From contig DASWHO010000423.1 of assembly GCA_036398155.1 (NCBI GenBank), forward strand, positions 3,003-67,002: a stretch of 64,000 bases of DNA, read 5' to 3'. How positions within the stretch are numbered: position 1 is the first letter of the stretch; every line of letters starts with the position of its first letter. Below are positions 1 through 64,000 of this stretch, in pieces. Both the position numbers and the translations under genes were made by a program. The notes below the pieces were generated by a model that saw nothing but the letters and a program-made list of their open reading frames with translations, made no database searches and was not told the origin of the DNA. Source of the stretch: Acidobacteriota bacterium (lineage in GTDB: Bacteria > Acidobacteriota > DASWHO01).

Positions 1-4
1 CTTC

Positions 5-2806
5 GTGACGCCGGCCGCCGCGCAGCTCCAGCCGGCCGTGGTCCGCGGACCCTATCTCCAATCTCCGACTCCGACGTCGGTGGTCGTGCGCTGGCGTACC
101 GCCGGTCCCACCGACAGCCGCGTCCGATACGGCACCGCGCCGGACAATCTGAACCTGGTCGCCCTGGCGCCGGGCCTCACAACCGAGCACCAGGTGCTGC
201 TCGAAGGTCTGGAGCCGGCGACGCGCTACTTCTACGCGGTCGGCTCCTCGTTGGGCGACTTCTCGTCCGGCCCGGATCACAACTTCGTCACCGCGCCGCT
301 GCCGGGCGCGCGCCAGCCGGTGCGGATCTGGGCTTTCGGCGACTCCGGCCAAGGGACGGAGGCGCAGGCGAATGTGCGCGATGCCTACCTCTCGTTCACC
401 GGCGCGCGCGGCACCGACGTCTGGATGCTGCTCGGCGACAACGCCTATCTGATCGGCAGCGACGCCGACTACCAGCTCAAGTTCTTCGACTACTACGCGC
501 CGGTCCTGCGCCAGGTGCCGGCCTGGTCAACGTTCGGCAACCACGAGAACTTCACCGCATCCTCGAACGACGAGAGCGGCCCTTACTACGAGCTGTTCAC
601 GTTTCCCGAGCTGGGCGAGGCCGGCGGCGTGCCCTCGGCGCGCGAAGCCTACTACTCCTTCAACTACGCCAACATCCACTTCATCTGCTTGAACTCTCAA
701 GACGTCGACCGCGCGCCGGGCAGCGCGATGCTCGCTTGGCTGGAGCAGGATCTGGCGGTGAATCAGCAGGAATGGACGATCGCTTTCTTCCACCACCCGG
801 TCTACAGCGGCGGCACCCACGACTCGGATACCGACACCGGGATGGGCGTGACGCCCCCCAGCCCGGCGGATGACTTCGCGATCCAGCAGATGCGCGAGAA
901 CGTCCTGCCGCTGCTCGAAGCCGGCGGCGTCGACCTGGTGCTGACCGGCCACAGCCACAACTACGAGCGCACCGTGCTGCTGGACGGTCACTACGGAACC
1001 TCCGACACCCTGACCGCGTCGATGAAGCTCGACCCCGGCGACGGCAGGATCGACGGCGCCGGCCCCTATCGCAAGACCGGCGACATCTTCGGCGATGCCC
1101 ACAGCGGGACGGTCTACGCCGTGGTCGGCACCGGCTCGGAAGCGTTCGAAGTCAATCGCGTCCATCCGGCGATGACGGCCACCGCCGGCGTCCCCGGCGC
1201 GCTAGTCATCGACATCGACGGGCCGCGGCTCGACGCCCAGTTCCTGGATCAGAACGGCGACCGGCTCGACTCCTTCACCATCCTGCGCGGCGCGGGCTTC
1301 AACTTCGCGCCGATCGCGCGCGACGATGCCGCCAGCACCGCCCCGCTCAGCCCGGTGGTGGTCGCGGTGCTGGCCAACGACTCCGACCCCGATGACGACC
1401 TGCTGTTGGTCGAGGCGGTCGGCGAGCCTGCGCGGGGGACCGCGGTCGACAACGGCGACGGCACCGTGACCTACACCCCGGAGCCGGGCTTCAGCGATGG
1501 GATCGACAGTTTCGGGTACACGGTCGGGGACGGCCACGGCCACTCGGCCAGCGCGACCGTGATCATCACCGTGGCCTGCCCGCCGCTGGCGGACGGCCTT
1601 TTCTTCGACGATCTGGAACCGGTCCCGGAGCCCGGCTGGACGGTCGAGACCGCGGTCAACAACAACCCCTTGAGCGCGACCTGGGCCGCGGTCGAGGATC
1701 CCGCGGCCCGCAGCCCGATCCATTCCTGGTTCAGCGAATCGAGCGACACCACGTTCGACAAGGACGACCGGCTCCAATCTCCGCCGCTCGATCTATCGAC
1801 CGCGAGCCGCCTCGTTTTCTGGCACCGCTACAACTTCGAGCCGGGCTTCGACGGCGGCGTGCTGGAGATCAGCACCGACGGAGGGGCGCACTGGACCGAC
1901 CTCGGTCCCTTTATTTCGGCCGGCGGTTACGGCCCGGCCACGATCCCAATCGAGGGCGAAAACCGCGGCGCCTGGACCGGAGTCGGGAGCGAAAGCATGA
2001 CCCAGGTGGTGGTCGAGCTCGGCAGCTTCGCCGGCGCCGATCGGATCGTCCGCTGGCGCCTGATCGCGGACTTCATCACCCTCGACGAAACCTTCGGATG
2101 GCTGGTCGACGATGTCGAGCTCAGCGCGCTGGTCAGCGGGCCGGGCGACTGCAATCAACCTCCGATCGCCGCCGACGATAGCGCGAGCACCACCACCGCG
2201 ACGGCGGTGGAGATCGACGTTTTGGCCAATGACTTCGACCCCGACGGCGACCCGATCGCGGTCAGCGCGGTCGGCGCTCCGGGCCATGGCAGCGCGGCGC
2301 CCGGTCCCGCGGGCCGGATCCTTTACCAGCCGGAGCCCGGCTTCACCGGCACCGACGCCTTCCTCTACGAAGTCACCGACGGCGAGCTGGTGGACAGCGC
2401 CACGGTCAGCGTCATGGTGACCGAGGCGCCGCTCGAGCCGTCGCGGGCGCGCGGCAACGGCGAGATCCACGACTCCGCCGGACCAGCCCGGTTTGCACTC
2501 CACGCGCGCCTCGAGGACGGCGCCGCATCGGGCTGGCTGCGCTACCGGACCTTGAGCTCCGAGGGGTCGATCGACCTCGAGGGATCGGTCGGAGCGGTCG
2601 GGTTCACGGCCCCCGAACGCGCCGAGCTCGAAGGCGTGTGCTGGTTCGATGACGGCCGGCCGTGCCGCTTCCGGGCCACGGTCGAGGACCGTGGGCACCC
2701 TGGAGCCGGCGCCGACCGCTTCGGGATCGCGGTCCGCGATCCGCAAGGCGAGCTGATCTACGCCGCGGAAAGCGAGGTCGATAAAGGACAGGTGAAAATC
2801 GACTGA
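5..2806 (+). CDS. Purple acid phosphatase-like metallophosphoesterase with C-terminal cadherin-like/Ig-like repeats and a jelly-roll-like domain; probably 5'-truncated by the window edge (GTG at nt 5, no signal peptide)
   Basis: Metallophosphatase motifs GDSG..GDNAY..GNHE..GHSH after a PAP N-terminal FN3-like segment. Two repeats of 'VVAVLANDSDPDDD / VEIDVLANDFDPDGD' type (cadherin-like). High third-position GC. Confidence 0.7.
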   Translation: MTPAAAQLQPAVVRGPYLQSPTPTSVVVRWRTAGPTDSRVRYGTAPDNLNLVALAPGLTTEHQVLLEGLEPATRYFYAVGSSLGDFSSGPDHNFVTAPLPGARQPVRIWAFGDSGQGTEAQANVRDAYLSFTGARGTDVWMLLGDNAYLIGSDADYQLKFFDYYAPVLRQVPAWSTFGNHENFTASSNDESGPYYELFTFPELGEAGGVPSAREAYYSFNYANIHFICLNSQDVDRAPGSAMLAWLEQDLAVNQQEWTIAFFHHPVYSGGTHDSDTDTGMGVTPPSPADDFAIQQMRENVLPLLEAGGVDLVLTGHSHNYERTVLLDGHYGTSDTLTASMKLDPGDGRIDGAGPYRKTGDIFGDAHSGTVYAVVGTGSEAFEVNRVHPAMTATAGVPGALVIDIDGPRLDAQFLDQNGDRLDSFTILRGAGFNFAPIARDDAASTAPLSPVVVAVLANDSDPDDDLLLVEAVGEPARGTAVDNGDGTVTYTPEPGFSDGIDSFGYTVGDGHGHSASATVIITVACPPLADGLFFDDLEPVPEPGWTVETAVNNNPLSATWAAVEDPAARSPIHSWFSESSDTTFDKDDRLQSPPLDLSTASRLVFWHRYNFEPGFDGGVLEISTDGGAHWTDLGPFISAGGYGPATIPIEGENRGAWTGVGSESMTQVVVELGSFAGADRIVRWRLIADFITLDETFGWLVDDVELSALVSGPGDCNQPPIAADDSASTTTATAVEIDVLANDFDPDGDPIAVSAVGAPGHGSAAPGPAGRILYQPEPGFTGTDAFLYEVTDGELVDSATVSVMVTEAPLEPSRARGNGEIHDSAGPARFALHARLEDGAASGWLRYRTLSSEGSIDLEGSVGAVGFTAPERAELEGVCWFDDGRPCRFRATVEDRGHPGAGADRFGIAVRDPQGELIYAAESEVDKGQVKID

Positions 2807-2876
2807 CTGGAAATGGACGCGGGCAAACCCCTGCAGAATCACTCGGTCGGCTTTAGAATGAGGCCCAGGGCATTGC

Positions 2877-5846
2877 ATGAAGACCGAAGCCGAGCCCGAG
2901 CGCGAGCTTTCGTTGGGCAGCCGCTTCCGGGGCTTTCAGGACCTGATGCGCTATCGGGTCCAGGACATCCTGCTGGTTTCCAACCTCTACGATTCGTTCA
3001 TCCTGTCGGAGGACGGCCATTTGAGCGAGCTGATCCTCGACGAGGTGTTGAACCTCAATCTGCGGCACACGCCCGGTCTCACCCACGTGACCAGCGGCGC
3101 CGAGGCCCTCAAGCTGGCCCGCGAGCAGAAGCGCCACAACCTGATCATCAGCTCGATCCACATCGGCGATATGGATCCGCTGGAGCTGGCCCGCGCCGTC
3201 AAGCAGGAAAGCCTCGGCATTCCGGTGGTGCTGCTGGCCTACGACAATCGCGAGCTGACCGACTTCGTCGGCCGCAATCCGGTCTCGGACTTCGATCGGA
3301 TCTTCCTGTGGCAGGGCGACGCGCGGATCCTGCTGGCGATCACGAAATACGTCGAGGATCGGCTCAATGTCGCGCACGATACCGGCATCGTCGGGGTCCA
3401 GGCGATCCTGGTGATCGAGGACAACATCCGCTTCTACTCCTCGTTTCTGCCGATGATCTATTCCGAAGTGATGAACCACGCCCATCAGTTGATGCCGGAG
3501 GGGATCAATCTGTCGCACAAGCTGATGCGGCTGCGGGCCCGGCCCAAGATCCTGCTCTGCGGCAGCTTCGAAGAGGCTTGGGACTACTTCGACCGCTATC
3601 AGGCGAACATCCTCGGGGTTATCTCCGACATCGAGTTTCCCAAGCGCGGTGAAGTGGATCGCCAGGCCGGGCTCGAGTTCGCGCAGAAGGTGCGCGAGCG
3701 CCAGCCCGATGTCCCGATCCTGCTGCAGTCGAGCCGGCCCGAGAACCAGCGGCTCGCCCACGCCGCCGGGGCCACCTTCCTGCTCAAGGGCTCCCCGGTG
3801 CTGCTGCAGCAGCTGCGCCAGTTCATGCTCGACAACTTCGGCTTCGGCGACTTCGTGTTCCGCCGCGCCGACGGCAGCGAGGTCGACCGCGCCCACGACT
3901 TGAAGAGCCTGGAAGAGAAGCTCTACAGCGTGCCGCCCGAGTGCCTGGCCTATCACGGCGAGCGCAACCACTTCTCCAACTGGCTCAAGGCCCGCACCGA
4001 GTTCGCCCTGGCCCACAAGCTGCGGCCGCGCAAGGTGGCCGACTTCGGCACGCTCGAGCATCTGCGCCGCGACCTGATCCGCTCGATCCACCAGTACCGC
4101 CGCGAGCGCCAGCGCGGCAGCGTCGCCGATTTCAACAGCCGCAGCTTCGACGCCTCCAACCTCACCTTGGCGCGCCTCGGCGGCGGCTCGATCGGCGGCA
4201 AGGCGCGCGGTCTGGCGTTCGCCAACATGCTGCTCGGCACCTACCACGTGGGCGAGCGCTTCCCGGAGGTCGAAATCTCGGTGCCGCCGTCGGTGGTGGT
4301 GGGCACCGACGTCTTCGACCGCTTCCTGGAGCAGAACGAGCTCAGCGATTTCGCCATCAACGAGACCGACGATCGCGAGATCCTGGCCCGCTTTCTCACC
4401 GCGCCGTTTCCCGAGGACGCGGCCTGGGACCTGGCCGCGTTCGTGGAACAGGTCAAGCATCCGCTGGCGGTGCGCTCTTCCAGCCTGCTGGAGGACTCGC
4501 AGTATCAGCCGCTCGCCGGGGTCTACGAGACCTACATGCTGCCCAACAACCATCCCGATCCGCGGATGCGCCGCCAGCAGCTGATCAACGCCATCAAGCG
4601 GATCTACGCCTCGACCTTCTCGAGCTCGGCCAAAGCGTTCCTGCGCTCGACCCCGTATCGGCTCGAAGAAGAAAAGATGGCGGTGATCCTGCAAAAGATG
4701 GTCGGCGCGGTCCACCAGGACCGCTTCTACCCCGAATTCGCGGGCGTGGCGCGGTCGTTCAATTTCTACCCCACGCCGCCGATGAACGGCAGCGACGGGA
4801 TTGTCGCGGTCGCGCTCGGGCTCGGCGAGACCGTCGCCAAGGGCGGCGTGTGCGTGCGCTTCTGCCCCAAGTATCCGCGCCACCTGGTGCAGTTCTCCTC
4901 GGTTCAAGACGTGCTGCAGAACTCGCAGCGCGAGTTCTACGCCCTGGTGCTGAGCGAGGCCGACGGCGCCGACCCGTCCGAGCGCTTGCAGCTCAGCCGC
5001 TTCGATCTGAGCACCGCCGAGGCGGACGGTACGATCGGGCCGGTCGGCTCGACCTACTCGCCCGAAAACGACGCGGTCTACGACGGGCTGGCGCGCGCCG
5101 GCGTGCCGGTGGTCAGCTTCGCCCCGGTGCTCAAGCAGCGCCTGTTTCCGCTGGCCGAAATCCTCGATCTGCTGCTCGAGATCGGTGAACAGGGAACCAG
5201 CGCGGCGGTGGAGATCGAGTTCGCGGTCAATCTCTCCACCCCTTCCGGATTCCCGCAGGAGTTCGGGTTCCTCCAGATGCGCCCGCTGTCGCGCGCGCCG
5301 GAGGTCTCCGACCTCGATTGGGGCCAGCTTGATCGGTCCCAACTGATCTGCAGCAGCTCGAGCGTGCTCGGCAACGGAGCGCTGGAGGAGCTGCGGGACC
5401 TGTTGGTGGTGGACTTCCACCGCTTCGAGCGCTCCCGCAGCCTGCAGGTCGCCGGAGAGGTGGCGCGCTTCAACGCCGAGCTCAGCGCGGCCGGCACGCC
5501 CTACATCCTGATCGGGGTCGGCCGCTGGGGCTCGATCGATCCGCTGCTCGGCATTCCGGTCACCTGGGATCAGATCTCCGGGGCGCGGGTGATCGTCGAG
5601 TCCGGCTTCCGAGACTTTGTAGTCACGCCGTCGCAAGGCACTCACTTCTTCCAGAACCTGACCTCTTGCAACGTGGGGTACTTCACGGTCAATCCCGAGA
5701 GCGGCCAAGGCTTCGTCGACTGGGACTGGCTGGCGGCCCAACCGGCGCGCCAGGAGCGCGAGTTTGTTCGCTTGCTGCATTTCGACGCGCCGCTGGCGGT
5801 CCGAATGAACGGCAAGGCCAACCAAGGCGTGATTCTCAAGCCTTGA
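2877..5846 (+). CDS. Multi-domain signalling protein: degenerate receiver-like domain + canonical response-regulator receiver domain + PEP/pyruvate-binding (PPDK_N / PEP-synthase-like) nucleotide-binding domain
   Basis: Receiver motifs (ILVIEDN, ISDIEFP, LLQSS, FLLKGS) followed by an ARLGGGSIGGKARGLAF PEP-utilising-enzyme N-domain signature. The ATG sits 70 nt after the upstream stop. Confidence 0.65.
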   Translation: MKTEAEPERELSLGSRFRGFQDLMRYRVQDILLVSNLYDSFILSEDGHLSELILDEVLNLNLRHTPGLTHVTSGAEALKLAREQKRHNLIISSIHIGDMDPLELARAVKQESLGIPVVLLAYDNRELTDFVGRNPVSDFDRIFLWQGDARILLAITKYVEDRLNVAHDTGIVGVQAILVIEDNIRFYSSFLPMIYSEVMNHAHQLMPEGINLSHKLMRLRARPKILLCGSFEEAWDYFDRYQANILGVISDIEFPKRGEVDRQAGLEFAQKVRERQPDVPILLQSSRPENQRLAHAAGATFLLKGSPVLLQQLRQFMLDNFGFGDFVFRRADGSEVDRAHDLKSLEEKLYSVPPECLAYHGERNHFSNWLKARTEFALAHKLRPRKVADFGTLEHLRRDLIRSIHQYRRERQRGSVADFNSRSFDASNLTLARLGGGSIGGKARGLAFANMLLGTYHVGERFPEVEISVPPSVVVGTDVFDRFLEQNELSDFAINETDDREILARFLTAPFPEDAAWDLAAFVEQVKHPLAVRSSSLLEDSQYQPLAGVYETYMLPNNHPDPRMRRQQLINAIKRIYASTFSSSAKAFLRSTPYRLEEEKMAVILQKMVGAVHQDRFYPEFAGVARSFNFYPTPPMNGSDGIVAVALGLGETVAKGGVCVRFCPKYPRHLVQFSSVQDVLQNSQREFYALVLSEADGADPSERLQLSRFDLSTAEADGTIGPVGSTYSPENDAVYDGLARAGVPVVSFAPVLKQRLFPLAEILDLLLEIGEQGTSAAVEIEFAVNLSTPSGFPQEFGFLQMRPLSRAPEVSDLDWGQLDRSQLICSSSSVLGNGALEELRDLLVVDFHRFERSRSLQVAGEVARFNAELSAAGTPYILIGVGRWGSIDPLLGIPVTWDQISGARVIVESGFRDFVVTPSQGTHFFQNLTSCNVGYFTVNPESGQGFVDWDWLAAQPARQEREFVRLLHFDAPLAVRMNGKANQGVILKP

Positions 5847-6013
5847 CACCGTTATGCACGGACAAGCGAGAGTTTCACTCCCGCTGCGGTCGGTTGAGCA
5901 CACGGCGACCCGTAAGCATCGGGCGCGAGGCGCCCGCGGGAGCGCGAGGGCGGAGCCCTCGCTCCAGAAAGAGAGTGACGGGCGGCTCGCTGTCAGTGTA
6001 GGCTAGGGGCCTT

Positions 6014-7489
6014 GTGACCGAGCCCGCGCCCAAGCCCGCCGCCGATTGGTCGAGAGAGAACGATCCACCGAGCCGCCGGATCCGCCTGCTGGCGCTGGCC
6101 GCCGCACTCGGGATCGGCCTGCTCGCCTACCTGATGCGCGATCTGCTCGGCGCCCGCGGCATCGGGCCGCTCGGGGTCCTGGTGCTTTTGGGGATTTCGG
6201 TCGCGCTCTCGGGCGCGCCGCGCCGCATCGACCTGCGCACCGTCGGCTGGGGCATCGCCCTGCAGCTCATCCTCGCGCTGCTGATCCTGCGCTTCGAGAT
6301 CGGCGGGGTGCGCCCCGGCTACGCCCTGTTCAGCGCGATCGGCGCGATGGTGCGCCAGTTCCTGGCGTTCACCGACGAGGGCTCCAAGTTCGTGTTCGGG
6401 GTGCTGGCCGACCCGGTCGCGATGGATCAGGAGTTCGGCGCCGGCGCCGGGTTCGTGTTCGCCTTCCGCGCCCTGCCGACGATCATCTTCGTCAGCTCGT
6501 TCTTCACCATCCTCTACTACTTCGGCGTGCTGCAGTGGATCGTCAAGCTGATGGCGCGCGCCATGATGGTGGTGATGCGGACCAGCGGCGCCGAGTCGCT
6601 GTCGGCCGCCGCCAACGTGTTCATGGGCCAGACCGAGGCGCCGCTGATCGTCAAGCCCTACGTCGAGCCGATGACCCGCTCGGAGCTGCTGTCGCTGATG
6701 GTCGGCGGGATGGCGACCATCTCGGGCGGGGTGATGGCGGTGTACATCTCGCTGGGGGCCGATCCGGTGGCGCTCTTGACCGCCAGCGTGATGGCGGCGC
6801 CGTGCGCGCTGTATCTGACCAAGATCGTGATGCCCGAGCTCGATCAACCGGTGACCCGCGGCGTGATCCGAATGGAGGTGCCGCGCACCGACGTCAACGT
6901 GATCGACGCCGCCTCGCGCGGCGCCTCCGAAGGCACGTTCCTGGCGATCAACGTCGGAGCGATGCTGATCGCCTTTCTGGCCTTGATCGCCATGGTCAAT
7001 TTCATGCTCGGCTACATCCATATCGGCAGCGCCGCGCCCGACGCGGCCCCGGGCTGGGTCAGCTGGGGCTCGTTCCACGCCGGAGCATTTCACGATCAGC
7101 CGGGCCATGAAGCGTGCGCGGTGCTGTCGCTCAGCCGGCTGTTCTCGGTGGTGTTCGCGCCGCTCGCCTTTCTGATGGGGGTGCCGAGCGCCGACATCGG
7201 CCGGGTCGCGGACCTGCTCGGCACCAAGCTGGTGGCCAACGAGTTCGTCGCCTACGTCAAGCTCACCGGTCCCTATGCGCCGCTCTTGTCCGAGCGCGCC
7301 ACCGAGATCGCCACCATCGCGCTGTGCGGTTTCGCCAACTTCGCTTCGATCGGGATCCAGCTCGGCGGCATCGGCTCGATCGCGCCGAGCCGCCGCGGCG
7401 ACCTGTCGCGCCTCGGCGTCCGCGCGCTCTACTGCGGCTTCGTCGCCACCATGATCAACGCTGCGATCGCCGCCACCCTCTTGCCTTAG
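6014..7489 (+). CDS. nupC: Concentrative nucleoside transporter, NupC/CNT family
   Basis: Multi-TM protein with the CNT hallmark 'ANVFMGQTEAPL' and conserved C-terminal half (GFANFASIGIQLGG). Confidence 0.8.
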   Translation: MTEPAPKPAADWSRENDPPSRRIRLLALAAALGIGLLAYLMRDLLGARGIGPLGVLVLLGISVALSGAPRRIDLRTVGWGIALQLILALLILRFEIGGVRPGYALFSAIGAMVRQFLAFTDEGSKFVFGVLADPVAMDQEFGAGAGFVFAFRALPTIIFVSSFFTILYYFGVLQWIVKLMARAMMVVMRTSGAESLSAAANVFMGQTEAPLIVKPYVEPMTRSELLSLMVGGMATISGGVMAVYISLGADPVALLTASVMAAPCALYLTKIVMPELDQPVTRGVIRMEVPRTDVNVIDAASRGASEGTFLAINVGAMLIAFLALIAMVNFMLGYIHIGSAAPDAAPGWVSWGSFHAGAFHDQPGHEACAVLSLSRLFSVVFAPLAFLMGVPSADIGRVADLLGTKLVANEFVAYVKLTGPYAPLLSERATEIATIALCGFANFASIGIQLGGIGSIAPSRRGDLSRLGVRALYCGFVATMINAAIAATLLP

Positions 7490-7572
7490 GCGGCGGATAG
7501 GGCGCCGTCTGCGTCGTTGGGCTCACTCGGCCTTCTCCAGCGTACCTTTCTCAGTGCGACTCCACCGTTCCC
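7490..7572 (+). repeat. Stop-codon-adjacent double-hairpin repeat (head GCGGCGGATAGGGCGCCG + CTCCAGCGTACCTTTCTCAGTGCG), copy 1, sense to nupC
   Basis: Begins at the first nt after the nupC TAG. Near-identical sequence recurs after the STK, rplQ, lon, rpoC and ferredoxin-like genes (see findings). Confidence 0.7.
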
Positions 7573-7694
7573 GGCGCGGCTGAACCGAGGCGCGCGTCGG
7601 GCTCCTTACCCCATACAACGCGCGCCGTCCCCGAATGCGAGTCAGCCGCATCGCCGGCCCGAGCCGCTGCGGTGGCGGGCAAGGTGGATCGGCG

Positions 7695-8822
7695 CTACCC
7701 CTGCGGGTCTTGGGCCGCGGCGCGGTCTTCTTCGATCCGGCGCCGGCGCTCGGCGATGCGCTCGAGGTCGTCGCTGACCGAGGCGCCCTTCTGCTGGGCG
7801 GTGCGAAACGCCTTGAGCGCTTCCTCGAGCGCCTGGTCGCGCTCGCGGTCATTTCTGGCGCGCACCGCCAGCGCCTCGTAGCCCTTGCCCAGCAGATCGT
7901 AAACCGCGGCGTTCTGGATCCCGGCGGCCTGAGCGCTCTTGGCCGCGTCGATCGCCTCGCGCCACTTGCCGACTAGCCCCAAGCACTGGGCCAGGTTGAG
8001 GGCGGCGGCGCCGTTTTTCGGATCCAGCTCGACCAAGGCCTGGAAGCGCTGGGCGGCGTCGCCGTAGCGTTTCTGCCCCATCAGCGCCTGTCCCGCCAGC
8101 TCGAGCGCTTTGGGATCGCGCGGGTTCTCGGTTTCGTACTTGAGCGCGACATTCATGGCCGCGCCGAAGTCCTTGCGCTGCAGATGCGCGCGCGCCAAGT
8201 GGTAGGCGAGCTCGGGGTGATCGGGCTTGAGCCGGTAGGCGGCGGCGTAGTTGTCGGCCGCGAGCTCGGACCGGCCGGCGCCGGCGGCCGCGACCCCGAG
8301 GTTGTAGCGCAGCTTGAAATCCGCGGGCTGCAGAGCGATCGCGGCCTGCAGATGGGGAACCGCCTCGGCGTACTTTTTCTGGGTCAGGAGCAGCTCGCCG
8401 GCGAGGCTCTCGGCCAGGAGGCGCTGCGGCGCGGGCGGGCCCGCCGCCAGCACCTGCTCCAAAAGCCCCACCGCCAGCACCGGGTTGCCTTGGGCCTTGG
8501 CCAGCTGCGCCAGCTCGAGGCGCACGTCGGCCTTTTCGGAATCGGTCTTGGCCAGCTCCAAAGCCTTGTCGAGGTGCGCGCGCGCCTCGCTGGTCTTGCC
8601 CATCTGGCGGTAGCAGCTGCCGAGCCCGAGGTACGGGAAGTACCAGGTCGGGTTCTGCTCGCGGACCAGCGCGAACTCGTTGAGCGCGGCGTTGAGGTTG
8701 CCCTGCTGCAGCAGGCTGAAGGCTTTGCGGAAATCGGCGCGTGCCGCTGCCGCGAGCGCCAGGCCGATTCCGATCGCGAGCAGCGCGGCGGCCCAGCGCG
8801 GACAGGCGCGAGCGGGCTTCAT
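7695..8822 (-). CDS. TPR-repeat protein with N-terminal signal peptide (periplasmic/lipoprotein-like)
   Basis: Start 'MKPARACPRWAAALLAIGIGLALAAAARA' overlaps the exbD stop (ATGA). Multiple TPR-like helical repeats. The 574-aa track ORF is a frame run-on over exbD. Confidence 0.6.
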   Translation of the reverse strand: MKPARACPRWAAALLAIGIGLALAAAARADFRKAFSLLQQGNLNAALNEFALVREQNPTWYFPYLGLGSCYRQMGKTSEARAHLDKALELAKTDSEKADVRLELAQLAKAQGNPVLAVGLLEQVLAAGPPAPQRLLAESLAGELLLTQKKYAEAVPHLQAAIALQPADFKLRYNLGVAAAGAGRSELAADNYAAAYRLKPDHPELAYHLARAHLQRKDFGAAMNVALKYETENPRDPKALELAGQALMGQKRYGDAAQRFQALVELDPKNGAAALNLAQCLGLVGKWREAIDAAKSAQAAGIQNAAVYDLLGKGYEALAVRARNDRERDQALEEALKAFRTAQQKGASVSDDLERIAERRRRIEEDRAAAQDPQG

Positions 8823-9295
8823 CCCAAGCTGCGACCCAGCAGGCGCTCCCATTCGGCCACTTCGGCCTGGGTCGGGATCGAGACGCCCATGTGGTAGTTG
8901 GGCCCGAGCTTGGGGTTGGCTTGCAGCCGCCGCTCGATCTGGCGCAGCTCGTCGAGCACGTCCATGACGCTGCGGTAGGGGGTCGCGGCGTTGCCGTGGA
9001 CGATCACCGGCTTGCTCGGGTTCTGCGCCATCTTCGCGGTGATATAGCTGCTCAGCCCGCCCAGGTCGCGTCCCCGGCCGTCGACCAGGAGGCCGCCGGG
9101 CTCGACCTTGATGTAGATCGCCTCTTCGAACTTGACCGGCTTCTGCTCGTCCTCCGGCTCGGGCAGCCCGAACTCCAGGCCGCGGGTGGCGGCGAACACC
9201 GTGGTCAACATGAAGTACACGATCAACAGGAACGCGATGTCGGCCATCGACGCGGTCGGAATGTTCGGATCGCGGGCGCGGCGGGCGTATTTCAT
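8819..9295 (-). CDS. exbD: ExbD/TolR-family biopolymer transport protein (copy 2)
   Basis: N-terminal 'MADIAFLLIVYFML' TM helix plus periplasmic ExbD domain. 4-nt overlaps with both neighbours. Confidence 0.8.
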   Translation of the reverse strand: MKYARRARDPNIPTASMADIAFLLIVYFMLTTVFAATRGLEFGLPEPEDEQKPVKFEEAIYIKVEPGGLLVDGRGRDLGGLSSYITAKMAQNPSKPVIVHGNAATPYRSVMDVLDELRQIERRLQANPKLGPNYHMGVSIPTQAEVAEWERLLGRSLG

Positions 9296-9741
9296 GAGCC
9301 GCCCGCTCCCGCGCCGCCGCCCATGGTCTCCTGCTCGGTGAGCAGGTAGAGCCGCTGGACCCGGCCCTGGCGCAGCTGTTCGAGCATGCTGTCGATCGCC
9401 GCGAACGGAGCGGCGGCATCGGCCTTGAGGATGAACGGGTAGTCCGGGTTGGTCTCGGTCAGGGTGCGAGCGAAACCGGCCAGCGCGGCGACGCCGCCCG
9501 CCAGCGGATGGCTATCCTCGACCCCGGTGGTCACCTTGAGCGTGCCGTCCGGCGCCAGCGCGACGATCGCGGCGACCCGCGGCACCTCGGTGCGCTCCAA
9601 GGTCGGCGGCAGGCTGACGTTGGTTTTGTCCAATGTCGTGGTGGTGGTGATCATGAAGAAAACGATCAGCAGGAAGGCGATGTCGGCCATCGAGGCGGTC
9701 GGAACGTAGGCCTCGATCTGGGTGTAACGGCGCCGTTGCAT
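9292..9741 (-). CDS. exbD: ExbD/TolR-family biopolymer transport protein (copy 1)
   Basis: 'ASMADIAFLLIVFFMITTT' TM helix plus ExbD periplasmic domain. Confidence 0.8.
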   Translation of the reverse strand: MQRRRYTQIEAYVPTASMADIAFLLIVFFMITTTTTLDKTNVSLPPTLERTEVPRVAAIVALAPDGTLKVTTGVEDSHPLAGGVAALAGFARTLTETNPDYPFILKADAAAPFAAIDSMLEQLRQGRVQRLYLLTEQETMGGGAGAGGS

Positions 9742-9748
9742 GGTGGGC

Positions 9749-10423
9749 CTAGCCCTGGGCGGCGGCCTTGCGCGGTCCCTCGGCGGCGCCGCTGGATTCG
9801 ATCACCGCGTACGACTCGAGCAGCAGGTTGGCGGCGGTTTCCATTTCGAGGATGAAGCGCTGCACCCGCGAGCTGTAGAAGTTGTAGGCCATCAGCACCG
9901 GAATCGCGATGAACAGGCCGGTGGCGGTGGTGATCAGGGCCTCGGAGATCCCGGCCGCGACCCGGGCCGGATTGCTGAGCCCGGCCTGAGCCAGCTCGCC
10001 GAACGAGCCGATCATGCCGGTCACGGTGCCGAGAAAGCCAATCAGCGGCGCGACGTTGGAAACCGAGGCCAGCACGCCGAAGCCGCGCTCGAGCCGGGCC
10101 AGCTCGTGGGTGATCGCGATCTCGATCGCCTTCTCGATCTCCTCGTCGCTGGTGCCGTGCTTGATCAGCCCGGCTTTGAGGATCCGCGCCACCGGAATGT
10201 TGTAGCGGTCACAGAGCTGGCGCGCGTGACTCAGGCTGCGCTGCTGCAGCAAGGCGTCCTGCACCCGCGCCATGAACTCGTCGGATTTGCGCCCGGCCTG
10301 CCACAAGGCCCAGGCCCGTTCGATCACGAAGGTCACGCCCAGGACCGCGCAGACGAGCAGCGGCCACATCACCGGGCCGCCCTGTTCGAAGTACTTCACT
10401 AAGGTGCCGAGCACGTCCGCCAT
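9749..10423 (-). CDS. exbB: MotA/TolQ/ExbB proton-channel protein
   Basis: 3-TM TolQ/ExbB architecture, motif 'LGTVTGMIGSFGELA'. It is upstream of two exbD genes. Confidence 0.8.
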   Translation of the reverse strand: MADVLGTLVKYFEQGGPVMWPLLVCAVLGVTFVIERAWALWQAGRKSDEFMARVQDALLQQRSLSHARQLCDRYNIPVARILKAGLIKHGTSDEEIEKAIEIAITHELARLERGFGVLASVSNVAPLIGFLGTVTGMIGSFGELAQAGLSNPARVAAGISEALITTATGLFIAIPVLMAYNFYSSRVQRFILEMETAANLLLESYAVIESSGAAEGPRKAAAQG

Positions 10424-10553
10424 CCTCCTGGGGCGCCCGATTCACGAGCGGAGCGCCGCTGGCCGCACAGACCACAAAAGGGGGTTCCCATCCGGGTTCG
10501 CCTACTAAAAGTAGAAGATTATAGCGCGGGTGCCACAATGGCCGTGTCGGGGC

Positions 10554-12302
10554 TTACCTGTCAATAGCCGGCGCCTTCTCCCCCTCGTGGACGGTGACGG
10601 TGCGGCCGGGCTCCAAGTCCGTCAATCGGTCGACTTGACCCGACGGCCAGCGCACCTCGAGCCGCTCCACCGTTTTGGCGCCGCCGAGCCCGAACAGCAG
10701 CCGCGGGTCGCTCTGCGACAGGTAGGAGTTGGCGCTGCGGGCCTCGCGCACCTGGGTCCGACCGCCGGCGACCAGCGTGACCCGAGCGCCGAACCCGTCG
10801 CGATTGCTGCGCCGGCCTCGCAGCACCACCCGCAGCCAGCCGCCGCGGTTGCCGCCGTCATTGCGCAGCAGCGCCGCGCGGTCGTTATTGCGGCTGATCA
10901 GCAGCTCGCGGTCGCCGTCGTCGTCCAGGTCGCCGAGCGCCAGGCCGCGGCTGACCCGCACGTCATTGATCGCGCCGCAGGCCCCGGTGACCTCGACGAA
11001 CTTGGCGCCGCCCAGGTTGCGGAACACCATGCCGCGCTGGGCGTAGGTGATGTTGTCTTTGAACAGATGGATGTTGTCGATGATGTGGCCGTTGACCACG
11101 ATGATGTCCTGCCAGCCGTCGCCGTCGTAATCGTCGAAAGCGGTGCCGAACCCGACGAACAGCAGACTCGGCTCGCCCAGGCCGGCCCGGTAGGTGGTGT
11201 CGGTGAAGCTATGGGCGCCGTCGTTGTGGTACAGCGTGTTGGTCTCCAGATCCAGATTGGTGACGAACAGCTCGGGCTTCTGATCGCCGTCGATGTCCGC
11301 GCTGTCGACCCCCATCCCGGCCATGGCCTTGCCGTCCTCACTGTAGCCGGCGCCCGAAAACAGCGACTCGTCGGCGAAAGTGCCGTCGCCGTTGTTGACG
11401 AACAGGTAGTTGATGGTCGAATCGTTGGCGCCGTAGAGGTCGGGATCGCCGTCGCCGTCGACGTCGGTCCAGACCACTCCGAGCCCTTTGCCCTCGGTGA
11501 TATAGAGCCCGGCCGCCCGGGTCGCGTCGCTGAAGCTGCCGTCGCCGTTGTTGCGATACAGGACCGGCGGGACCCCGTTGTAGACATCCGGATGACAGTA
11601 GGCGCGCTGCTGCAAGCGCAGGTTGCCGCAGAACTTGTTGTTGTCGAGCGTGAAGTCGACGTAGTTGGAGACGTAGAGATCGAGATCGCCGTCCAGATCG
11701 TAATCGGCGAACGCGGCCGAAGCGCCCCACAGCTTGGAATCGACCCCAGCCGCCTGGCTCACGTCGGTGAAGCGGCCGCCGCCGTCGTTGCGGTAGAGGA
11801 TGTTGGGTCCCAGCGCGGTGATGTAGATGTCGGAGTCGCCGTCGTTGTCGTAGTCGCCGAAGCTGACCCCCATCATCCAGCCGCGGCCGGCGACCCCGGC
11901 GCTGTCGGTGACGTCCTCAAAGCGGAGGGCGCCGAGGTTGCGGTAGAGCCGATTGGTCGGCGCCGGCCCTTGGTAGCCGGGCAGCGCGCTGCCGTTTACC
12001 AAGTACAGATCCATGCGCCCGTCGCCGTCGTAGTCGAAGATCCCGGCGCCCGAGCCCATGGTCTCGACCATGTACTTCTGCCCCGAACCGCCGTGGCGAT
12101 GGACGAAATCGACGCCGGCCTGGTCGGTGATGTCCACATAGGTGACCGCGGGCGTGCCCGGCGGCGCCGGCGGCGCAGGCTCGGGCCGGGCCGGAGCTCG
12201 CTCCTGCGACAGCGCAGTGATGGTCGCGATCATGACGACACCGGCGATCCAGCCGGCGCGCCAATGTAGGGGCGGGGCTGGTCCCCGCCCGAACGTTTTC
12301 AT
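10554..12302 (-). CDS. Secreted FG-GAP-repeat / ASPIC-UnbV (CRTAC1-like) protein
   Basis: Signal peptide ([30 protein letters not shown]). Repeated DxDGDG FG-GAP calcium-binding motifs. C-terminal ASPIC/UnbV-like segment (RVTLVAGGRTQVREARSANSYLSQSDPRLLFGLG). ATG overlaps the stop of the upstream ABC ATPase (ATGA). The 888-aa track ORF is a frame artefact. Confidence 0.65.
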   Translation of the reverse strand: MKTFGRGPAPPLHWRAGWIAGVVMIATITALSQERAPARPEPAPPAPPGTPAVTYVDITDQAGVDFVHRHGGSGQKYMVETMGSGAGIFDYDGDGRMDLYLVNGSALPGYQGPAPTNRLYRNLGALRFEDVTDSAGVAGRGWMMGVSFGDYDNDGDSDIYITALGPNILYRNDGGGRFTDVSQAAGVDSKLWGASAAFADYDLDGDLDLYVSNYVDFTLDNNKFCGNLRLQQRAYCHPDVYNGVPPVLYRNNGDGSFSDATRAAGLYITEGKGLGVVWTDVDGDGDPDLYGANDSTINYLFVNNGDGTFADESLFSGAGYSEDGKAMAGMGVDSADIDGDQKPELFVTNLDLETNTLYHNDGAHSFTDTTYRAGLGEPSLLFVGFGTAFDDYDGDGWQDIIVVNGHIIDNIHLFKDNITYAQRGMVFRNLGGAKFVEVTGACGAINDVRVSRGLALGDLDDDGDRELLISRNNDRAALLRNDGGNRGGWLRVVLRGRRSNRDGFGARVTLVAGGRTQVREARSANSYLSQSDPRLLFGLGGAKTVERLEVRWPSGQVDRLTDLEPGRTVTVHEGEKAPAIDR

Positions 12303-13294
12303 TCGCCGGGGAAGTGGCATGCGACCCAGTGCCCGGGGCGAAGCTGCTGGAGCTGCGGCGTCTCGATCCGGCAGCGCGCTTCGGCCCGCGGGCAGCGCGG
12401 GTGATAGGCGCAGCCCAGCGGCGGTGCCGCCGCCGACGGCAGCTCGCCCCCGGTCCGAGCGCGGCTGCGGCGCCGCTGCTCGCGGCCGCGCGGATCGGCC
12501 TGGGGCACCGCCGCGAGCAGCGCCTGGGTATAGGGATGCAGTGCCGCGCTGAACAGCTCGGCGGCCGGCGCCCGCTCGACGATCCGGCCCAGATACATGA
12601 CCACGATCCGATCCGCGATCCGCTGCACCACGCCCAAATCGTGCGCGATCACCAGATAGGTCAGGCCGTGGTCGCGCTGGAGCTGGAGCAGGAGCTGGAG
12701 CACCTGGGCCTGGACCGACACGTCCAGCGCCGAGACCGGCTCGTCCGCGATCACCAGCTTGGGGCGCAGCGCCAAAGCCCGCGCGATCCCGACCCGCTGG
12801 CGCTGCCCGCCGGAGAGCTCCTGCGGATAGCGGGCCAAGAGCGGCGCGGCCAGACCGACCATGGCGGCGAGCGCGCGGACCCGCTCGCGCCGCTCCGCTT
12901 TGGTGCCGAGACGGTGGATCTCCAGCGGCTCGGCGATGATGGCTTCGACCGACAGGCGCGGATCGAGCGAGCCGCCGGCATCCTGAAACACCATCTGCAT
13001 CTCGCGCCGCTCGCGGCGCAGCGCGCGGGGCCCCCGCGCGCGCAGCTCGGTACCGTCGAAACAAATCGAGCCGCGGTCCGGCTCGATCAAGCGCAGGATG
13101 CAGCGCGCGGCGGTGCTCTTGCCGCAGCCGCTCTCGCCGACCAGCGCCAGGCAATCGCGCTCGGGCAGATCCAAGTCGATCCCGTCGACCGCCCGCGCCC
13201 ACTGGCTCGGCCGGCGCCACCAGCGACGGCGCAGGGGAAAATGCTTGACCAAATCGCGAACCTGAAGCAGCGGCGCTGGATCGGGAGCGGACAC
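12299..13294 (-). CDS. Oligopeptide/dipeptide-type ABC transporter ATP-binding protein (OppF/DppF-like), orphan
   Basis: Walker [10 protein letters not shown], signature LSGGQRQR, Walker [14 protein letters not shown]-terminal oligo_HPY region ([16 protein letters not shown]). No permease or SBP genes nearby. Confidence 0.85.
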
Positions 13295-13355
13295 CGGATT
13301 GCAGTCTAGCGGTTTCCAGAATCCGGCGACAGCCGCTCCGCCGCTCCGGTGGTTC

Positions 13356-13384
13356 TTGCCCGCACCGTTCGACTCGGCTAAACT
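13356..13384 (+). promoter_or_regulatory. Putative sigma70-type promoter for the tRNA-Lys/tRNA-Leu pair (TTGCCC-17-TAAACT)
   Basis: Hexamers read directly, about 35 nt upstream of the tRNA-Lys 5' end. Confidence 0.4.
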
Positions 13385-13421
13385 AGGAGTTTCTGTGCCG
13401 GCGTCGGTCTGAAGATCGCAT

Positions 13422-13494
13422 GGGCCGCTAGCTCAATTGGTAGAGCAGCAGACTCTTAATCTGCGGGTTGAAGGTTCGAGTCCTTCGCGGCTCA
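13422..13494 (+). tRNA. tRNA-Lys (anticodon CTT)
   Basis: Cloverleaf read manually: acceptor GGGCCGC/GCGGCTC, anticodon stem GCAGA/TCTGC, loop CTCTTAA. No encoded CCA. Confidence 0.85.
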
Positions 13495-13519
13495 CTATCG
13501 CGCTCCGGTCACCTCCGAT

Positions 13520-13599
13520 GCGAAAGTGGCGGAACTGGCAGACGCGCCGGACTTAGGATCCGGTGGGCAACCGTGGGGGTTCGAATCCCCCCTTTCGCA
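13520..13599 (+). tRNA. tRNA-Leu (anticodon TAG), long variable arm
   Basis: Acceptor GCGAAAG/CTTTCGC, anticodon stem CCGGA/TCCGG, loop CTTAGGA, T-arm GGTTCGAATCC. Confidence 0.8.
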
Positions 13600-13640
13600 C
13601 GCCGCTCGCTTCGGACCGGTCCGGGGCCGGCCCTGAATCC

Positions 13641-14939
13641 ATGGACATCGACATCCAAGAGCTCGACGAGTGCCGCAGGGTGCTGACGGTCACGGTGCCG
13701 GCCGAGCAGGTCGAGGCCGAGATCGAGCGCGAGCTGCAGCGCACCCGCTCGCGGGCCCGACTGCCGGGCTTTCGCCCCGGCAAGGCCCCGGCCGAGCTGA
13801 TCCGGCAGCGCTACGGCACCGAGGTCCGGAGCCAGACGATTCAGCGCCTGGTCGACTCGAGCTGGCGCGACGCCCTGCGTGAGCGCCAGCGGCTGCCGTT
13901 GGTCGAGCCCTCGATCGATCAGGTCGAATACCAAAACGACAGCGGCCTGCGCTTCCGCGCCTACTTCGAAGAGCGCCCGGCGCTCGATTTTGTGGTCTAC
14001 CGCGGGGTCGAGGCCCAGCGCCCCGCGGCGGCGGTCAGCGAGGAGCAGTTCGAGGCCGAGCTGCTGCGGCTGCGGCGCCAGCATGGCACCTTGGAACCGG
14101 TCGAGGGCCGCGGCGCGGAGGCCGGCGACACCGCGGTGCTCAACTGCGAATGGCGGCTGGAAGGCGGAGCCAGCCGCAAGCAGGAGAACGTCTTCGTTCC
14201 GCTCGATCCGGACCGGGATAAGAGCGGGTTCGCCGCCGAGCTGCTCGGGCTCGAGCCCGGCGCCACCAAGGAGTTCTCGATCCAGCACCCGCCGGACGCC
14301 AGCGATCCGGAGCTGCGCGGGCAGACGGTCCAGTACCGGGTCGAGCTCAAGGCGCTCAAGCGCGAGCGCCTGCCGGAGCTCAGCGACGATCTGGCCCGGG
14401 AGCTCGGCTTCGAGGCCGCGGCCGACCTCCGGGCCAAGCTGCGCGCCCAGCTCGAAGCCCAGGCCCAGCGCCGGGCCGACGCGATGCTGGAGAAAAACCT
14501 GCTCGACGCGATCTTCCACGACTACCCGTTCCGCGCGCCGGCGGCGTTGGTCCGGCATCAGACCGAGAGCCTGCTGCGCCGCTACGCCGACGAGTTTCTG
14601 GAACGCGGAGTACCGGCCGGCCAGCTCCAGCAGCTCGACTGGGAGCAGCTGCGCGAGCAGTTTCGACCCGAAGCGGAATGGCGGGTCAAGCGGCTCCTGC
14701 TGCTCGATTGGATCGCCGACCGCGAGCAAATCGAAGCCGCGCCCGAGCAGGTCGAGCAGGAGCTCCAGGCCTTGCGCCGGGTCGGCAGGAAGGCTGCGAG
14801 CGATTCGGAAATCGAGTCCGCCGCGGCGCTGGAGACGCCCCAGGAAAAGTCGCTTAAAGAGTTCATCCGACAGGAGATACGGCGCCGGATGACGGTTGAC
14901 TTGATTCGAAACGCTGCTAGAATTGAGCCTGAGGCCTAG
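13641..14939 (+). CDS. tig: Trigger factor (ribosome-associated PPIase chaperone)
   Basis: Start '[39 protein letters not shown]', typical trigger-factor N-terminus. Position upstream of clpP-clpX-lon. Confidence 0.85.
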
Positions 14940-14948
14940 CCGCCACCC

Positions 14949-15550
14949 GTGCAACTCATCCCGATGGTCGTGGAGCAGACCAACCGTGGCGAGCGCGCCT
15001 ACGACATCTACTCGCGCCTGCTGAAGGACAACATCATCTTCATCGGCTCGCCGGTCGACGACAACGTCGCCAACTTGGTGATCGCCCAGCTTTTGTTCCT
15101 GGAGGCGGAGGATCCGGAGAAGGACATCCACCTCTACATCAACAGCCCGGGCGGCAGCGTGACCGCCGGCTTGGCGATCTACGACACGCTGCAGCTGATT
15201 CGACCCGACGTGGTCACCTATTGCATCGGCCAGGCCGCCAGCATGGCGGCGCTGCTGCTGGCGGCGGGCACGCCCAAGAAGCGCTTCGCCCTGCCCAACT
15301 CGCGCATCATCATCCACCAGCCCAGCGGCTGGACCTTCGGCCAGGCCGCCGACATCGACATCCAGGCCCGCGAGATCCTGCGCGTGCGCCACCGGATCAA
15401 CGAGATCTTCACCCGGCACACCGGCCAGCCGCTGGAGAAGGTCGAGCAGGATGTGGACCGGGATTTCATCATGACCGCGGAGCAGTCGGTCGAGTACGGC
15501 TTGGTCGATCAGGTGATCCGCAAGCGAAAATTGGAGGCGGCGGCGGCGAC

Positions 15551-15554
<4 letters not shown>
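14949..15554 (+). CDS. clpP: ATP-dependent Clp protease proteolytic subunit
   Basis: '[63 protein letters not shown]' (catalytic Ser in GGS). GTG start. Confidence 0.9.
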
Positions 15555-16804
<1,250 letters not shown>

Positions 16805-16844
16805 GTGCTTTCAAACCTGCAGTTTCAGGCGACTGACTGAATCG

Positions 16845-19292
16845 ATGGAACCTTCACAGCCCAACCGAATCGACGAGAGCAAGTTCACTCCGCTGGTACC
16901 GCTGCGCGATGTGATCGTCTTCCCCTACATGATGATGCCGTTCGTGGTCGGGCGGCGCAAATCGATTCTGGCGCTCGAGCACGCGCTGCTGCACGGCAAG
17001 CGCATCCTGCTGGCGACCCAGAAGGACGCCGCCACCGACGATCCCGGGGTCGAAGAGATCTTCCGCACCGGCACGATCGCCAACATCGTCCAGAGCCTCA
17101 AGCTGCCCAACGGCAACATCAAGGTGCTGGTCGAGGGCATCGAGCGCGCCCAGATCCTCGAGTTCCGCGACAACGAGGAGTTCCACGAGGCGCTGGTGCG
17201 CACCGCCAAGCGCAAGGTCGAGGTCACCGCCACGGTCGAGAAGGCGATGCAGGGGCTGCTGAGCCTGTTCGAGCAGTACATCAAGCTGAGCCAGAGCTTC
17301 TCGTACGAGGCGATGATCTCGGCGGTCCGGATCGACGATCCCGACCGGCTGACCGACACCATCTCGGCCCACCTGATGGTCGATCTGGAAGAGAAGCAGG
17401 CGCTGTTGGAGATGTTCGATCCGGTCGAGCGGCTCAACCGGATCGCCGAGATCCTCGAGATCGAAATCGAAAAGCTCCAGGTCGACAAGCGCATCCAGGG
17501 CCGGGTCAAGAAGCAGATGGAGAAGGCCCAGCGCGAGTACTACCTCAACGAGAAGCTCAAAGCGATCCAGAAGGAGCTGGGCAAGAAGGACAACCGCAAC
17601 AGCGACCTGGAGGAGCTGCGCAAGAAGATCGAAACCAAGAAGATGCCCAAGGAAGCGCGCGAGAAGGCCCAGCAGGAGCTCGAGCGGCTCGAAGCGATGC
17701 CGGCGATGAGCGCCGAATCGACCGTATCGCGCAACTACCTCGACTGGCTGCTCGGGATTCCGTGGGAGGAGCGCTCGCGCGAGAACCGCTCGCTCAAGCG
17801 CGCCGAGAAGGTGCTGCAGCAGGATCATTTCGGGCTGGAAAAAGTTAAAGAACGGATCCTCGAGTTCCTGGCGGTGCGCCAGCTGGTCAAGAAGCAGAAG
17901 GGCTCGATCCTCTGCTTCGTCGGGCCGCCGGGCGTCGGCAAGAGCTCGCTGGCCAAGTCGATCGCGCGCTCGACCGGCCGCAGATTCGTGCGGCTTTCGC
18001 TCGGCGGGGTGCGCGACGAGGCCGAGATCCGCGGTCACCGGCGCACCTACATCGGCGCCTATCCGGGCCAGATCGTCCAGTTGATGAAGAAGGCCACCAC
18101 CGTCAATCCGGTCTTTCTGCTGGATGAAGTCGACAAGATGAGCATGGATTTCCGCGGCGATCCGTCGGCCGCGCTGCTCGAGGTGCTCGACCCGGAGCAG
18201 AACAACTCCTTCGTCGACCACTATCTCGATACCGAATACGACCTCTCGCACGTCATGTTCATCGCCACCGCCAACGTGCTCCACACCATCCCGCGGGCGC
18301 TGCAAGACCGGATGGAGGTGATTCGGCTTTCGGGCTACACCCTCAAGGAGAAGATCGAAATCGCCAAACGCCATCTGATCGCCAAGCAGCTCCAGGCCCA
18401 CGGCCTGCACAAGCGCGGCATCCGTTTCACCGAAGAGGCGCTGCAGCGGGTGATCGAGAACTACACCCGCGAGGCCGGGGTGCGCAATTTGGAGCGCGAG
18501 ATCGCCAACATCTGCCGCAAGCTGGCGCGCCAGATCGTCACCAAACGCTCGACCCGTTACCCGCGGGTGGTGACCGGAGCCGCGGTCGAGCGTCATCTCG
18601 GGGTGCCGCGCTTCCGCAGCGGCCAGAAAGAGAAGATCGCCGGCGCCGGCCTCGCCACCGGGCTGGCCTGGACCGAGATGGGCGGCGAGCTGCTCAACAT
18701 CGAAGCGACCCTGATGCCCGGCAAGGGCCGGCTCAACATCACCGGCAAGCTCGGCGAGGTGATGCAGGAATCGGCCCACGCCGCGCTCTCGTACGTGCGC
18801 AGCAACGCGGCCCAGTTCGGCATCCCGCGCGACTTCCACCGCAGCTCCGACATCCACATCCACGTGCCCGAGGGCGCGATCCCCAAAGACGGCCCCAGCG
18901 CCGGGATCGCGATCGCCACCGCGCTGGTTTCGGCGCTGGCCGGCGTGCCGGTGCGCGACGACGTCGCGATGACCGGCGAGATCACCTTGCGCGGCCGGGT
19001 GCTGCCGATCGGCGGGGTCAAGGAAAAGCTGCTGGCGGCCCACCGGGCCGAGATCCTGCGGGTGCTGCTGCCGCGGGAGAACGAAAAGGACCTCTCCGAG
19101 ATTCCCGAAGAGGTGCGCCGAGAGCTCAAGATCGAGCTGGTCGAGAACATGAAGCAGGTGCTCGACGCCGTGCTGGTCAGCAAGCTCACGCCTCTGATCG
19201 AACCGATCAGCGCCTACCAGCCGGGCAGCAAGCACGACGTGCCTCCCTCCGAGGAGCACGACGCGGCCGACTCCCCCCACAACATCATCTAG
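16845..19292 (+). CDS. lon: ATP-dependent protease Lon
   Basis: Lon N-domain, AAA+ '[15 protein letters not shown]', protease '[17 protein letters not shown]' catalytic Ser motif. Confidence 0.9.
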
Positions 19293-19440
19293 GCGGCGGA
19301 GCTGCCGCTGGTCTCCATCCAGCGGCCTTCCGCTGCCCTAAGCGCCGTGCTCCGGCGCACGGGCAGACCTCGTCGTCATTCCGGCGCAAGCCGGAATCCA
19401 GCGGTCATTCCGACGCCGGGCGGAATCCAGCCCCGGAATT
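19293..19440 (+). repeat. Composite post-stop repeat: head hairpin GCGGCGGAGCTGCCGC + CAGCGGCCTTCCGCTG, then two tandem GTCATTCCG(N6-8)CGGAATCCAG hairpins
   Basis: Starts 1 nt after the lon TAG. The tandem hairpins are 19375-19401 and 19404-19430. A degenerate copy lies at 22004-22028. Confidence 0.65.
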
Positions 19441-19463
19441 GATACCGAGGCGCTCGAAGCTCT

Positions 19464-21782
19464 ATGCTGGGGGCTCCCGAGCCGGTGAAAAAGATCGGCA
19501 AATACGAGGTTCAGCGCGAGCTCGGTCGCGGCGCCATGGCGGTGGTCTATGAGGCGATCGACACCGCGATCGAGCGCACCGTCGCGATCAAGGTCATCGC
19601 CGAAGGCCTGCTGCAGGGCGAGGAGGCGCGGCGCCGCTTTTACCAAGAGGCGCGCAGCGCCGGCCGGCTGTCGCATGAGAACATCCTGGTCATCTACGAC
19701 CTCGGCGAAGACGGCGGCCACCCGTTCATCGCCATGGAGCACCTGCGCGGCACCGATCTCAGGCGCCAGCTCGACCGCGACGGTCCGCCGAGCCTCCAAC
19801 GCACGCTCGATATCGCCGCCCAGATCGGGCGCGGACTCGAATACGCCCATCAGAACGGCGTCATCCATCGCGACATCAAGCCCTCCAACATCTGTCTGAC
19901 CCAGAGCGGCCGGGTCAAAATCATGGATTTCGGCATCGCCAAGCTGGTGTCGGCCGAAATGACTCGCACCGGACAGACCTTGGGCACCCCGTACTACATG
20001 GCGCCCGAACAGGTTCAAGGCGCCAAGATCGACGGCCGAGCCGACATCTTCGCCTTCGGCGTGGTGCTGTATGAGCTGCTGACCGGCGTGCGTCCGTTCG
20101 AGGGCAGCGACATGGCCAGCGTGCTCTACAAGGTCGTATTCAAGCCGCCGCCGCCGCTGCCGGAAGCACTGCCGGCCGCGCTCAAGGCCGTCGTCGAGCG
20201 CTGCCTGGCCAAGGATCCGGAGCAGCGCTACCCGGACTTTTCCGCGGTGCTGGTCGATCTCGAGCGTCTGGGCAGGGAGATCGCCGCCAACGAGGAGAGC
20301 CAGAAGACCCGCGTGGGGCTCGACCGAACCGTGGCGCGCACCCCGGCGGCCGCGCCTCCCGCCGCCACCCAGCGGCTTGCGCGCGGCGCTGAAACTCCGC
20401 CCCCGGCGGCGCCGCCATCGCTCGCCCCGGCGGCCGCCGCGCCGCTCGAGCCGGCCGCGGAGCGAGCCGAACCGATCGAGCTCGGCCCGCCGGACCGCCA
20501 GAGCCGCACCCGCACCGCCCTGCTGATCGCCGGCGCCGCCGGCATACTGGTGGTCGCGGCCGTTGCCGGTCTGCTGCTCGGTCGCGGCGAGGCTCCGCAG
20601 CGCTCGGCCGATTCGAATCCGGGTCCGACCGGCGCGGCTTCGACTCCGCCCGCGGTCGTTCCGGAGCCGGTTGAAGCCGGCCCAGCCCCCGATGGGGCCG
20701 GCGCCGCGACGGATTCACAGGCTGCGCCCGAAGCCGGGCCGACCTCACCGCCGGCGCAACCAGCCGCTGGCCCGTCGCAACCAACCACGGTCCCGACACC
20801 GAAATCGAAAAGCCCGCCGCCCAACCCACCGCGCGAGACCGCCGCGCCGTCCCCCTCCGCCATGCTGGTCCGGCAAGTCGAAGAGCAGGCGGCGGCGTTC
20901 CGGCGCGAGGTCGACCCGGAGCTGGCCGAGCGCACCGCGCCGGAGGACTTCGGCGCCGCCGCCGATCTCGAGCGGCAGCTCTTGGAACGCGCCCGCCGCG
21001 GCGATGCCGCGGTGCTCGGCGAGCTCCCCAGGCTCGGACAACGCTTCAACCGGGTTCAGGCGCGGGCGCTTTTGAGCCGGCTTCACGACCAAGTGCTGGA
21101 GGTCAAACAAGACGCCGCCAAGGCCGGTGCGCCCGGCCGCGCCAGCGCGCAATGGAGCGCCGCCGAAAGGCTGCTGCAGCAAGCCGGCGAACTGCGCTCG
21201 AACGGCAACTTGCGGGCCGCCGGGGCGGCGCTGCTCCAAGCCGAGCCGCTGTACCGCGAAGCGGCCGCGGAGGCGCGCGCCGCCGCGGCCGCGGAAGCGC
21301 ACGCCCGGATCTTGGCCAGCGCCCAAGAGGCCCTCGGCCGAGGCGATCCGGACGCGGCGCTGGCGGCGCTGAAAACGCTGCCGGAGGCGGAGCTCAAGCG
21401 GCCCAAGACCGCCGAGCTGCTGGCCCAGATCGAGCGGCTGCGGCGCGCGGCCGCGCCGACCACGGCGGCCAAAGAGACCGCTCCGCCCGCTCCGGCCTCC
21501 GAGCCCGCGCCGCGGGCGGTGGCGCCCGAGCCGGACGGCGCGATCCCGGTCAGCATCCGGCTGGCCAACGTCGTCGGCGTGCGCCGGGTGACGCTCTTTT
21601 TCGGCTCGCTCGGGACCGGCGTGCGCCCCAACCGGCGGATCATGAAGTCGGTCGGCGACGCGACCTACAGGACCGAGCTCGATCCCAAGGACATCGGCTC
21701 GGATGGGATCAGCTACGAGATCCAGGTCCAAACCGTCAACGGGTCGTACATCGCGGACCGCCGCGAAATCCGCCCCCGTTAA
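19464..21782 (+). CDS. Ser/Thr protein kinase with long Pro/Ala-rich low-complexity linker, a helical (TPR-like) region and a C-terminal domain of unknown function
   Basis: Hanks kinase subdomains (GRGAMAVVYEA..AIK; HRDIKPSN; DFGIAK; GTPYYMAPE). Single TM-like segment (ALLIAGAAGILVVAAVAGLLL) after the kinase domain. Confidence 0.75.
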   Translation: MLGAPEPVKKIGKYEVQRELGRGAMAVVYEAIDTAIERTVAIKVIAEGLLQGEEARRRFYQEARSAGRLSHENILVIYDLGEDGGHPFIAMEHLRGTDLRRQLDRDGPPSLQRTLDIAAQIGRGLEYAHQNGVIHRDIKPSNICLTQSGRVKIMDFGIAKLVSAEMTRTGQTLGTPYYMAPEQVQGAKIDGRADIFAFGVVLYELLTGVRPFEGSDMASVLYKVVFKPPPPLPEALPAALKAVVERCLAKDPEQRYPDFSAVLVDLERLGREIAANEESQKTRVGLDRTVARTPAAAPPAATQRLARGAETPPPAAPPSLAPAAAAPLEPAAERAEPIELGPPDRQSRTRTALLIAGAAGILVVAAVAGLLLGRGEAPQRSADSNPGPTGAASTPPAVVPEPVEAGPAPDGAGAATDSQAAPEAGPTSPPAQPAAGPSQPTTVPTPKSKSPPPNPPRETAAPSPSAMLVRQVEEQAAAFRREVDPELAERTAPEDFGAAADLERQLLERARRGDAAVLGELPRLGQRFNRVQARALLSRLHDQVLEVKQDAAKAGAPGRASAQWSAAERLLQQAGELRSNGNLRAAGAALLQAEPLYREAAAEARAAAAAEAHARILASAQEALGRGDPDAALAALKTLPEAELKRPKTAELLAQIERLRRAAAPTTAAKETAPPAPASEPAPRAVAPEPDGAIPVSIRLANVVGVRRVTLFFGSLGTGVRPNRRIMKSVGDATYRTELDPKDIGSDGISYEIQVQTVNGSYIADRREIRPR

Positions 21783-22310
21783 CCCGGCGGCGGATCTGCC
21801 GCCATCTGCTTCGTTGCGCTTGGTCGGGCTCCTCCAGCGTACGTTTCAGTACGCTTCCGTCGCCCTCCCAGCGCGCGCCTCGCATCTGACGGCAGCTCCA
21901 CCGCCCACCATGCCGTGCTGTGGTGCTGGCGTGGGCTTTGTGCCCGTTCGGCGACTTCGCTTCGCTCGTCTCGCCCTGGTCCGCGCGCGCAGCGCTGCAG
22001 CTCGTCATTCCGGTGCAAGCGGCATCCAAAGCCCAGGCTGACGTAGATCCGCCGGCATGCAGTTGCCAAATGACGTCGCGTGCCGTACCGCAGAAGGGCG
22101 GCGGAAGGCCGCAGGATGGAGACGAGCGAAGCGAGGTCGACCCGAACGTGCACAGCACCCGCCCCAGCACCAGTGCACGGGGCAGAGGGCGGTGGAGAGG
22201 GTGCCGGATGCGAGGCGGGCGAAAGGAGGCCGACGGAAGCGTACTGAAAGGTACGCTGGAGGAGGCCGACTGAGCCCAACGAAGCAGACGGCGCCCTATC
22301 CGCCGCCGGG
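21783..22310. repeat. 528-bp quasi-palindrome formed by two convergent copies of the post-stop repeat (sense to STK at left, sense to rplQ at right) around a degenerate GTCATTCCGGTGCAAGCGGCATCCA hairpin
   Basis: Left arm 21786-21972 and the reverse complement of right arm 22119-22308 align over ~185 bp. Heads CCCGGCGGCGGATCTGCCGCC / CCCGGCGGCGGATAGGGCGCC each start within 4 nt of a stop codon. Confidence 0.7.
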
Positions 22311-22910
22311 CTACTTGGCGTTGTCGTCTTTGGGCGGTTGTTGCTTGCGCAACTTGTCGGTCTTGGCCGATTTGGCCTTGGCCTTGTCGCGGCCCAAGCC
22401 GCCTTTGAGCTTGTCGACCAGTTTGCGGGTCCGGCCCTTGGCTGGCCCGGCCGCGGCGCCGGATTCGGCCGCGCCCGCCGCCGCGCCCTTCTCCCCGGCC
22501 GCAGGGGCGCTCTTCTTCTTGCCCTCGGCCTTCTTCTCGGTCCGCAGCGGCTTGGTGGAATCGACCAGCTCGATCAGCGCCATTTCGGCGCCGTCGCCGA
22601 TCCGCTGCCCGAGCTTGGTGATCCGGGTGTAGCCGCCGGGCCGCTCGGCGTAGCGCCCGGAGAGCGTATCGAACAGATTGTGCAGCACCGCGCGATCGCG
22701 CACGATCGCCGCCGCCTGGCGGCGCGCGTGCAAGCCCTCCCGCTTCGACAGCGTGATCACCTTCTCAGCGAAACGGCGCAGCTCCTTGGCCCGCGGCAGG
22801 GTGGTCACCACCCGCTCTTCGCGCAGCAGCGAAGTGGTCATGTTGCGCAGCATCGCCTGGCGGTGCTTGGTCACCACCCCGAGCTTGCGCTGTCGAATTC
22901 GATGTCGCAT
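22311..22910 (-). CDS. rplQ: 50S ribosomal protein L17 with ~70-aa Lys/Ala-rich C-terminal extension
   Basis: '[47 protein letters not shown]' L17 core. The tail is rich in K/A/G. Confidence 0.85.
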
Positions 22911-22967
22911 CGTGCTTCTCCCTGATTCGCAGCTCCCGGTCTGCGGGCTCCCGAAACCGCCCGCGCC

Positions 22968-23951
22968 CTATTCGGCGTGGCGCGGGAAGCCTTCGATCTT
23001 CATCCCCAGACTGAGCTGCATCTCGGCCAACACTTCCTTAATCTCATTGAGCGACTTGTGGCCGAAGTTCTTGGTTTTGAGCAGATCCGCTTCGGTCTTG
23101 CTGACCAGCTCGCCGATGGTCTGGATGTGGGCGTTCTTGAGGCAGTTGTAGGCCCGCACCGAAAGCTCGAGCTCCTCGATGCTACGCGACAGGTTCTCGT
23201 TGAGCAGCGCCGGCGAAACCCGATGATCGGTTTCCAGCGGGATCATCTCTTCACGCACCCCGACGAAGATCGTCAGATGGGTCTTGAGCAGCTCGGCCGC
23301 GTTGCCCAGCGCTTCCTGCGGCGTGATCGTGCCGTTGGTCCAGATCTCCAGGGTCAGCTTGTCGTAGTCGGTCGCTTGACCGACCCGGGCGTCTTCGACC
23401 GTGTAATTGACGCGCCGGATCGGCGAGTGCACGCTGTCGAGCGGAATGTAGCCGATCGCCAGATCCTCGTCGAAATTGCGCTCCGCGCTGACGTAACCGC
23501 GACCGGTCTTGATCCGCAGCTCCAGCTTGAGCCGCACGCTTTCGTTGATGGTGGCCAGGTGAATGCCCTTGTCGACGATCTCGACCTGAGCATCTTCCTT
23601 GATGTCGGCGGCGGTCACCTCGCCCGGCCCCTTGACGTCCACGGTCAAGGTCCTGGGCTCCTCCCCGTGCAAGACCAACGGGATCTTCTTGAGGTTGAGC
23701 ACGATATCGGTGACATCCTCGACCACGCCGGGTATCGATGAGAACTCGTGGAGCACGCCTTCGATGCGCACCGCGGTGATCGCCGCGCCTTCGATCGAAG
23801 ACAAAAGCACGCGCCGCAGGGCGTTGCCGATCGTGGTTCCAAAGCCGCGTTCGAACGGTTGGGCGAAAAACTTGCCATACAGCGCCGAGGCGGTCTCCGG
23901 GTCGAACTCGAGCCGTCGCGGGCGCTGGAATCCTTTGAGTATCATGCTCAT
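22968..23951 (-). CDS. rpoA: DNA-directed RNA polymerase subunit alpha
   Basis: '[52 protein letters not shown]' plus C-terminal alphaCTD ([18 protein letters not shown]). Confidence 0.9.
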
Positions 23952-24012
23952 GAGCCTCCTTCAATGCCGCTCGGCGTCTGCTGCCGGGCGGCGCGGGCGC
24001 GCGGCCCTTAGG

Positions 24013-24435
24013 TTACACGCGGCGCCGCTTGGGCGGCCGGCAGCCGTTGTGCGGGATCGGCGTCGCATCTTTGATCGAGCGCACTTCGATCCCGATCGCT
24101 TGCAACGAGCGGATCGCGGATTCGCGCCCCGAGCCGGGTCCCTTGACCAACACATCGAGGCGCCGAATACCGTGCTCCTTGGCCTTGTTGCCGGCGGTCT
24201 GGGCCGCGAGTTGGGCCGCGAACGGCGTGCCCTTGCGCGAGCCCTTGAATCCGATCGAGCCAGCGCTCGACCAAGACAGCACGTTGCCTTCGGGGTCGGT
24301 GATGCTGATGATCGTGTTGTTGAAGCTGGCCTGAATATAGGCGATGCCGCGGCTCACCGAGCGCCCGGCCTTGGCCTTGCGCTTGGCCGGGGTTTCGGCT
24401 GGGGTTTCTTTGTCGCTCTTTTCGATGTCCGCCAT
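24013..24435 (-). CDS. rpsK: 30S ribosomal protein S11
   Basis: '[46 protein letters not shown]'. Confidence 0.9.
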
Positions 24436-24467
24436 ACGTTTCTATCCTTTCCAGCTCGCCTGCTGGC

Positions 24468-24887
24468 CTAGGCCGCGCCGGCCGCCGGCGGTCCGGCGCT
24501 CGGACGCCGCGTACGGGCGCGCGACAAGGCCTTGCTCGGTCGCGGTCCTTTCAAGGTGCGCGCGTTGGTGTGGGTGCGTTGGCCACGGCACGGCAGGCTC
24601 TTGCGATGCCGGTAGCCGCGATAGGAGCCGATCTCGATCAGACGCTTGACGTTGAGCGAGACCTCCTTGCGCAGCTCACCTTCGATCCGCCCGCCGAGCG
24701 CGCGGTCGATTTCCTGGCGAATTCGGCTGACCTGTTCCTCGGTCAGATCTTTGGCCCGAATCGCGCCGTCGATCTTGGTCGCATCGCAGAGCCTGCGGGC
24801 GGTGATTCGCCCGATCCCGAAGATGTAGGTCAGTGCGATGTCGATGCGCTTTTCGCGCGGGACATCGACTCCAGCAATACGCGGCAT
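24468..24887 (-). CDS. rpsM: 30S ribosomal protein S13 (short C-terminal extension)
   Basis: '[47 protein letters not shown]'. Confidence 0.85.
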
Positions 24888-24897
24888 ACGATCTCCT

Positions 24898-25011
24898 CTA
24901 GCCTTGGCGCTGCTTGTGTTTGGGGATCTCGCAGATCACCCGCAACACGCCGCGGCGCCTGATAATCTTGCATTTTGCGCAAATCCGCTTGACGCTGCTT
25001 CGTACTTTCAT
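24898..25011 (-). CDS. rpmJ: 50S ribosomal protein L36
   Basis: '[37 protein letters not shown]' (37 aa). GGAG Shine-Dalgarno upstream. The track ORF is an N-terminal run-on. Confidence 0.85.
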
Positions 25012-25024
25012 GACTTTCGACTCC

Positions 25025-25865
25025 CTAGGGGGCGCGCTGGAGCGACGCCCCGATCGAGCGCGCATCGGCCAGCGAACCGCCCGCTTCGGCCTCAAGCTCC
25101 ATCGCCCGGTCCGGCGATTCGAGCCGACTCAGAATCCACGGACCGTTCTCCGTAATCGCTACCGAATGCTCGAAATGCGCCGACAACTTTCGATCGCAGG
25201 TCACGGCGGTCCAGTGATCCTCCAGAACCTCGACCTCCGGTCCGCCTTGATTGACCATCGGCTCGATCGCCAGGACCATGCCCGGCGCCAGCTTCGGGCC
25301 CCGGCCCGGCGCCCCGTAGTTGGGCAGCTGCGGCTCCTCATGGAGCTGGGTCCCGATGCCGTGGCCCACGAAATCCCGCACCACGGAAAAGCCATAGGCT
25401 TCGGCGCAGTGCTGAATCTGGTGGGAGATGTCGCTGAGCCGGTTCCCGGGGCGAGCCGCCTCGATCCCAGCATAAAGAGCCCGCTCGGTCGCTTCCAGTA
25501 GGCGCCGCGCTTCGGCCCCCACCGGGCCGATCGCGACCGTAATGGCGCTGTCGCCGTAATAGCCGTCCAGCAGCACTCCCAAGTCGATGCTGACGATATC
25601 GCCTTCCCGCAGCCTGCGCCGCGGCGACGGAATGCCGTGCACCACCTCCTCGTTGATCGAGGTGCAGAGACAGGCCGGATAGCCGCGATAGCCCTTGAAA
25701 GCCGCCCGCGCCCCGGCACCCTCGACCCGCTCGAGCGCGAGCCGCTCGAGGTCGTAGGTGGTGGCGCCGGCCACACAGGCCTGCCGGAGCGCGGCCAGGA
25801 TCTGGGCCACCAAGACGTTGCTGCGCCGCAGCTTGGCCAGCTCAGCGCCGCTCTTGATCACGATC
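25025..25865 (-). CDS. map: Methionine aminopeptidase type I (with ~30-aa C-terminal extension)
   Basis: Start [14 protein letters not shown]. Metal ligands in [20 protein letters not shown]. The track ORF over-extends upstream. Confidence 0.85.
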
Positions 25866-26523
25866 ATGCTTGCGACTCCAACACCCGCTCGATGCGCCGG
25901 CGGACCTCGTCGACCGTGCCGCGGCCGTCGATCGCCACGAATGGAAAGCCCTGCTTGTAGAACTCCAACAGCGGTGCGGTGTGCTGGTGGTACTCCCGCA
26001 GCCGCTCGGCGACCACCTCGGGCCGATCGTCCTCGCGCTGGGCCAACTCGGCGCCGCATGCGTCGCAGCGGCCGGCCCGCTGCGGCGGATGATCTTCGAG
26101 GTGGTAGAGCGCGCCGCAGGCGGGGCAACTGCGCCGCCCGCTGATCCGACGCACGATCTCTTCGGTCGCCAAGTCGATTTGGATCACCTGGTCGAGTCGG
26201 CGGCCCGATTCGCGCAGCAGCCGCTCGAGCAGCTCGGCCTGCTTCACCGTGCGCGGAAACCCGTCGAACACCACGCCGCCGGCGGCGGCGTCGCCGCGCA
26301 GTCGGGCCTCAACCAGCTCGCCGATGATGGCGTCGCTCACCAGCTCGCCGCGCGCCATCACGCTCTGGACCTTTCGGCCCAACTCGGTTCCGGCCGAGAT
26401 GGCTTCGCGCAGCATGTCCCCGGTGGCGAGTCGGGTCCAACCGTGGCGCTCGACCAGAATCTGAGCCTGCGTCCCCTTACCGACCCCGGGAGCGCCAAGC
26501 AAGATGATCAGCATCGCGAGCAT
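25864..26523 (-). CDS. adk: Adenylate kinase (zinc-lid type)
   Basis: P-loop 'LLGAPGVGKGTQA', lid CPACG...CDACG. Confidence 0.85.
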   Translation of the reverse strand: MLAMLIILLGAPGVGKGTQAQILVERHGWTRLATGDMLREAISAGTELGRKVQSVMARGELVSDAIIGELVEARLRGDAAAGGVVFDGFPRTVKQAELLERLLRESGRRLDQVIQIDLATEEIVRRISGRRSCPACGALYHLEDHPPQRAGRCDACGAELAQREDDRPEVVAERLREYHQHTAPLLEFYKQGFPFVAIDGRGTVDEVRRRIERVLESQA

Positions 26524-26525
26524 AC

Positions 26526-27935
26526 CTAGCCGCGCCGGCCGCGGATCCGGAAGCCGCCGCTGCCTTTGAAGAAGCCGTCGTAGTGGCGCATGATCAACTG
26601 CGATTCGATCTGATTGACCGTATCCATCGCCACCCCCACGACGATCAAAAGCGAGGTGCCGCCGAAATAGAAATTGAACCCAAAGCCCTCCATGATCCAG
26701 ACCAGATTGAAATTGGTCAGAAAGTTCTCCAGCGGCACGCCGACCCAGGGCAAGTGCTGAACCTTGAAACCGGTGATCAGAAACTCCGGCACCAGCGCCA
26801 CCACGCAGAGGTAGATCGCCCCCGCCAGGGTCAACCGCGACAGCACGCTGTCGATGTAATCGGCGGTGCGCTTGCCGGGACGGATGCCGGGAATGAACCC
26901 GCCGTATTTCTTCATGTTATCGGCCACATCGAGCGGGTTGAAGATGATCGAAGTGTAGAAGTAGCAAAAGAAGATGATGCCGGCGATGTAGAACAGATTG
27001 TACAGCGGCATGCCGAAGCTGAGCTGATCGATGAAGCCCTGCAGCCACCCCGGCGGCTCGCGAAAGGCCGAGGTCACCAGCTGCGGCAAGGTGATGATCG
27101 AGGAGGCGAAGATCACCGGGATCACGCCGCCGGTGTTGACCCGCAGCGGCAGGTGGGTCGACTGGCCGCCCATCAGCCGGCGTCCCACCACCCGTTTGGC
27201 GTACTGGACCGGAATCCGGCGTTGCCCGCGCTCGACGAAGACGATCGCTCCCACCACCGCGACCATGAAGGCCAACAGCAGCAGCACCACCAGCAGATTG
27301 CGGGTGCCGCTGCGTAGGTCCTGGAACAGCTCCAGCGCCGCTTGCGGCATGCCGACCACGATGCCGGCGAAGATGATCAGCGAGATGCCGTTGCCGACCC
27401 CGCGCTCGGAGATCTGCTCGCCGAGCCACATGATGAAGGCGGTCCCGGTGGTCAGCGTCAAGATCGTCATCAAGCGAAAGCCAAAACCCGGCTCCGGCAC
27501 CAGCGGCTGCCCCAGCGGGCTCTTGCTGTTCTCCAAGAAGATCGCGATGCCCATGCCTTGAACGATCGAGAGCAGCACGGTGCCGTAGCGGGTGTACTGG
27601 GTGATCTTGCGCCGGCCCAGCTCGCCCTCCTTGGACAGCCGCTCCAAGTAGGGCCACACCACCGTCAGCAGCTGCAGGATGATCGAGGCGCTGACGTTGG
27701 GCATGATGCCGAGCGCGAAGATCGTCATCTTCTCCATCGCGCCGCCCGAGAACAGGTTGAACAGACCGAACAAGGTGTTCTTGGCCTGTTCGAAGAACGC
27801 CAGGATCGCGTTGGTGTCGACCCCCGGGATCGGGATGTTGGCGCCGATCCGGTAGACCCCGAGCAGCAGGAAGGTATACAGCACCCGCTTGCGCAGATCG
27901 GGGATCGAGAAGATATTGCGAACCGAGTCCAGCAT
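26526..27935 (-). CDS. secY: Preprotein translocase subunit SecY
   Basis: 10-TM SecY with 'LGIMPNVSASIILQLLTVV' and conserved C-terminal region. Sits between rplO and adk. Confidence 0.9.
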   Translation of the reverse strand: MLDSVRNIFSIPDLRKRVLYTFLLLGVYRIGANIPIPGVDTNAILAFFEQAKNTLFGLFNLFSGGAMEKMTIFALGIMPNVSASIILQLLTVVWPYLERLSKEGELGRRKITQYTRYGTVLLSIVQGMGIAIFLENSKSPLGQPLVPEPGFGFRLMTILTLTTGTAFIMWLGEQISERGVGNGISLIIFAGIVVGMPQAALELFQDLRSGTRNLLVVLLLLAFMVAVVGAIVFVERGQRRIPVQYAKRVVGRRLMGGQSTHLPLRVNTGGVIPVIFASSIITLPQLVTSAFREPPGWLQGFIDQLSFGMPLYNLFYIAGIIFFCYFYTSIIFNPLDVADNMKKYGGFIPGIRPGKRTADYIDSVLSRLTLAGAIYLCVVALVPEFLITGFKVQHLPWVGVPLENFLTNFNLVWIMEGFGFNFYFGGTSLLIVVGVAMDTVNQIESQLIMRHYDGFFKGSGGFRIRGRRG

Positions 27936-27941
27936 CGAAGT

Positions 27942-28388
27942 CTAGCCCAAAACCACCGCGGTGCCGCCGGCGCTCTGAATCTTGTCCGCCGCCGACTGGC
28001 TGAATTTGTGCGCCTTGACCGTCAGCGCCACCTTGAGCTCGCCGCGGCCCAGCACCTTGATGCCGCCCTTGGGATCGCGCACCAACCGATGCTTGAGCAG
28101 CGCCGGCGGATCGACCTCGGCGCCGGCCGCGAAGGTGCGGGCCAGCTGGTCGAGGTTGACCACCGCGAATTCGATCCGGGCGAAGTTGTGGAACCCTCGC
28201 TTCGGCAGCCGCCGGTGCAGCGGCATCTGGCCGCCCTCGAACCCGCGCCGACTCTTGTAGCCGGAGCGCGACAGCTGCCCCTTGCTGCCGCGCGCGGCGG
28301 TCTTGCCGCGCCCGCTGCCGGGACCGCGCCCGACGCGCCGGACGCTCTTGCGCGATCCGCGCGCCGGTTTCAATTCATGCAGCTTCAT
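27942..28388 (-). CDS. rplO: 50S ribosomal protein L15
   Basis: '[38 protein letters not shown]'. Confidence 0.9.
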
Positions 28389-28600
28389 CAGCGCTCCTCC
28401 ACGATCTCGACCAGGTGAGGAATCTTCGCCACCATGCCGCGCAGCTCAGGGCTGTCCTCGCGCTCGACCTCGTCGTGCGGGTGCTTGAGCCCCAACCCGG
28501 CCAGCACCCGCTTCTGATGGCGCGCGAAGCCGATACCGCTGCGCACCTGACGGATTCGCAGTTTGTTGCTCTTTTTGGATGCCTTTGCCATCGTCGCCAT
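28388..28600 (-). CDS. rpmD: 50S ribosomal protein L30
   Basis: '[44 protein letters not shown]'. The start may be the second ATG. Confidence 0.8.
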
Positions 28601-28611
28601 TCGCCGCGGAA

Positions 28612-29136
28612 TCAGCCCCGCAGCTCCTCCAAGCGCTTGCCGCGCTGGCTGGCGACCGTCTCAGGAGTTCGCAGCCGCTGCAGCCCGTCAAAGGTGGCCT
28701 TGACCACGTTATGAGGGTTGGTGGTCCCCAGCGACTTGGTCAGAATGTCCTTGATCCCGGCCGCTTCGATCACGGCGCGCACCGGTCCCCCGGCGATCAC
28801 GCCGGTCCCGGGCGAGGCCGGCTTGAGCAGCACTCGGCCGCTGCCGAAATGGCCCACGATCTGGTGCGGAATCGTGCTGCTCGAAAGCGGCACCTTCATC
28901 AGGTTTTTCTTGGCGCTCTCGATCGCCTTGCGAATCGCCGCGATCACCTCCTGCGCTTTGCCCATGCCGAAGCCGACTTGGCCGGCGCCGTCGCCGACCA
29001 CGACCAAGGCCGAGAAGCTCAGGTTCTTGCCGCCCTTGACCACCTTGGTGACCCGGTTGATCGCCACCACGCGATCGATGTATTCGCCGGGGCCGCGCTC
29101 GCCGCCGGAACCGCTTCGGTCTCTACTTGATCTCAT
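28612..29136 (-). CDS. rpsE: 30S ribosomal protein S5
   Basis: '[39 protein letters not shown]'. Confidence 0.9.
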
Positions 29137-29181
29137 ATTTCCTCTGGTCTCGAACCGCTGGGACGTTTCTGGTACGGGACA

Positions 29182-29544
29182 CTAGAATCGCAACCCGGCG
29201 GCGCGGAGCGAATCCGCCACCGCCTTGATCACGCCGTGGTAGCGGTAACCGCCGCGGTCCAAGACGATGCTCTCGATGCCGCGCTGCTTGAGACGCCGGG
29301 CCATTTCGGCGCCGACTTCTTTGGCGGCAGCCACCGTGCAGCGGGCGCCGCCGTGAGCGTCGCGCCAGGCCTTCTCGTTGGTCGAAAAAGCCGCCAGCGT
29401 GGTGCCGCTCAGGTCGTCGATGGCTTGCAGATAGATGTGCTGCAAGCTGCGGTAGACATTGACGCGCGGCCGCGCGCCACTGCCTTGCAGCCGGCGCCGC
29501 AGCCGCCGGTGGACCCGTATGCGTAGCTGATTCCGACTCAACAT
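29182..29544 (-). CDS. rplR: 50S ribosomal protein L18
   Basis: '[45 protein letters not shown]'. Confidence 0.9.
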
Positions 29545-29572
29545 GACCTTCTATTTCCTTGCGGCTCGGAGC

Positions 29573-30127
29573 TTAGCCGGCTCCGCCTGCGGTGGCGCCG
29601 GACTTGCCGACCTTCAGCTTGATGGTCTCGCCCTTGAAACGCACGCCCTTGCCCTTGTACGGATCCGGTTTGCGCAGCCGCCGCAGCGAAGACGCCACCT
29701 CCCCGACCAGCGCCTTGTCGGCGCCGCGCACGGTGAGCTGAGTCTGCTTCTCCACCGCGACCTCGATCCCGTCCGGCAAGGGGAACTCGATCGGGTGGGA
29801 GAATCCCAGATTGAGAGTCAGGTTGCGGCCGCTCACCGCCGCCTTGTAGCCGATCCCGGTGATCTCGAGCTCGCGAACGAACCCTTCGGTGACCCCGTGA
29901 ACCGCGTTGGCCAGCAGGCTCCGGATCAAGCCGTGGAGCTCGCGCTCGCGGCGCTCGTCGCCCCGGCGCTGAACCAAAAGCTTGCCGTCCTGCTGCCGCA
30001 CCGTGATCCCGTCCGGCACCAGCTGGCTGAGCTGCCCCTTGGGCCCCTTGATCCGCACCGCGGCGCCCTCGAGCTCCACGGTGACGCCCTTGGGAATCGC
30101 AATTTCTGCTTTACCGACGCGTGACAT
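29573..30127 (-). CDS. rplF: 50S ribosomal protein L6
   Basis: 'MSRVGKAEIAIPKGVTVELEGAAVRIKGPKGQLS'. Confidence 0.9.
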   Translation of the reverse strand: MSRVGKAEIAIPKGVTVELEGAAVRIKGPKGQLSQLVPDGITVRQQDGKLLVQRRGDERRERELHGLIRSLLANAVHGVTEGFVRELEITGIGYKAAVSGRNLTLNLGFSHPIEFPLPDGIEVAVEKQTQLTVRGADKALVGEVASSLRRLRKPDPYKGKGVRFKGETIKLKVGKSGATAGGAG

Positions 30128-30135
30128 GACGTTTC

Positions 30136-30534
30136 CTACCAGACCTCGCAGAGAATCTCGCCGCCGAGACCTTCACGGGCGCATTCGCGCCCGGTCATCA
30201 ACCCGCGCGAGGTCGTGACGATGTTGATGCCCAATCCGCCGAGAACCCGCGGGATTCCGCTGGCTCCGGCGTAGACCCTGCGCCCCGGAGTACTGATCCG
30301 CCGCAGCCCGGTGATCGCCGGCCGACCCTCCGGACCGTACTTGAGCACCACCCGCAGGCTCTGGGGGCCAGCCTCGCCGGCTTCGCTGACCTCGACGATG
30401 TAGCCTTCCTGCTTGAGCAGCTGCAGGATCTCGCGCTTGATGCGCGAAGCCGGAACCTCCAGCTTGGTATGCCGCGCCTGGCTAGCGTTGCGCAGGCGCG
30501 TGAGCAAATCGGCAATCGGATCGGTCATGGTCAT
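30136..30534 (-). CDS. rpsH: 30S ribosomal protein S8
   Basis: 'MTMTDPIADLLTRLRNASQARHTKLEVPASRIK'. The track ORF is an upstream run-on. Confidence 0.85.
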   Translation of the reverse strand: MTMTDPIADLLTRLRNASQARHTKLEVPASRIKREILQLLKQEGYIVEVSEAGEAGPQSLRVVLKYGPEGRPAITGLRRISTPGRRVYAGASGIPRVLGGLGINIVTTSRGLMTGRECAREGLGGEILCEVW

Positions 30535-30548
30535 AGGCCAACGCCTCG

Positions 30549-30734
30549 CTACCAGCTCGACTTGACGACGCCCGGAATCTGACCCTCGAGCGCGAGCTTG
30601 CGGAAACAAATACGACAGAGCTTAAAGCGGCGCAGAAAACCGCGCGGCCGCCCACACAGCTGGCAGCGGTTGTGCTGCCGAACCTTGAACTTGGGCAGGC
30701 GCAGCGATTTCGCGATCGCAGACTTCTTGGCCAT
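30549..30734 (-). CDS. rpsZ: 30S ribosomal protein S14 type Z (zinc-binding, 61 aa)
   Basis: '[61 protein letters not shown]' with CxxC..CxxC. The start may be the adjacent ATG at 30737. Confidence 0.85.
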
Positions 30735-31300
30735 CATGTCCTCCGCAGCGGCAGCCCGAGCTGCTCGAGCAACAGGCGCGCCTCGGCGTCCTCGGATGCC
30801 GTGGTCACGATCGTGATATTCATGCCCACCAGCTTCGACACCTTTTCGTAATCGATCTCGGGAAAGATCAACTGATCCTTGAGACCCACCGTGTAGTTGC
30901 CGCGGCCGTCGAACGCGTTGTTCGACAAACCGCGAAAGTCCTTGACCCGCGGCAGCGCGATGCTGATCAGGCGATCGAGAAACTCCCACATGCGCCGGCC
31001 GCGCAGGGTCACGCGGCAACCGATCGGTTGGCCCTCGCGCACCTTGAACGCCGCAATCGATTTGCGCGCCCGCGTGACCACCGCTTTCTGCCCCGACAAA
31101 TGCGACAGGTTCTCGGCCGCGGCGTCGAGCAGCTTGATGTTCTGGGTCGCCTCGCCGACACCCATGTTGATCACGATCTTCTCCAAACGCGGCACCGCGT
31201 GCGCGTTCTCGAGCTCGAGCTCCTGCTTGAGGCGCGGCAACACTTCCTGCAGGTAACGCTCCCGCAGCCGCGGCATCGTGTGCTTGGTTGCTGTCGCCAT
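30734..31300 (-). CDS. rplE: 50S ribosomal protein L5
   Basis: '[54 protein letters not shown]'. Confidence 0.9.
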
Positions 31301-31332
31301 AACGCTTGCCTTTCAGCCTAAATCTCGACCGT

Positions 31333-31680
31333 CTATCGATCCAAGGAGCTGCCGCAGCGGCGGCAGACCCGGACCCGCTCGCCCGGCGCGACCTCGCGAT
31401 GCCCAATCCGGGTCGGCTTGGAGCAGTCCGGGCACAGCAGCATCACGTTGGAGAGCTGGATCGGCGCCTCGCGCTCGACGATCCCGCCCTTCTGATTGCG
31501 GCTCGGGTTGGGCCGAGTGTGGCGCTTGATGAAGTTGACCTTCTCCACGATCGCGCGGCCGCGGGTCGGCAAAACCCGCAGCACCCGGCCGCTCTTGCCG
31601 CGGTCATCCCCCGCGATCACGACCACCTGGTCGTTCTTGCGGATCGCGGACCGCGGCACCTTTAGCTTCGGCTTCGCCAC
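31333..31680 (-). CDS. rplX: 50S ribosomal protein L24 with C-terminal CxxC..CxxC zinc ribbon
   Basis: KOW motif '[22 protein letters not shown]'. C-terminal '[18 protein letters not shown]'. Confidence 0.9.
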
Positions 31681-32048
31681 TACAGCACCTCCGGCGCCAG
31701 CGAGATGATCTTCATGAACTGACGCTCACGCAGCTCGCGCGCCACCGGGCCGAATACGCGGGTCCCGATCGGCTCGCCTTCGGCGTTGATCAGGACCGCG
31801 GCATTCTGGTCGAAACGAATGTACGAACCGTCGCGCCGCCGGGTTTCTTTGCGCAAGCGCACGATCACCGCCTTGACCACATCGCCTTTTTTGACCTGAC
31901 CGGCCGGGCTCGCTTCCTTGACCGACGCGGTCACCACATCCCCCAGGCCGGCATAGCGACCCACCCCGCCGCCGAGCGGCAGAATGCAGGCGATCCGCTT
32001 GGCGCCGGAGTTGTCCGCCACCTGAAGAATGCTGCGCATCTGGATCAT
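31680..32048 (-). CDS. rplN: 50S ribosomal protein L14
   Basis: '[31 protein letters not shown]'. Confidence 0.9.
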
Positions 32049-32051
32049 GGT

Positions 32052-32339
32052 CTAGGCCTCGCGCTCCTGCTGGTCGACCACCGGGCTCTTGCGCAGCACG
32101 GTCCGAATCACCCAGCGCTTGCGCGCCGACAGTGGCCGGCTCTCCACAATCCGAACCTGATCGCCGTTGCGAGTCATGTTCTCTTCGTCGTGGACCATGA
32201 AGGTGGCGGTCTGGCGCCGGATCTTGCCGTAGAACGGATGGGTGATCAGGCGCTCGACCGCGACGATGCGGCTCTTGTTCATCTTGTCGCGCACCACCGT
32301 GCCGACTAGGGCGCGCCGATTGCCTCGTGATTTTGCCAT
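32052..32339 (-). CDS. rpsQ: 30S ribosomal protein S17
   Basis: 'LVGTVVRDKMNKSRIVAVERLITHPFYGKIRRQTATFMVHDEEN'. Confidence 0.9.
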   Translation of the reverse strand: MAKSRGNRRALVGTVVRDKMNKSRIVAVERLITHPFYGKIRRQTATFMVHDEENMTRNGDQVRIVESRPLSARKRWVIRTVLRKSPVVDQQEREA

Positions 32340-32350
32340 CGCCGATAACC

Positions 32351-32566
32351 TCAGGCCTCCGCGGCCTCACGCTTGATCTGGAGCTCGCGCTCCCGCAAGA
32401 CGGTCTTGATGCGCGCCACGCTCACCCGCAAGCGGCGGATCGACTGCACGCTCTCGGCCTGCCCGGCGGCGAGCTGGAAGCGCTGCTTGAACAGCTGGTC
32501 CGCCAGCTCTTCGAGCCGCACTTTGAGCTCCTCGTCGCCCAGCTCGCGGATTTCACGGATCTTCAT
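32351..32566 (-). CDS. rpmC: 50S ribosomal protein L29
   Basis: 'MKIREIRELGDEELKVRLEELADQLFKQRFQLAAGQ'. Confidence 0.85.
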   Translation of the reverse strand: MKIREIRELGDEELKVRLEELADQLFKQRFQLAAGQAESVQSIRRLRVSVARIKTVLRERELQIKREAAEA

Positions 32567-32592
32567 GGCCGTCTACGCCTCGCGCCGCCGGT

Positions 32593-32750
32593 GGCCAGTA
32601 ACACCCAAATCGGTAGCGGATCGCGCCGTCATCGAGGGCGGAGGCAAGGCGCGCCGACGCAGCCATAGCAAGCCGCTATGGCGAGGAGGCGCAACGCCGC
32701 ATCCGCCCTTGAGGGCCAGCGAGCCGCAACCGATTTGGGTGTTACGGGCC
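32593..32750. repeat. 158-bp imperfect palindrome (long-hairpin element) filling the abnormal 185-bp rplP-rpmC spacer
   Basis: Outer arms GGCCAGTAACACCCAAATCGGT (32593-32614) and ACCGATTTGGGTGTTACGGGCC (32729-32750) are 21/22 complementary. Central hairpin GCCATAGC-AAGCC-GCTATGGC is at 32662-32682. Inner arms are partly complementary. Confidence 0.75.
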
Positions 32751-32751
32751 A

Positions 32752-33171
32752 CTAGGCGGCCACCTCGCCGCGGGCCACGAACCGGGTCTGGAGCGGCAGT
32801 TTGTGGGCCGCGCGGCGCAGCGCCTCTTTCGCGGTGGCGCGATCGACCCCTTCCATCTCGAACAGCACCTTGCCGGGTCGAACCACCGCCACCCAATACT
32901 CGGGCGCGCCCTTGCCCTTGCCCATTCGGGTTTCGGCCGGCTTTTTGGTGCACGGCTTATCGGGAAACAGCCGCACCCAGATCTTCCCGCCGCGCTTGAT
33001 GAAGCGGCTCATCGCGATCCGGCTGGCTTCGATCTGCCGGTCGGTGATCCAGCCCGGCTCGGTGGCCTTGAGGCCGTAGTCGCCGAAGCTCACCTTGTCG
33101 CCGCGCCAGGCCTTGCCGCGGCGCCGGCCGCGCTGCACCTTGCGGTGCTTCACTTTGCTGGGCATCAACAT
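32752..33171 (-). CDS. rplP: 50S ribosomal protein L16
   Basis: '[60 protein letters not shown]'. Confidence 0.9.
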
Positions 33172-33205
33172 GACGAATTCGCTCCCCGCTTCCCGACGCA
33201 GCGCG

Positions 33206-33841
33206 TCAGCGGGTGACCTCCAGGATGTCTCCCTTGTAAAGCCAGACCTTGACCCCGATCTGACCGTAGGTGGTGAACGCTTCGGAAAAACCGTAGTCGA
33301 TATCGGCGCGCAGGGTGTGCAGCGGCAGGCGACCGTTGAGGTACCACTCGCTGCGCGCGATCTCGGCGCCGTTGAGCCGGCCGGCGCAACGCACCTTGAT
33401 CCCCTTGGCGCCGAAGCGCAGCGCGCTGTCGACCGATTTGCGCATCGCGCGGCGGAACGCGACCCGCCGCTCGAGCTGCACCGCGATATTCTCGCTGATC
33501 AGCTGGGCGTTGAGCTCGGGGCGGTTGATCTCGTGGATATTGATGTAGACCTCGCGGCCGGTCCGCTTCTGCAGCTGTTCGCGCAGCTTGTCGACCTCGG
33601 CACCTTTGCGCCCGATGATCACGCCCGGACGCGAGGTCTGGATCGTGATCTTGAGCTTGTTGGCGGCCCGTTCGATCTCGATGCCGGCCACGCCGTTGCG
33701 CGAGAAGCGCTTGAGCAAACGGCGCCGCAGGTCGAAATCTTCGTGCAGCAGCTTGGCGTAGTCGCGCTCCGCGTACCAGCGCGAGCGCCAGACCTTGTTG
33801 TAGCCGAGCCGAAAACCGAACGGATGTACTTTCTGACCCAT
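33206..33841 (-). CDS. rpsC: 30S ribosomal protein S3
   Basis: '[40 protein letters not shown]' KH + S3-C domains. Confidence 0.9.
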
Positions 33842-33855
33842 ACCGAGCTTGCCTC

Positions 33856-34191
33856 TCAGCGAGCCTCGAGCTGCACCGTCACATGACAGCTGCGCTTGAG
33901 GATCCGGAATACGCGTCCCATGGCGCGGTGGCGGATCCGCTTCATCGACGGCCCGCCGTCCACATGAATCGTAGCGATCACCAGCCGATCGACATCGACG
34001 CCGCTCTCGGCCCGCTTGGCGTTGGCCAACGCCGACTCGACCAGCTTGAGCAGGTCGCGCGCCACCGCCTTGGGGCTATAGCGCAGCAGATCGAGCGCCT
34101 GATCCACCGGCTTGCCGCGGATGGTGTCCGCCACCAAGCGGGCCTTTTGCGGCGAAACCCCAAGATAGCGCAGCTTGGCTATGGCTTCCAT
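33856..34191 (-). CDS. rplV: 50S ribosomal protein L22
   Basis: '[40 protein letters not shown]'. Confidence 0.9.
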
Positions 34192-34196
34192 CGTTC

Positions 34197-34487
34197 CTAC
34201 GCCGGTTTGGCGGCCTTCTCGGTAGCGGCCCTGACGCTGTGGGCCTTGAACAGCCGGGTCATGGCGAACTCGCCGAGTTTATGGCCGACCATGTTCTCGG
34301 TCACGTAGACCGGAATGAACTTCTTGCCGTTGTGCACCGCCAAGGTATGCCCCACCATGTCGGGCACGATCATCGAGCGCCGCGACCAGGTCTTGACCAC
34401 CTTCTTTTCGTTGCGCCGATTCATGGACTCGATCTTGGACTGCAGCGCGGTGTCGACCCAAGGTCCCTTTTTGACCGATCGTCCCAT
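34197..34487 (-). CDS. rpsS: 30S ribosomal protein S19
   Basis: '[52 protein letters not shown]'. Confidence 0.9.
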
Positions 34488-34536
34488 TACCTTCTCACCC
34501 TGCCTCGAGCTCTGGTTTCAATTTGCATTGGCGGCC

Positions 34537-35373
34537 TCAAGATTTGCGGCGCCGCACCCGGCGGCGCACGATGAACGCGCCGCTGCGCTTGTTGCGGCGC
34601 GTCTTGTGTCCCTTGGTCGGCTGGCCCCACGGGCTCACCGGGTGGCGACCGCCGCTGGATTTGCCCTCGCCGCCGCCCAGCGGATGATCGACCGGGTTCA
34701 TCGCCACGCCGCGGTTGTGCGGCTTGCGACCCAGCCAGCGGTTGCGGCCGGCCTTGCCGATCGAGACGTTCTCACGCTCGATGTTGCCGACCTGGCCCAG
34801 GGTTGCGCGGCACTCCAGGTACACCTTGCGCTGCTCGCCGCTCGGCAGCCGGAGCAGAGCGTAGTTGCCCTCCTTGGCCACCAGCTGCACCTGAGTCCCG
34901 GCGCTGCGCGCCATCTGGCCGCCCTTGCCGGGGGTCAGCTCGACGTTGTGCACGATGCTGCCGACCGGGATCTTCTGCAGCCTGAGGGCGTTGCCGACCG
35001 CAATCTCGGCGTCGTCGCCCGAAGCCAACTTCATTCCGACCTGGAGCCCGAGCGGCGCCAGAATGTAGCGCTTTTCGCCGTCGGCGTAGTGCAACAGGGC
35101 GATCCGGGCCGAGCGGTTCGGGTCATACTGGATCCCCGCGACCCGGGCGGCGATGCCGTCTTTGTTGCGCCGAAAATCGATCTTGCGGTAGCGCCGTTTG
35201 TGGCCGCCGCCGCGCCACCAAATGGTGATCTCGCCGCGATTGTTGCGGCCGCCGCTCTTGGTATTCGGCTCCAGCAAACGCTTGGGAATCTCGGCGCTGC
35301 CTTCGGAGCGGAACACCAGCGTGGTGCGAAACCGGCTCGCGGCGCTGGTCGGATTGTATTTCTTGATCGCCAT
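34537..35373 (-). CDS. rplB: 50S ribosomal protein L2
   Basis: '[47 protein letters not shown]'. Confidence 0.9.
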
Positions 35374-35394
35374 GGCTTTTTCTAGCGAGCTCTC

Positions 35395-35688
35395 TTACAC
35401 GCCCTCGAAGTATTCAATCGTCTTGGAGCCCGGCTTGAGCACCACGTAGGCCTTTTTGCGGTCCGGACGATAGCCGCTCGAGCGCCCGAAGCGCTTGAGC
35501 TTGCCGCCTTGGTTGACGATCCGCACCGCTTCGACCTTGACCTTGAACAGCGCTTCGACCGCCCGCTTGACGTCGATCCGATTCGCGGCGCGGTCGACCA
35601 GGAAACAGAGCTGGCGGTGCTGCTCCTTGAGCCGGGTGCTCTTTTCCGTGATCAGCGGCTTGAGGATCACTTTGTAGTTGTTGTTCAT
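35395..35688 (-). CDS. rplW: 50S ribosomal protein L23
   Basis: 'YKVILKPLITEKSTRLKEQHRQLCFLVDRAANRIDVKRAVEALFKVKVEAVRI'. Confidence 0.9.
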   Translation of the reverse strand: MNNNYKVILKPLITEKSTRLKEQHRQLCFLVDRAANRIDVKRAVEALFKVKVEAVRIVNQGGKLKRFGRSSGYRPDRKKAYVVLKPGSKTIEYFEGV

Positions 35689-36353
35689 GGCGAGGAGGCC
35701 GCGCCGCGCTGGCGCGCCGGTTTGCTCAGCAGCTGGGTCAGGTCCTCAAAGGCCGCTCGAGTCATGACCACATGATCGAACTTCATCAGATCGCTCAGGC
35801 TCAGGCCCAGGCCGTTGACGTGTTTGAATCCGACCAGATTGCGTGAAGCGAGCTCCAAGTTGGCGTTGCCGGGGCGGTCGACCAGCAGCGCTCCCGACAG
35901 CCCCAGACCGCGCAGCGCCGTCGCCAGCGCTTTGGTCTTGGGCGTCTCCAGCGCCAGCTGATCGAGCACCGTGAGCTGCTGGTCGCGCAGCTTCAGCGCC
36001 AGCGCCGAGCGCAGCGCGGCCTGTCGTTTGCGCCGCGGCAGCGCCATGCTGTAGTCGCGCGGCACCGGTCCATGCACGGTCCCGCCCTTGCGCCACAGCG
36101 GATTGCGGATTTCGCCGACCCGCGCTCGACCGGTGCCCTTCTGGCGCCACGGTTTCTTGCCGCTGCCCTGGACCTCGCCGCGGGTCTTGGTCTTGGCGGT
36201 GCCGCGCCGCAGGCCGGCCAGCTCGCTGACCACGACTTCGTGAATCAGGTCGGGCTTGATCCGGGCCTGCTCCAGCTCCTTGGGCAGCGGCATGCGATCG
36301 ACCGCAGCGCCGGCCAGGCTCTTGATCTCGATCTCGCTCGGGACTTGGGCCAT
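35685..36353 (-). CDS. rplD: 50S ribosomal protein L4
   Basis: Start [13 protein letters not shown] is set immediately after the rplC stop. '[34 protein letters not shown]'. Confidence 0.85.
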
Positions 36354-36357
36354 GTTC

Positions 36358-36993
36358 TCAGCCCTCACCATGGCTGCGCCGCACTTCGACAAAACCGCCG
36401 TTCGGACCCGGCACCGCGCCGCAGACCGCCAGCAGATTGTGCTCCGCGCTGAGCTGAACCACTTTGAGATTGCGGCTGGTCACCCGGGTGCCGCCCATCC
36501 GGCCGGCGCCGCGCATCCCCTTCATGACCCGGGATGGGAACGAGGAGGCGCCGATCGAGCCGGGCGCGCGATGAAACATCGAGCCGTGGGTGGCGCGGCC
36601 GCCGCGGAAATGGTGGCGCCGCACCACGCCCTGGAAACCCTTGCCCTTGCTGATCCCGCGCACGTCGACCCGACCCACGCCTTCCAGCAGCGAAACATCG
36701 AGGCGGGTACCGGCCTCCGGCACCTGATCGCCGATCAGGCGGAACTCCCGGATCGGACCGATATCGAGCTCGCCGCCGTGCTTTTTGAGATGGCCGCTCA
36801 TCGGTTTGTTCTGCCGCCCCGCCGCGCCGGTCTTGAGCAGACCGAGCTGCACTGCCGCCGCGCCGCCTTTGCCGCTGCGGCCCTGCAGCACCACGCACGG
36901 CCCGACCTCGATCAAGGTCACCGGCAGGCACGCGCCTCGCTCGTCGAACAGTTGGCTCATGCCGACTTTGCGCCCCAGCAGTCCTTCGACCAT
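36358..36993 (-). CDS. rplC: 50S ribosomal protein L3
   Basis: '[57 protein letters not shown]'. Confidence 0.9.
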
Positions 36994-37004
36994 GGCCTTG
37001 CCCT

Positions 37005-37331
<327 letters not shown>

Positions 37332-37378
37332 TGTCAATGCTCTCACCGTCGCCCGCGGGCTACCCGGAGACTCCCGGT

Positions 37379-38581
<1,203 letters not shown>

Positions 38582-38583
38582 GG

Positions 38584-40671
38584 TTAGTCCTTGCCTCCCG
38601 CCTCGGCGATTACCTTTTCCTCCAAACTCTTGGGCAACGGCTCATAGGCCGCGAACTGCATGGTGTAAGTTGCCCGCCCCTGGGTGAAGCTGCGCAGATC
38701 GGTGGCATAGCCGAACATCCGCACCAGCGGCACCATCGCTGCAATCACCCGTACTCCGCCGCGATTGTCCAGGCCGCTGATCCGGCCGCGCCGCGAGTTG
38801 AGGTCGCCGACCACGTCGCCGAAGTACTCTTCCGGCGTCAGCACCTCGACACTCATGATCGGCTCCAGCAGAATCGGACCCGCCTTCTTGACCGCTTGCT
38901 TGAGCGCCATCGAGCCGGCGATCTTGAACGCCATTTCGTTGGAGTCGACCTCGTGGAACGAACCGTCAAACAAAGTCACCTTGACGTTCTTGATCGGATA
39001 GCCGGCCAGCACGCCGTGCTCGAGCGCCTCGCGCACGCCCGACTCGATCGGCTTGATGAACTCGCGCGGGATCGCGCCGCCGACAATCGCATTGACGAAC
39101 TCGAAATCGGTGCCGGGCTGCAGCGGTTCGATGGTGAGCTTGGCATGACCGTACTGGCCGCGCCCGCCGGTTTGACGCACGTAGCGTCCTTCCCCGCCGC
39201 TCGGCTTGGTGATGGTCTCCTTGTAGGCCACCTGGGGCTTGCCGACGCTGGCGTTGACCTTGAACTCGCGCAGCATCCGATCGACGATGATCTCGAGGTG
39301 CAACTCGCCCATCCCCGAGATCAAGGTCTGGCCGGTTTCGCCGTCGATGTGGACCCGGAAGGTCGGATCCTCGTGCACCATCTTCTCCAGCGCCGCGGAG
39401 AGCTTCTCCGAATCGCCCTTGGACTTGGGCTCGATCGCGACCGCGATCACCGGCTCGGGGAACTGCATCGCCTCGAGCACCAGCGGCGCCTTGGGGTCGC
39501 AGATGGTATCGCCGGTGCGCACCGACTTGAGGCCGACCGCCGCCGCGATGTCGCCGGAGTGGACCTGTTTGATCTCCTCGCGCTGGTCGGCGTGCATCTT
39601 GAGCAGGCGTCCGATCCGCTCCTTGCTGCCCTGGCGCACATGCAGCACCTGATCGCCGCTGGCGAGCTGACCGGAGTAAACCCGGAAGAACGCCAGCTGG
39701 CCGACGAACGGATCGCTCATGATCTTGAACACCAAGGCGGCGAACGGCGCCGCGTCGCTGGTCTCGCGAAGCTCGACCCCCTCGCCGTCGGGCTCGAAGC
39801 CCTGGATCGGCGGCACGTCGAGCGGCGACGGCAGGTAGTCGACCACCGCGTCGAGCAACGTTTGCACGCCCTTGTTGCGGAACGCGCTGCCGCACAGCAC
39901 CGGGACCATTTCGCCTGACACGGTGGCGCGGCGCAGCGCGGTGCGGATCTCGTCCGGGCTGATCGGATCGCCGCCCAGGTAGGCGTGCAGCAGGCGATCG
40001 TCGCTCTCGGCCACCGCCTCGAGCATGCGCTCGCGGGCCCGATCGGCCGCCTCGCGCAGCTTGTCGGGGATCGCGCCGCGGTTCATGGTCAGCCCGTGTT
40101 CGTCCTGCTCGGGCCAGCGCACCGCCTGCATGGCCACCAGATCGATGACGCCCTCGAGCTCGTCCTCGACCCCCAGCGGGATTTGGATCGGAACCGCTTT
40201 GGCGCCGAGCCGTTTCTTGATCTGATCGACCACTGCTTCGAAATCGGCGCCGACCCGGTCCATCTTGTTGACGAACGCCAGCCGCGGCACCCGGTAGCGG
40301 TCCATCTGGCGCCACACGGTCTCGGACTGCGGCTCGACCCCGCCGACCCCGCAGAACACCGCGATCGCTCCGTCCAAGACCCGCAGCGAACGCTCGACCT
40401 CGGCGGTGAAATCAACGTGGCCGGGCGTATCGATGAGGTTGACGCGATGGTCGCGCCAGGTGCAGGTGGTCGCCGCCGAGGTGATGGTGATGCCGCGCTC
40501 GCGCTCCTGCTCCATCCAATCCATGGTGGCCGAGCCCTCGTGCACCTCGCCCATCTTGTGGGTGATGCCGGTGTAGAACAGGACCCGCTCGGTGGTAGTG
40601 GTCTTGCCGGCGTCGATGTGCGCCACAATCCCGATGTTGCGCAGGCGTTCTAAGGGTGTCCGTCGTGCCAT
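38584..40671 (-). CDS. fusA: Elongation factor G
   Basis: '[78 protein letters not shown]'. Confidence 0.95.
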
Positions 40672-40781
40672 GGTCTTGTTCGCGTGGCCAACCAGTTTGG
40701 TCGGCCTTCATGGAGCCGATCCCCGCAAGGGTTGGATGTCGCTACTCCTTTTTGCTCTTGGTTTCGAACCGTTTACTTGCG

Positions 40782-41252
40782 CTACCAGCGATAGTGGGCG
40801 AAGGCCTTGTTGGCCTCGGCCATCTTGTGGGTGTCTTCCTTCTTCTTGATCGACGCGCCCCGGTTGTTGGATGCGTCGAGCAGCTCGTTGGCCAGCTTCT
40901 CTTGCATCGTCTTTTCACCGCGCAGCCGGGCATAGGCCAGCAGCCAGCGGATGCTGAGCGACAGGCGCCGGTTGGGATCGACCTCGACCGGAACCTGATA
41001 GGTCGAACCGCCGACCCGCCGCGACTTGACCTCCAGCGCCGGCTTGACGTTGTCGACCGCCTTCTTGAAGGTCTTCAAGCCTTCGCCGCTGGTCTTATCG
41101 TCGAGGATCTTGACCGCGCCATAGAAAATCCCCTCGGCGACGCTCTTTTTGCCTTGGCGCATGACGGTGTTGATGAACTGGGTCGCCAGGCTGCTGTGAA
41201 ACACCGGATCCGGGGATGCTTCCCGGCGGGGAATTCGGCCGCGTCTAGGCAT
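40782..41252 (-). CDS. rpsG: 30S ribosomal protein S7
   Basis: '[46 protein letters not shown]'. Confidence 0.9.
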
Positions 41253-41270
41253 GGTTCATGACCTCCGCCC

Positions 41271-41651
<381 letters not shown>

Positions 41652-41813
41652 AGTTCGAGTTCCTTAAGTTCGCGTAAAAGAAACGCCCTTTCTCCCGACA
41701 AATACAAAAGCCAATTTGGACGCGGTTCATCGGCCCAAATTGGCTCGACGACAGCCGGCGCTCCAAAAGAGCTCGCCACCCAGCCACAGAGACTCCGGGC
41801 GGGTAACTTGCTG

Positions 41814-41842
41814 AGCTTATCAGCGCCTAAGCAGCCTGTCAA
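41814..41842 (-). promoter_or_regulatory. Near-consensus sigma70 promoter (TTGACA-17-TAAGCT) for the rpsL-rpsG-fusA-tuf(-S10...) operon; ~155-nt leader contains a 10-bp-stem hairpin GCCAATTTGG...CCAAATTGGC
   Basis: Hexamers read directly on the minus strand, about 160 nt upstream of the rpsL GTG. Confidence 0.5.
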
Positions 41843-41960
41843 GCCAGTTTTCGGGGCTTTCCAGACCCCTCCAGCGGGCCCCAAGCCGCCTCCAAACTCT
41901 GGGCAAAGCGGAATCGAAACCCCAGCCCGCGGAGAGACAACACCATGAGCATCGCCCACC

Positions 41961-41981
41961 GGGAGGGGACAAGCCCCTCCC
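41961..41981 (-). terminator. GC-rich hairpin (GGGAGGGGC-TTGT-CCCCTCCC) about 45 nt downstream of rpoC; putative terminator/attenuator without U-tract
   Basis: Perfect 9-bp stem read from the sequence. It follows the post-stop head CCCGGCGGCGGATCTCCGGCGCCC (42002-42025). Confidence 0.4.
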
Positions 41982-42025
41982 CTACATCTACATGCCACTG
42001 AGGGCGCCGGAGATCCGCCGCCGGG

Positions 42026-50310
<8,285 letters not shown>

Positions 50311-50389
50311 TCAAACAACCTCTAGGGACGAATTAGGGGACCGCTGACACCCATCCAACCTCGACCGACGGCTCGGCCGGGGGGCTCGG

Positions 50390-50785
50390 CTACTTGATCT
50401 CGATCTGGGCGCCGGCGGCCTCGAACTTCTTCTTGAGCTCTTCGGCTTCGGCCTTGGACAGGCCTTCCTTGACCGTCTTGGGCACACCGTCGACCAGATC
50501 CTTGGCTTCCTTGAGCCCCAGGCTGGTAACCTCGCGAACGATCTTGATCACGTTGATCTTGTTGGCGCCGTGGTTGGTGAGCACCACGGTGAACTCGGTC
50601 TTCTCCTCGGCCGCCGCCGGGGCCGCCGCCGCCGCGCCGCCGGCCGCCGCCATCGGCATGGCCGCCATCGCGGTGACTCCGAATTTCTCCTCGATCGCTT
50701 TGACCAGGGTGTTGAGCTCCAAAACCGTCATCGATTCGATCGCACCCAGAATCTCCTCGGTGCTCAATTTGGTGCTGCTGGGCAT
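50390..50785 (-). CDS. rplL: 50S ribosomal protein L7/L12
   Basis: '[28 protein letters not shown]', Ala-rich hinge, '[28 protein letters not shown]'. Confidence 0.9.
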
Positions 50786-50881
50786 GACTTCGATGCTCCT
50801 TTCTGCTGCTCGCAGGTTTCGTCGTTTGCGTCTCTCGTGCTAGCGGGACGGCGCTGAGCGGCGCCCGCTTCGATCCATCGT

Positions 50882-51397
50882 TCAACCGTTTTTCTTGGCT
50901 AGCTGATCCAGCGACCCGGCCAGGGAGCGCAGCGGGGCGCGCAAGGCGGTCACCAAGCGCACCAGCGGGGTCTGCAGCACCGTGGCCAGCAGGCCGATCA
51001 GCTCCGGCTTGCTGGGCAGGCTCGCGAAGGCCGCCAAATCGGCCAAGCTCACTACGCGCCCTTCCACCATGCCGGCCTTGAACTCGAACTGGGGGTGCTG
51101 CTTGGCGGCGGCCTGGAGCGCCTTGAGCAGCGCGATCGGGTTGTCGCGGCTGTAGGCGATCGCGGTCGGACCGCTGAGCTGATCCCTCAGGGATTCGAGC
51201 GCGGTGCCTTCGACCGCCCGCGCCGCCAGCCGGTTCTGCACCACTTCGTAATGTCCGTTGACCTCCCGCACCGAACGCCGGATCTTGGACACCGCATCGA
51301 CGTTGAGCCCGCGGAAGTCGAGCAAAACCATGTTGTCGAGCGCTGCGAACTCGGTGCGCCAGCGCTCGATCTGGTCGGATTTCTCTTGCTTGGTCAT
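50882..51397 (-). CDS. rplJ: 50S ribosomal protein L10
   Basis: 'MTKQEKSDQIERWRTEFAALDNMVLLDFRGLNVDAVSKIRRSVRE'. Confidence 0.9.
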   Translation of the reverse strand: MTKQEKSDQIERWRTEFAALDNMVLLDFRGLNVDAVSKIRRSVREVNGHYEVVQNRLAARAVEGTALESLRDQLSGPTAIAYSRDNPIALLKALQAAAKQHPQFEFKAGMVEGRVVSLADLAAFASLPSKPELIGLLATVLQTPLVRLVTALRAPLRSLAGSLDQLAKKNG

Positions 51398-51431
51398 CTC
51401 AATCGATCCTCATCGGTCGCCGATTCGGTTT

Positions 51432-52127
51432 CTATTTGGCCTCGAGCGCCACCGGATCAAGCCGGATGCTGGGGCCCATGGTGGTCGACAGCGCCACCGA
51501 TCGAATGTAACGGCCCTTGGCCGAATCCGGTTTCTGCTTCTGCACGCTCTCCAGGATCGCGAGAAAGTTGTCGCGCAGCTGCTCTTCGCCGAACGAGCAG
51601 CGCCCGATCGAGACGTGCAGGTTGGCAGTCTTGTCGACCCGAAAATCGACCTTACCGGCGCGAATCTCGCGGATCGCCTTGGCCACGTCCGGAGTGACGG
51701 TTCCGGTCTTGGGATTGGGCATCAGACCGCGCGGGCCGAGCACCTTTCCGAGCTTGCCGACGTGCCGCATCATCTCCGGGGTCGCCACCACGGCGTCGAA
51801 ATCGAGATAGCCGCCGGCGATCTTCTCGACCAGATCCTCGGCCCCGACCACGTCGGCGCCGGCCGCCTCGGCCTCTTTGAGCTTTTCGCCGCTGGTGATC
51901 ACCGCCACCCGGACCTTCTTGCCGGTGCCGTGCGGCAGCACCACCGAGCCGCGCACCATTTGATCGGCGTGCTTCGGGTCGACCCCGAGCCGGAAGGCCA
52001 CGTCCACCGGCTCGTCGAATTTCGCGACCTTGACCTTGCGCAGCAGCGGAATCGCATCCTCGAGCCGGTAGAGTTTCTCTCCGATCAGCTTCTTGGCGTT
52101 GATGTATTTCTTGCCCCGTTTCGGCAT
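51432..52127 (-). CDS. rplA: 50S ribosomal protein L1
   Basis: '[41 protein letters not shown]'. Confidence 0.9.
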
Positions 52128-52130
52128 GGC

Positions 52131-52553
52131 TTAGCTCCTCACCTCGATGCCCATGCTCCGAGCCGTTCCTTCGACGATCTTGATCGCGGCCGGCAGGTCG
52201 AAACAGTTCAGATCCGCCAGCTTGGTCTTGGCGATGTCCTCGACCTGGGCGCGGGTCACCGATCCGACCTTGTCCTTGTTGGGGGTGCCGGAGCCCTTGG
52301 CGATTCCGGCGGCCAGCTTGAGCAGCACCGAAGCCGGCGGCGTCTTGGTAATGAAGGAATAGGAGCGGTCGGCGTAGACCGTGACCACCACCGGAATGAT
52401 CAAGCCCTCTTTACCCTGGGTCTTGGCGTTGAACTGCTTGCAAAAGTCCATGATGTTGATGCCGGCCTGACCCAACGCCGGCCCCACCGGCGGCGCCGGG
52501 GTCGCCTTGCCGCCTGGAATCTGCAGCTTGATCTGCGCGACTTCTTTTTTCAT
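52131..52553 (-). CDS. rplK: 50S ribosomal protein L11
   Basis: '[36 protein letters not shown]'. Confidence 0.9.
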
Positions 52554-52566
52554 TTTTGATAGCTCT

Positions 52567-53124
52567 CTAGAGTTTTTCGACTTGCAGGAAATCGAGCTCG
52601 ACCGGTGTGGCGCGGCCGAAGATCGTGACCATTACCTTGAGGGTGCTGCGGTCCTCGTTGGTCTCGTCGACTTCGCCCTGGAAGTTGGTGAACGGCCCGT
52701 CGATGATGCGCACCGCTTCGCCCTTGCCGAACTGGAACTTGGGCTTGGGTTTCTCGGCCGCAGCGGTCATCTGATCGATGATCTGATCGACCTCCTCGTC
52801 GGGTATCGGCGTCGGGCTCTTGCCCGAGCCGATGAAACCGGTCACCTTGGGCGTGTTGCGCACCACATGCCAGGCCTGATCGGTGCAGATCATCCGCACC
52901 AGGATGTAGCCCGGATAGAACTTCTTGGGCGTGATCAGCTTCTTGCCGCCCTTCATCTCGATCACGTTCTCGATCGGGATCAACACCTCTTCGATCAGGT
53001 CGCCGAGACCCATCGACTGCACCCGCTGTTCCAGGCTCTCCTTGACCTTGCGCTCGAAGCCCGAGTAGGTGTGCACCACGTACCACTGCTTCTGCAGCTT
53101 CTCCATGACCCCGGTCTCGCTCAT
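52567..53124 (-). CDS. nusG: Transcription termination/antitermination factor NusG
   Basis: '[23 protein letters not shown]' NGN domain plus C-terminal KOW '[23 protein letters not shown]'. Confidence 0.9.
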
Positions 53125-53324
53125 GCGAAATACGCGAACACCGCTTTGACCAAGCGGTTGAGTCCGAGATCGAGGATGTAGAGATAGAGCCCGAACACGA
53201 TCACGGTGACGATGACCACCAGCGTGGTTCCGTAGACCTCGCGTTTGGCCGGCCAGGTGACCTTCTTGAGCTCGAGCACGACCTCGTTCAGAAAGTTCCT
53301 GCTGTTGGATATCCAGTTCTTCAT
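53121..53324 (-). CDS. secE: Preprotein translocase subunit SecE
   Basis: 67 aa, single C-terminal TM (LVVIVTVIVFGLYLYILD). Position is tRNA-Trp-secE-nusG. Confidence 0.8.
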   Translation of the reverse strand: MKNWISNSRNFLNEVVLELKKVTWPAKREVYGTTLVVIVTVIVFGLYLYILDLGLNRLVKAVFAYFA

Positions 53325-53359
53325 GGTTCTTTAGCGACCCTCGGGGCTGAGCGGCGCGT

Positions 53360-53435
53360 TGGCAGGCCAGGAGGGGATCGAACCCCCAACCCCCGGTTTT
53401 GGAGACCGGTGCTCTGCCAATTGAGCTACTGGCCT
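53360..53435 (-). tRNA. tRNA-Trp (anticodon CCA), CCA encoded
   Basis: Acceptor AGGCCAG/CTGGCCT, anticodon stem-loop CCGGT-CTCCAAA-ACCGG. Confidence 0.85.
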
Positions 53436-53518
53436 GCAGCGACCTCGCATGCCTTCCCCGAGCTGCCTCCGAGCGTTTGCGTTCATCGTCCTGCGACCGA
53501 CGGCAGCGCGCCGCCGCC

Positions 53519-53669
53519 TTATTTGGTCTCCTTGTGCAGCGTATGGGAGCGACACCAGCGGCAGAACTTCTTGAGCTGCATCTTCTCGGGCTTGGTGCGC
53601 TTGTTGCGGGTGGTGGTGTAGTTGCGCCGTTTGCAGTCCGAGCATGCCAAGGTAACGATGTCTCGCATC
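53519..53669 (-). CDS. rpmG: 50S ribosomal protein L33 (zinc-ribbon type, 49 aa)
   Basis: Manual translation '[49 protein letters not shown]'. It is not in the >=60-aa ORF track. The overlapping 104-aa track ORF is spurious. Confidence 0.8.
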
Positions 53670-53755
53670 ACCTACTCCTCAGTAAACCGAAGCGCCTGCC
53701 GCGACGCCAGGCGAACTCGCTTCCTTCCGCTATCGTCTCGTCGATTGGCCGAAAA

Positions 53756-53830
53756 TGGAGCCCACGACCGGGATTGAACCGGTGACCCCCTCCTTACCAA
53801 GGAGGTGCTCTACCACTGAGCCACGTGGGC
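53756..53830 (-). tRNA. tRNA-Thr (anticodon GGT), CCA encoded
   Basis: Acceptor GCCCACG/CGTGGGC, anticodon loop TTGGTAA, T-loop TTCAATC. Confidence 0.8.
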
Positions 53831-53853
53831 TCGAAGGCGACGGATTCAGATTC

Positions 53854-53930
53854 TGGAGCGGGAAACGGGATTCGAACCCGCGACATTCAGCTTGGAAGGC
53901 TGACGCTCTAGCCAGCTGAGCTATTCCCGC
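53854..53930 (-). tRNA. tRNA-Gly (anticodon TCC), CCA encoded
   Basis: Acceptor GCGGGAA/TTCCCGC, anticodon stem TCAGC/GCTGA, loop CTTCCAA. Confidence 0.8.
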
Positions 53931-53989
53931 CCACCACGGAGCTGGATCTGCGCTCGACCTGCGGCCGGCACTGCTCATCGCTCTCTCGC

Positions 53990-54077
53990 TGGTGGAGAGG
54001 GTAGGATTCGAACCTACGTAGACCCGAAGGTCGCTGGGTTTACAGCCCAGTGCCATTGGCCGCTCGACCACCTCTCC
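53990..54077 (-). tRNA. tRNA-Tyr (anticodon GTA), long variable arm, CCA encoded
   Basis: Acceptor GGAGAGG/CCTCTCC, anticodon stem CTGGG/CCCAG, loop CTGTAAA. Confidence 0.8.
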
Positions 54078-54217
54078 ACGCATTGTGCTCAAGTTTTCGC
54101 CCGAGTCCCGCCTAAGCCGGCCCATGAGGGAGCTTGCTGCTCGACAACTTCAAAGAGGTTTCAGCGCTCTCTCGAGCCTCGCCGCGACCGGTCCTGGGAG
54201 CATCCATCCAGGAGCCT

Positions 54218-54293
54218 TGGAGCCGATGAGAGGACTTGAACCTCCAACCCACGGATTACAAATCCGTTGCTCTACCTGTTGAGCTACATCGGC
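54218..54293 (-). tRNA. tRNA-Thr (anticodon TGT), CCA encoded
   Basis: Acceptor GCCGATG/CATCGGC, anticodon stem ACGGA/TCCGT, loop TTTGTAA. Confidence 0.8.
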
Positions 54294-54404
54294 GCCATCC
54301 AATCGCAGCCATCCGATCCAGCTCCGCGACCGCCTTGAGCGGCCTCAAAACCGCGTGATCCGGCCTTGGGGCACACTTTCCCAACAGGGGGCGGCAAAAC
54401 CGCT

Positions 54405-54433
54405 AGTGTAGCAAAGCATTCTTCTCTTGGCAA
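54405..54433 (-). promoter_or_regulatory. Putative sigma70 promoter (TTGCCA-17-TACACT) for the tRNA-Thr/Tyr/Gly/Thr-rpmG operon; -35 lies inside the palindrome CTCTTGGCAAGAG
   Basis: Hexamers read on the minus strand, about 110 nt upstream of the first tRNA. Confidence 0.45.
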
Positions 54434-54550
54434 GAGGTTCCTTGCAATTCTGTCGCCAGCCCTCCGGTGCACTTCCTCAAGGCCTTCGCCCAGGTTTGGG
54501 GAGATTCGCCAAAAACCCGGCAACTTCATGCACCGCCGAGTCTTTTGGGG

Positions 54551-55276
54551 CTATTCGGTGGCCTCGAAGCTCTCCAGCTCGACTGGGACCACGTCCCCCA
54601 CGATCTGAAACAGAAAGTCGGGGCTGGTCCCGCCGCCAACGCCGCAGCTAGTCTGCGGCGCGAAGCTCGTGCACCCGCTGGCGAAGCCGTCCCCAGGGTT
54701 GCGCCAGACGCTCTCGCTGCCGCTCTGCACCGTGCGGTTGCCCCAGAAGTGCTGGCCGTTGCCGCCCCCGAACGGCTGGTTGGTCTGGATGGCGACCCAG
54801 TGGGTACCCATGGGAAGGAGGCACGGCGCCGGCAGGATGATCGTAAAGGACCCGGCCGCCTCCAGCGGAATGACCCCGGCGTAGCTGCACTCCACGGTTC
54901 CGGGCAGGTCGGGATTGCCGCCCCCGGCCGCGTTGTCATAGAAGGTGACGTCCACCGACGTTGCCGTCCCCCCCGAGCTCTGAATACCAATCGTATTGAC
55001 CCCCACGACGCTCCAGGCCGTGTCGGTGACCACGAAGTCGTCCGCGCCTTCGCTGTCGTAACTGTCGAGAGCCGCCTCGAAATCCTGATCGGGAGCGCCG
55101 TTGCCACTGGCGCTGTTGAACTGATCGTAGAGAATGACCCCTGGACCCGACGGAGGCACGCCGGAAACTGCGCCCGCGCCGGCTTCCTTACGGAGAGGGC
55201 TGCGAACTTCGCTCGCCGCCTTGGCGATCGCCATGGCGGCGCAAACTGCGAGCAGAACGCCGAACCCCCTCTTCAT
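54551..55276 (-). CDS. Secreted hypothetical protein (signal peptide; Gly/Ser-rich, acidic C-terminus)
   Basis: Start MKRGFGVLLAVCAAMAIAKAASE (signal peptide). No recognisable catalytic motifs. A strong promoter lies upstream. Confidence 0.55.
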   Translation of the reverse strand: MKRGFGVLLAVCAAMAIAKAASEVRSPLRKEAGAGAVSGVPPSGPGVILYDQFNSASGNGAPDQDFEAALDSYDSEGADDFVVTDTAWSVVGVNTIGIQSSGGTATSVDVTFYDNAAGGGNPDLPGTVECSYAGVIPLEAAGSFTIILPAPCLLPMGTHWVAIQTNQPFGGGNGQHFWGNRTVQSGSESVWRNPGDGFASGCTSFAPQTSCGVGGGTSPDFLFQIVGDVVPVELESFEATE

Positions 55277-55341
55277 CCCGATCCTCCTGACTGAGCCGAT
55301 GCGCATTCGTATCTTGGAGTTTTCGATGCGCAAGCTTGCGT

Positions 55342-55369
55342 ATTATACACCGCCGTGTTTGCTATTCAA
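55342..55369 (-). promoter_or_regulatory. Near-consensus sigma70 promoter (TTGAAT-16-TATAAT) in a local AT-rich island, followed by the perfect 12-bp palindrome CGCAAGCTTGCG (55329-55340) around +1
   Basis: Read directly. It drives the secreted hypothetical gene. Confidence 0.5.
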
Positions 55370-55381
55370 TCTCTCCATGGA

Positions 55382-57403
55382 TCATTCCACCGCGCGGCGT
55401 AGACGCTCCAAGTTATGCAGAAACAACGGGTTATCGGGTTCCAGCTCGATGGCGATCTCGAGCGCCTCGATGGCCCTTCGTGGATCGCCCTGCAAGTAGG
55501 CCACGTTCGCGATCACCTGATAGACGGCGGCGGCACGCGGGGCGAGCTCACGGGCCCGACCCAGGTCAGCCTCGGCCGCCTGGTAATCTCCGCGCCGTAC
55601 GAACTGCATCGCCAGTCCCAAGAGCCGGGCGGCCTCCCGCTCCGCTTCGGTCTGCGGCGGACGCTCGACTAATGGAACCCCGAGACGTTCGAGCGCTTTC
55701 CGGGCCGGTTCGTAGCCACCATCGCACATCAAGGCGGTTCGATAGCTGGCGATGGCCTGTTCTCGGCGCCCCAGGCGCTCGCATGTGAGCCCGCGGTTGA
55801 AGTACGCAGCCGGAAACAGAGGGTCCGCCTGGAGCGCAGCGTCGAAGTGGTGCAGTGCCTCTCGATTCCGGCCGGCGCCGGAAAGCGCGCTGGCGAGACC
55901 GGTTTCCAAGGCCGCATTGCCCGGCTGGGCCTTCAGCAGCTCCTCGAAGGCTCGGGCCGCCTCGTGGAAACGGCGTTCTCGAAGCAGCAGCATGGCCAGA
56001 TTGCGGTCGCTGGTGGTCGACTGTACCGATCCGAGGTAGCCCAGGCTGCGCAGCTTGGCGAGCATCGCTTCATCGGAGGCAGCGCGCGCCGGACCGGCGG
56101 GCGCCTTGGTTCGATTCGGGCCCAGCCGATAGCTCGTGATCGGCTCAGGAAAATCGCTTTCGACCAAGGCCTCTCGCAGGGGCCGGCCGGGCATGTCTTC
56201 GGCCCAGGCCAGCCCTGCGAGCGCGAGTACGGTCGGGGTGATGTCCAACGCGTGGGGCCGGCGCAACGCCGCTCCTTTCTTGACCCCGGCTCCATAGAGG
56301 TAGAGGATGCCGCGGTCGCGATGATAGCGATCGCTGACCCGGCGCAGGTCCCGGGTCGTGCTCGGATCCGCCGGCAGCTCGCCGAGCATGAAGCCGTGGT
56401 CCGAGAGCACGATCAAGGTCGTGCTCCGGTCCAGCTCGCTCAAGAAAGCTCCGACGATCGAATCGGCGTAGGCGTACACGGCTTCCACGGCCTGACCGAA
56501 ACGCCGCTGCTGCTCGGCCAGCTCGCCTTTCAATCCGCGGTGCCGGTAGAGGTGTCCGAACAAGTGGGAGGTGGAGTCCACCGCTTCGATGTAGACCAGC
56601 AGCAGGTCGGGTGAATGGATGCGCCAGAGATGGAGGCCGATGTCACGATAGCTTTGGGCGGCGGCCAGCGCCCAGCGCAGATGGCTGAGGTCGTCGCCGA
56701 AGTCGAACGGGCGGGCCAAATCCGCTGGGTCCACTCGAACGAACGGTGCGAGCTCGCGCGACCCCACATCGGAAAAACGCTTGACCCGAGCCAGCACGTC
56801 GGGCGTCAACCCGGCCGGATAGATGGTGCCGGGCTCCGGCGCGCCCGGATCCGCCCCCTGCCGGTTGAGCAGGTGATAACAGGTTCGATCGCTGATCACC
56901 TGCCCGCGCACCGGCTCCGCCGGCCAGGTCGCCCACCAACCGACCACCGCAACCGAGCGGCCGGCGTCGGAGAAGATGTTCCACAGGGCTGGAACCCGGC
57001 GCATCGTACTGGTGACCGGGATGGCCTCCCCATCCTCCGCTAGAACCGCGGTGAAATGCCCGATGCCGTGCTCCAGCGGCTGCTTGCCGGTGGCGATCGT
57101 GGTCCAGATCACTGGACTGAGCAGCGGCGGATCCACCTCCAGCATTCCGACCGCGCCTTCACGCCGGAGCCGCAGGAAGTTCGGCAGCTTGCCTTCCGAA
57201 GCGAGTCGGTCGACCACCTGCGGATCGACGCCGTCCATTCCCAGAACCATGATCCGCTGCCGATCGGGCGTGTGAGCCAACCAGGCGAGCGCACCAGCCA
57301 CCAGAGCCAGAACCGCGATCGCGAGACTCCATCGGCCGGATTTGCTGCCCACCAGCGAGCTGGCCCGGTGCACCGATTTCCGCAGCAAAATCACGCGGGA
57401 CAC
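55382..57403 (-). CDS. Membrane-anchored alkaline-phosphatase-superfamily (type I phosphodiesterase/nucleotide pyrophosphatase-like) protein with C-terminal TPR repeats
   Basis: 'MVLGMDGVDPQVVDRL..LLSPVIWTTIATG' AlkP-core motif. N-terminal TM helix. C-terminal TPR repeats. A probable GTG start overlaps the rlmB-like stop (TAGTG). The track ORF start (57514) overlaps rlmB by 110 nt. Confidence 0.6.
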   Translation of the reverse strand: MSRVILLRKSVHRASSLVGSKSGRWSLAIAVLALVAGALAWLAHTPDRQRIMVLGMDGVDPQVVDRLASEGKLPNFLRLRREGAVGMLEVDPPLLSPVIWTTIATGKQPLEHGIGHFTAVLAEDGEAIPVTSTMRRVPALWNIFSDAGRSVAVVGWWATWPAEPVRGQVISDRTCYHLLNRQGADPGAPEPGTIYPAGLTPDVLARVKRFSDVGSRELAPFVRVDPADLARPFDFGDDLSHLRWALAAAQSYRDIGLHLWRIHSPDLLLVYIEAVDSTSHLFGHLYRHRGLKGELAEQQRRFGQAVEAVYAYADSIVGAFLSELDRSTTLIVLSDHGFMLGELPADPSTTRDLRRVSDRYHRDRGILYLYGAGVKKGAALRRPHALDITPTVLALAGLAWAEDMPGRPLREALVESDFPEPITSYRLGPNRTKAPAGPARAASDEAMLAKLRSLGYLGSVQSTTSDRNLAMLLLRERRFHEAARAFEELLKAQPGNAALETGLASALSGAGRNREALHHFDAALQADPLFPAAYFNRGLTCERLGRREQAIASYRTALMCDGGYEPARKALERLGVPLVERPPQTEAEREAARLLGLAMQFVRRGDYQAAEADLGRARELAPRAAAVYQVIANVAYLQGDPRRAIEALEIAIELEPDNPLFLHNLERLRRAVE

Positions 57404-58185
57404 TAGAATTGCGTCCTTTGACGCACGGCCTCGTACAACAGGATGCCGGCCGCGACCGAGACGTTCAGTGAGCCGATCTGCCCCCGCACCGGCAGTCGCA
57501 GCAGCGCGTCGCACTCCGCCCGCAGCGATCCGCCCAGGCCCTTGCCTTCGGCACCGAGCGCCAACGCGATCTGGCCGCGCCAGTCGACCTCCCAGAGGGT
57601 CTGGGAGCCGTTCGGATCGGCTCCGAAGAGCCGAAATCCCCGCTCCTTAAGCTCGCGGCCCAGGCCCCCCGGGCTGGCGCAGCGGGCCACCGGCACCACG
57701 CTGCTGGCCCCCGCGGACACTTTGGCCACGGTCGGGCCCAGGCCGGCGGCGCGATGCAGCGGCAGAATTACCCCGTCGACGCCGGCGCACTCCGCGCTAC
57801 GCAGGATCGCGCCGAGATTGTGGGGATCCTCCACCCCGGCCAGGATCAGCAGCAGCGCTTGCGAACCGCAGCGCTGCAGCAGCTCTTCGAGCTCGACGTA
57901 GCCGCCTGCCGACACCACCGCGACCAGACCCTGATGGCGCCCGCCGCCCGCCAGCCGATCCAGCTCCTGATGCGGAACCGCCACCACCGGGACCGCGGCG
58001 CCGCGGGCCAGGCGGCGCAGCTCCGCGATCGCTCGACCCCCGCCGTGGGGCGCCAGCAGCAGCTTCTGGATCCGCTGCGGGGCGGCGCGCAGCACCTCGA
58101 GCACCGGATGGATCCCATAAATCACTTCGGGCGCTTGATGCTGGCGTGGAGCCACAGCGCGGCCTCGTGGGTGCGCAGCGCTCAT
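57403..58185 (-). CDS. TrmH/SpoU-family RNA 2'-O-methyltransferase (RlmB-like)
   Basis: 'LLILAGVEDPHNLGAILRSAECAGVDGVILP' and 'LALGAEGKGLGGSLRAECDALLRLPVRGQIGSLNVSVAAGILLYE' SPOUT motifs. Start MSAAHP overlaps the ispF stop. Confidence 0.75.
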   Translation of the reverse strand: MSAAHPRGRAVAPRQHQAPEVIYGIHPVLEVLRAAPQRIQKLLLAPHGGGRAIAELRRLARGAAVPVVAVPHQELDRLAGGGRHQGLVAVVSAGGYVELEELLQRCGSQALLLILAGVEDPHNLGAILRSAECAGVDGVILPLHRAAGLGPTVAKVSAGASSVVPVARCASPGGLGRELKERGFRLFGADPNGSQTLWEVDWRGQIALALGAEGKGLGGSLRAECDALLRLPVRGQIGSLNVSVAAGILLYEAVRQRTQF

Positions 58186-58691
58186 GGCGCGGGCGACCTG
58201 CGGCTTGGGCCTTCTGGCGCAGCGCTGAGCAGGGCGATCGCGATCGCCCACATGCCCTCTCCGCGGCCCACGAAGCCCAGACCCTCTCCGGTGGTGGCTT
58301 TGATGCTGACTGCGGCCGCGGCCATGCCGAGCGCGCCGGCAACCCGGTCGCGCATGACCGGCACCCACTTGGCGATCCGCGGTCGCTCGGCGCTCAGAGT
58401 CGAGTCGATATGGGCGATGCGAAAGCCGGCGGCCGCCACCTTGCGCGCCACTTCCGCGAGCAGGGTCAGACTGCTGACCCCGCGCCAACGTTCATCGCGG
58501 TCGGGAAAGTGCTGCCCGATATCGCCGTCGCCCAGCGCTCCCAGCAGCGCGTCGGCGATGGCGTGGGACAGCACGTCGGCGTCGGAGTGGCCGGCCAGAC
58601 CCAGCTCAAAGGGGAGCTCCACGCCGCCCAGCACCAGCCGCCGGCCCGCCTCCAACCGGTGCACGTCATAGCCGATTCCGACTCGTTCCAT
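58182..58691 (-). CDS. ispF: 2-C-methyl-D-erythritol 2,4-cyclodiphosphate synthase
   Basis: 'RVGIGYDVHRLEAGRRLVLGGVELPFELGLAGHSDADVLSHAIADALLGA'. Confidence 0.9.
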   Translation of the reverse strand: MERVGIGYDVHRLEAGRRLVLGGVELPFELGLAGHSDADVLSHAIADALLGALGDGDIGQHFPDRDERWRGVSSLTLLAEVARKVAAAGFRIAHIDSTLSAERPRIAKWVPVMRDRVAGALGMAAAAVSIKATTGEGLGFVGRGEGMWAIAIALLSAAPEGPSRRSPAP

Positions 58692-58694
58692 GCC

Positions 58695-59390
58695 TCACCC
58701 GTTTCCCAGTCGGGCGCGCAGCAAGCGCCGCGCCAGCCGCAGATCCTCAGCCGTGGTGATCTTGAAGTTGCCCGCCTCCCCCACCACCAGCGCGGCCCGA
58801 ACCCCATGGCGCAACATCAAGCTGGTCTCGTCGGTGTAGGTTCGCTTCCCGGCGGCCGCCAGCGCCCGCCGCAGCGGCGCGAGCTTGAATCCCTGCGGCG
58901 TCTGCATCCGCCACAGCCGCTCGCGGAGCAGCGTCTGATCGCAGCGCTTGGAGCGCGCTCGAACCAGCGTATCGACCAGCGGCAACGCCGCGCTCGCCGC
59001 GCCGTGGCGCTGCGCCGCGCGCGCCACGCGCCGCACCAGAGCGGCCGATGCGAACGGACGGGCGGCGTCATGAATCAGCACATGGGTGGCGCCGAGCTTG
59101 ACCGCCGCGGCCACCCCAGCGGCGACCGAATCCTGGCGCCGCGCGCCGCCGGGAAGCACCGCGCGCAAGCGGCGCGCTCCCAGGCGCCGGCTCCAGGCGG
59201 CGAGCTCCGCGCGGGCCGCCCGCGGCGGCACCACCGCGATGACATCGAGTCCGGCGCGCTCCAGCGATCGGACTCCGTAGGCGATCAGCGGCTTTCGACC
59301 TAGGGTGACGAACGCCTTGGCCTTGCCGGCGTTCAATCGGCGCCCCCGTCCGGCCGCGACCAGGATGCCGACTGTCTTCGGGCTAGCCAT
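58695..59390 (-). CDS. ispD: 2-C-methyl-D-erythritol 4-phosphate cytidylyltransferase
   Basis: 'VGILVAAGRGRRLNAGKAKAFVTLGRKPLIAYGVRSL'. Confidence 0.85.
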   Translation of the reverse strand: MASPKTVGILVAAGRGRRLNAGKAKAFVTLGRKPLIAYGVRSLERAGLDVIAVVPPRAARAELAAWSRRLGARRLRAVLPGGARRQDSVAAGVAAAVKLGATHVLIHDAARPFASAALVRRVARAAQRHGAASAALPLVDTLVRARSKRCDQTLLRERLWRMQTPQGFKLAPLRRALAAAGKRTYTDETSLMLRHGVRAALVVGEAGNFKITTAEDLRLARRLLRARLGNG

Positions 59391-60885
59391 CGGCTCCGGC
59401 CCGGCCCGGCGCCGCGACCGGCTCGCCGGCGCGACGGGTGCGGAGCAGAATCGAGCCGCTGATGCCGATCAGATTCGATCCGCGGTAGGCCCGCACCCGC
59501 CAGCGATACTCGTGGCCGGGCGCCAGCTCGCGGCGCAACCGGAGCTGAGGATCCTCGACCTGCTGCTGAAAGACGCTCTGGACCTGACTCGGACCGCCGA
59601 TGAAGCCGAAATCATACAGATCGATGATGTAGTGATCGGCGCCTTCCACCGGCGACCAGGCCAGCACCGTCGCCGGCTCGCCGGCCTGCGGCTCGGGCGC
59701 CGGAGCCGGTTCGATGCGCTGCTGGAGCTCCATCAGCAGCGGGGTCCACTGGCCGCGAACCACCAAGGATTGGGCACCGCTCAAGACCAGCTCGCCGCGC
59801 TGCATCCGGGCGCGCACGGTGTATTCCCCCGGCGCCAGCTCCGGAAGCCGAAAGCGTCCGTTGGCGTCGGATCGCGCCGCCAGCGCCGGGCGGCCGCGGA
59901 CCGCCCCATCGGGAAGGACCTCGACCTCGGCGCCGGCCACCGGCTCTCCATCCCACATCAGCCGCCCGGTGAAGCGGGTCGCGCTGGCCTGCTCGAGCGC
60001 CTCCTGCGCCGCCGCGTAGGCGGGATCGAGCGCGAGCGCGGCCTGGTAGGCCTCCTGCGCCTGCTCGATGCGCCCCAGCGCGAGCAGGGTATTGCCCAGA
60101 TTGTATTGAACTCTGGGATTGTCGGGCGCGAGCCGGGCCGCGCTCGCAAACGCATCGTGGGCGGCGGCGAAATCGGACTCGCCGTAGAGCAGCGCTCCGA
60201 GGTTGTTGTAGGCGGCGAAGCTGTAAGCGTTGTCGCGGTGCTGGGCCAGAAAGTCGCGCCACGCCGCCTCGGTGTTGGCCTGGCTGGCGGCGCTGTAGGC
60301 CAGCGCCGCCGAGCGGAACGGATCCGGCGCCGGCTGCCGAGCCCGTTCGGCGCGGAGCTGTTCGAGACGCTGCTCGACGTAGGTTCGGTAGGTGCTTGCG
60401 GGATGGAGCTCGAGGAAGCGGCTCCACCCGCCGATCCGGTCCTCGCTCCGAGCCGCCTGAAAGTCGCTGCGCTCACGCGCCAGCTCGTAGAAGCGTTGGG
60501 CCTCCTGCTCGAACTGCCCCTGCGGGTAGCGCTCCAAGAACTCTCGCCAGGCCGCCGGGCTGGCGCCGCGCACCGCGCGGCTGAAGGCGTCTTTTTCGTC
60601 CGGATCGATCGGGGTCGCGTCCGACGGCGCCAGCGGCAACCAGGGCAGCGCGAAGGCCATCGCGAGCAGCACCAACGCCGCTCCGAGGGCCCAGAGGCGG
60701 ACCCGGTCGCGGCGGTTTCGCGCCGGCGGCCGCGGCCGCCCATCGTGCTCGAGCTGCAGCGCCGCGAACATCTCGGTCTTGGGATCGGGCGCGGCCGCCG
60801 CCAACGCGGCCGGCCCAGTCCAGCGCGGTTGACCGTGCTGCGGGGGCGGTTTATTCTTCCCTTCTGCTGCTTTTCGTCGCGGCAT
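59383..60885 (-). CDS. Membrane-anchored TPR-repeat protein with carboxypeptidase-regulatory-like (CarbPepD_reg) beta-sandwich domain
   Basis: Start MPRRKAAEGK.. TM helix (LWALGAALVLLAMAFALPWL). TPR-like repeats. 'GAEVEVLPDGAVRGRPALAARSDANGRFRLPELAPGEYTVRA'. Overlaps the ispD start by 8 nt. Confidence 0.55.
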   Translation of the reverse strand: MPRRKAAEGKNKPPPQHGQPRWTGPAALAAAAPDPKTEMFAALQLEHDGRPRPPARNRRDRVRLWALGAALVLLAMAFALPWLPLAPSDATPIDPDEKDAFSRAVRGASPAAWREFLERYPQGQFEQEAQRFYELARERSDFQAARSEDRIGGWSRFLELHPASTYRTYVEQRLEQLRAERARQPAPDPFRSAALAYSAASQANTEAAWRDFLAQHRDNAYSFAAYNNLGALLYGESDFAAAHDAFASAARLAPDNPRVQYNLGNTLLALGRIEQAQEAYQAALALDPAYAAAQEALEQASATRFTGRLMWDGEPVAGAEVEVLPDGAVRGRPALAARSDANGRFRLPELAPGEYTVRARMQRGELVLSGAQSLVVRGQWTPLLMELQQRIEPAPAPEPQAGEPATVLAWSPVEGADHYIIDLYDFGFIGGPSQVQSVFQQQVEDPQLRLRRELAPGHEYRWRVRAYRGSNLIGISGSILLRTRRAGEPVAAPGRAGADG

Positions 60886-60938
60886 CGGTCCCAAGTCGCG
60901 CGTCGGCTCTATAGGATAGCGAAGGACGGAGCACAGCG

Positions 60939-61961
60939 GTGAGCGAAGCGCAAACACCTCCGATCAAGAAGATGAGCTTGGAGGAGAAGCTCGCCCAGCT
61001 CGCGGCCCGCAAGGAAGCCAAGAAAGCCAAGCTGGCCGCCGGCCAGCAGGCCGAAGAGGTCGAGGGCTGGCAGATCCGCTGGGCTCAGGTTCAGGGTCAG
61101 CCGGAGGATCCACTGGAGCGCAAGCGCCGCTACGGTCTGGCCTACGAGGTGATCGACCGCCCCGACGCCTTCTTCGTCAAGTTCGAGCTGCCGCGCCGGG
61201 TGCCCGACTTCGCCGACAAGTACCGCTTCGGTTTGCCGGAGTTCATGCCGGATTATAAGTACCAGGTCCAGCTCGAGGGCCGGGTCCTGGTGGTCGAAGC
61301 CAAGCTCGAGGACGAGACGATCCGCTCCTACACCACCAAAGTCAACTCGTTTCCGCCCAACTTCCGGCGCGAGATCGCCTTCGACGACAAGCTCGAGGGC
61401 TTCGAATGGCGCTACAACTACAAGGACCTCGAGATCGTGCTGTTCAAGGCCGGGCGCAAACCCGAGCTCTACAAGTGGGAAGCGCACTTCATCACCGACG
61501 ACTGCGTCGGCTGCGGGGTCTGCGACATCAAGTGCCCGACCGAGACCATCTGGGGGCTCAAGAAAGAGCGCTTCGTCATCGTCCCCGACAACTGCATCAA
61601 CTGCGGCGTGTGCGGCATCTACTGCCCCTACGACTCGATCCTGGACCACCACGGGGTGCTGGTGCCGAAGCAGAAGCCGCGCGACATCCCCAAGGCCAAG
61701 GTGGTGCTCGACCTGTGCAGCGGCTGCGAGTTCTGCATCGACATCTGCCCGTTCGACTGCATCTCGCTGGTGCCCTACCCCGACGAGACCAGCTACGACC
61801 GGGTCGCGGTGGTCGACGAGAAAGAGTGCGTCAGCTGCAAGCTCTGCGAGCAGATCTGCATCAAGGAAGCGATCGTGATCGACCGCGAGATCAAGGACCA
61901 GCCCTACGTCGGCTTCGGCTCGATGCCGGCGGAATATTTCCAGCCCCGCACCAGCCCCTAG
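60939..61961 (+). CDS. Putative Hsp20/alpha-crystallin-like N-terminal segment fused to four 4Fe-4S ferredoxin-type cluster motifs
   Basis: Four CxxCxxCxxxCP-type motifs (CVGCGVCDIKCP, CINCGVCGIYCP, CSGCEFCIDICP, CVSCKLCEQICI). The N-terminal part (YEVIDRPDAFFVKFELP..QVQLEGRVLVVEAKLEDE) resembles an ACD beta-sandwich; this is inferred only. Confidence 0.6.
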   Translation: MSEAQTPPIKKMSLEEKLAQLAARKEAKKAKLAAGQQAEEVEGWQIRWAQVQGQPEDPLERKRRYGLAYEVIDRPDAFFVKFELPRRVPDFADKYRFGLPEFMPDYKYQVQLEGRVLVVEAKLEDETIRSYTTKVNSFPPNFRREIAFDDKLEGFEWRYNYKDLEIVLFKAGRKPELYKWEAHFITDDCVGCGVCDIKCPTETIWGLKKERFVIVPDNCINCGVCGIYCPYDSILDHHGVLVPKQKPRDIPKAKVVLDLCSGCEFCIDICPFDCISLVPYPDETSYDRVAVVDEKECVSCKLCEQICIKEAIVIDREIKDQPYVGFGSMPAEYFQPRTSP

Positions 61962-61998
61962 CCGTGCCCGGCGGCGGATCTGCCGCCGGCTGCTTCAG
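61962..61998 (+). repeat. Short copy (head only) of the post-stop repeat: CCCGGCGGCGGATCTGCCGCCGG-CTGCTTC
   Basis: 7 nt after the ferredoxin-like gene's TAG. Sits between convergent genes. Confidence 0.55.
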
Positions 61999-62001
61999 GA
62001 A

Positions 62002-62508
62002 CTACCAGTCTTGGGCGGTGGGGGCGGGGCGGTCGGTCTGCTGCTCCATGCGCTGAGCCAGGCGGCGATCGAACTCGCGGTCGAAGATCAGATAGTGCGC
62101 CACCTGCGCCGGAGTGAGCAGGCGCTTGAGCTCGGCGAGCTCGTCCTTGCGCAGCTGATAGAGCTGATCCTCTTGAGCTTCCAGCTCGTCGAGCAACAGG
62201 TTGATGCGATCGTTGTTGGGCGGCTCCGACTGCAGCGCCATCCGGAGCAGCTCGGCGGTGCGGCGCCGGGCTTCGAACGTCTGCATCCGGCGGGTGAGAT
62301 ATTCGCGGTCCAGGCGCGCGACCTTGAGCAGCTCCGCGTCGCCGAGCTTGAGGCGATCGCCGAGCTCGAGCAAGCGCATGCGGCTGATGCGGGCGACGAT
62401 CGCCTCGAGCCGCTCCTCGTGAACCGGTCCCGGCCGCCGCGCCGGCTGAGCCGACGCCCAAGCGGCGCCGATCAGCACCGCGGCAGCCCAACCGCACCGA
62501 TGCCTCAT
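62002..62508 (-). CDS. Periplasmic Spy/CpxP-family (LTXXQ motif) protein
   Basis: Signal peptide (MRHRCGWAAAVLIGAAWASA). 'LTPAQVAHYLIFDREFDRRLAQ' LTXXQ motif. Coiled-coil-rich. Confidence 0.6.
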   Translation of the reverse strand: MRHRCGWAAAVLIGAAWASAQPARRPGPVHEERLEAIVARISRMRLLELGDRLKLGDAELLKVARLDREYLTRRMQTFEARRRTAELLRMALQSEPPNNDRINLLLDELEAQEDQLYQLRKDELAELKRLLTPAQVAHYLIFDREFDRRLAQRMEQQTDRPAPTAQDW

Positions 62509-63164
62509 GTGGCGCTCCCGGAACCGCGCCGCGTCGAATCGATGAGGGCCTCGAGCTCGCTCAGCGTATGCTCGAGCGCTGCGGCGTCCAACTCGAGCAA
62601 GCGCTCCTCGGCGCTGGGCGCGAAGCCGACCGCATACGCAGCCGCGTCATCCGGCAGCGCGCCGCCATAGAGATCGATCGAAGCCTGCTCGAGCTGCTCG
62701 ACCGAGAGCTCGGCGAGCGCCGATTCGAAACCCAGCTCCGCCGGCGGCAGCGGCGCGTGAACGGTCCGCGGCGGCGGATCGACGGCGCGCGGCGGATTCA
62801 GGACCATCGTCAGCGCCGCCGTGGCTGCGACGGCGGCCGGGACCGCGACCCAGAGCCAGCGGCCGGTTCTGAGCTTGCCGCGCTCGCAGCGCTCTGCGCC
62901 GCTCGACGCCAGCCGGCGGCGAACGCCGGAGCGGAAGCGCGCATCCGCGGCTTCCGAATCGCTTTCCGGCCACGGCAGCGGCAGCGCGGCGAGATCGGTC
63001 AGATCGCGCCGCAGCTCGGCCAGCTGCCGCTGCAGCTCGGGCCGGCACTTCAAGTCGCGTTCCAACGCCGCCTGCTCGGAGCCCGAAAGCGTCGCATCGA
63101 GATAGGCGACCAGGCGCGCGTCGCTGCCGCGTTCGAACCAGCGCATGATTTTCCAGCCTATCAC
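62505..63164 (-). CDS. Putative anti-sigma factor (single-pass membrane protein)
   Basis: Immediately downstream of and overlapping the ECF sigma gene. Central TM (WLWVAVPAAVAATAALTMVL). Confidence 0.55.
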   Translation of the reverse strand: MIGWKIMRWFERGSDARLVAYLDATLSGSEQAALERDLKCRPELQRQLAELRRDLTDLAALPLPWPESDSEAADARFRSGVRRRLASSGAERCERGKLRTGRWLWVAVPAAVAATAALTMVLNPPRAVDPPPRTVHAPLPPAELGFESALAELSVEQLEQASIDLYGGALPDDAAAYAVGFAPSAEERLLELDAAALEHTLSELEALIDSTRRGSGSAT

Positions 63165-63730
63165 AGCACCCAGGCTCCGAGACCTTCCGGCCGGGCCGCC
63201 TCGGAGCCGCCCAGACGCCGGCGCAGGTTTCTCACCGCATGATGGAAATTCACCTTGGCCGAGTTCTCGCTGCAGCCCACGAGCGCGGCGATCTGCTCGT
63301 AGGGCAGCTCTTCATACACCCGCAGCACCAGGACCTCGCGCTGCCGCGGCGGCAGGCCGCCGAGCGCGGCGCGCAGCCGCTCGATCCTCTGCCCGCCGAT
63401 GATCTCGCTCAAGACTCCGGGCCGCTGGTCCGCCAGCGGCCGCCCGTCCTCGAGCGGCTCGCTCGGGCGGCTCTTGCGCAGATGGTTCTTGCACAGGTTG
63501 ATCGCGATCCGATACAGCCAGGTCTTGAACGTCGACTGGCGTTGAAAACCGGCCAAGTTTTGATACGCCTGCACGAACGCCTGCTGGGCCAAGTCCTCGG
63601 CGTCGGCGGCATTGCCGACCATGCGGTAGGCCAGGTGGCACAGCGGACGTCGGTAGCGGCTCATGAGCGTATCGAGTGCGGTTTCTTCTCCCGCCGAGAC
63701 GCGCTCCAACAGGGCGAGATCTGGATCCAT
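63161..63730 (-). CDS. ECF (sigma-24/RpoE-like) RNA polymerase sigma factor
   Basis: Region 2 'DAEDLAQQAFVQAYQNLAGFQRQSTFKTWLYRIAINLCKNHLRK' and region 4 'LPPRQREVLVLRVYEELPYEQIAALVGCSENSAKVNFHHAV'. Start MDPDL is favoured; the alternative is 63808. Confidence 0.8.
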   Translation of the reverse strand: MDPDLALLERVSAGEETALDTLMSRYRRPLCHLAYRMVGNAADAEDLAQQAFVQAYQNLAGFQRQSTFKTWLYRIAINLCKNHLRKSRPSEPLEDGRPLADQRPGVLSEIIGGQRIERLRAALGGLPPRQREVLVLRVYEELPYEQIAALVGCSENSAKVNFHHAVRNLRRRLGGSEAARPEGLGAWVL

Positions 63731-63835
63731 CTGCCGTTCATCCGGGGCCTCACCCGATAGAGAGTGCGGCGGGCGGCGCGGGTTAAAAGGGGGAGATTGC
63801 ATATTCACTATTTCTTCACTAGCATACAGACGGCG

Positions 63836-64000
63836 ATGAAAGCGGACTTCGATTCTGAGGTTGGAGCCGCGCTGCGATCGAATCTGACCGCCTGGCGCGA
63901 GCTCTACACCCGGCGTTACCAGCTATTCCTCGGTCCGAAGGAGCTGCGCGAGCTGGTCGATCTGGGACGCCAGCTGGCCGCCATCCAGCGCGACTTCGCA
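63836..64000 (+). CDS. 5' part of an uncharacterised ORF running off the window end
   Basis: ATG at 63836, strong third-position GC bias, no stop before the window end. Product unknown. Confidence 0.3.
   Translation, partial: MKADFDSEVGAALRSNLTAWRELYTRRYQLFLGPKELRELVDLGRQLAAIQRDFA

Follow-up and report, generated by a model that had tools for sequence, protein, structure and literature searches.

The repeats that follow gene stops in this stretch of DNA are best read as a mobile, non-autonomous, REPIN/BIME-like family whose left arm starts with the decamer GGCGGCGGAT. Their placement directly behind sense-strand stop codons is probably explained (at roughly 65%) by oriented insertion of this non-autonomous element at or beside sites that contain TAG. 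The family adds a new example to a placement already known for bacterial REP elements. GTAG-REPs are mostly located no more than 20 bp from an ORF 3' end, and with their termini they often provide the TAG stop (PMC3733652).

Copies of the repeat in the window

The window, meaning the whole stretch of 64,000 nt that was analysed, contains six exact matches to GGCGGCGGAT where 0.75 are expected, and none of 100 shuffles reaches six. Sense-strand stops precede five of the six exact decamers and one variant at a distance of -1 to 8 nt. The sixth exact decamer (62770) lies within a coding region and is a chance match. The initial annotation had placed the decamer behind the stops of six genes. This stands for five exact decamers, and the copy behind lon (19292) reads GGCGGCGGAg, which is inexact yet belongs to a true member of the family. 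The first base of the decamer at 7489 (+) is the G of the TAG of a nupC-like gene. The decamers at 21786 (+), 22298 (-) and 42013 (-) are each preceded by a stop and then CCC, the stops being the TAA of a Ser/Thr kinase gene (21780-21785 with the CCC), the TAG of rplQ (22308-22313) and the TAG of rpoC (42023-42028). At 61970 (+), the decamer is preceded by the TAG of an Fe-S protein gene and then CCGTGCCC (61959-61969). A covariance model built from 53 copies of the repeat matches the window at exactly six elements, copies A to F, and nowhere else. These copies and their add-on modules are as follows.

Copy A, 7489..7567, + strand: decayed core with left arm, central-hairpin remnant and right-arm end, abutting the nupC-like TAG (7487-7489)
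Copy D, 19292..19338, + strand: 47-nt mini-element, left arm joined to the family tail, after the lon TAG (19290-19292)
Copy B, 21783..21921, + strand: full long-hairpin core, starting with CCC right behind the kinase TAA (21780-21782)
Copy B add-on module 2, 21922..21972, + strand: GTGCTGG...TCGCTTCGCTCGTCTC, aligning with module 2 of copy C and with many other loci
Copy C module 2 and tail, 22097..22171, - strand: the end ...CCTTCCGCCGCCC is an inverted copy of the GGCGGCGGA head
Copy C, 22172..22310, - strand: full long-hairpin core, starting with CCC right behind the rplQ TAG (22311-22313)
Copy E, 42003..42025, - strand: head-only hairpin, CCC GGCGGCGGATCTCCGGCGCC, abutting the rpoC TAG (42026-42028)
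Copy F, 61962..61996, + strand: head-only hairpin, CCGGCGGC GGATCT GCCGCCGG, after the Fe-S gene TAG (61959-61961)

Copies B and C score 158 and 157 bits with the covariance model and fold at -71.5 kcal/mol (z -4.9) and -64.1 kcal/mol (z -5.6), respectively. Including their modules, the two (21783-21972 and 22097-22310) match at 80-81% across 172-195 nt, far more than the ~80 nt first described for the longer copies. Module 2 can be duplicated in tandem at other loci. Copy A is 95% identical to copy C across 62 nt, after which it carries an internal deletion. It scores 33 bits and folds no better than shuffled sequence (z +0.8). Copy D has a tail 91% identical to the end of copy C, a score of 29 bits, and TA on either flank. 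It forms a near-perfect hairpin of -35.9 kcal/mol (z -4.6 as RNA and z -5.7 as DNA). Copy E (19.5 bits) is a weak hairpin of -14.1 kcal/mol followed by a canonical GTAG-REP. Copy F, with 93% identity to the head of copy B and a fold of -21.4 kcal/mol, occupies the 40-nt gap between the Fe-S gene TAG and the stop of the convergent gene (62002-62004). The earlier view that the shorter copies keep only the head fits E and F, and copy D combines the head with the family tail. The number of copies between convergent genes was underestimated at three, as A, B, C and F all lie in such gaps. Alignment of the copies, which the initial annotation had proposed, defines classes, namely full cores, copies with internal deletions, head plus tail, and head-only copies. 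The module that follows copy A (7568-7690; also in L151 and L106) reads GGCTGAACCGAGGCGCGCGTCG.GCT ... GCGCGCCGTCCCCGAA..CGAG and recurs behind a truncated copy in L151.

GC-rich decamers and hairpins might simply be common in high-GC intergenic DNA, and the exact decamer inside the gene at 62770 is a chance match of this kind. As an account of the family, chance or composition is virtually excluded by the excess over shuffled sequences, by the 80-95% identity of copies across 60-195 nt, and by the position test reported below.

Architecture and variability of the element

The basic unit measures ~125-145 nt and folds into a single long imperfect hairpin. The left arm consists of GGCGGCGGAT plus ~14 nt, continuing as AGGGCGCCGTCTGC or CTGCCGCCATCTGC. 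The right arm is inverted and ends in CTCCACCGCC, the two arms being inverted repeats of ~24 nt. Inside the arms lie two inner helices and the central hairpin GCGTAC-CTTTCA-GTACGC. Each arm by itself is a small palindrome, which gives the unit the architecture of a REPIN, that is, two inverted REPs, and the two REP-like arms together form one conserved long hairpin. The family also qualifies as a high-copy intergenic stem-loop of 20-40 bp, with head stems of 6-9 bp. Its palindromic units alternate in the manner of BIMEs, with a head (+), a right arm (-) and the next head (+) ~171 nt later.

The consensus fold of 53 distinct copies comprises 34 pairs with 98.7% of cells paired, and 11 of these pairs carry changes on both sides (120 cells). 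None of 500 shuffles reaches these values, and pairing falls to 28-48% in slid-partner controls. Single copies fold with z of -5.6, -4.9 and -4.6 as RNA, and values obtained with DNA parameters are similar, down to -5.7. One-sided stem changes of the G-U type fill only 4 cells, against 120 two-sided ones. This near absence points to constraint on DNA hairpins rather than on RNA.

The family is modular: besides decayed single heads there are copies with internal deletions or nested inserts, add-on modules, and tandem arrays whose units recur every ~171 nt. Nested inserts in the central loop include canonical GTAG-REPs. Further modules are a 60-nt sequence that can be repeated in tandem, a tail corresponding to an inverted head, and a promoter-like sequence. 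The promoter-like module lies downstream (L069 2990-3036, L124, L139, L102, L082) and consists of AAACTTGACT, 17 nt, and GATACC or TACACA. It ends in ...TTC immediately before a TAG. A 33-nt palindrome, CAGGGGGTGTGGGGGAGTTCCCCCACTCTCCAC, is fixed between the ...GTCTGC of the head and the GTCGTTGGG of the core in many copies (L073, L090, L091, L096, L101, L111, L121, L137, L164). Within arrays, the 5-6 bases preceding the head and private head variants are common to neighbours of one locus (permutation p <0.0005 and 0.006). The same sharing among neighbouring units is reported for REPIN clusters (PMC3116915).

Other candidate identities were rejected. An antisense ORF runs across copy C, but indels shift its frame in copy B, which argues against a coding role. 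The GCCGTCTGC of the head is near the Neisseria DNA-uptake sequence, a match dismissed since the conserved unit exceeds 120 nt and is polar. Integron attC sites were discarded because the ends read TAGCCCGGCGG and CCACCGCCCAC rather than RYYYAAC/GTTRRRY, and the neighbours are housekeeping operons (rplQ, rpoC, lon).

Distribution of the family and of neighbouring repeats

The population of the source organism is uncultured and present in several ENA and JGI metagenomes, among them ERZ27256991 and ERZ27256875 as well as JGI 3300033407, 3300033417 and 3300031965. Its SecY has 68-69% identity to the closest named proteins, from Vicinamibacteria/Acidobacteria. JGI metagenome contigs were scanned with a pattern of 23 specified bases, which matched 86 stretches, nearly all from three samples that hold the source population. 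Removal of duplicates left 84 non-redundant long copies, 80-100% alike over >120 nt, and the 0.65 Mb of contigs carrying them hold additional head-only copies. The unselected 10 kb beyond the window contain one more full copy, ...tttaCTAG/GCGGCGGAT (the slash marks the junction here and below), after an aldehyde dehydrogenase gene. Many contigs (e.g. L088, L111, L138, L146, L092, L104, L133, L136, L080) break off within ~150 nt of a copy, suggesting that short-read assembly fails at the repeat.

The 19-base pattern used to scan reference genomes was too loose, and the matches listed are mostly chance hits in unrelated phyla. The sole true homologue among the matches listed is L012, from a MAG labelled Planctomycetota, which has 75% identity and keeps the fold despite different stem sequences. 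In the two most distant copies (L012 1325-1351 and L087), TAGCCCGG still sits at the gene stop, and ~24 extra bases (..TTATTCACC..CTGC) separate it from GGCGGCGGAT. These extra bases indicate that the TAGCCCGG boundary is older than the present head junction. No match to the element was found in plasmid records or in Rfam. In the window only tRNAs reach Rfam gathering scores, and the segment 21700-22400 gives nothing with E up to 1.

Other repeats share the same DNA. A third small palindromic repeat, GTCATTCCGGCGCAAGCCGGAATCCAG, occurs in the window at 19375-19430 (two tandem units) and at 22004-22028, as well as in L079, L098, L105, L106, L108, L127 and L129, often downstream of module 2 plus tail. 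Between rplP and rpmC lies a 162-nt element (32591-32752, - strand) whose inverted ends measure 34 nt (GTGGCCCGTAACACCCAAATCGG...) and are 91% complementary. It shares its first G with the rplP TAG stop, its far side is without TA, and it is single-copy among the window and the sampled contigs.

Empty and filled sites

Relatives with RplQ 74-80% identical to that of the window keep the gene order rplQ-kinase-lon. Their gap between rplQ and the kinase gene is only 48-57 nt long and holds one ordinary hairpin. Their RplQ proteins end at the identical residue (...AK, with TAG or TAA), and so does Lon, with TGA. The covariance model found no copy on the contigs carrying the relatives' rplQ, kinase and lon genes. 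Presence-absence variation among relatives, which the initial annotation had proposed to look for, is found as element-free orthologous junctions at rplQ, kinase and lon and as one pair of filled and empty alleles. No polymorphism is seen at the window's own rplQ and Fe-S gene sites, where contigs encoding an identical protein have the elements of the window. In L158 (4020-4640), a 620-nt gap downstream of rplQ is filled by a different repeat, whose unit GCACGGCTCGGCCGGGCCGT.CGCGGAT.GCTC..GCT.GGGACATAGAGGCCGCGCAATGGCACGG occurs twice as a direct repeat.

The allele pair is formed by L069 and L085, which come from different samples; their flanks are 97-99% identical, and only L069 has a 202-nt insert. 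The empty allele reads catctccTTAGCCCGGCAGGTAATAGG and the filled allele catgtccTAGCCC[GGCGGCGGAT...GGTTTC]TAGCCCGGCAGGTAATAGG. The insert is flanked on both sides by the nine bases TAGCCCGGC as a direct repeat. The L069 element is antisense to both neighbouring genes and still on a stop codon. In the empty allele, a tight TAAGGAGATG gene junction lies on the opposite strand, and this allele looks ancestral. The resident site in the empty allele is like the head at 18 of 23 nt, so the pair could also have arisen by homing to an old head or by loss of the DNA between the repeats.

Placement after stop codons

Among the 84 long copies, 56 lie <=20 nt after the stop of a long, GC3-rich ORF on the sense strand. 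The head starts at -1 relative to the stop in 9 copies, at 0 in 2, at +3 in ~27 and at +4 to +7 in ~12. A spacing to stops beyond chance expectation, as claimed from the window, is thus confirmed in ~50 of 84 further long copies at -1 to +7 nt, whereas a random non-coding position qualifies 1.2% of the time (binomial p ~3e-74). The stops next to the 56 copies are TAG in 45 cases, TAA in 6 and TGA in 5, and the codon comparison used 43, 6 and 3 (TAG 80-83%). Genes without an element on the same contigs have 135 TAG, 62 TAA and 169 TGA (TAG 37%; chi-square p 1e-9). Canonical GTAG-REPs (aaATGTAGGGG[C/A]GGGGC...) on the same contigs follow a sense stop in 1 of 44 cases, which makes the placement a property of the GGCGGCGGAT family and not of hairpins generally. 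The window holds TAG as 28 stop codons, 31 times on the sense strand within genes and 258 times in antisense. A further 157 intergenic non-stop TAGs in the window are unused by the element, hence the target must comprise more than TAG. As the commonest stop, TAG ends 28 of 49 called window genes and 178 of 418 genes of related contigs, counts from a crude caller that include some shadow ORFs. Genomes of ~66% GC usually have TGA as the dominant stop.

The GTAG-REP family occurs in the window at 41961-41986 (-) and 12266-12291 (+) as (aa)ATGTAGGGG[C/A]GGGGCTTGTCCCC[G/T]CCC. Two subtypes can be told apart, and the sampled contigs hold ~44 distinct copies, some of which are nested inside the central loop of a GGCGGCGGAT element.

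The left junctions of the GGCGGCGGAT family fall into a few exact classes, TA/GGCGG, TAG-CCC and CTAG-TGCCC. A short tag, (T)AG followed by 0-5 nt that are usually CCC, stands ahead of every REP-like unit. The AG is common to four kinds of unit: the left head, the following head in an array and, both read as reverse complements, the right arm and the tail. Of 83 copies, 57 have the T of the tag, 48 the A and 53 the G, and the T is conserved chiefly where it completes the stop of a gene. An unpaired GTAG directly at the stem is not a feature of the family, and G precedes TAG no more often than in the background (15 of 43 vs 49 of 135). C does so more often (25 of 43 vs 40 of 135, p 0.001). It precedes the TA/GGCGG and CTAG-TGCCC classes, and G mostly precedes the TAG-CCC class. 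A pyrrolysine or readthrough signal after UAG was rejected, as the proteins end at the same residue as in element-free relatives.

The position could alternatively be set by function and selection, with the repeat serving as a 3'-end module (a terminator, an mRNA stabiliser or a brake on translation termination) that spreads by whatever means and persists only immediately behind stops. Gene-adjacent copies are indeed always in sense, with the same strand always transcribed, and copy F fills its 40-nt convergent gap as would a bidirectional terminator. The empty sites of relatives bear an ordinary hairpin at the same place, and E. coli REPs <=15 nt from a stop stall ribosomes according to work cited in PMC12306157. 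Selection for a hairpin leaves the TAG bias (83% vs 37%) and the exact 3-nt CCC spacing unexplained, however, and the equally stable GTAG-REP family of the same genome is not post-stop. Intrinsic terminators combine a hairpin with a T-run, but no T-run follows any copy, the bases after the head being TCTGCTTCGTTG, and copies A, B, C and D were not called as terminator-like sites. The decayed copy A no longer folds yet stays in place, and the L069 element is antisense to both its neighbours. We therefore regard a purely functional origin of the placement as very improbable.

Probable insertion at TAG-containing sites

Oriented insertion would generate the observed pattern if the target sites resemble the element's own left end (TAGCCCGGC) and if insertions within genes are removed by selection. 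Sense TAG is nearly confined to stops in this 66% GC genome, so that, with in-gene insertions lost, surviving copies would lie 0-7 nt after stops in sense orientation. Once inserted, the hairpin would become part of the 3' untranslated region. There the stem-loop probably has a putative role in termination or mRNA stability, and it may slow the termination of translation. A targeted-insertion mechanism was among the interpretations first offered and is now supported, indirectly. What had gone unrecognised is that the decamer is the arm of a mobile long-hairpin repeat of the REP/REPIN kind.

As a first guess, the candidate enzyme is a single-strand transposase, HUH/RAYT-like or IS200/IS605-like. 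An HUH/RAYT-like mechanism is favoured by the unlike ends, by a hairpin constraint of the DNA type, by the AG tag and by the true GTAG-REPs in the same genome. One RAYT system selects nothing of the tag but its AG, and there the tag and the stem are 2 nt apart (PMC8266576). The presence of GTAG-REPs also means that the genome probably has a RAYT gene. Searches of 6654 ORFs from ~0.7 Mb returned nothing with E <1, either by phmmer with E. coli RayT or with an HMM from 118 RayT sequences. The HMM has little reach, because the homologue search behind it returned enterobacterial proteins only. No full-length insertion sequence with the element's ends was seen in the sampled contigs, and no transposase in the 10 kb beyond the window; a Pfam scan of 148 ORFs listed only the commonest families. 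Several observations count against the preferred reading. A precise transposase would hardly be expected to leave three classes of left junction. Target duplications, which HUH transposases do not make, are suggested by the direct repeat at the filled site and by the matching NTAG ends of 5 of 6 gamma-type copies. The stops of empty relatives vary (TAG, TAA, TGA), and the TAG may either have been there before the element or have come with it.

The direct repeats at L069, copy D and the gamma-type copies speak for a DDE or site-specific mechanism instead. The family might then be a classical MITE moved by an IS630/Tc1- or IS5-type DDE transposase, with TA or CTAG/YTAR as a target that is duplicated. 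CTAG reads TAG on both strands, so its duplication keeps the stop of a gene ending there. All classes of left junction can be read as TA plus an element starting with G (TA/GGCGG, TA/GCCCGG and TA/GTGCCCGG), and the enrichment of C before TAG agrees with such a target. The TA on both flanks of copy D, the NTAG at both ends of gamma-type copies (with N matching in 5/6), the 9-nt direct repeat of the filled L069 allele, and arms that are inverted repeats of ~24 nt also speak for a MITE. The right boundaries tell otherwise, since those of other element types lack TA/TAG, with tails ending GCCC/T plus any base and cores GTGCTG/G.... Further, the ends of the 202-nt insert are not mutual inverted repeats, and the TAG-CCC class is preceded mostly by G, not C. 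Pairs deep in the stem covary (39-97, 50-85, 58-77), which an end-binding transposase does not require, and no partner insertion sequence was seen in the sampled contigs. On balance, a MITE of this type appears unlikely.

A more specific proposal is that the element or its enzyme homes to amber stops as such, recognising TAG(CCCGGC)-like sites and duplicating or supplying the stop, and in this way preserving gene ends. We consider this quite doubtful. If true, TAA and TGA stops may become TAG, which could explain TAG in about half of the genes. Near-identical hairpins would then stand 0-3 nt after UAG genome-wide and could modulate termination. Whether the element truly homes to amber stops is the sharpest point raised by the family.

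Significance

The analysis adds an abundant, undescribed REP/REPIN-like family from a soil lineage that has seen little sampling. The case stands out as unusually clean, with strict orientation, exact spacing, a more than fivefold bias of TAG over TGA, and an internal control family without the effect. An old question becomes testable, namely whether REP-like repeats are found near stops through insertion there or through usefulness there. For annotation, such repeats mark gene ends, break metagenome assemblies, and could pass for terminators or small RNAs.

Comparison with known systems

Small elements derived from IS200/IS605 likewise have hairpins near unlike ends, insert in one orientation 3' of a short motif, and show indications of constraint on single-stranded DNA. 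The present family differs in the direct repeat at its filled site and its variable left junction, and no TnpA or TnpB was found. Correia elements of Neisseria, ERIC and RUP-type MITEs resemble it in their length of 100-160 nt and in inverted ends that form a long hairpin in transcripts. These MITEs share transcripts with the genes beside them, and some are known to duplicate a TA target. In contrast, the GGCGGCGGAT family shows no consistent TA duplication, covaries along the whole stem, and is polar to stop codons.

E. coli BIMEs share the mosaic of alternating palindromic units with a few conserved linker modules, many of them near stop codons. Their sequences are unrelated and belong to another phylum, and the present family additionally contains nested small palindromes and a promoter-like module. 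REPINs mobilised by RAYTs (Bertels and Rainey 2011, PMC3116915) combine two inverted REP-like arms and a spacer into one long hairpin of ~100 nt or more. They come with single REPs that look like decayed remnants and form tandem clusters that repeat flanking bases, both as seen here, and their presence-absence polymorphism has a possible counterpart in the L069/L085 pair. The arms of the present family, however, differ in a fixed manner (GGCGGCGGAT vs GGCGGTGGAG), and no RAYT partner was found in ~0.7 Mb. A strong tie to TAG stops, as observed here, is not described as a REPIN feature in the accessible part of that source (PMC3116915).

A close match in placement is offered by GTAG-REPs, including SMAG of Stenotrophomonas and the Pseudomonas families (Di Nocera et al. 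2013, PMC3733652). Unlike in these, only TAG/AG and not the leading G is conserved in the present family, and tag and stem are set apart by a spacer that is usually CCC. The ~0.7 Mb searched yielded no RAYT gene, and the canonical GTAG-REPs coexisting in the genome behave otherwise (1/44 post-stop). The present family is also strictly polar in its orientation to genes, and its conserved unit is far longer (125-145 nt). Both are high-copy, short, GC-rich palindromes of intergenic regions, mostly between convergent genes or genes of the same direction and within 20 bp of ORF 3' ends. Both carry an unpaired TAG-containing tag that is often the stop codon itself, and both occur as singles, inverted dimers and clusters.

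Follow-up and report, generated by a model that had tools for sequence, protein, structure and literature searches.

What is the 528-bp spacer that lies between a Ser/Thr kinase gene and the convergent gene rplQ in an uncultured Acidobacteriota bacterium, and why does almost its entire length form an inverted repeat? In the window, by which we mean the whole 64,000-nucleotide stretch of DNA that was analysed, Pfam searches identify the kinase gene (Pkinase) at 19464-21782 on the plus strand and rplQ (Ribosomal_L17) at 22311-22910 on the minus strand, with the spacer between them at 21783-22310. A repeat search of the window recovered inverted arms at 21780-21951 and 22142-22313 (172 nt, 80% complementary) and a second inverted pair at 21952-21972 and 22119-22139 (21 nt, 95% complementary). 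Taken as one strand, the whole spacer folds at -388 kcal/mol, as against -249 +/- 6.5 kcal/mol for shuffles (z = -21.5). An imperfect palindrome had been proposed by an earlier, sequence-only reading, and the arms and the fold bear it out.

That reading had further interpreted the palindrome as two convergent copies of a stop-adjacent repeat analogous to REP/BIME elements, each arm starting beside the stop codon of its own gene, and this core claim holds. The left arm opens at the first base 3' of the kinase stop (TAA, then CCCGGCGGCGGAT) and the right arm, read on the minus strand, at the first base 3' of the rplQ stop (TAG, then CCCGGCGGCGGAT), so that one module follows each gene head-first and in its sense orientation, as had been suggested. 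The second hairpin that it described, AGCGTAC-loop-GTACGCT, is present at 21836-21855 with a mirror image in the right arm. As for the extent of the arms, which had been given as 21786-21972 and 22119-22308, there is no end at ~190 nt: each arm is a full composite of ~264 nt, comprising a core, an extension and a degenerate CGTC-type REP. The parts of this locus and the related features elsewhere in the window are as follows:

7489-7550, plus strand: truncated copy, 62 nt long, that overlaps the TAG stop of a nucleoside transporter gene and matches the right arm at 95% identity
19292-19309, plus strand: degenerate head overlapping the lon TAG stop
19376-19401 and 19405-19430: two intact CGTC-type REPs following the degenerate lon head
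21780-21782, plus strand: TAA stop of the kinase gene; the left element starts at the next base
21783-21918, plus strand: left core, subfamily 'CTGCC', consisting of CCC and the head GGCGGCGGATCTGCCGCCATCTGC, the apical hairpin (21836-21855), the tail GCATCTGACGGCAGCTCCACCGCC and a conserved 12-nt trailer; the rod is predicted to fold best on the minus strand (138 bits minus, 44 bits plus)
21919-21972, plus strand: left extension module (element positions ~134-190), ending CGACTTCGCTTCGCTCGTCTC
21973-22046, plus strand: left linker and degenerate CGTC-type REP (CGTCATTCCGGTGCAAGCGGCATCCA, 22003-22028), the 3' end of the left composite
22047-22118, minus strand: right linker and degenerate CGTC-type REP (CGTCATTTGGCAACTGCATGCC, ~22050-22076), the 3' end of the right composite
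22119-22174, minus strand: right extension module
22175-22310, minus strand: right core, subfamily 'AGGGC', with head GGCGGCGGATAGGGCGCCGTCTGC and tail GCATCCGGCACCCTCTCCACCGCC; the rod is predicted to fold best on the plus strand (141 bits plus, 36 bits minus, covariance model R1)
22311-22313, minus strand: TAG stop of rplQ, the same codon as in relatives without the insertion
41961-41985: GTAG-type REP beside the truncated rpoC head
42011-42025, minus strand: truncated head directly after the rpoC TAG stop
61967-61996, plus strand: solo head of 30 nt inside the 40-nt spacer of two convergent genes

The core common to the copies is 121-133 nt long. It begins with a head of the consensus GGCGGCGGAT(CTGC or AGGG)CGCC(A or G)TCTGC and closes with a tail, GCAGCTGACGGCAGCTCCACCGCC or GCATCCGGCACCCTCTCCACCGCC, which is an imperfect reverse complement of the head; from one subfamily to another, head and tail change in concert. 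From these ends the complementarity extends as far as the apical AGCGTAC...GTACGCT, and the core hence forms one rod hairpin. The small head hairpin of the sequence-only reading is accordingly there, but merely as the base of this 121-nt rod, in which the head pairs with the tail (positions 98-121). The head and tail make up a 24-nt imperfect inverted repeat, the 3' copy of which is followed by at least 12 conserved nucleotides and by further modules. The right end depends on the subfamily: CTAG or CTAA closes four 'promoter-type' copies, and others finish with a second solo head. CTAG at both ends, as found in some subfamilies, would suit a DDE-type MITE with target duplication.

Many copies continue beyond the core into an extension ending GTCGACNTCGCTNCGCTCGTCTCC, which is common to 21 aligned copies including both arms of the window and which yields no consensus structure on either strand (positions 134-190). 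A linker then leads to CGTCATTCCGGCGCAAGCCGGAATCCA, which fits the CGTC-1 class of REPs. This class, the counterpart of dRS3 in Neisseria, is defined by an unpaired CGTC tag, an 8-bp stem starting AT, a 4-nt loop and a CCA tail (Di Nocera et al. 2013, PMC3733652). The intact version, at 19376-19401 and at family loci, reads CGTC-ATTCCGGC-GCAA-GCCGGAAT-CCA and conforms to each part of that definition, while the two REPs inside the spacer (22003-22028 on the plus strand and ~22050-22076 on the minus strand) are degenerate versions of it. The central hairpin to which attention had been drawn, GTCATTCCGG..GCAAGC..GGCATCCA (GTCATTCC) at 22003-22028, does lie where it was placed but is no separate element: the centre of the palindrome is formed by the 3' REPs of the two arms, both degenerate, standing face to face.

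Across the copies, breakpoints recur at ~27, 50, 60, 80, 121, 133, 190 and 220 nt, and the family is therefore a mosaic. Its modules are the core, the extension, the CGTC REP, the GTAG REP, a 'GAGATACGGGGACTGGTACGAATTTCCGG' module and a 'CCAGGGGGTGTGGGGGAG' module, and REPs and short modules recur in combinations with shared breakpoints, as in mosaics of the BIME/NIME type. Tail-to-tail pairs like that of the window are also seen at two other loci (L197 and L156) and probably at a third (L154).

To gauge the size of the family we used a 27-nt pattern, GGCGGCGGATNNGNCGCCNNCTGCNTC, which has 4 matches in the 64-kb window against 0 in shuffles. In JGI metagenome contigs the same pattern marks 87 stretches, which merge by identical flanks into 78 distinct sites and leave at least 74 once 4 chance matches are dropped; these sites stem from fragmentary contigs that possibly represent more than one close species. 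Further copies, which the sequence-only reading had proposed to look for, are hence plentiful. Almost all come from three metagenomes (Ga0214471, Ga0214472 and Ga0326597), the first two of which also hold the rplQ locus of the window; the window thus belongs to a metagenome population, in which contigs from ENA and JGI samples encode an identical RplQ and five of these contigs have a spacer with 100% identity to that of the window. With a looser pattern, CCCGGCGGCGGATNNGNCGCC, the matches listed from reference-genome contigs include only scattered chance ones in unrelated high-G+C genomes, none with extended similarity, and a plasmid collection gave no match. Rfam 15, used with gathering and with E-value thresholds, recognizes only tRNAs in the window, the best scores in 21700-22400 being 11-12 bits with E above 2. 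Neither of the two spacer ORFs (166 and 117 aa) matches a Pfam family, and 1-nt indels between family copies break any frame; they are therefore artefacts, as had been supposed. The lack of any Pfam match or Rfam family and the frameshifting indels between copies mark the repeat, which is high in copy number and forms hairpins, as non-coding; its host is an uncultured Acidobacteriota bacterium.

We examined the placement of the copies after calling genes at each locus by codon-position G+C. The upstream gene is sense to the head in 60 of 73 copies and antisense in the other 13, some of which abut start codons. A stop codon falls within -1 to +7 nt of the head in 44 of those 60 (~60% of all copies); it lies exactly 3 nt away ('TAG CCC') in 24 copies and is overlapped by the element ('cTA/G') in 7. 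These counts support the bias towards post-stop positions in one polarity that the two arms had first suggested. The stops adjacent to the element are TAG in 34 cases, TAA in 7 and TGA in 3, the corresponding numbers for the genes of the window being 32, 10 and 18. As TAG is in any case the commonest stop in the lineage (53-62%; 13 of 21 both in the organism of the window and in a relative), its enrichment is modest, and the clearest signal is the shortage of TGA, to which both TAG and TAA are preferred.

The same trinucleotides also occur away from stop codons, and so behave like a target or tag: by an eye count, ~13 of 29 copies that are not stop-adjacent have TAG or TAA in the same position, and in a tally of all heads TAG or TAA stands ahead of ~74%, usually 3 nt before the stem. 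Copies found only by the covariance model R1 (L172, L160, L177 and L189) show the same TAG adjacency. The base before TAG, counted from the flanks, is G in 13 cases, C in 9, T in 3 and A in 1. Because this preceding base varies, and because the rplQ TAG is the native stop codon, the TAG looks like a target rather than a part of the element. Both orientations of the element occur within one window of essentially one-signed GC skew, which indicates that its polarity follows the gene and not replication.

Comparison of the arms with other copies bears on how the pair arose. For the left arm, one metagenome copy (L179) shows 95% identity across 138 nt and another (L154) 87.5% across 192 nt; for the right arm, L125 shows 100% across 123 nt and L137 89.6% across 193 nt. 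Between the two arms, which are members of different subfamilies, identity is 81%. The spacer hence holds two separate copies of the family with no local duplication; a local inverted duplication was considered and rejected, as the 81% identity between the arms is below the 87-100% that each shares with copies elsewhere.

Relatives of the organism were found by a search for RplQ homologues, a search with the kinase having returned only kinase-domain paralogues and no orthologues. Relatives with a 74% identical RplQ keep the rpoA-rplQ order and the convergent kinase gene. In five relative contigs the spacer is 47-48 nt long and contains a plain hairpin, AAGGGCAGAC-GCA-GTCTGCCCTT, and the rplQ TAG occupies the codon that it has in the window; in a sixth contig the spacer is a different one, rich in repeats and 620 bp long. 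Since the orthologous spacers of relatives measure 47-48 nt, the 528 bp are a lineage-specific insertion that starts exactly 3' of the native TAG. In the lon-kinase spacer of a relative, likewise, a TGA stop is followed by a hairpin and its T-run, and that of the window has a TAG, then the degenerate head, then the two CGTC REPs; by this comparison the ancestral terminator-like hairpins have gone from the spacers of the window. No family copy was seen in ~33 kb of the relatives' DNA, which is too little to call the relatives family-free. A search for presence or absence of the element among metagenome contigs yielded one rearranged site rather than an empty one: L155 and L203 have flanks that are 99.9% identical and differ by ~380 nt in element content. 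The rplQ-kinase locus offers a clean comparison of a filled with an empty site.

We then considered the fold of the core in an alignment of 39 copies with RNAalifold, calling antisense the strand complementary to the mRNA of the upstream gene. A 21-bp pairing of head with tail forms the foot of a rod of 41 pairs (39 copies), which is a hairpin of the kind that defines a REPIN. The predicted consensus is -52.0 kcal/mol with 35 pairs for the sense strand and -81.6 kcal/mol with 41 pairs for the antisense strand; when the same pairs are mirrored, G·U cells number 5 in the sense and 119 in the antisense. Single copies behave alike, both as RNA (-62 to -65 kcal/mol sense, -80 to -87 kcal/mol antisense) and, for the two arms, as DNA (-27 and -31 against -37 and -40 kcal/mol), and model R1 scores the two arms at 44 and 36 bits sense against 138 and 141 bits antisense. 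In this structure on the antisense strand, pairing holds in 98.1% of cells and both partners have changed in 11 pairs; the covariation score is reached by none of 500 shuffles, and slid controls fall to 27-46% paired. These models indicate that the rod fold is kept by compensatory change and favoured on one strand.

The asymmetry arises from ~5 columns (4-5 uncompensated stem transitions), in which, on the antisense strand, C or T faces a G that does not vary; the reverse is nowhere seen. A mutational bias was rejected as its cause, unpaired and extension columns being without a matching C/T excess. As these ~5 independent columns have been inherited by many copies (p ~0.03), the strand asymmetry counts as moderate evidence drawn from few independent events. 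The better antisense fold argues against a role in the sense 3'-UTR and for a single-stranded intermediate.

These features can be compared with several known systems. REPINs are described by Bertels & Rainey (PMC3116915, PMC3337134) as REP doublets that form hairpins and are mobilised by RAYT tyrosine transposases. The present family resembles them in being made of high-copy, non-coding, intergenic units of ~100-120 nt that form one long hairpin from two inverted ends, in its subfamilies within a genome and in its many decayed singlets, here the solo heads. It differs in that no RAYT was found in the window and ~600 kb of related contigs, in having TAG with a variable preceding base instead of a fixed GTAG, in that the end sequence of one subfamily is not itself palindromic and the unit is joined to further modules, and in folding better on the strand opposite the TAG. 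Mosaics of GTAG and CGTC REPs, such as the BIMEs of E. coli and the dRS3/NIMEs of Neisseria, share the CGTC-1 central motif and the GTAG-type REP of the window, but their units are 20-40 nt long, unlike the dominant 121-nt rod here. ERIC, Correia/NEMIS and RUP MITEs are similar in length (100-160 nt), inverted ends, whole-length or terminal complementarity, insertion near coding regions and subfamilies with internal indels. However, the family described here has a fixed polarity to the upstream stop and strand-specific G·U, and has no demonstrated target duplication or parent IS; among the metagenome loci examined, no IS was seen.

REPs are mostly found downstream of ORFs, between convergent or co-directional genes, and their termini often supply the TAG stop codon; mosaic clusters and head-to-head dimers are common (PMC3733652). 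Hence REPs downstream of ORFs at TAG stops, head-to-head dimers and mosaics are already known, and what is unusual here is that the unit is a 121-nt rod, that its polarity at stop codons is nearly fixed and that its fold is strand-specific. Acidobacteriota are absent from the hosts of CGTC or GTAG REPs given in the same source, which does report TIR-flanked Y1 transposases (TIRYTs) from Acidobacteria (PMC3733652). The family shows that an uncultured lineage of this phylum possesses a rich system of mosaic repeats akin to REPs, REPINs and MITEs. Exact post-stop insertion, fixed polarity and a fold on the anti-mRNA strand together make it a good test case, which bears on whether small repeats choose the 3' ends of genes through target chemistry or through selection and on whether they replace ancestral terminators.

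We consider it likely that the spacer was formed by two separately acquired subfamily members of a non-autonomous mosaic repeat of the REPIN/MITE/BIME type, placed after stop codons and lying tail to tail. Each member lies head-first after the stop of its own gene, which between convergent genes yields a tail-to-tail quasi-palindrome. Insertion would take place beside TAG, less often TAA, in a fixed polarity, and stop codons may be the main tolerated source of such sites in a genome of 66% G+C. The tolerance of G·U on one strand only suggests that the constrained form is most likely a single strand, which could be ssDNA during mobilisation or possibly RNA in the antisense direction, rather than a sense 3'-UTR. 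Of the alternatives left by the sequence-only reading, the mobile element is favoured by the 47-48-nt spacers of relatives, the identities of the arms and the mosaic, strain-polymorphic nature of the family; mobility itself we infer only from the distribution of the copies. A secondary use as terminator or barrier, the ancestral hairpins having been lost and replaced, would be plausible, the sense version being the weaker predicted fold.

As to mechanism, a single-strand insertion of the HUH/Y1-like kind may be involved, and we infer that the nearest models are RAYT/REPIN and IS200/IS605-type single-strand transposition. According to PMC3337134 and PMC6006769, both insert 3' of a short motif in one orientation and without duplication, and recognize hairpins. 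The likeness to IS608/ISDra2 of the IS200/IS605 group is functional only, lying in the one-orientation insertion of IS608 3' of a short motif without duplication; the folding strand of IS608 carries the target 5' of its left end, whereas here the TAG lies on the strand opposite the better fold, a point that sits somewhat awkwardly with single-strand models. Integron attC sites offer a likewise purely functional parallel, in their bottom-strand fold and their place just after an ORF. Neither TnpA nor IntI, which serve as points of difference from IS200/IS605 and attC, was found here. Identity with attC was rejected: there are no RYYYAAC/GTTRRRY core sites, the ends reading CCCGGCGGCGG ... CTCCACCGCCC, and the copies are dispersed after housekeeping genes rather than in cassette arrays.

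A RAYT-like gene, which the sequence-only reading had suggested might accompany the repeat, was present neither in the window nor in related contigs totalling ~600 kb, where a regular expression for HUH/Y1 motifs likewise had 0 matches. The window and ~600-650 kb of such contigs also yielded no other kind of transposase. When ORFs of at least 90 aa from 80 loci and the window were clustered, no multi-copy transposase-like ORF emerged, only translations of the repeat; ORFs between inverted heads look like ordinary genes.

It is conceivable, albeit unlikely, that the family reflects strand-specific ssDNA recombination that takes the stop codon (TAG or TAA) as its landing site and recognizes the 121-nt bottom-strand hairpin, or alternatively host-selected antisense barriers that shield the 3' ends of genes. 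If true, the ssDNA system would represent a targeting mode between IS200/IS605 and integron attC.

A cut-and-paste MITE, mobilised by a DDE transposase (e.g. IS5- or IS630-like) that duplicates CTAG, TAG or TA, with the stop bias explained by the rarity of TA sites plus selection, is also an improbable source of the pattern. The 24-nt imperfect inverted repeat, with CTGCC/AGGGC blocks that match at both ends in each subfamily, would suit such an element, but the tail repeat lies away from the 3' boundary and complementarity runs along all 121 nt rather than the ends alone; moreover, strand-asymmetric G·U would be meaningless for recognition of double-stranded TIRs. In the four 'promoter-type' copies the left flank is CTAG and the right end CTAG or CTAA, yet polarity to the stop is nearly fixed even at the palindromic CTAG. 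The 5-nt matches at both flanks of L138 (CCTAG/CCTAG) and L159 (AGCTA/AGCTA) look like duplications, whereas the clean rplQ-kinase site has none, with TAA on the left and CTA on the right. Internally deleted derivatives of the L119 type retain both termini, as would be expected of a MITE, although no DDE transposase with such ends was seen among the metagenome loci and the window.

The sequence-only reading had left room for a selected sense-mRNA 3'-end element, a terminator, stabiliser or processing site that spread by function and not by selfish mobility, and we regard this as quite doubtful. Copies do sit at the operon ends of rplQ, rpoC and lon, and the plain hairpin of the rplQ/kinase spacer and the T-run hairpin of the lon/kinase spacer of relatives are missing here, so that the repeats may have taken over termination. 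The sense strand still folds at ~-62 to -65 kcal/mol, but its consensus is the weaker of the two (-52 vs -82 kcal/mol, with 5 vs 119 G·U cells). There is no U-tract and no terminator consensus: scans of the spacer for sigma-70 and terminator consensus sequences found nothing. An intrinsic (Rho-independent) terminator was rejected, the spacer having no terminator-like site and the heads being followed by ATCTGCTTCG with no T-run. Furthermore, the 13 of 73 copies with an antisense upstream gene, including those beside start codons, do not fit an mRNA 3' end, the mosaic family differs between near-identical strains, and a comparable rod hairpin lies within the rplP-rpmC operon junction, where termination would be harmful. 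The better antisense fold, the missing U-tract and the copies by start codons hence weaken the 3'-UTR alternative.

Less probable still is a function as RNA of the antisense strand, either as a hairpin barrier to convergent or antisense transcription before the 3' end of a gene or as a small antisense RNA. The better-folding strand is the one that is read towards the stop codon of the gene, and the pair in the window sets one hairpin before each gene; however, no U-tract comes after the hairpin and the antisense strand yielded no promoter consensus. Among the 31 stop-adjacent copies with a downstream gene on the contig, 17 lie between convergent genes, but 14 lie between co-directional genes, where an antisense transcript is not obvious.

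That the spacer is a local inverted duplication of one 3' flank, or consists of real overlapping coding ORFs, is scarcely credible despite the near-complete palindrome and the open 166-aa and 117-aa frames, as its arms are of different subfamilies that are closer to many other copies than to each other, and as those frames lack Pfam matches and are broken by 1-nt indels. For annotation, these two ORFs and similar ones across the genome are artefacts, and the covariance model provides a means both of masking such spurious ORFs and of mapping the family.

Evidence on the dynamics of the main repeat family, the non-coding repeats with a 121-nt rod-hairpin core that mostly directly follow stop codons, comes from a pair of metagenome contigs sharing the same post-stop site (L155 2537-3022 and L203 2500-2604). 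Their flanks are 99.9% identical and the repeat content between these differs by about 380 nt: one contig has the full composite and an extra palindromic module, the other the head plus 62 nt. The difference demonstrates a recent rearrangement at the site. Further, the convergent rplQ/kinase spacer has been colonised independently in another relative with an RplQ 74% identical to that of the window organism:

L209 4021-4640: a 620-bp repeat-rich insertion in the rplQ/kinase spacer.

In this insertion AGCACGGCTCGGCCGGGCCGT.CGCGGAT.GCTC recurs in both direct and inverted orientation; the insertion is unrelated to the content of the 528-bp spacer in the window.

One subfamily of the main family is distinguished by a different module:

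L121, L151, L174 and L191: a promoter-like module in place of the extension, roughly 130-200 nt beyond the head.

Conserved among the four copies as AAACTTGACTSAAATGGCAYG..TC.AC.ATACC...TTCTAG, this module is oriented away from the core. CTAG borders the copies on their left side, and either CTAG or CTAA on their right.

REPs of two classes, named by their CGTC or GTAG tag, are found at further loci:

Window 19376-19401 and 19405-19430: a tandem pair of CGTC-type (dRS3-like) REPs, both intact, in the lon-kinase spacer.
Window 41961-41985, - strand: GTAG-type REP TGTAGGGGAGGGGCTTGTCCCCTCCC, downstream of rpoC.
Window 12266-12290, + strand: a further GTAG-type REP.
L205 11742-11767, L206 7453-7478, L209 5746-5771 and L210 4097-4122: the same GTAG-type REP at the kinase locus of relatives.

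Where the window has the two CGTC-type REPs, the lon-kinase spacer of a relative has a canonical hairpin with a T-run; the lon stop codon is TAG in the window as against TGA in the relative. The L205 copy of the GTAG-type REP lies inside the called kinase ORF, which suggests that it is an intragenic REP.

Two other palindromic elements of the window abut stop codons:

Window 32592-32751, sense on the - strand: a rod hairpin of about 160 nt, distinct from that of the main family.
Window 9710-9748: the palindrome GCCTCGATCTGGGTGTAACGGCGCCGTTGCATGGTGGGC, constituting the 39-nt spacer of convergent genes with stops at 9709 and 9749.

The rod hairpin, located within the r-protein operon with the rplP TAG stop directly 5' of it, has 23-nt ends (TGGCCCGTAACACCCAAATCGGT), a computed fold of about -117 kcal/mol and a single copy in all the DNA fetched. 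In a 74%-RplQ relative the rplP-rpmC spacer is only 24 nt. A GGGTGTAAC-type motif is common to the hairpin ends and the 39-nt palindrome.

TGA would normally be the dominant stop codon at 66% G+C, the composition of this genome; in the window the commonest is TAG (32 of the 60 called genes). Within the r-protein cluster, TAG terminates 13 of 21 genes in the window organism and likewise 13 of 21 in the relative represented by L205.

Follow-up and report, generated by a model that had tools for sequence, protein, structure and literature searches.

A 162-bp palindromic insert, probably a MITE-like element, between rplP and rpmC in the S10 operon of an uncultured Acidobacteriota bacterium

The genes for ribosomal proteins L16 (rplP) and L29 (rpmC) are neighbors in the S10 operon of the Acidobacteriota bacterium studied here. 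In the analysed 64-kb stretch of its DNA (hereafter the window, 66% GC) they lie on the minus strand and are separated by a gap of 185 bp (32567–32751). The other spacers of the operon, from rplB to rplR, measure −1 to 49 nt in the gene table of the identical locus on contig L001, which makes this gap an outlier. L29 is among the annotated proteins of a public Acidobacteriota MAG. The preliminary description of this DNA gave the same gap and left the strand of the operon unstated. Listed in the direction of transcription, the features of the locus are:

32752–33171, minus strand: rplP (ribosomal protein L16), 139 residues, from the ORF list, with Pfam Ribosomal_L16 found on the identical gene in L001
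32754–32752, minus strand: TAG stop codon of rplP
32591–32752, minus strand: inserted palindromic element, 162 bp, GTGGCCC...GGCCAC, delimited by its inverted repeats, its folding and the absence of an insert at this site in relatives L008–L014
32719–32752, minus strand: terminal inverted repeat on the mRNA-5′ side, GTGGCCCGTAACACCCAAATCGGTTGCGGCTCGC, preceded by TA (32753–32754) within CTAG
32632–32712, minus strand: inner, more diverged part of the palindrome, with arms 32632–32645 and 32699–32712 and including the apical hairpin
32591–32624, plus strand: terminal inverted repeat on the mRNA-3′ side, GTGGCCAGTAACACCCAAATCGGTAGCGGATCGC as read on the plus strand, flanked by the dinucleotide CG (32589–32590) and not by TA
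32567–32590, minus strand: retained ancestral spacer, 24 nt, which aligns with the 23–24-nt spacer of relative L008
32351–32566, minus strand: rpmC (ribosomal protein L29), 71 residues, from the ORF list, with Pfam Ribosomal_L29

The first base of the element is the G of the rplP stop codon, and the outermost pair of the palindrome uses that G. The outer arms (32591–32624 and 32719–32752) are 34 nt long and 91% complementary. Each contains one copy of a perfect 17-nt core, GTAACACCCAAATCGGT, that occurs nowhere else in the window even with three mismatches allowed (chance expectation 0.01). The inner arms are 14 nt long and 86% complementary, and the tip of the structure is an apical hairpin (32662–32682) of sequence GCCATAGC-AAGCC-GCTATGGC with a 5-nt loop. 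The palindromy runs through the whole length of the insert, with an identity between the arms of ~75% over 178 nt. Most of this had been recognized in the preliminary description, which reported the palindrome, the partial complementarity of the inner arms and, exactly as found here, the central hairpin with its AAGCC loop. Its length of 158 bp has to be corrected to 160–162 bp, and its outer arms, given as 22 nt with 21 of 22 positions complementary, are 34 nt long.

Folded as mRNA, the 185-nt spacer reaches −116.7 kcal/mol, compared with −84.4 ± 4.2 kcal/mol for dinucleotide shuffles (z = −7.75), and none of the 200 shuffles folds as well. The opposite strand folds at −121.7 kcal/mol (z = −9.3). 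In the 162-nt element alone, 66 pairs are predicted (45 GC, 18 AU and 3 GU), and the longest uninterrupted helices have 17, 11 and 9 bp. The predicted outer stem is formed by 6 and 17 bp with one mismatch between them and is followed by further short helices. The fold is the long bulged hairpin foreseen earlier, its 66 pairs being close to the estimated 70–80 bp. The centroid structure lacks the outer helix.

The flanks of the element display a complementarity of their own. The last bases of rplP (UGGCCGCCUA, 32753–32762) can pair with the bases that directly precede the rpmC AUG (UAGACGGCCA, 32566–32575) at nine of ten positions, and this pairing would extend the hairpin outward. Such a helix is part of the minimum-free-energy fold of a 271-nt context, the centroid keeps only part of it, and the complementarity is missing in the spacer of the relative.

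The only internal open reading frame of the element is a 37-residue frame with no ribosome-binding site, and none of the open frames finds a match at E ≤ 10 among 5.8 billion proteins (a weak negative), in keeping with the earlier statement that no coding capacity is evident. The element contains no sigma-70-like promoter, and neither strand of 32567–32751 contains a terminator-like site: the stem is followed by CCGGCGGCG, with no U-tract. At the Rfam gathering threshold, tRNAs are the only hits in the whole window. Deletion of the element in silico changes the predicted unpaired probability of the rpmC initiation region only from 0.48 to 0.50. Several other kinds of palindromic or hairpin-forming sequence were considered and rejected. 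The R′/R″ consensus of integron attC sites is not matched and there is no integron context; palindrome elements of the IS200/IS605 type have no long terminal inverted repeats; a retron or CRISPR lacks its associated genes or repeats here; and a peptide made by stop-codon read-through has no homologues.

Palindromes are error-prone in assembly, and the first question is whether this one is real. Contigs from other samples, found by look-up of the exact L29 and L16 proteins, show that the element is present in three other assemblies (ENA, JGI and Logan), some of which break inside it. The ENA contig (L001, ERZ27256875) carries the complete 185-bp spacer and differs from the window at six positions in 6,216 nt (99.90% identity). 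In JGI 3300033407, contigs L029 and L002 stop inside the palindrome from opposite sides and overlap across its center, and Logan contig L003 begins precisely at the apical stem. All copies at the rplP–rpmC locus are 98–100% identical. Three short-read contig ends (the starts of L002 and L003 and the end of L029) thus fall into window positions 32650–32690, and the last ~40 nt of L029 are garbled. These three breaks, in two other assemblies, and the garbled end are what could be expected of a chimeric or fold-back contig. Against such an artefact, two full-length assemblies from different sources agree at all but 3 nt of the element, the broken JGI contigs overlap across the center, and the coding context is colinear on either side. 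We consider an artefact hardly credible, and the mis-assembly contemplated in the preliminary description can be set aside, since assemblies of other samples carry the element. What the contig ends do document is that the element breaks assemblies inside a marker-gene operon.

The same spacer is short in relatives, and not of the long, non-palindromic kind that would have refuted the preliminary description:

Relatives with L29 77% identical (six contigs, including L008): rplP–rpmC spacer of 23 nt
Relative with L29 76% identical (L014): rplP–rpmC spacer of 20 nt
Relative with L29 57% identical (L039): rplP–rpmC spacer of 4 nt
Relative with L29 58% identical: rplP and rpmC overlap by 4 nt

Contig L008 reads GCCGCC-TAG-GGCGCGGCGAGG...ATG, and the window reads GCCGCC-TA-[GTGGCCC...GGCCAC]-CGGCGGCGCGAGG...ATG. 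The 24 nt that follow the palindrome, which include the rpmC ribosome-binding site (a GAGG Shine–Dalgarno sequence 11 nt before the ATG), align with the spacer of this relative and therefore represent the ancestral spacer. Judged from these alignments, the element is a lineage-specific insertion, and a recent one. The element sits in the CTAG of which the rplP stop codon is a part, and its first G re-creates the TAG. TA flanks the element on the rplP side only, CG is found on the rpmC side, and there is no intact target duplication. TA and CTAG are both scarce in the window, where CTAG occurs 39 times (200 expected) and TA 752 times (1,829 expected). Stop codons of ribosomal protein genes are among the few CTAG sites, e.g. 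at 32052 and 32752.

A second member of the family was found by scanning the terminal-repeat pattern (19 specified bases) through 185,579 genomes and 241 million metagenome records. The scan gave 12 matches, four in genomes and eight in metagenome records. In 11 of them, the similarity is limited to the pattern or extends a base or two beyond it, which is about the chance expectation. The twelfth, in metagenome contig L020, shares CTAGTGGCaCGTAACACCCAAATCGGTAGCGG with the window in an unrelated context. Here, the mRNA-5′ repeat together with the preceding CTA (window 32753–32755) is matched at 30 of 32 positions, and the identity is 84% over 44 nt. The second terminal repeat of L020 lies 113 bp away in inverted orientation and is degenerate (22 of 32); as a background for the 32-nt repeat scan, none of 181,214 positions reached 20 of 32, the true arms excepted. 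The L020 element is 113 bp long and has CTAG at each end (cTA...TAg), and its interior is unrelated to that of the window element and not palindromic. Two elements of different length and interior that have ~30-nt repeats and a CTAG/TA junction in common, in unrelated contexts, point to non-autonomous elements served by one transposase.

On comparison with an NCBI MAG contig (L036), L020 is chimeric or recombinant at 2400/2401. The two are identical over the first 2400 positions and unrelated from there on, and the join falls inside a called 189-residue ORF. The first 2.4 kb correspond to this actinobacterium-like contig, for which Asanoa sp. (92%) is the nearest relative with a name. The element-bearing part is absent there, so we make no claim that the family crosses phyla.

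A search for other copies had been proposed in the preliminary description, and the count stands at one copy in ~74 kb of the genome (the 64-kb window and 10 kb beyond its end), with L020 as the one relative. The window holds no further copy detectable with the 17-mer at three mismatches, by low-stringency blastn or by the 32-nt terminal-repeat scan, and neither the 10-kb extension nor any of the related loci retrieved contains one. Outside the locus, the family numbers one shorter member in the 241 million metagenome records and none in the 185,579 genomes; the genome itself is evidently outside the scanned collections, because JGI contig L002 was not matched. Three scans of viral contigs gave nothing real, and no significant blastn match turned up in plasmids, phages or E. 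coli genomes. Plasmids, phages and viral contigs likewise yielded neither a transposase nor a complete insertion sequence that has the terminal repeats of the element. One Microvirga plasmid matches at 24/25 nt (E = 0.5), which was put down to chance, there being no terminal-repeat partner, CTAG or transposase nearby.

A palindrome can also arise in place and never have been mobile, as a local inverted duplication made by template switching or replication fold-back. The palindromy of the whole insert, its single copy and the missing target duplication in the window are all compatible with such an origin. On the other hand, the arms show no resemblance to the ancestral spacer or to nearby sequence in relatives, and the 30/32-nt match in L020, which has an inverted partner of its own and is flanked by CTAG, lies in an unrelated context. 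A local duplication is, in our judgment, decidedly improbable.

The gap probably holds a rare, low-copy, non-autonomous MITE-like transposable element of 162 bp that targets TA/CTAG sites, was inserted and is co-transcribed with the operon, presumably with nearly neutral effect. The insert is shorter than ~600 bp, is non-coding, ends in terminal inverted repeats and has an empty counterpart site in relatives, which are among the features of a MITE. Bacterial MITEs are described as stem-loops of 100–200 bp with TA at their termini, which are co-transcribed and affect mRNA (PMC2229807). In its general appearance, the element looks like an ordinary small transposon remnant and not like a new regulatory device.

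From the structure, the empty sites and the second family member, all of which are observed directly, we infer the following course of transposition, co-transcription and tolerance. A DDE-type transposase encoded elsewhere would have recognized the ~30-nt terminal inverted repeats and inserted the element at the TA within the CTAG of the rplP stop codon. As TA and CTAG are rare in the window, stop codons would be among the few targets available to a transposase of this preference. The terminal G of the element would then have re-created the TAG, and the 24-nt ancestral spacer with the rpmC ribosome-binding site would have survived downstream. Since there is neither a terminator nor a promoter, the element is presumably transcribed by read-through as a segment of the S10-operon mRNA, in which it would fold on itself into a closed 66-bp hairpin. 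The ends of a closed hairpin adjoin, so the rplP stop and the rpmC start would be effectively ~24 nt apart. With the effective distance about the same as before, the insertion would be tolerated and probably nearly neutral. By analogy with known elements, the insert may also have a side effect on how the mRNA is processed or how stable it is, either through RNase III cleavage or through protection from 3′ exonucleases.

Two types of target duplication come into consideration. Some IS5-group elements duplicate CTAG-like sites (3–4 bp). Elements of the IS630/Tc1-mariner type insert into TA with duplication of the TA (PMC2170065). Compared at the two loci, the TA type and the 3–4-bp CTAG type would fit equally well.

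Several observations weigh against reading the insert as a MITE. One copy in ~74 kb and one relative in very large collections are few, and the collections searched yielded no partner transposase or insertion sequence. No target duplication can be seen in the window, and the contig that carries the other member is chimeric or recombinant, with a degenerate right repeat. The whole-length palindromy (~75% between the arms) exceeds what terminal repeats alone require. Finally, all three population variants within the element are in unpaired positions.

The last point also speaks in favor of a present function of the RNA. Three of the six differences between L001 and the window are in the element, which makes up ~3% of the compared sequence. 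These differences (32674, 32671 and 32659) are all unpaired, two of them located in the apical loop and the third in an internal one, and the chance of this is ~0.006 if differences are placed randomly. The pattern could hint at selection for pairing. We give it little weight because the sites are within 15 nt of the center of the palindrome, where the end of L029 is garbled, and may be errors.

By analogy with known systems, the hairpin may now be a cis-acting RNA. It could serve as an RNase III site or stability barrier that splits or differentially stabilizes the halves of the S10 transcript, or it could re-tune the translational coupling of rplP and rpmC. An RNase III substrate has to be double-stranded and nearly continuous for about two turns; the predicted outer stem, interrupted by single mismatches only, is long enough for this, with 66 bp paired in total. 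Correia/NEMIS elements are cleaved by RNase III and ERIC alters mRNA stability (PMC2229807, PMC2649163), which serves as precedent only. Given the long helix and the Correia example, the RNase III processing site suggested in the preliminary description is plausible. The pairing of the sequence before the rpmC ATG with the rplP stop region and the presence of a second giant hairpin right after rplQ in the same genome could be added in support of a function. In contrast, the nearest relatives do without the element, the outer helix is missing from the centroid, and the two strands fold about equally well, the antisense one slightly better. The clustering of variants near the center, where assemblies fail, lends itself to an explanation by errors, and three of six differences in 6.2 kb suggest relaxed rather than strong constraint. 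No Rfam family matches the element at E ≤ 10. An Rfam match and conservation in relatives, by which a ribosomal protein leader or autoregulatory RNA is recognized, are both missing. The autoregulatory structure proposed in the preliminary description is thus unlikely in view of the insert-free relatives, the absent Rfam match and the equally good antisense fold. A cis-acting role of any of these kinds we regard as unlikely, and prefer the MITE-like element.

The second palindrome of the window (21783–22310, ~530 bp) fills the convergent gap between the stop codons of a Ser/Thr-kinase-like gene (19464–21782, plus strand) and rplQ, which encodes L17 (22311–22910, minus strand). It consists of 172-nt arms that are 80% complementary and of additional inner arms, and has TA at either extremity. 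Its fold reaches −401.6 kcal/mol, compared with −260 kcal/mol for shuffles (z = −23). Its sequence is unrelated to the rplP–rpmC element, and it is identical in four other assemblies. In one assembly of the same population (L033), a 24-nt indel is found in a low-complexity, Ala/Pro-rich part of the kinase-like gene (window ~21284).

Relatives carry hairpin inserts in other spacers of the operon. In L014, the rpmC–rpsQ spacer (816–1105, 290 nt) is made up of ~7 tandem 27-bp units, gcgcgcgaggggctcctcgctctgaat, each with a small hairpin, and is REP-like; a spurious 97-residue ORF was placed there by the gene caller. In L039, three other spacers contain inverted-repeat inserts (958–1044, 1722–1831 and 2902–3090). 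The rplX–rplE spacer (213 nt) has perfect 27-nt terminal repeats (z = −7.9), the rpmC–rpsQ spacer (152 nt) has 17-nt terminal repeats (z = −4.1), and the rpsC–rplP spacer (122 nt) has inverted repeats of 20–28 nt. Different hairpin elements have thus entered different operon spacers in several lineages, which makes the rplP–rpmC case less exceptional and fits opportunistic insertion into tolerant, highly transcribed spacers. One may also speculate that the hairpin inserts in the ribosomal operons of these soil bacteria are recruited RNA elements. The rplP–rpmC hairpin would then be a double-stranded processing or insulation site that uncouples the halves of the S10 operon and keeps the rplP stop and the rpmC start adjacent, and the 530-nt rplQ hairpin and the hairpins of the relatives would be independent solutions. 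We regard this as a long shot.

If the insert is indeed a MITE, it represents an undescribed and rare family in an uncultured Acidobacteriota lineage from soil. It would also mean that an insertion of 162 bp can be accommodated in the S10 operon, tightly packed and essential as it is. The apparent conditions of tolerance are that the element lands on the TA of a stop codon, restores the stop, brings no terminator and folds on itself. In metagenomes, palindromes of this kind break assemblies in marker-gene operons, and they can be used to mark strains or lineages. The element and the other hairpin inserts provide a natural test set for long double-stranded structures in polycistronic mRNAs of ribosomal proteins.

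Among known elements, the Correia or NEMIS elements (CREE) of Neisseria are similar in several respects. They are 100–155 bp long and non-coding, have terminal inverted repeats of ~24–26 bp and TA termini, and are often co-transcribed with adjacent genes as a long hairpin (PMC2229807, PMC2649163). They occur in hundreds per genome, as opposed to the one copy in 74 kb and one relative elsewhere found here, and their host belongs to a different phylum. Correia elements contain IHF sites and ends that form promoters, whereas the element described here has no promoter motif, and cleavage by RNase III has been demonstrated for Correia elements, compared with a predicted helix for ours. The sequence of the Correia terminal repeats is presumably unrelated to that of our element.

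The enterobacterial ERIC or IRU element (127 bp) is likewise an imperfect palindrome over its whole length. It is of similar size, has TA termini, is transcribed and is found between cistrons in operons (PMC2229807). In Yersinia, ERIC influences mRNA stability (PMC2229807). Its terminal repeats comprise 7 contiguous pairs and are much shorter than the ~30-nt repeats of our element, and ERIC is restricted to enterobacteria and vibrios. A blastn search (word size 11, E ≤ 0.01) gave no match to the element in 5,426 complete genomes of E. coli, in which ERIC copies are present, and 'ERIC-like' holds as an analogy only. Of the MITE/ERIC-like insert suggested in the preliminary description, the ERIC half is thus left without a sequence match in these genomes, and the MITE-like half agrees with the empty sites, the ~30-nt repeats, the second member in L020 and the lack of coding capacity.

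The RUP element of Streptococcus pneumoniae and the MITEs mobilized by IS630/Tc1-mariner elements are also small elements with terminal repeats at TA, comparable to the window insert in CTAG and to the L020 copy flanked by cTA...TAg. RUP is linked to IS630-Spn1 through shared terminal repeats (PMC2229807), whereas no such partner was found for the element described here, whose duplication in the window is not intact. REP sequences and BIMEs resemble the element in being hairpin-forming intercistronic repeats that are tolerated inside operons. REPs differ in that they are 20–40 bp long, highly repeated and mobilized by RAYT tyrosine transposases (PMC3733652), in contrast to a 162-bp element with long terminal inverted repeats. 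The tandem 27-bp hairpin units of L014 look closer to REPs than the 162-bp element does.
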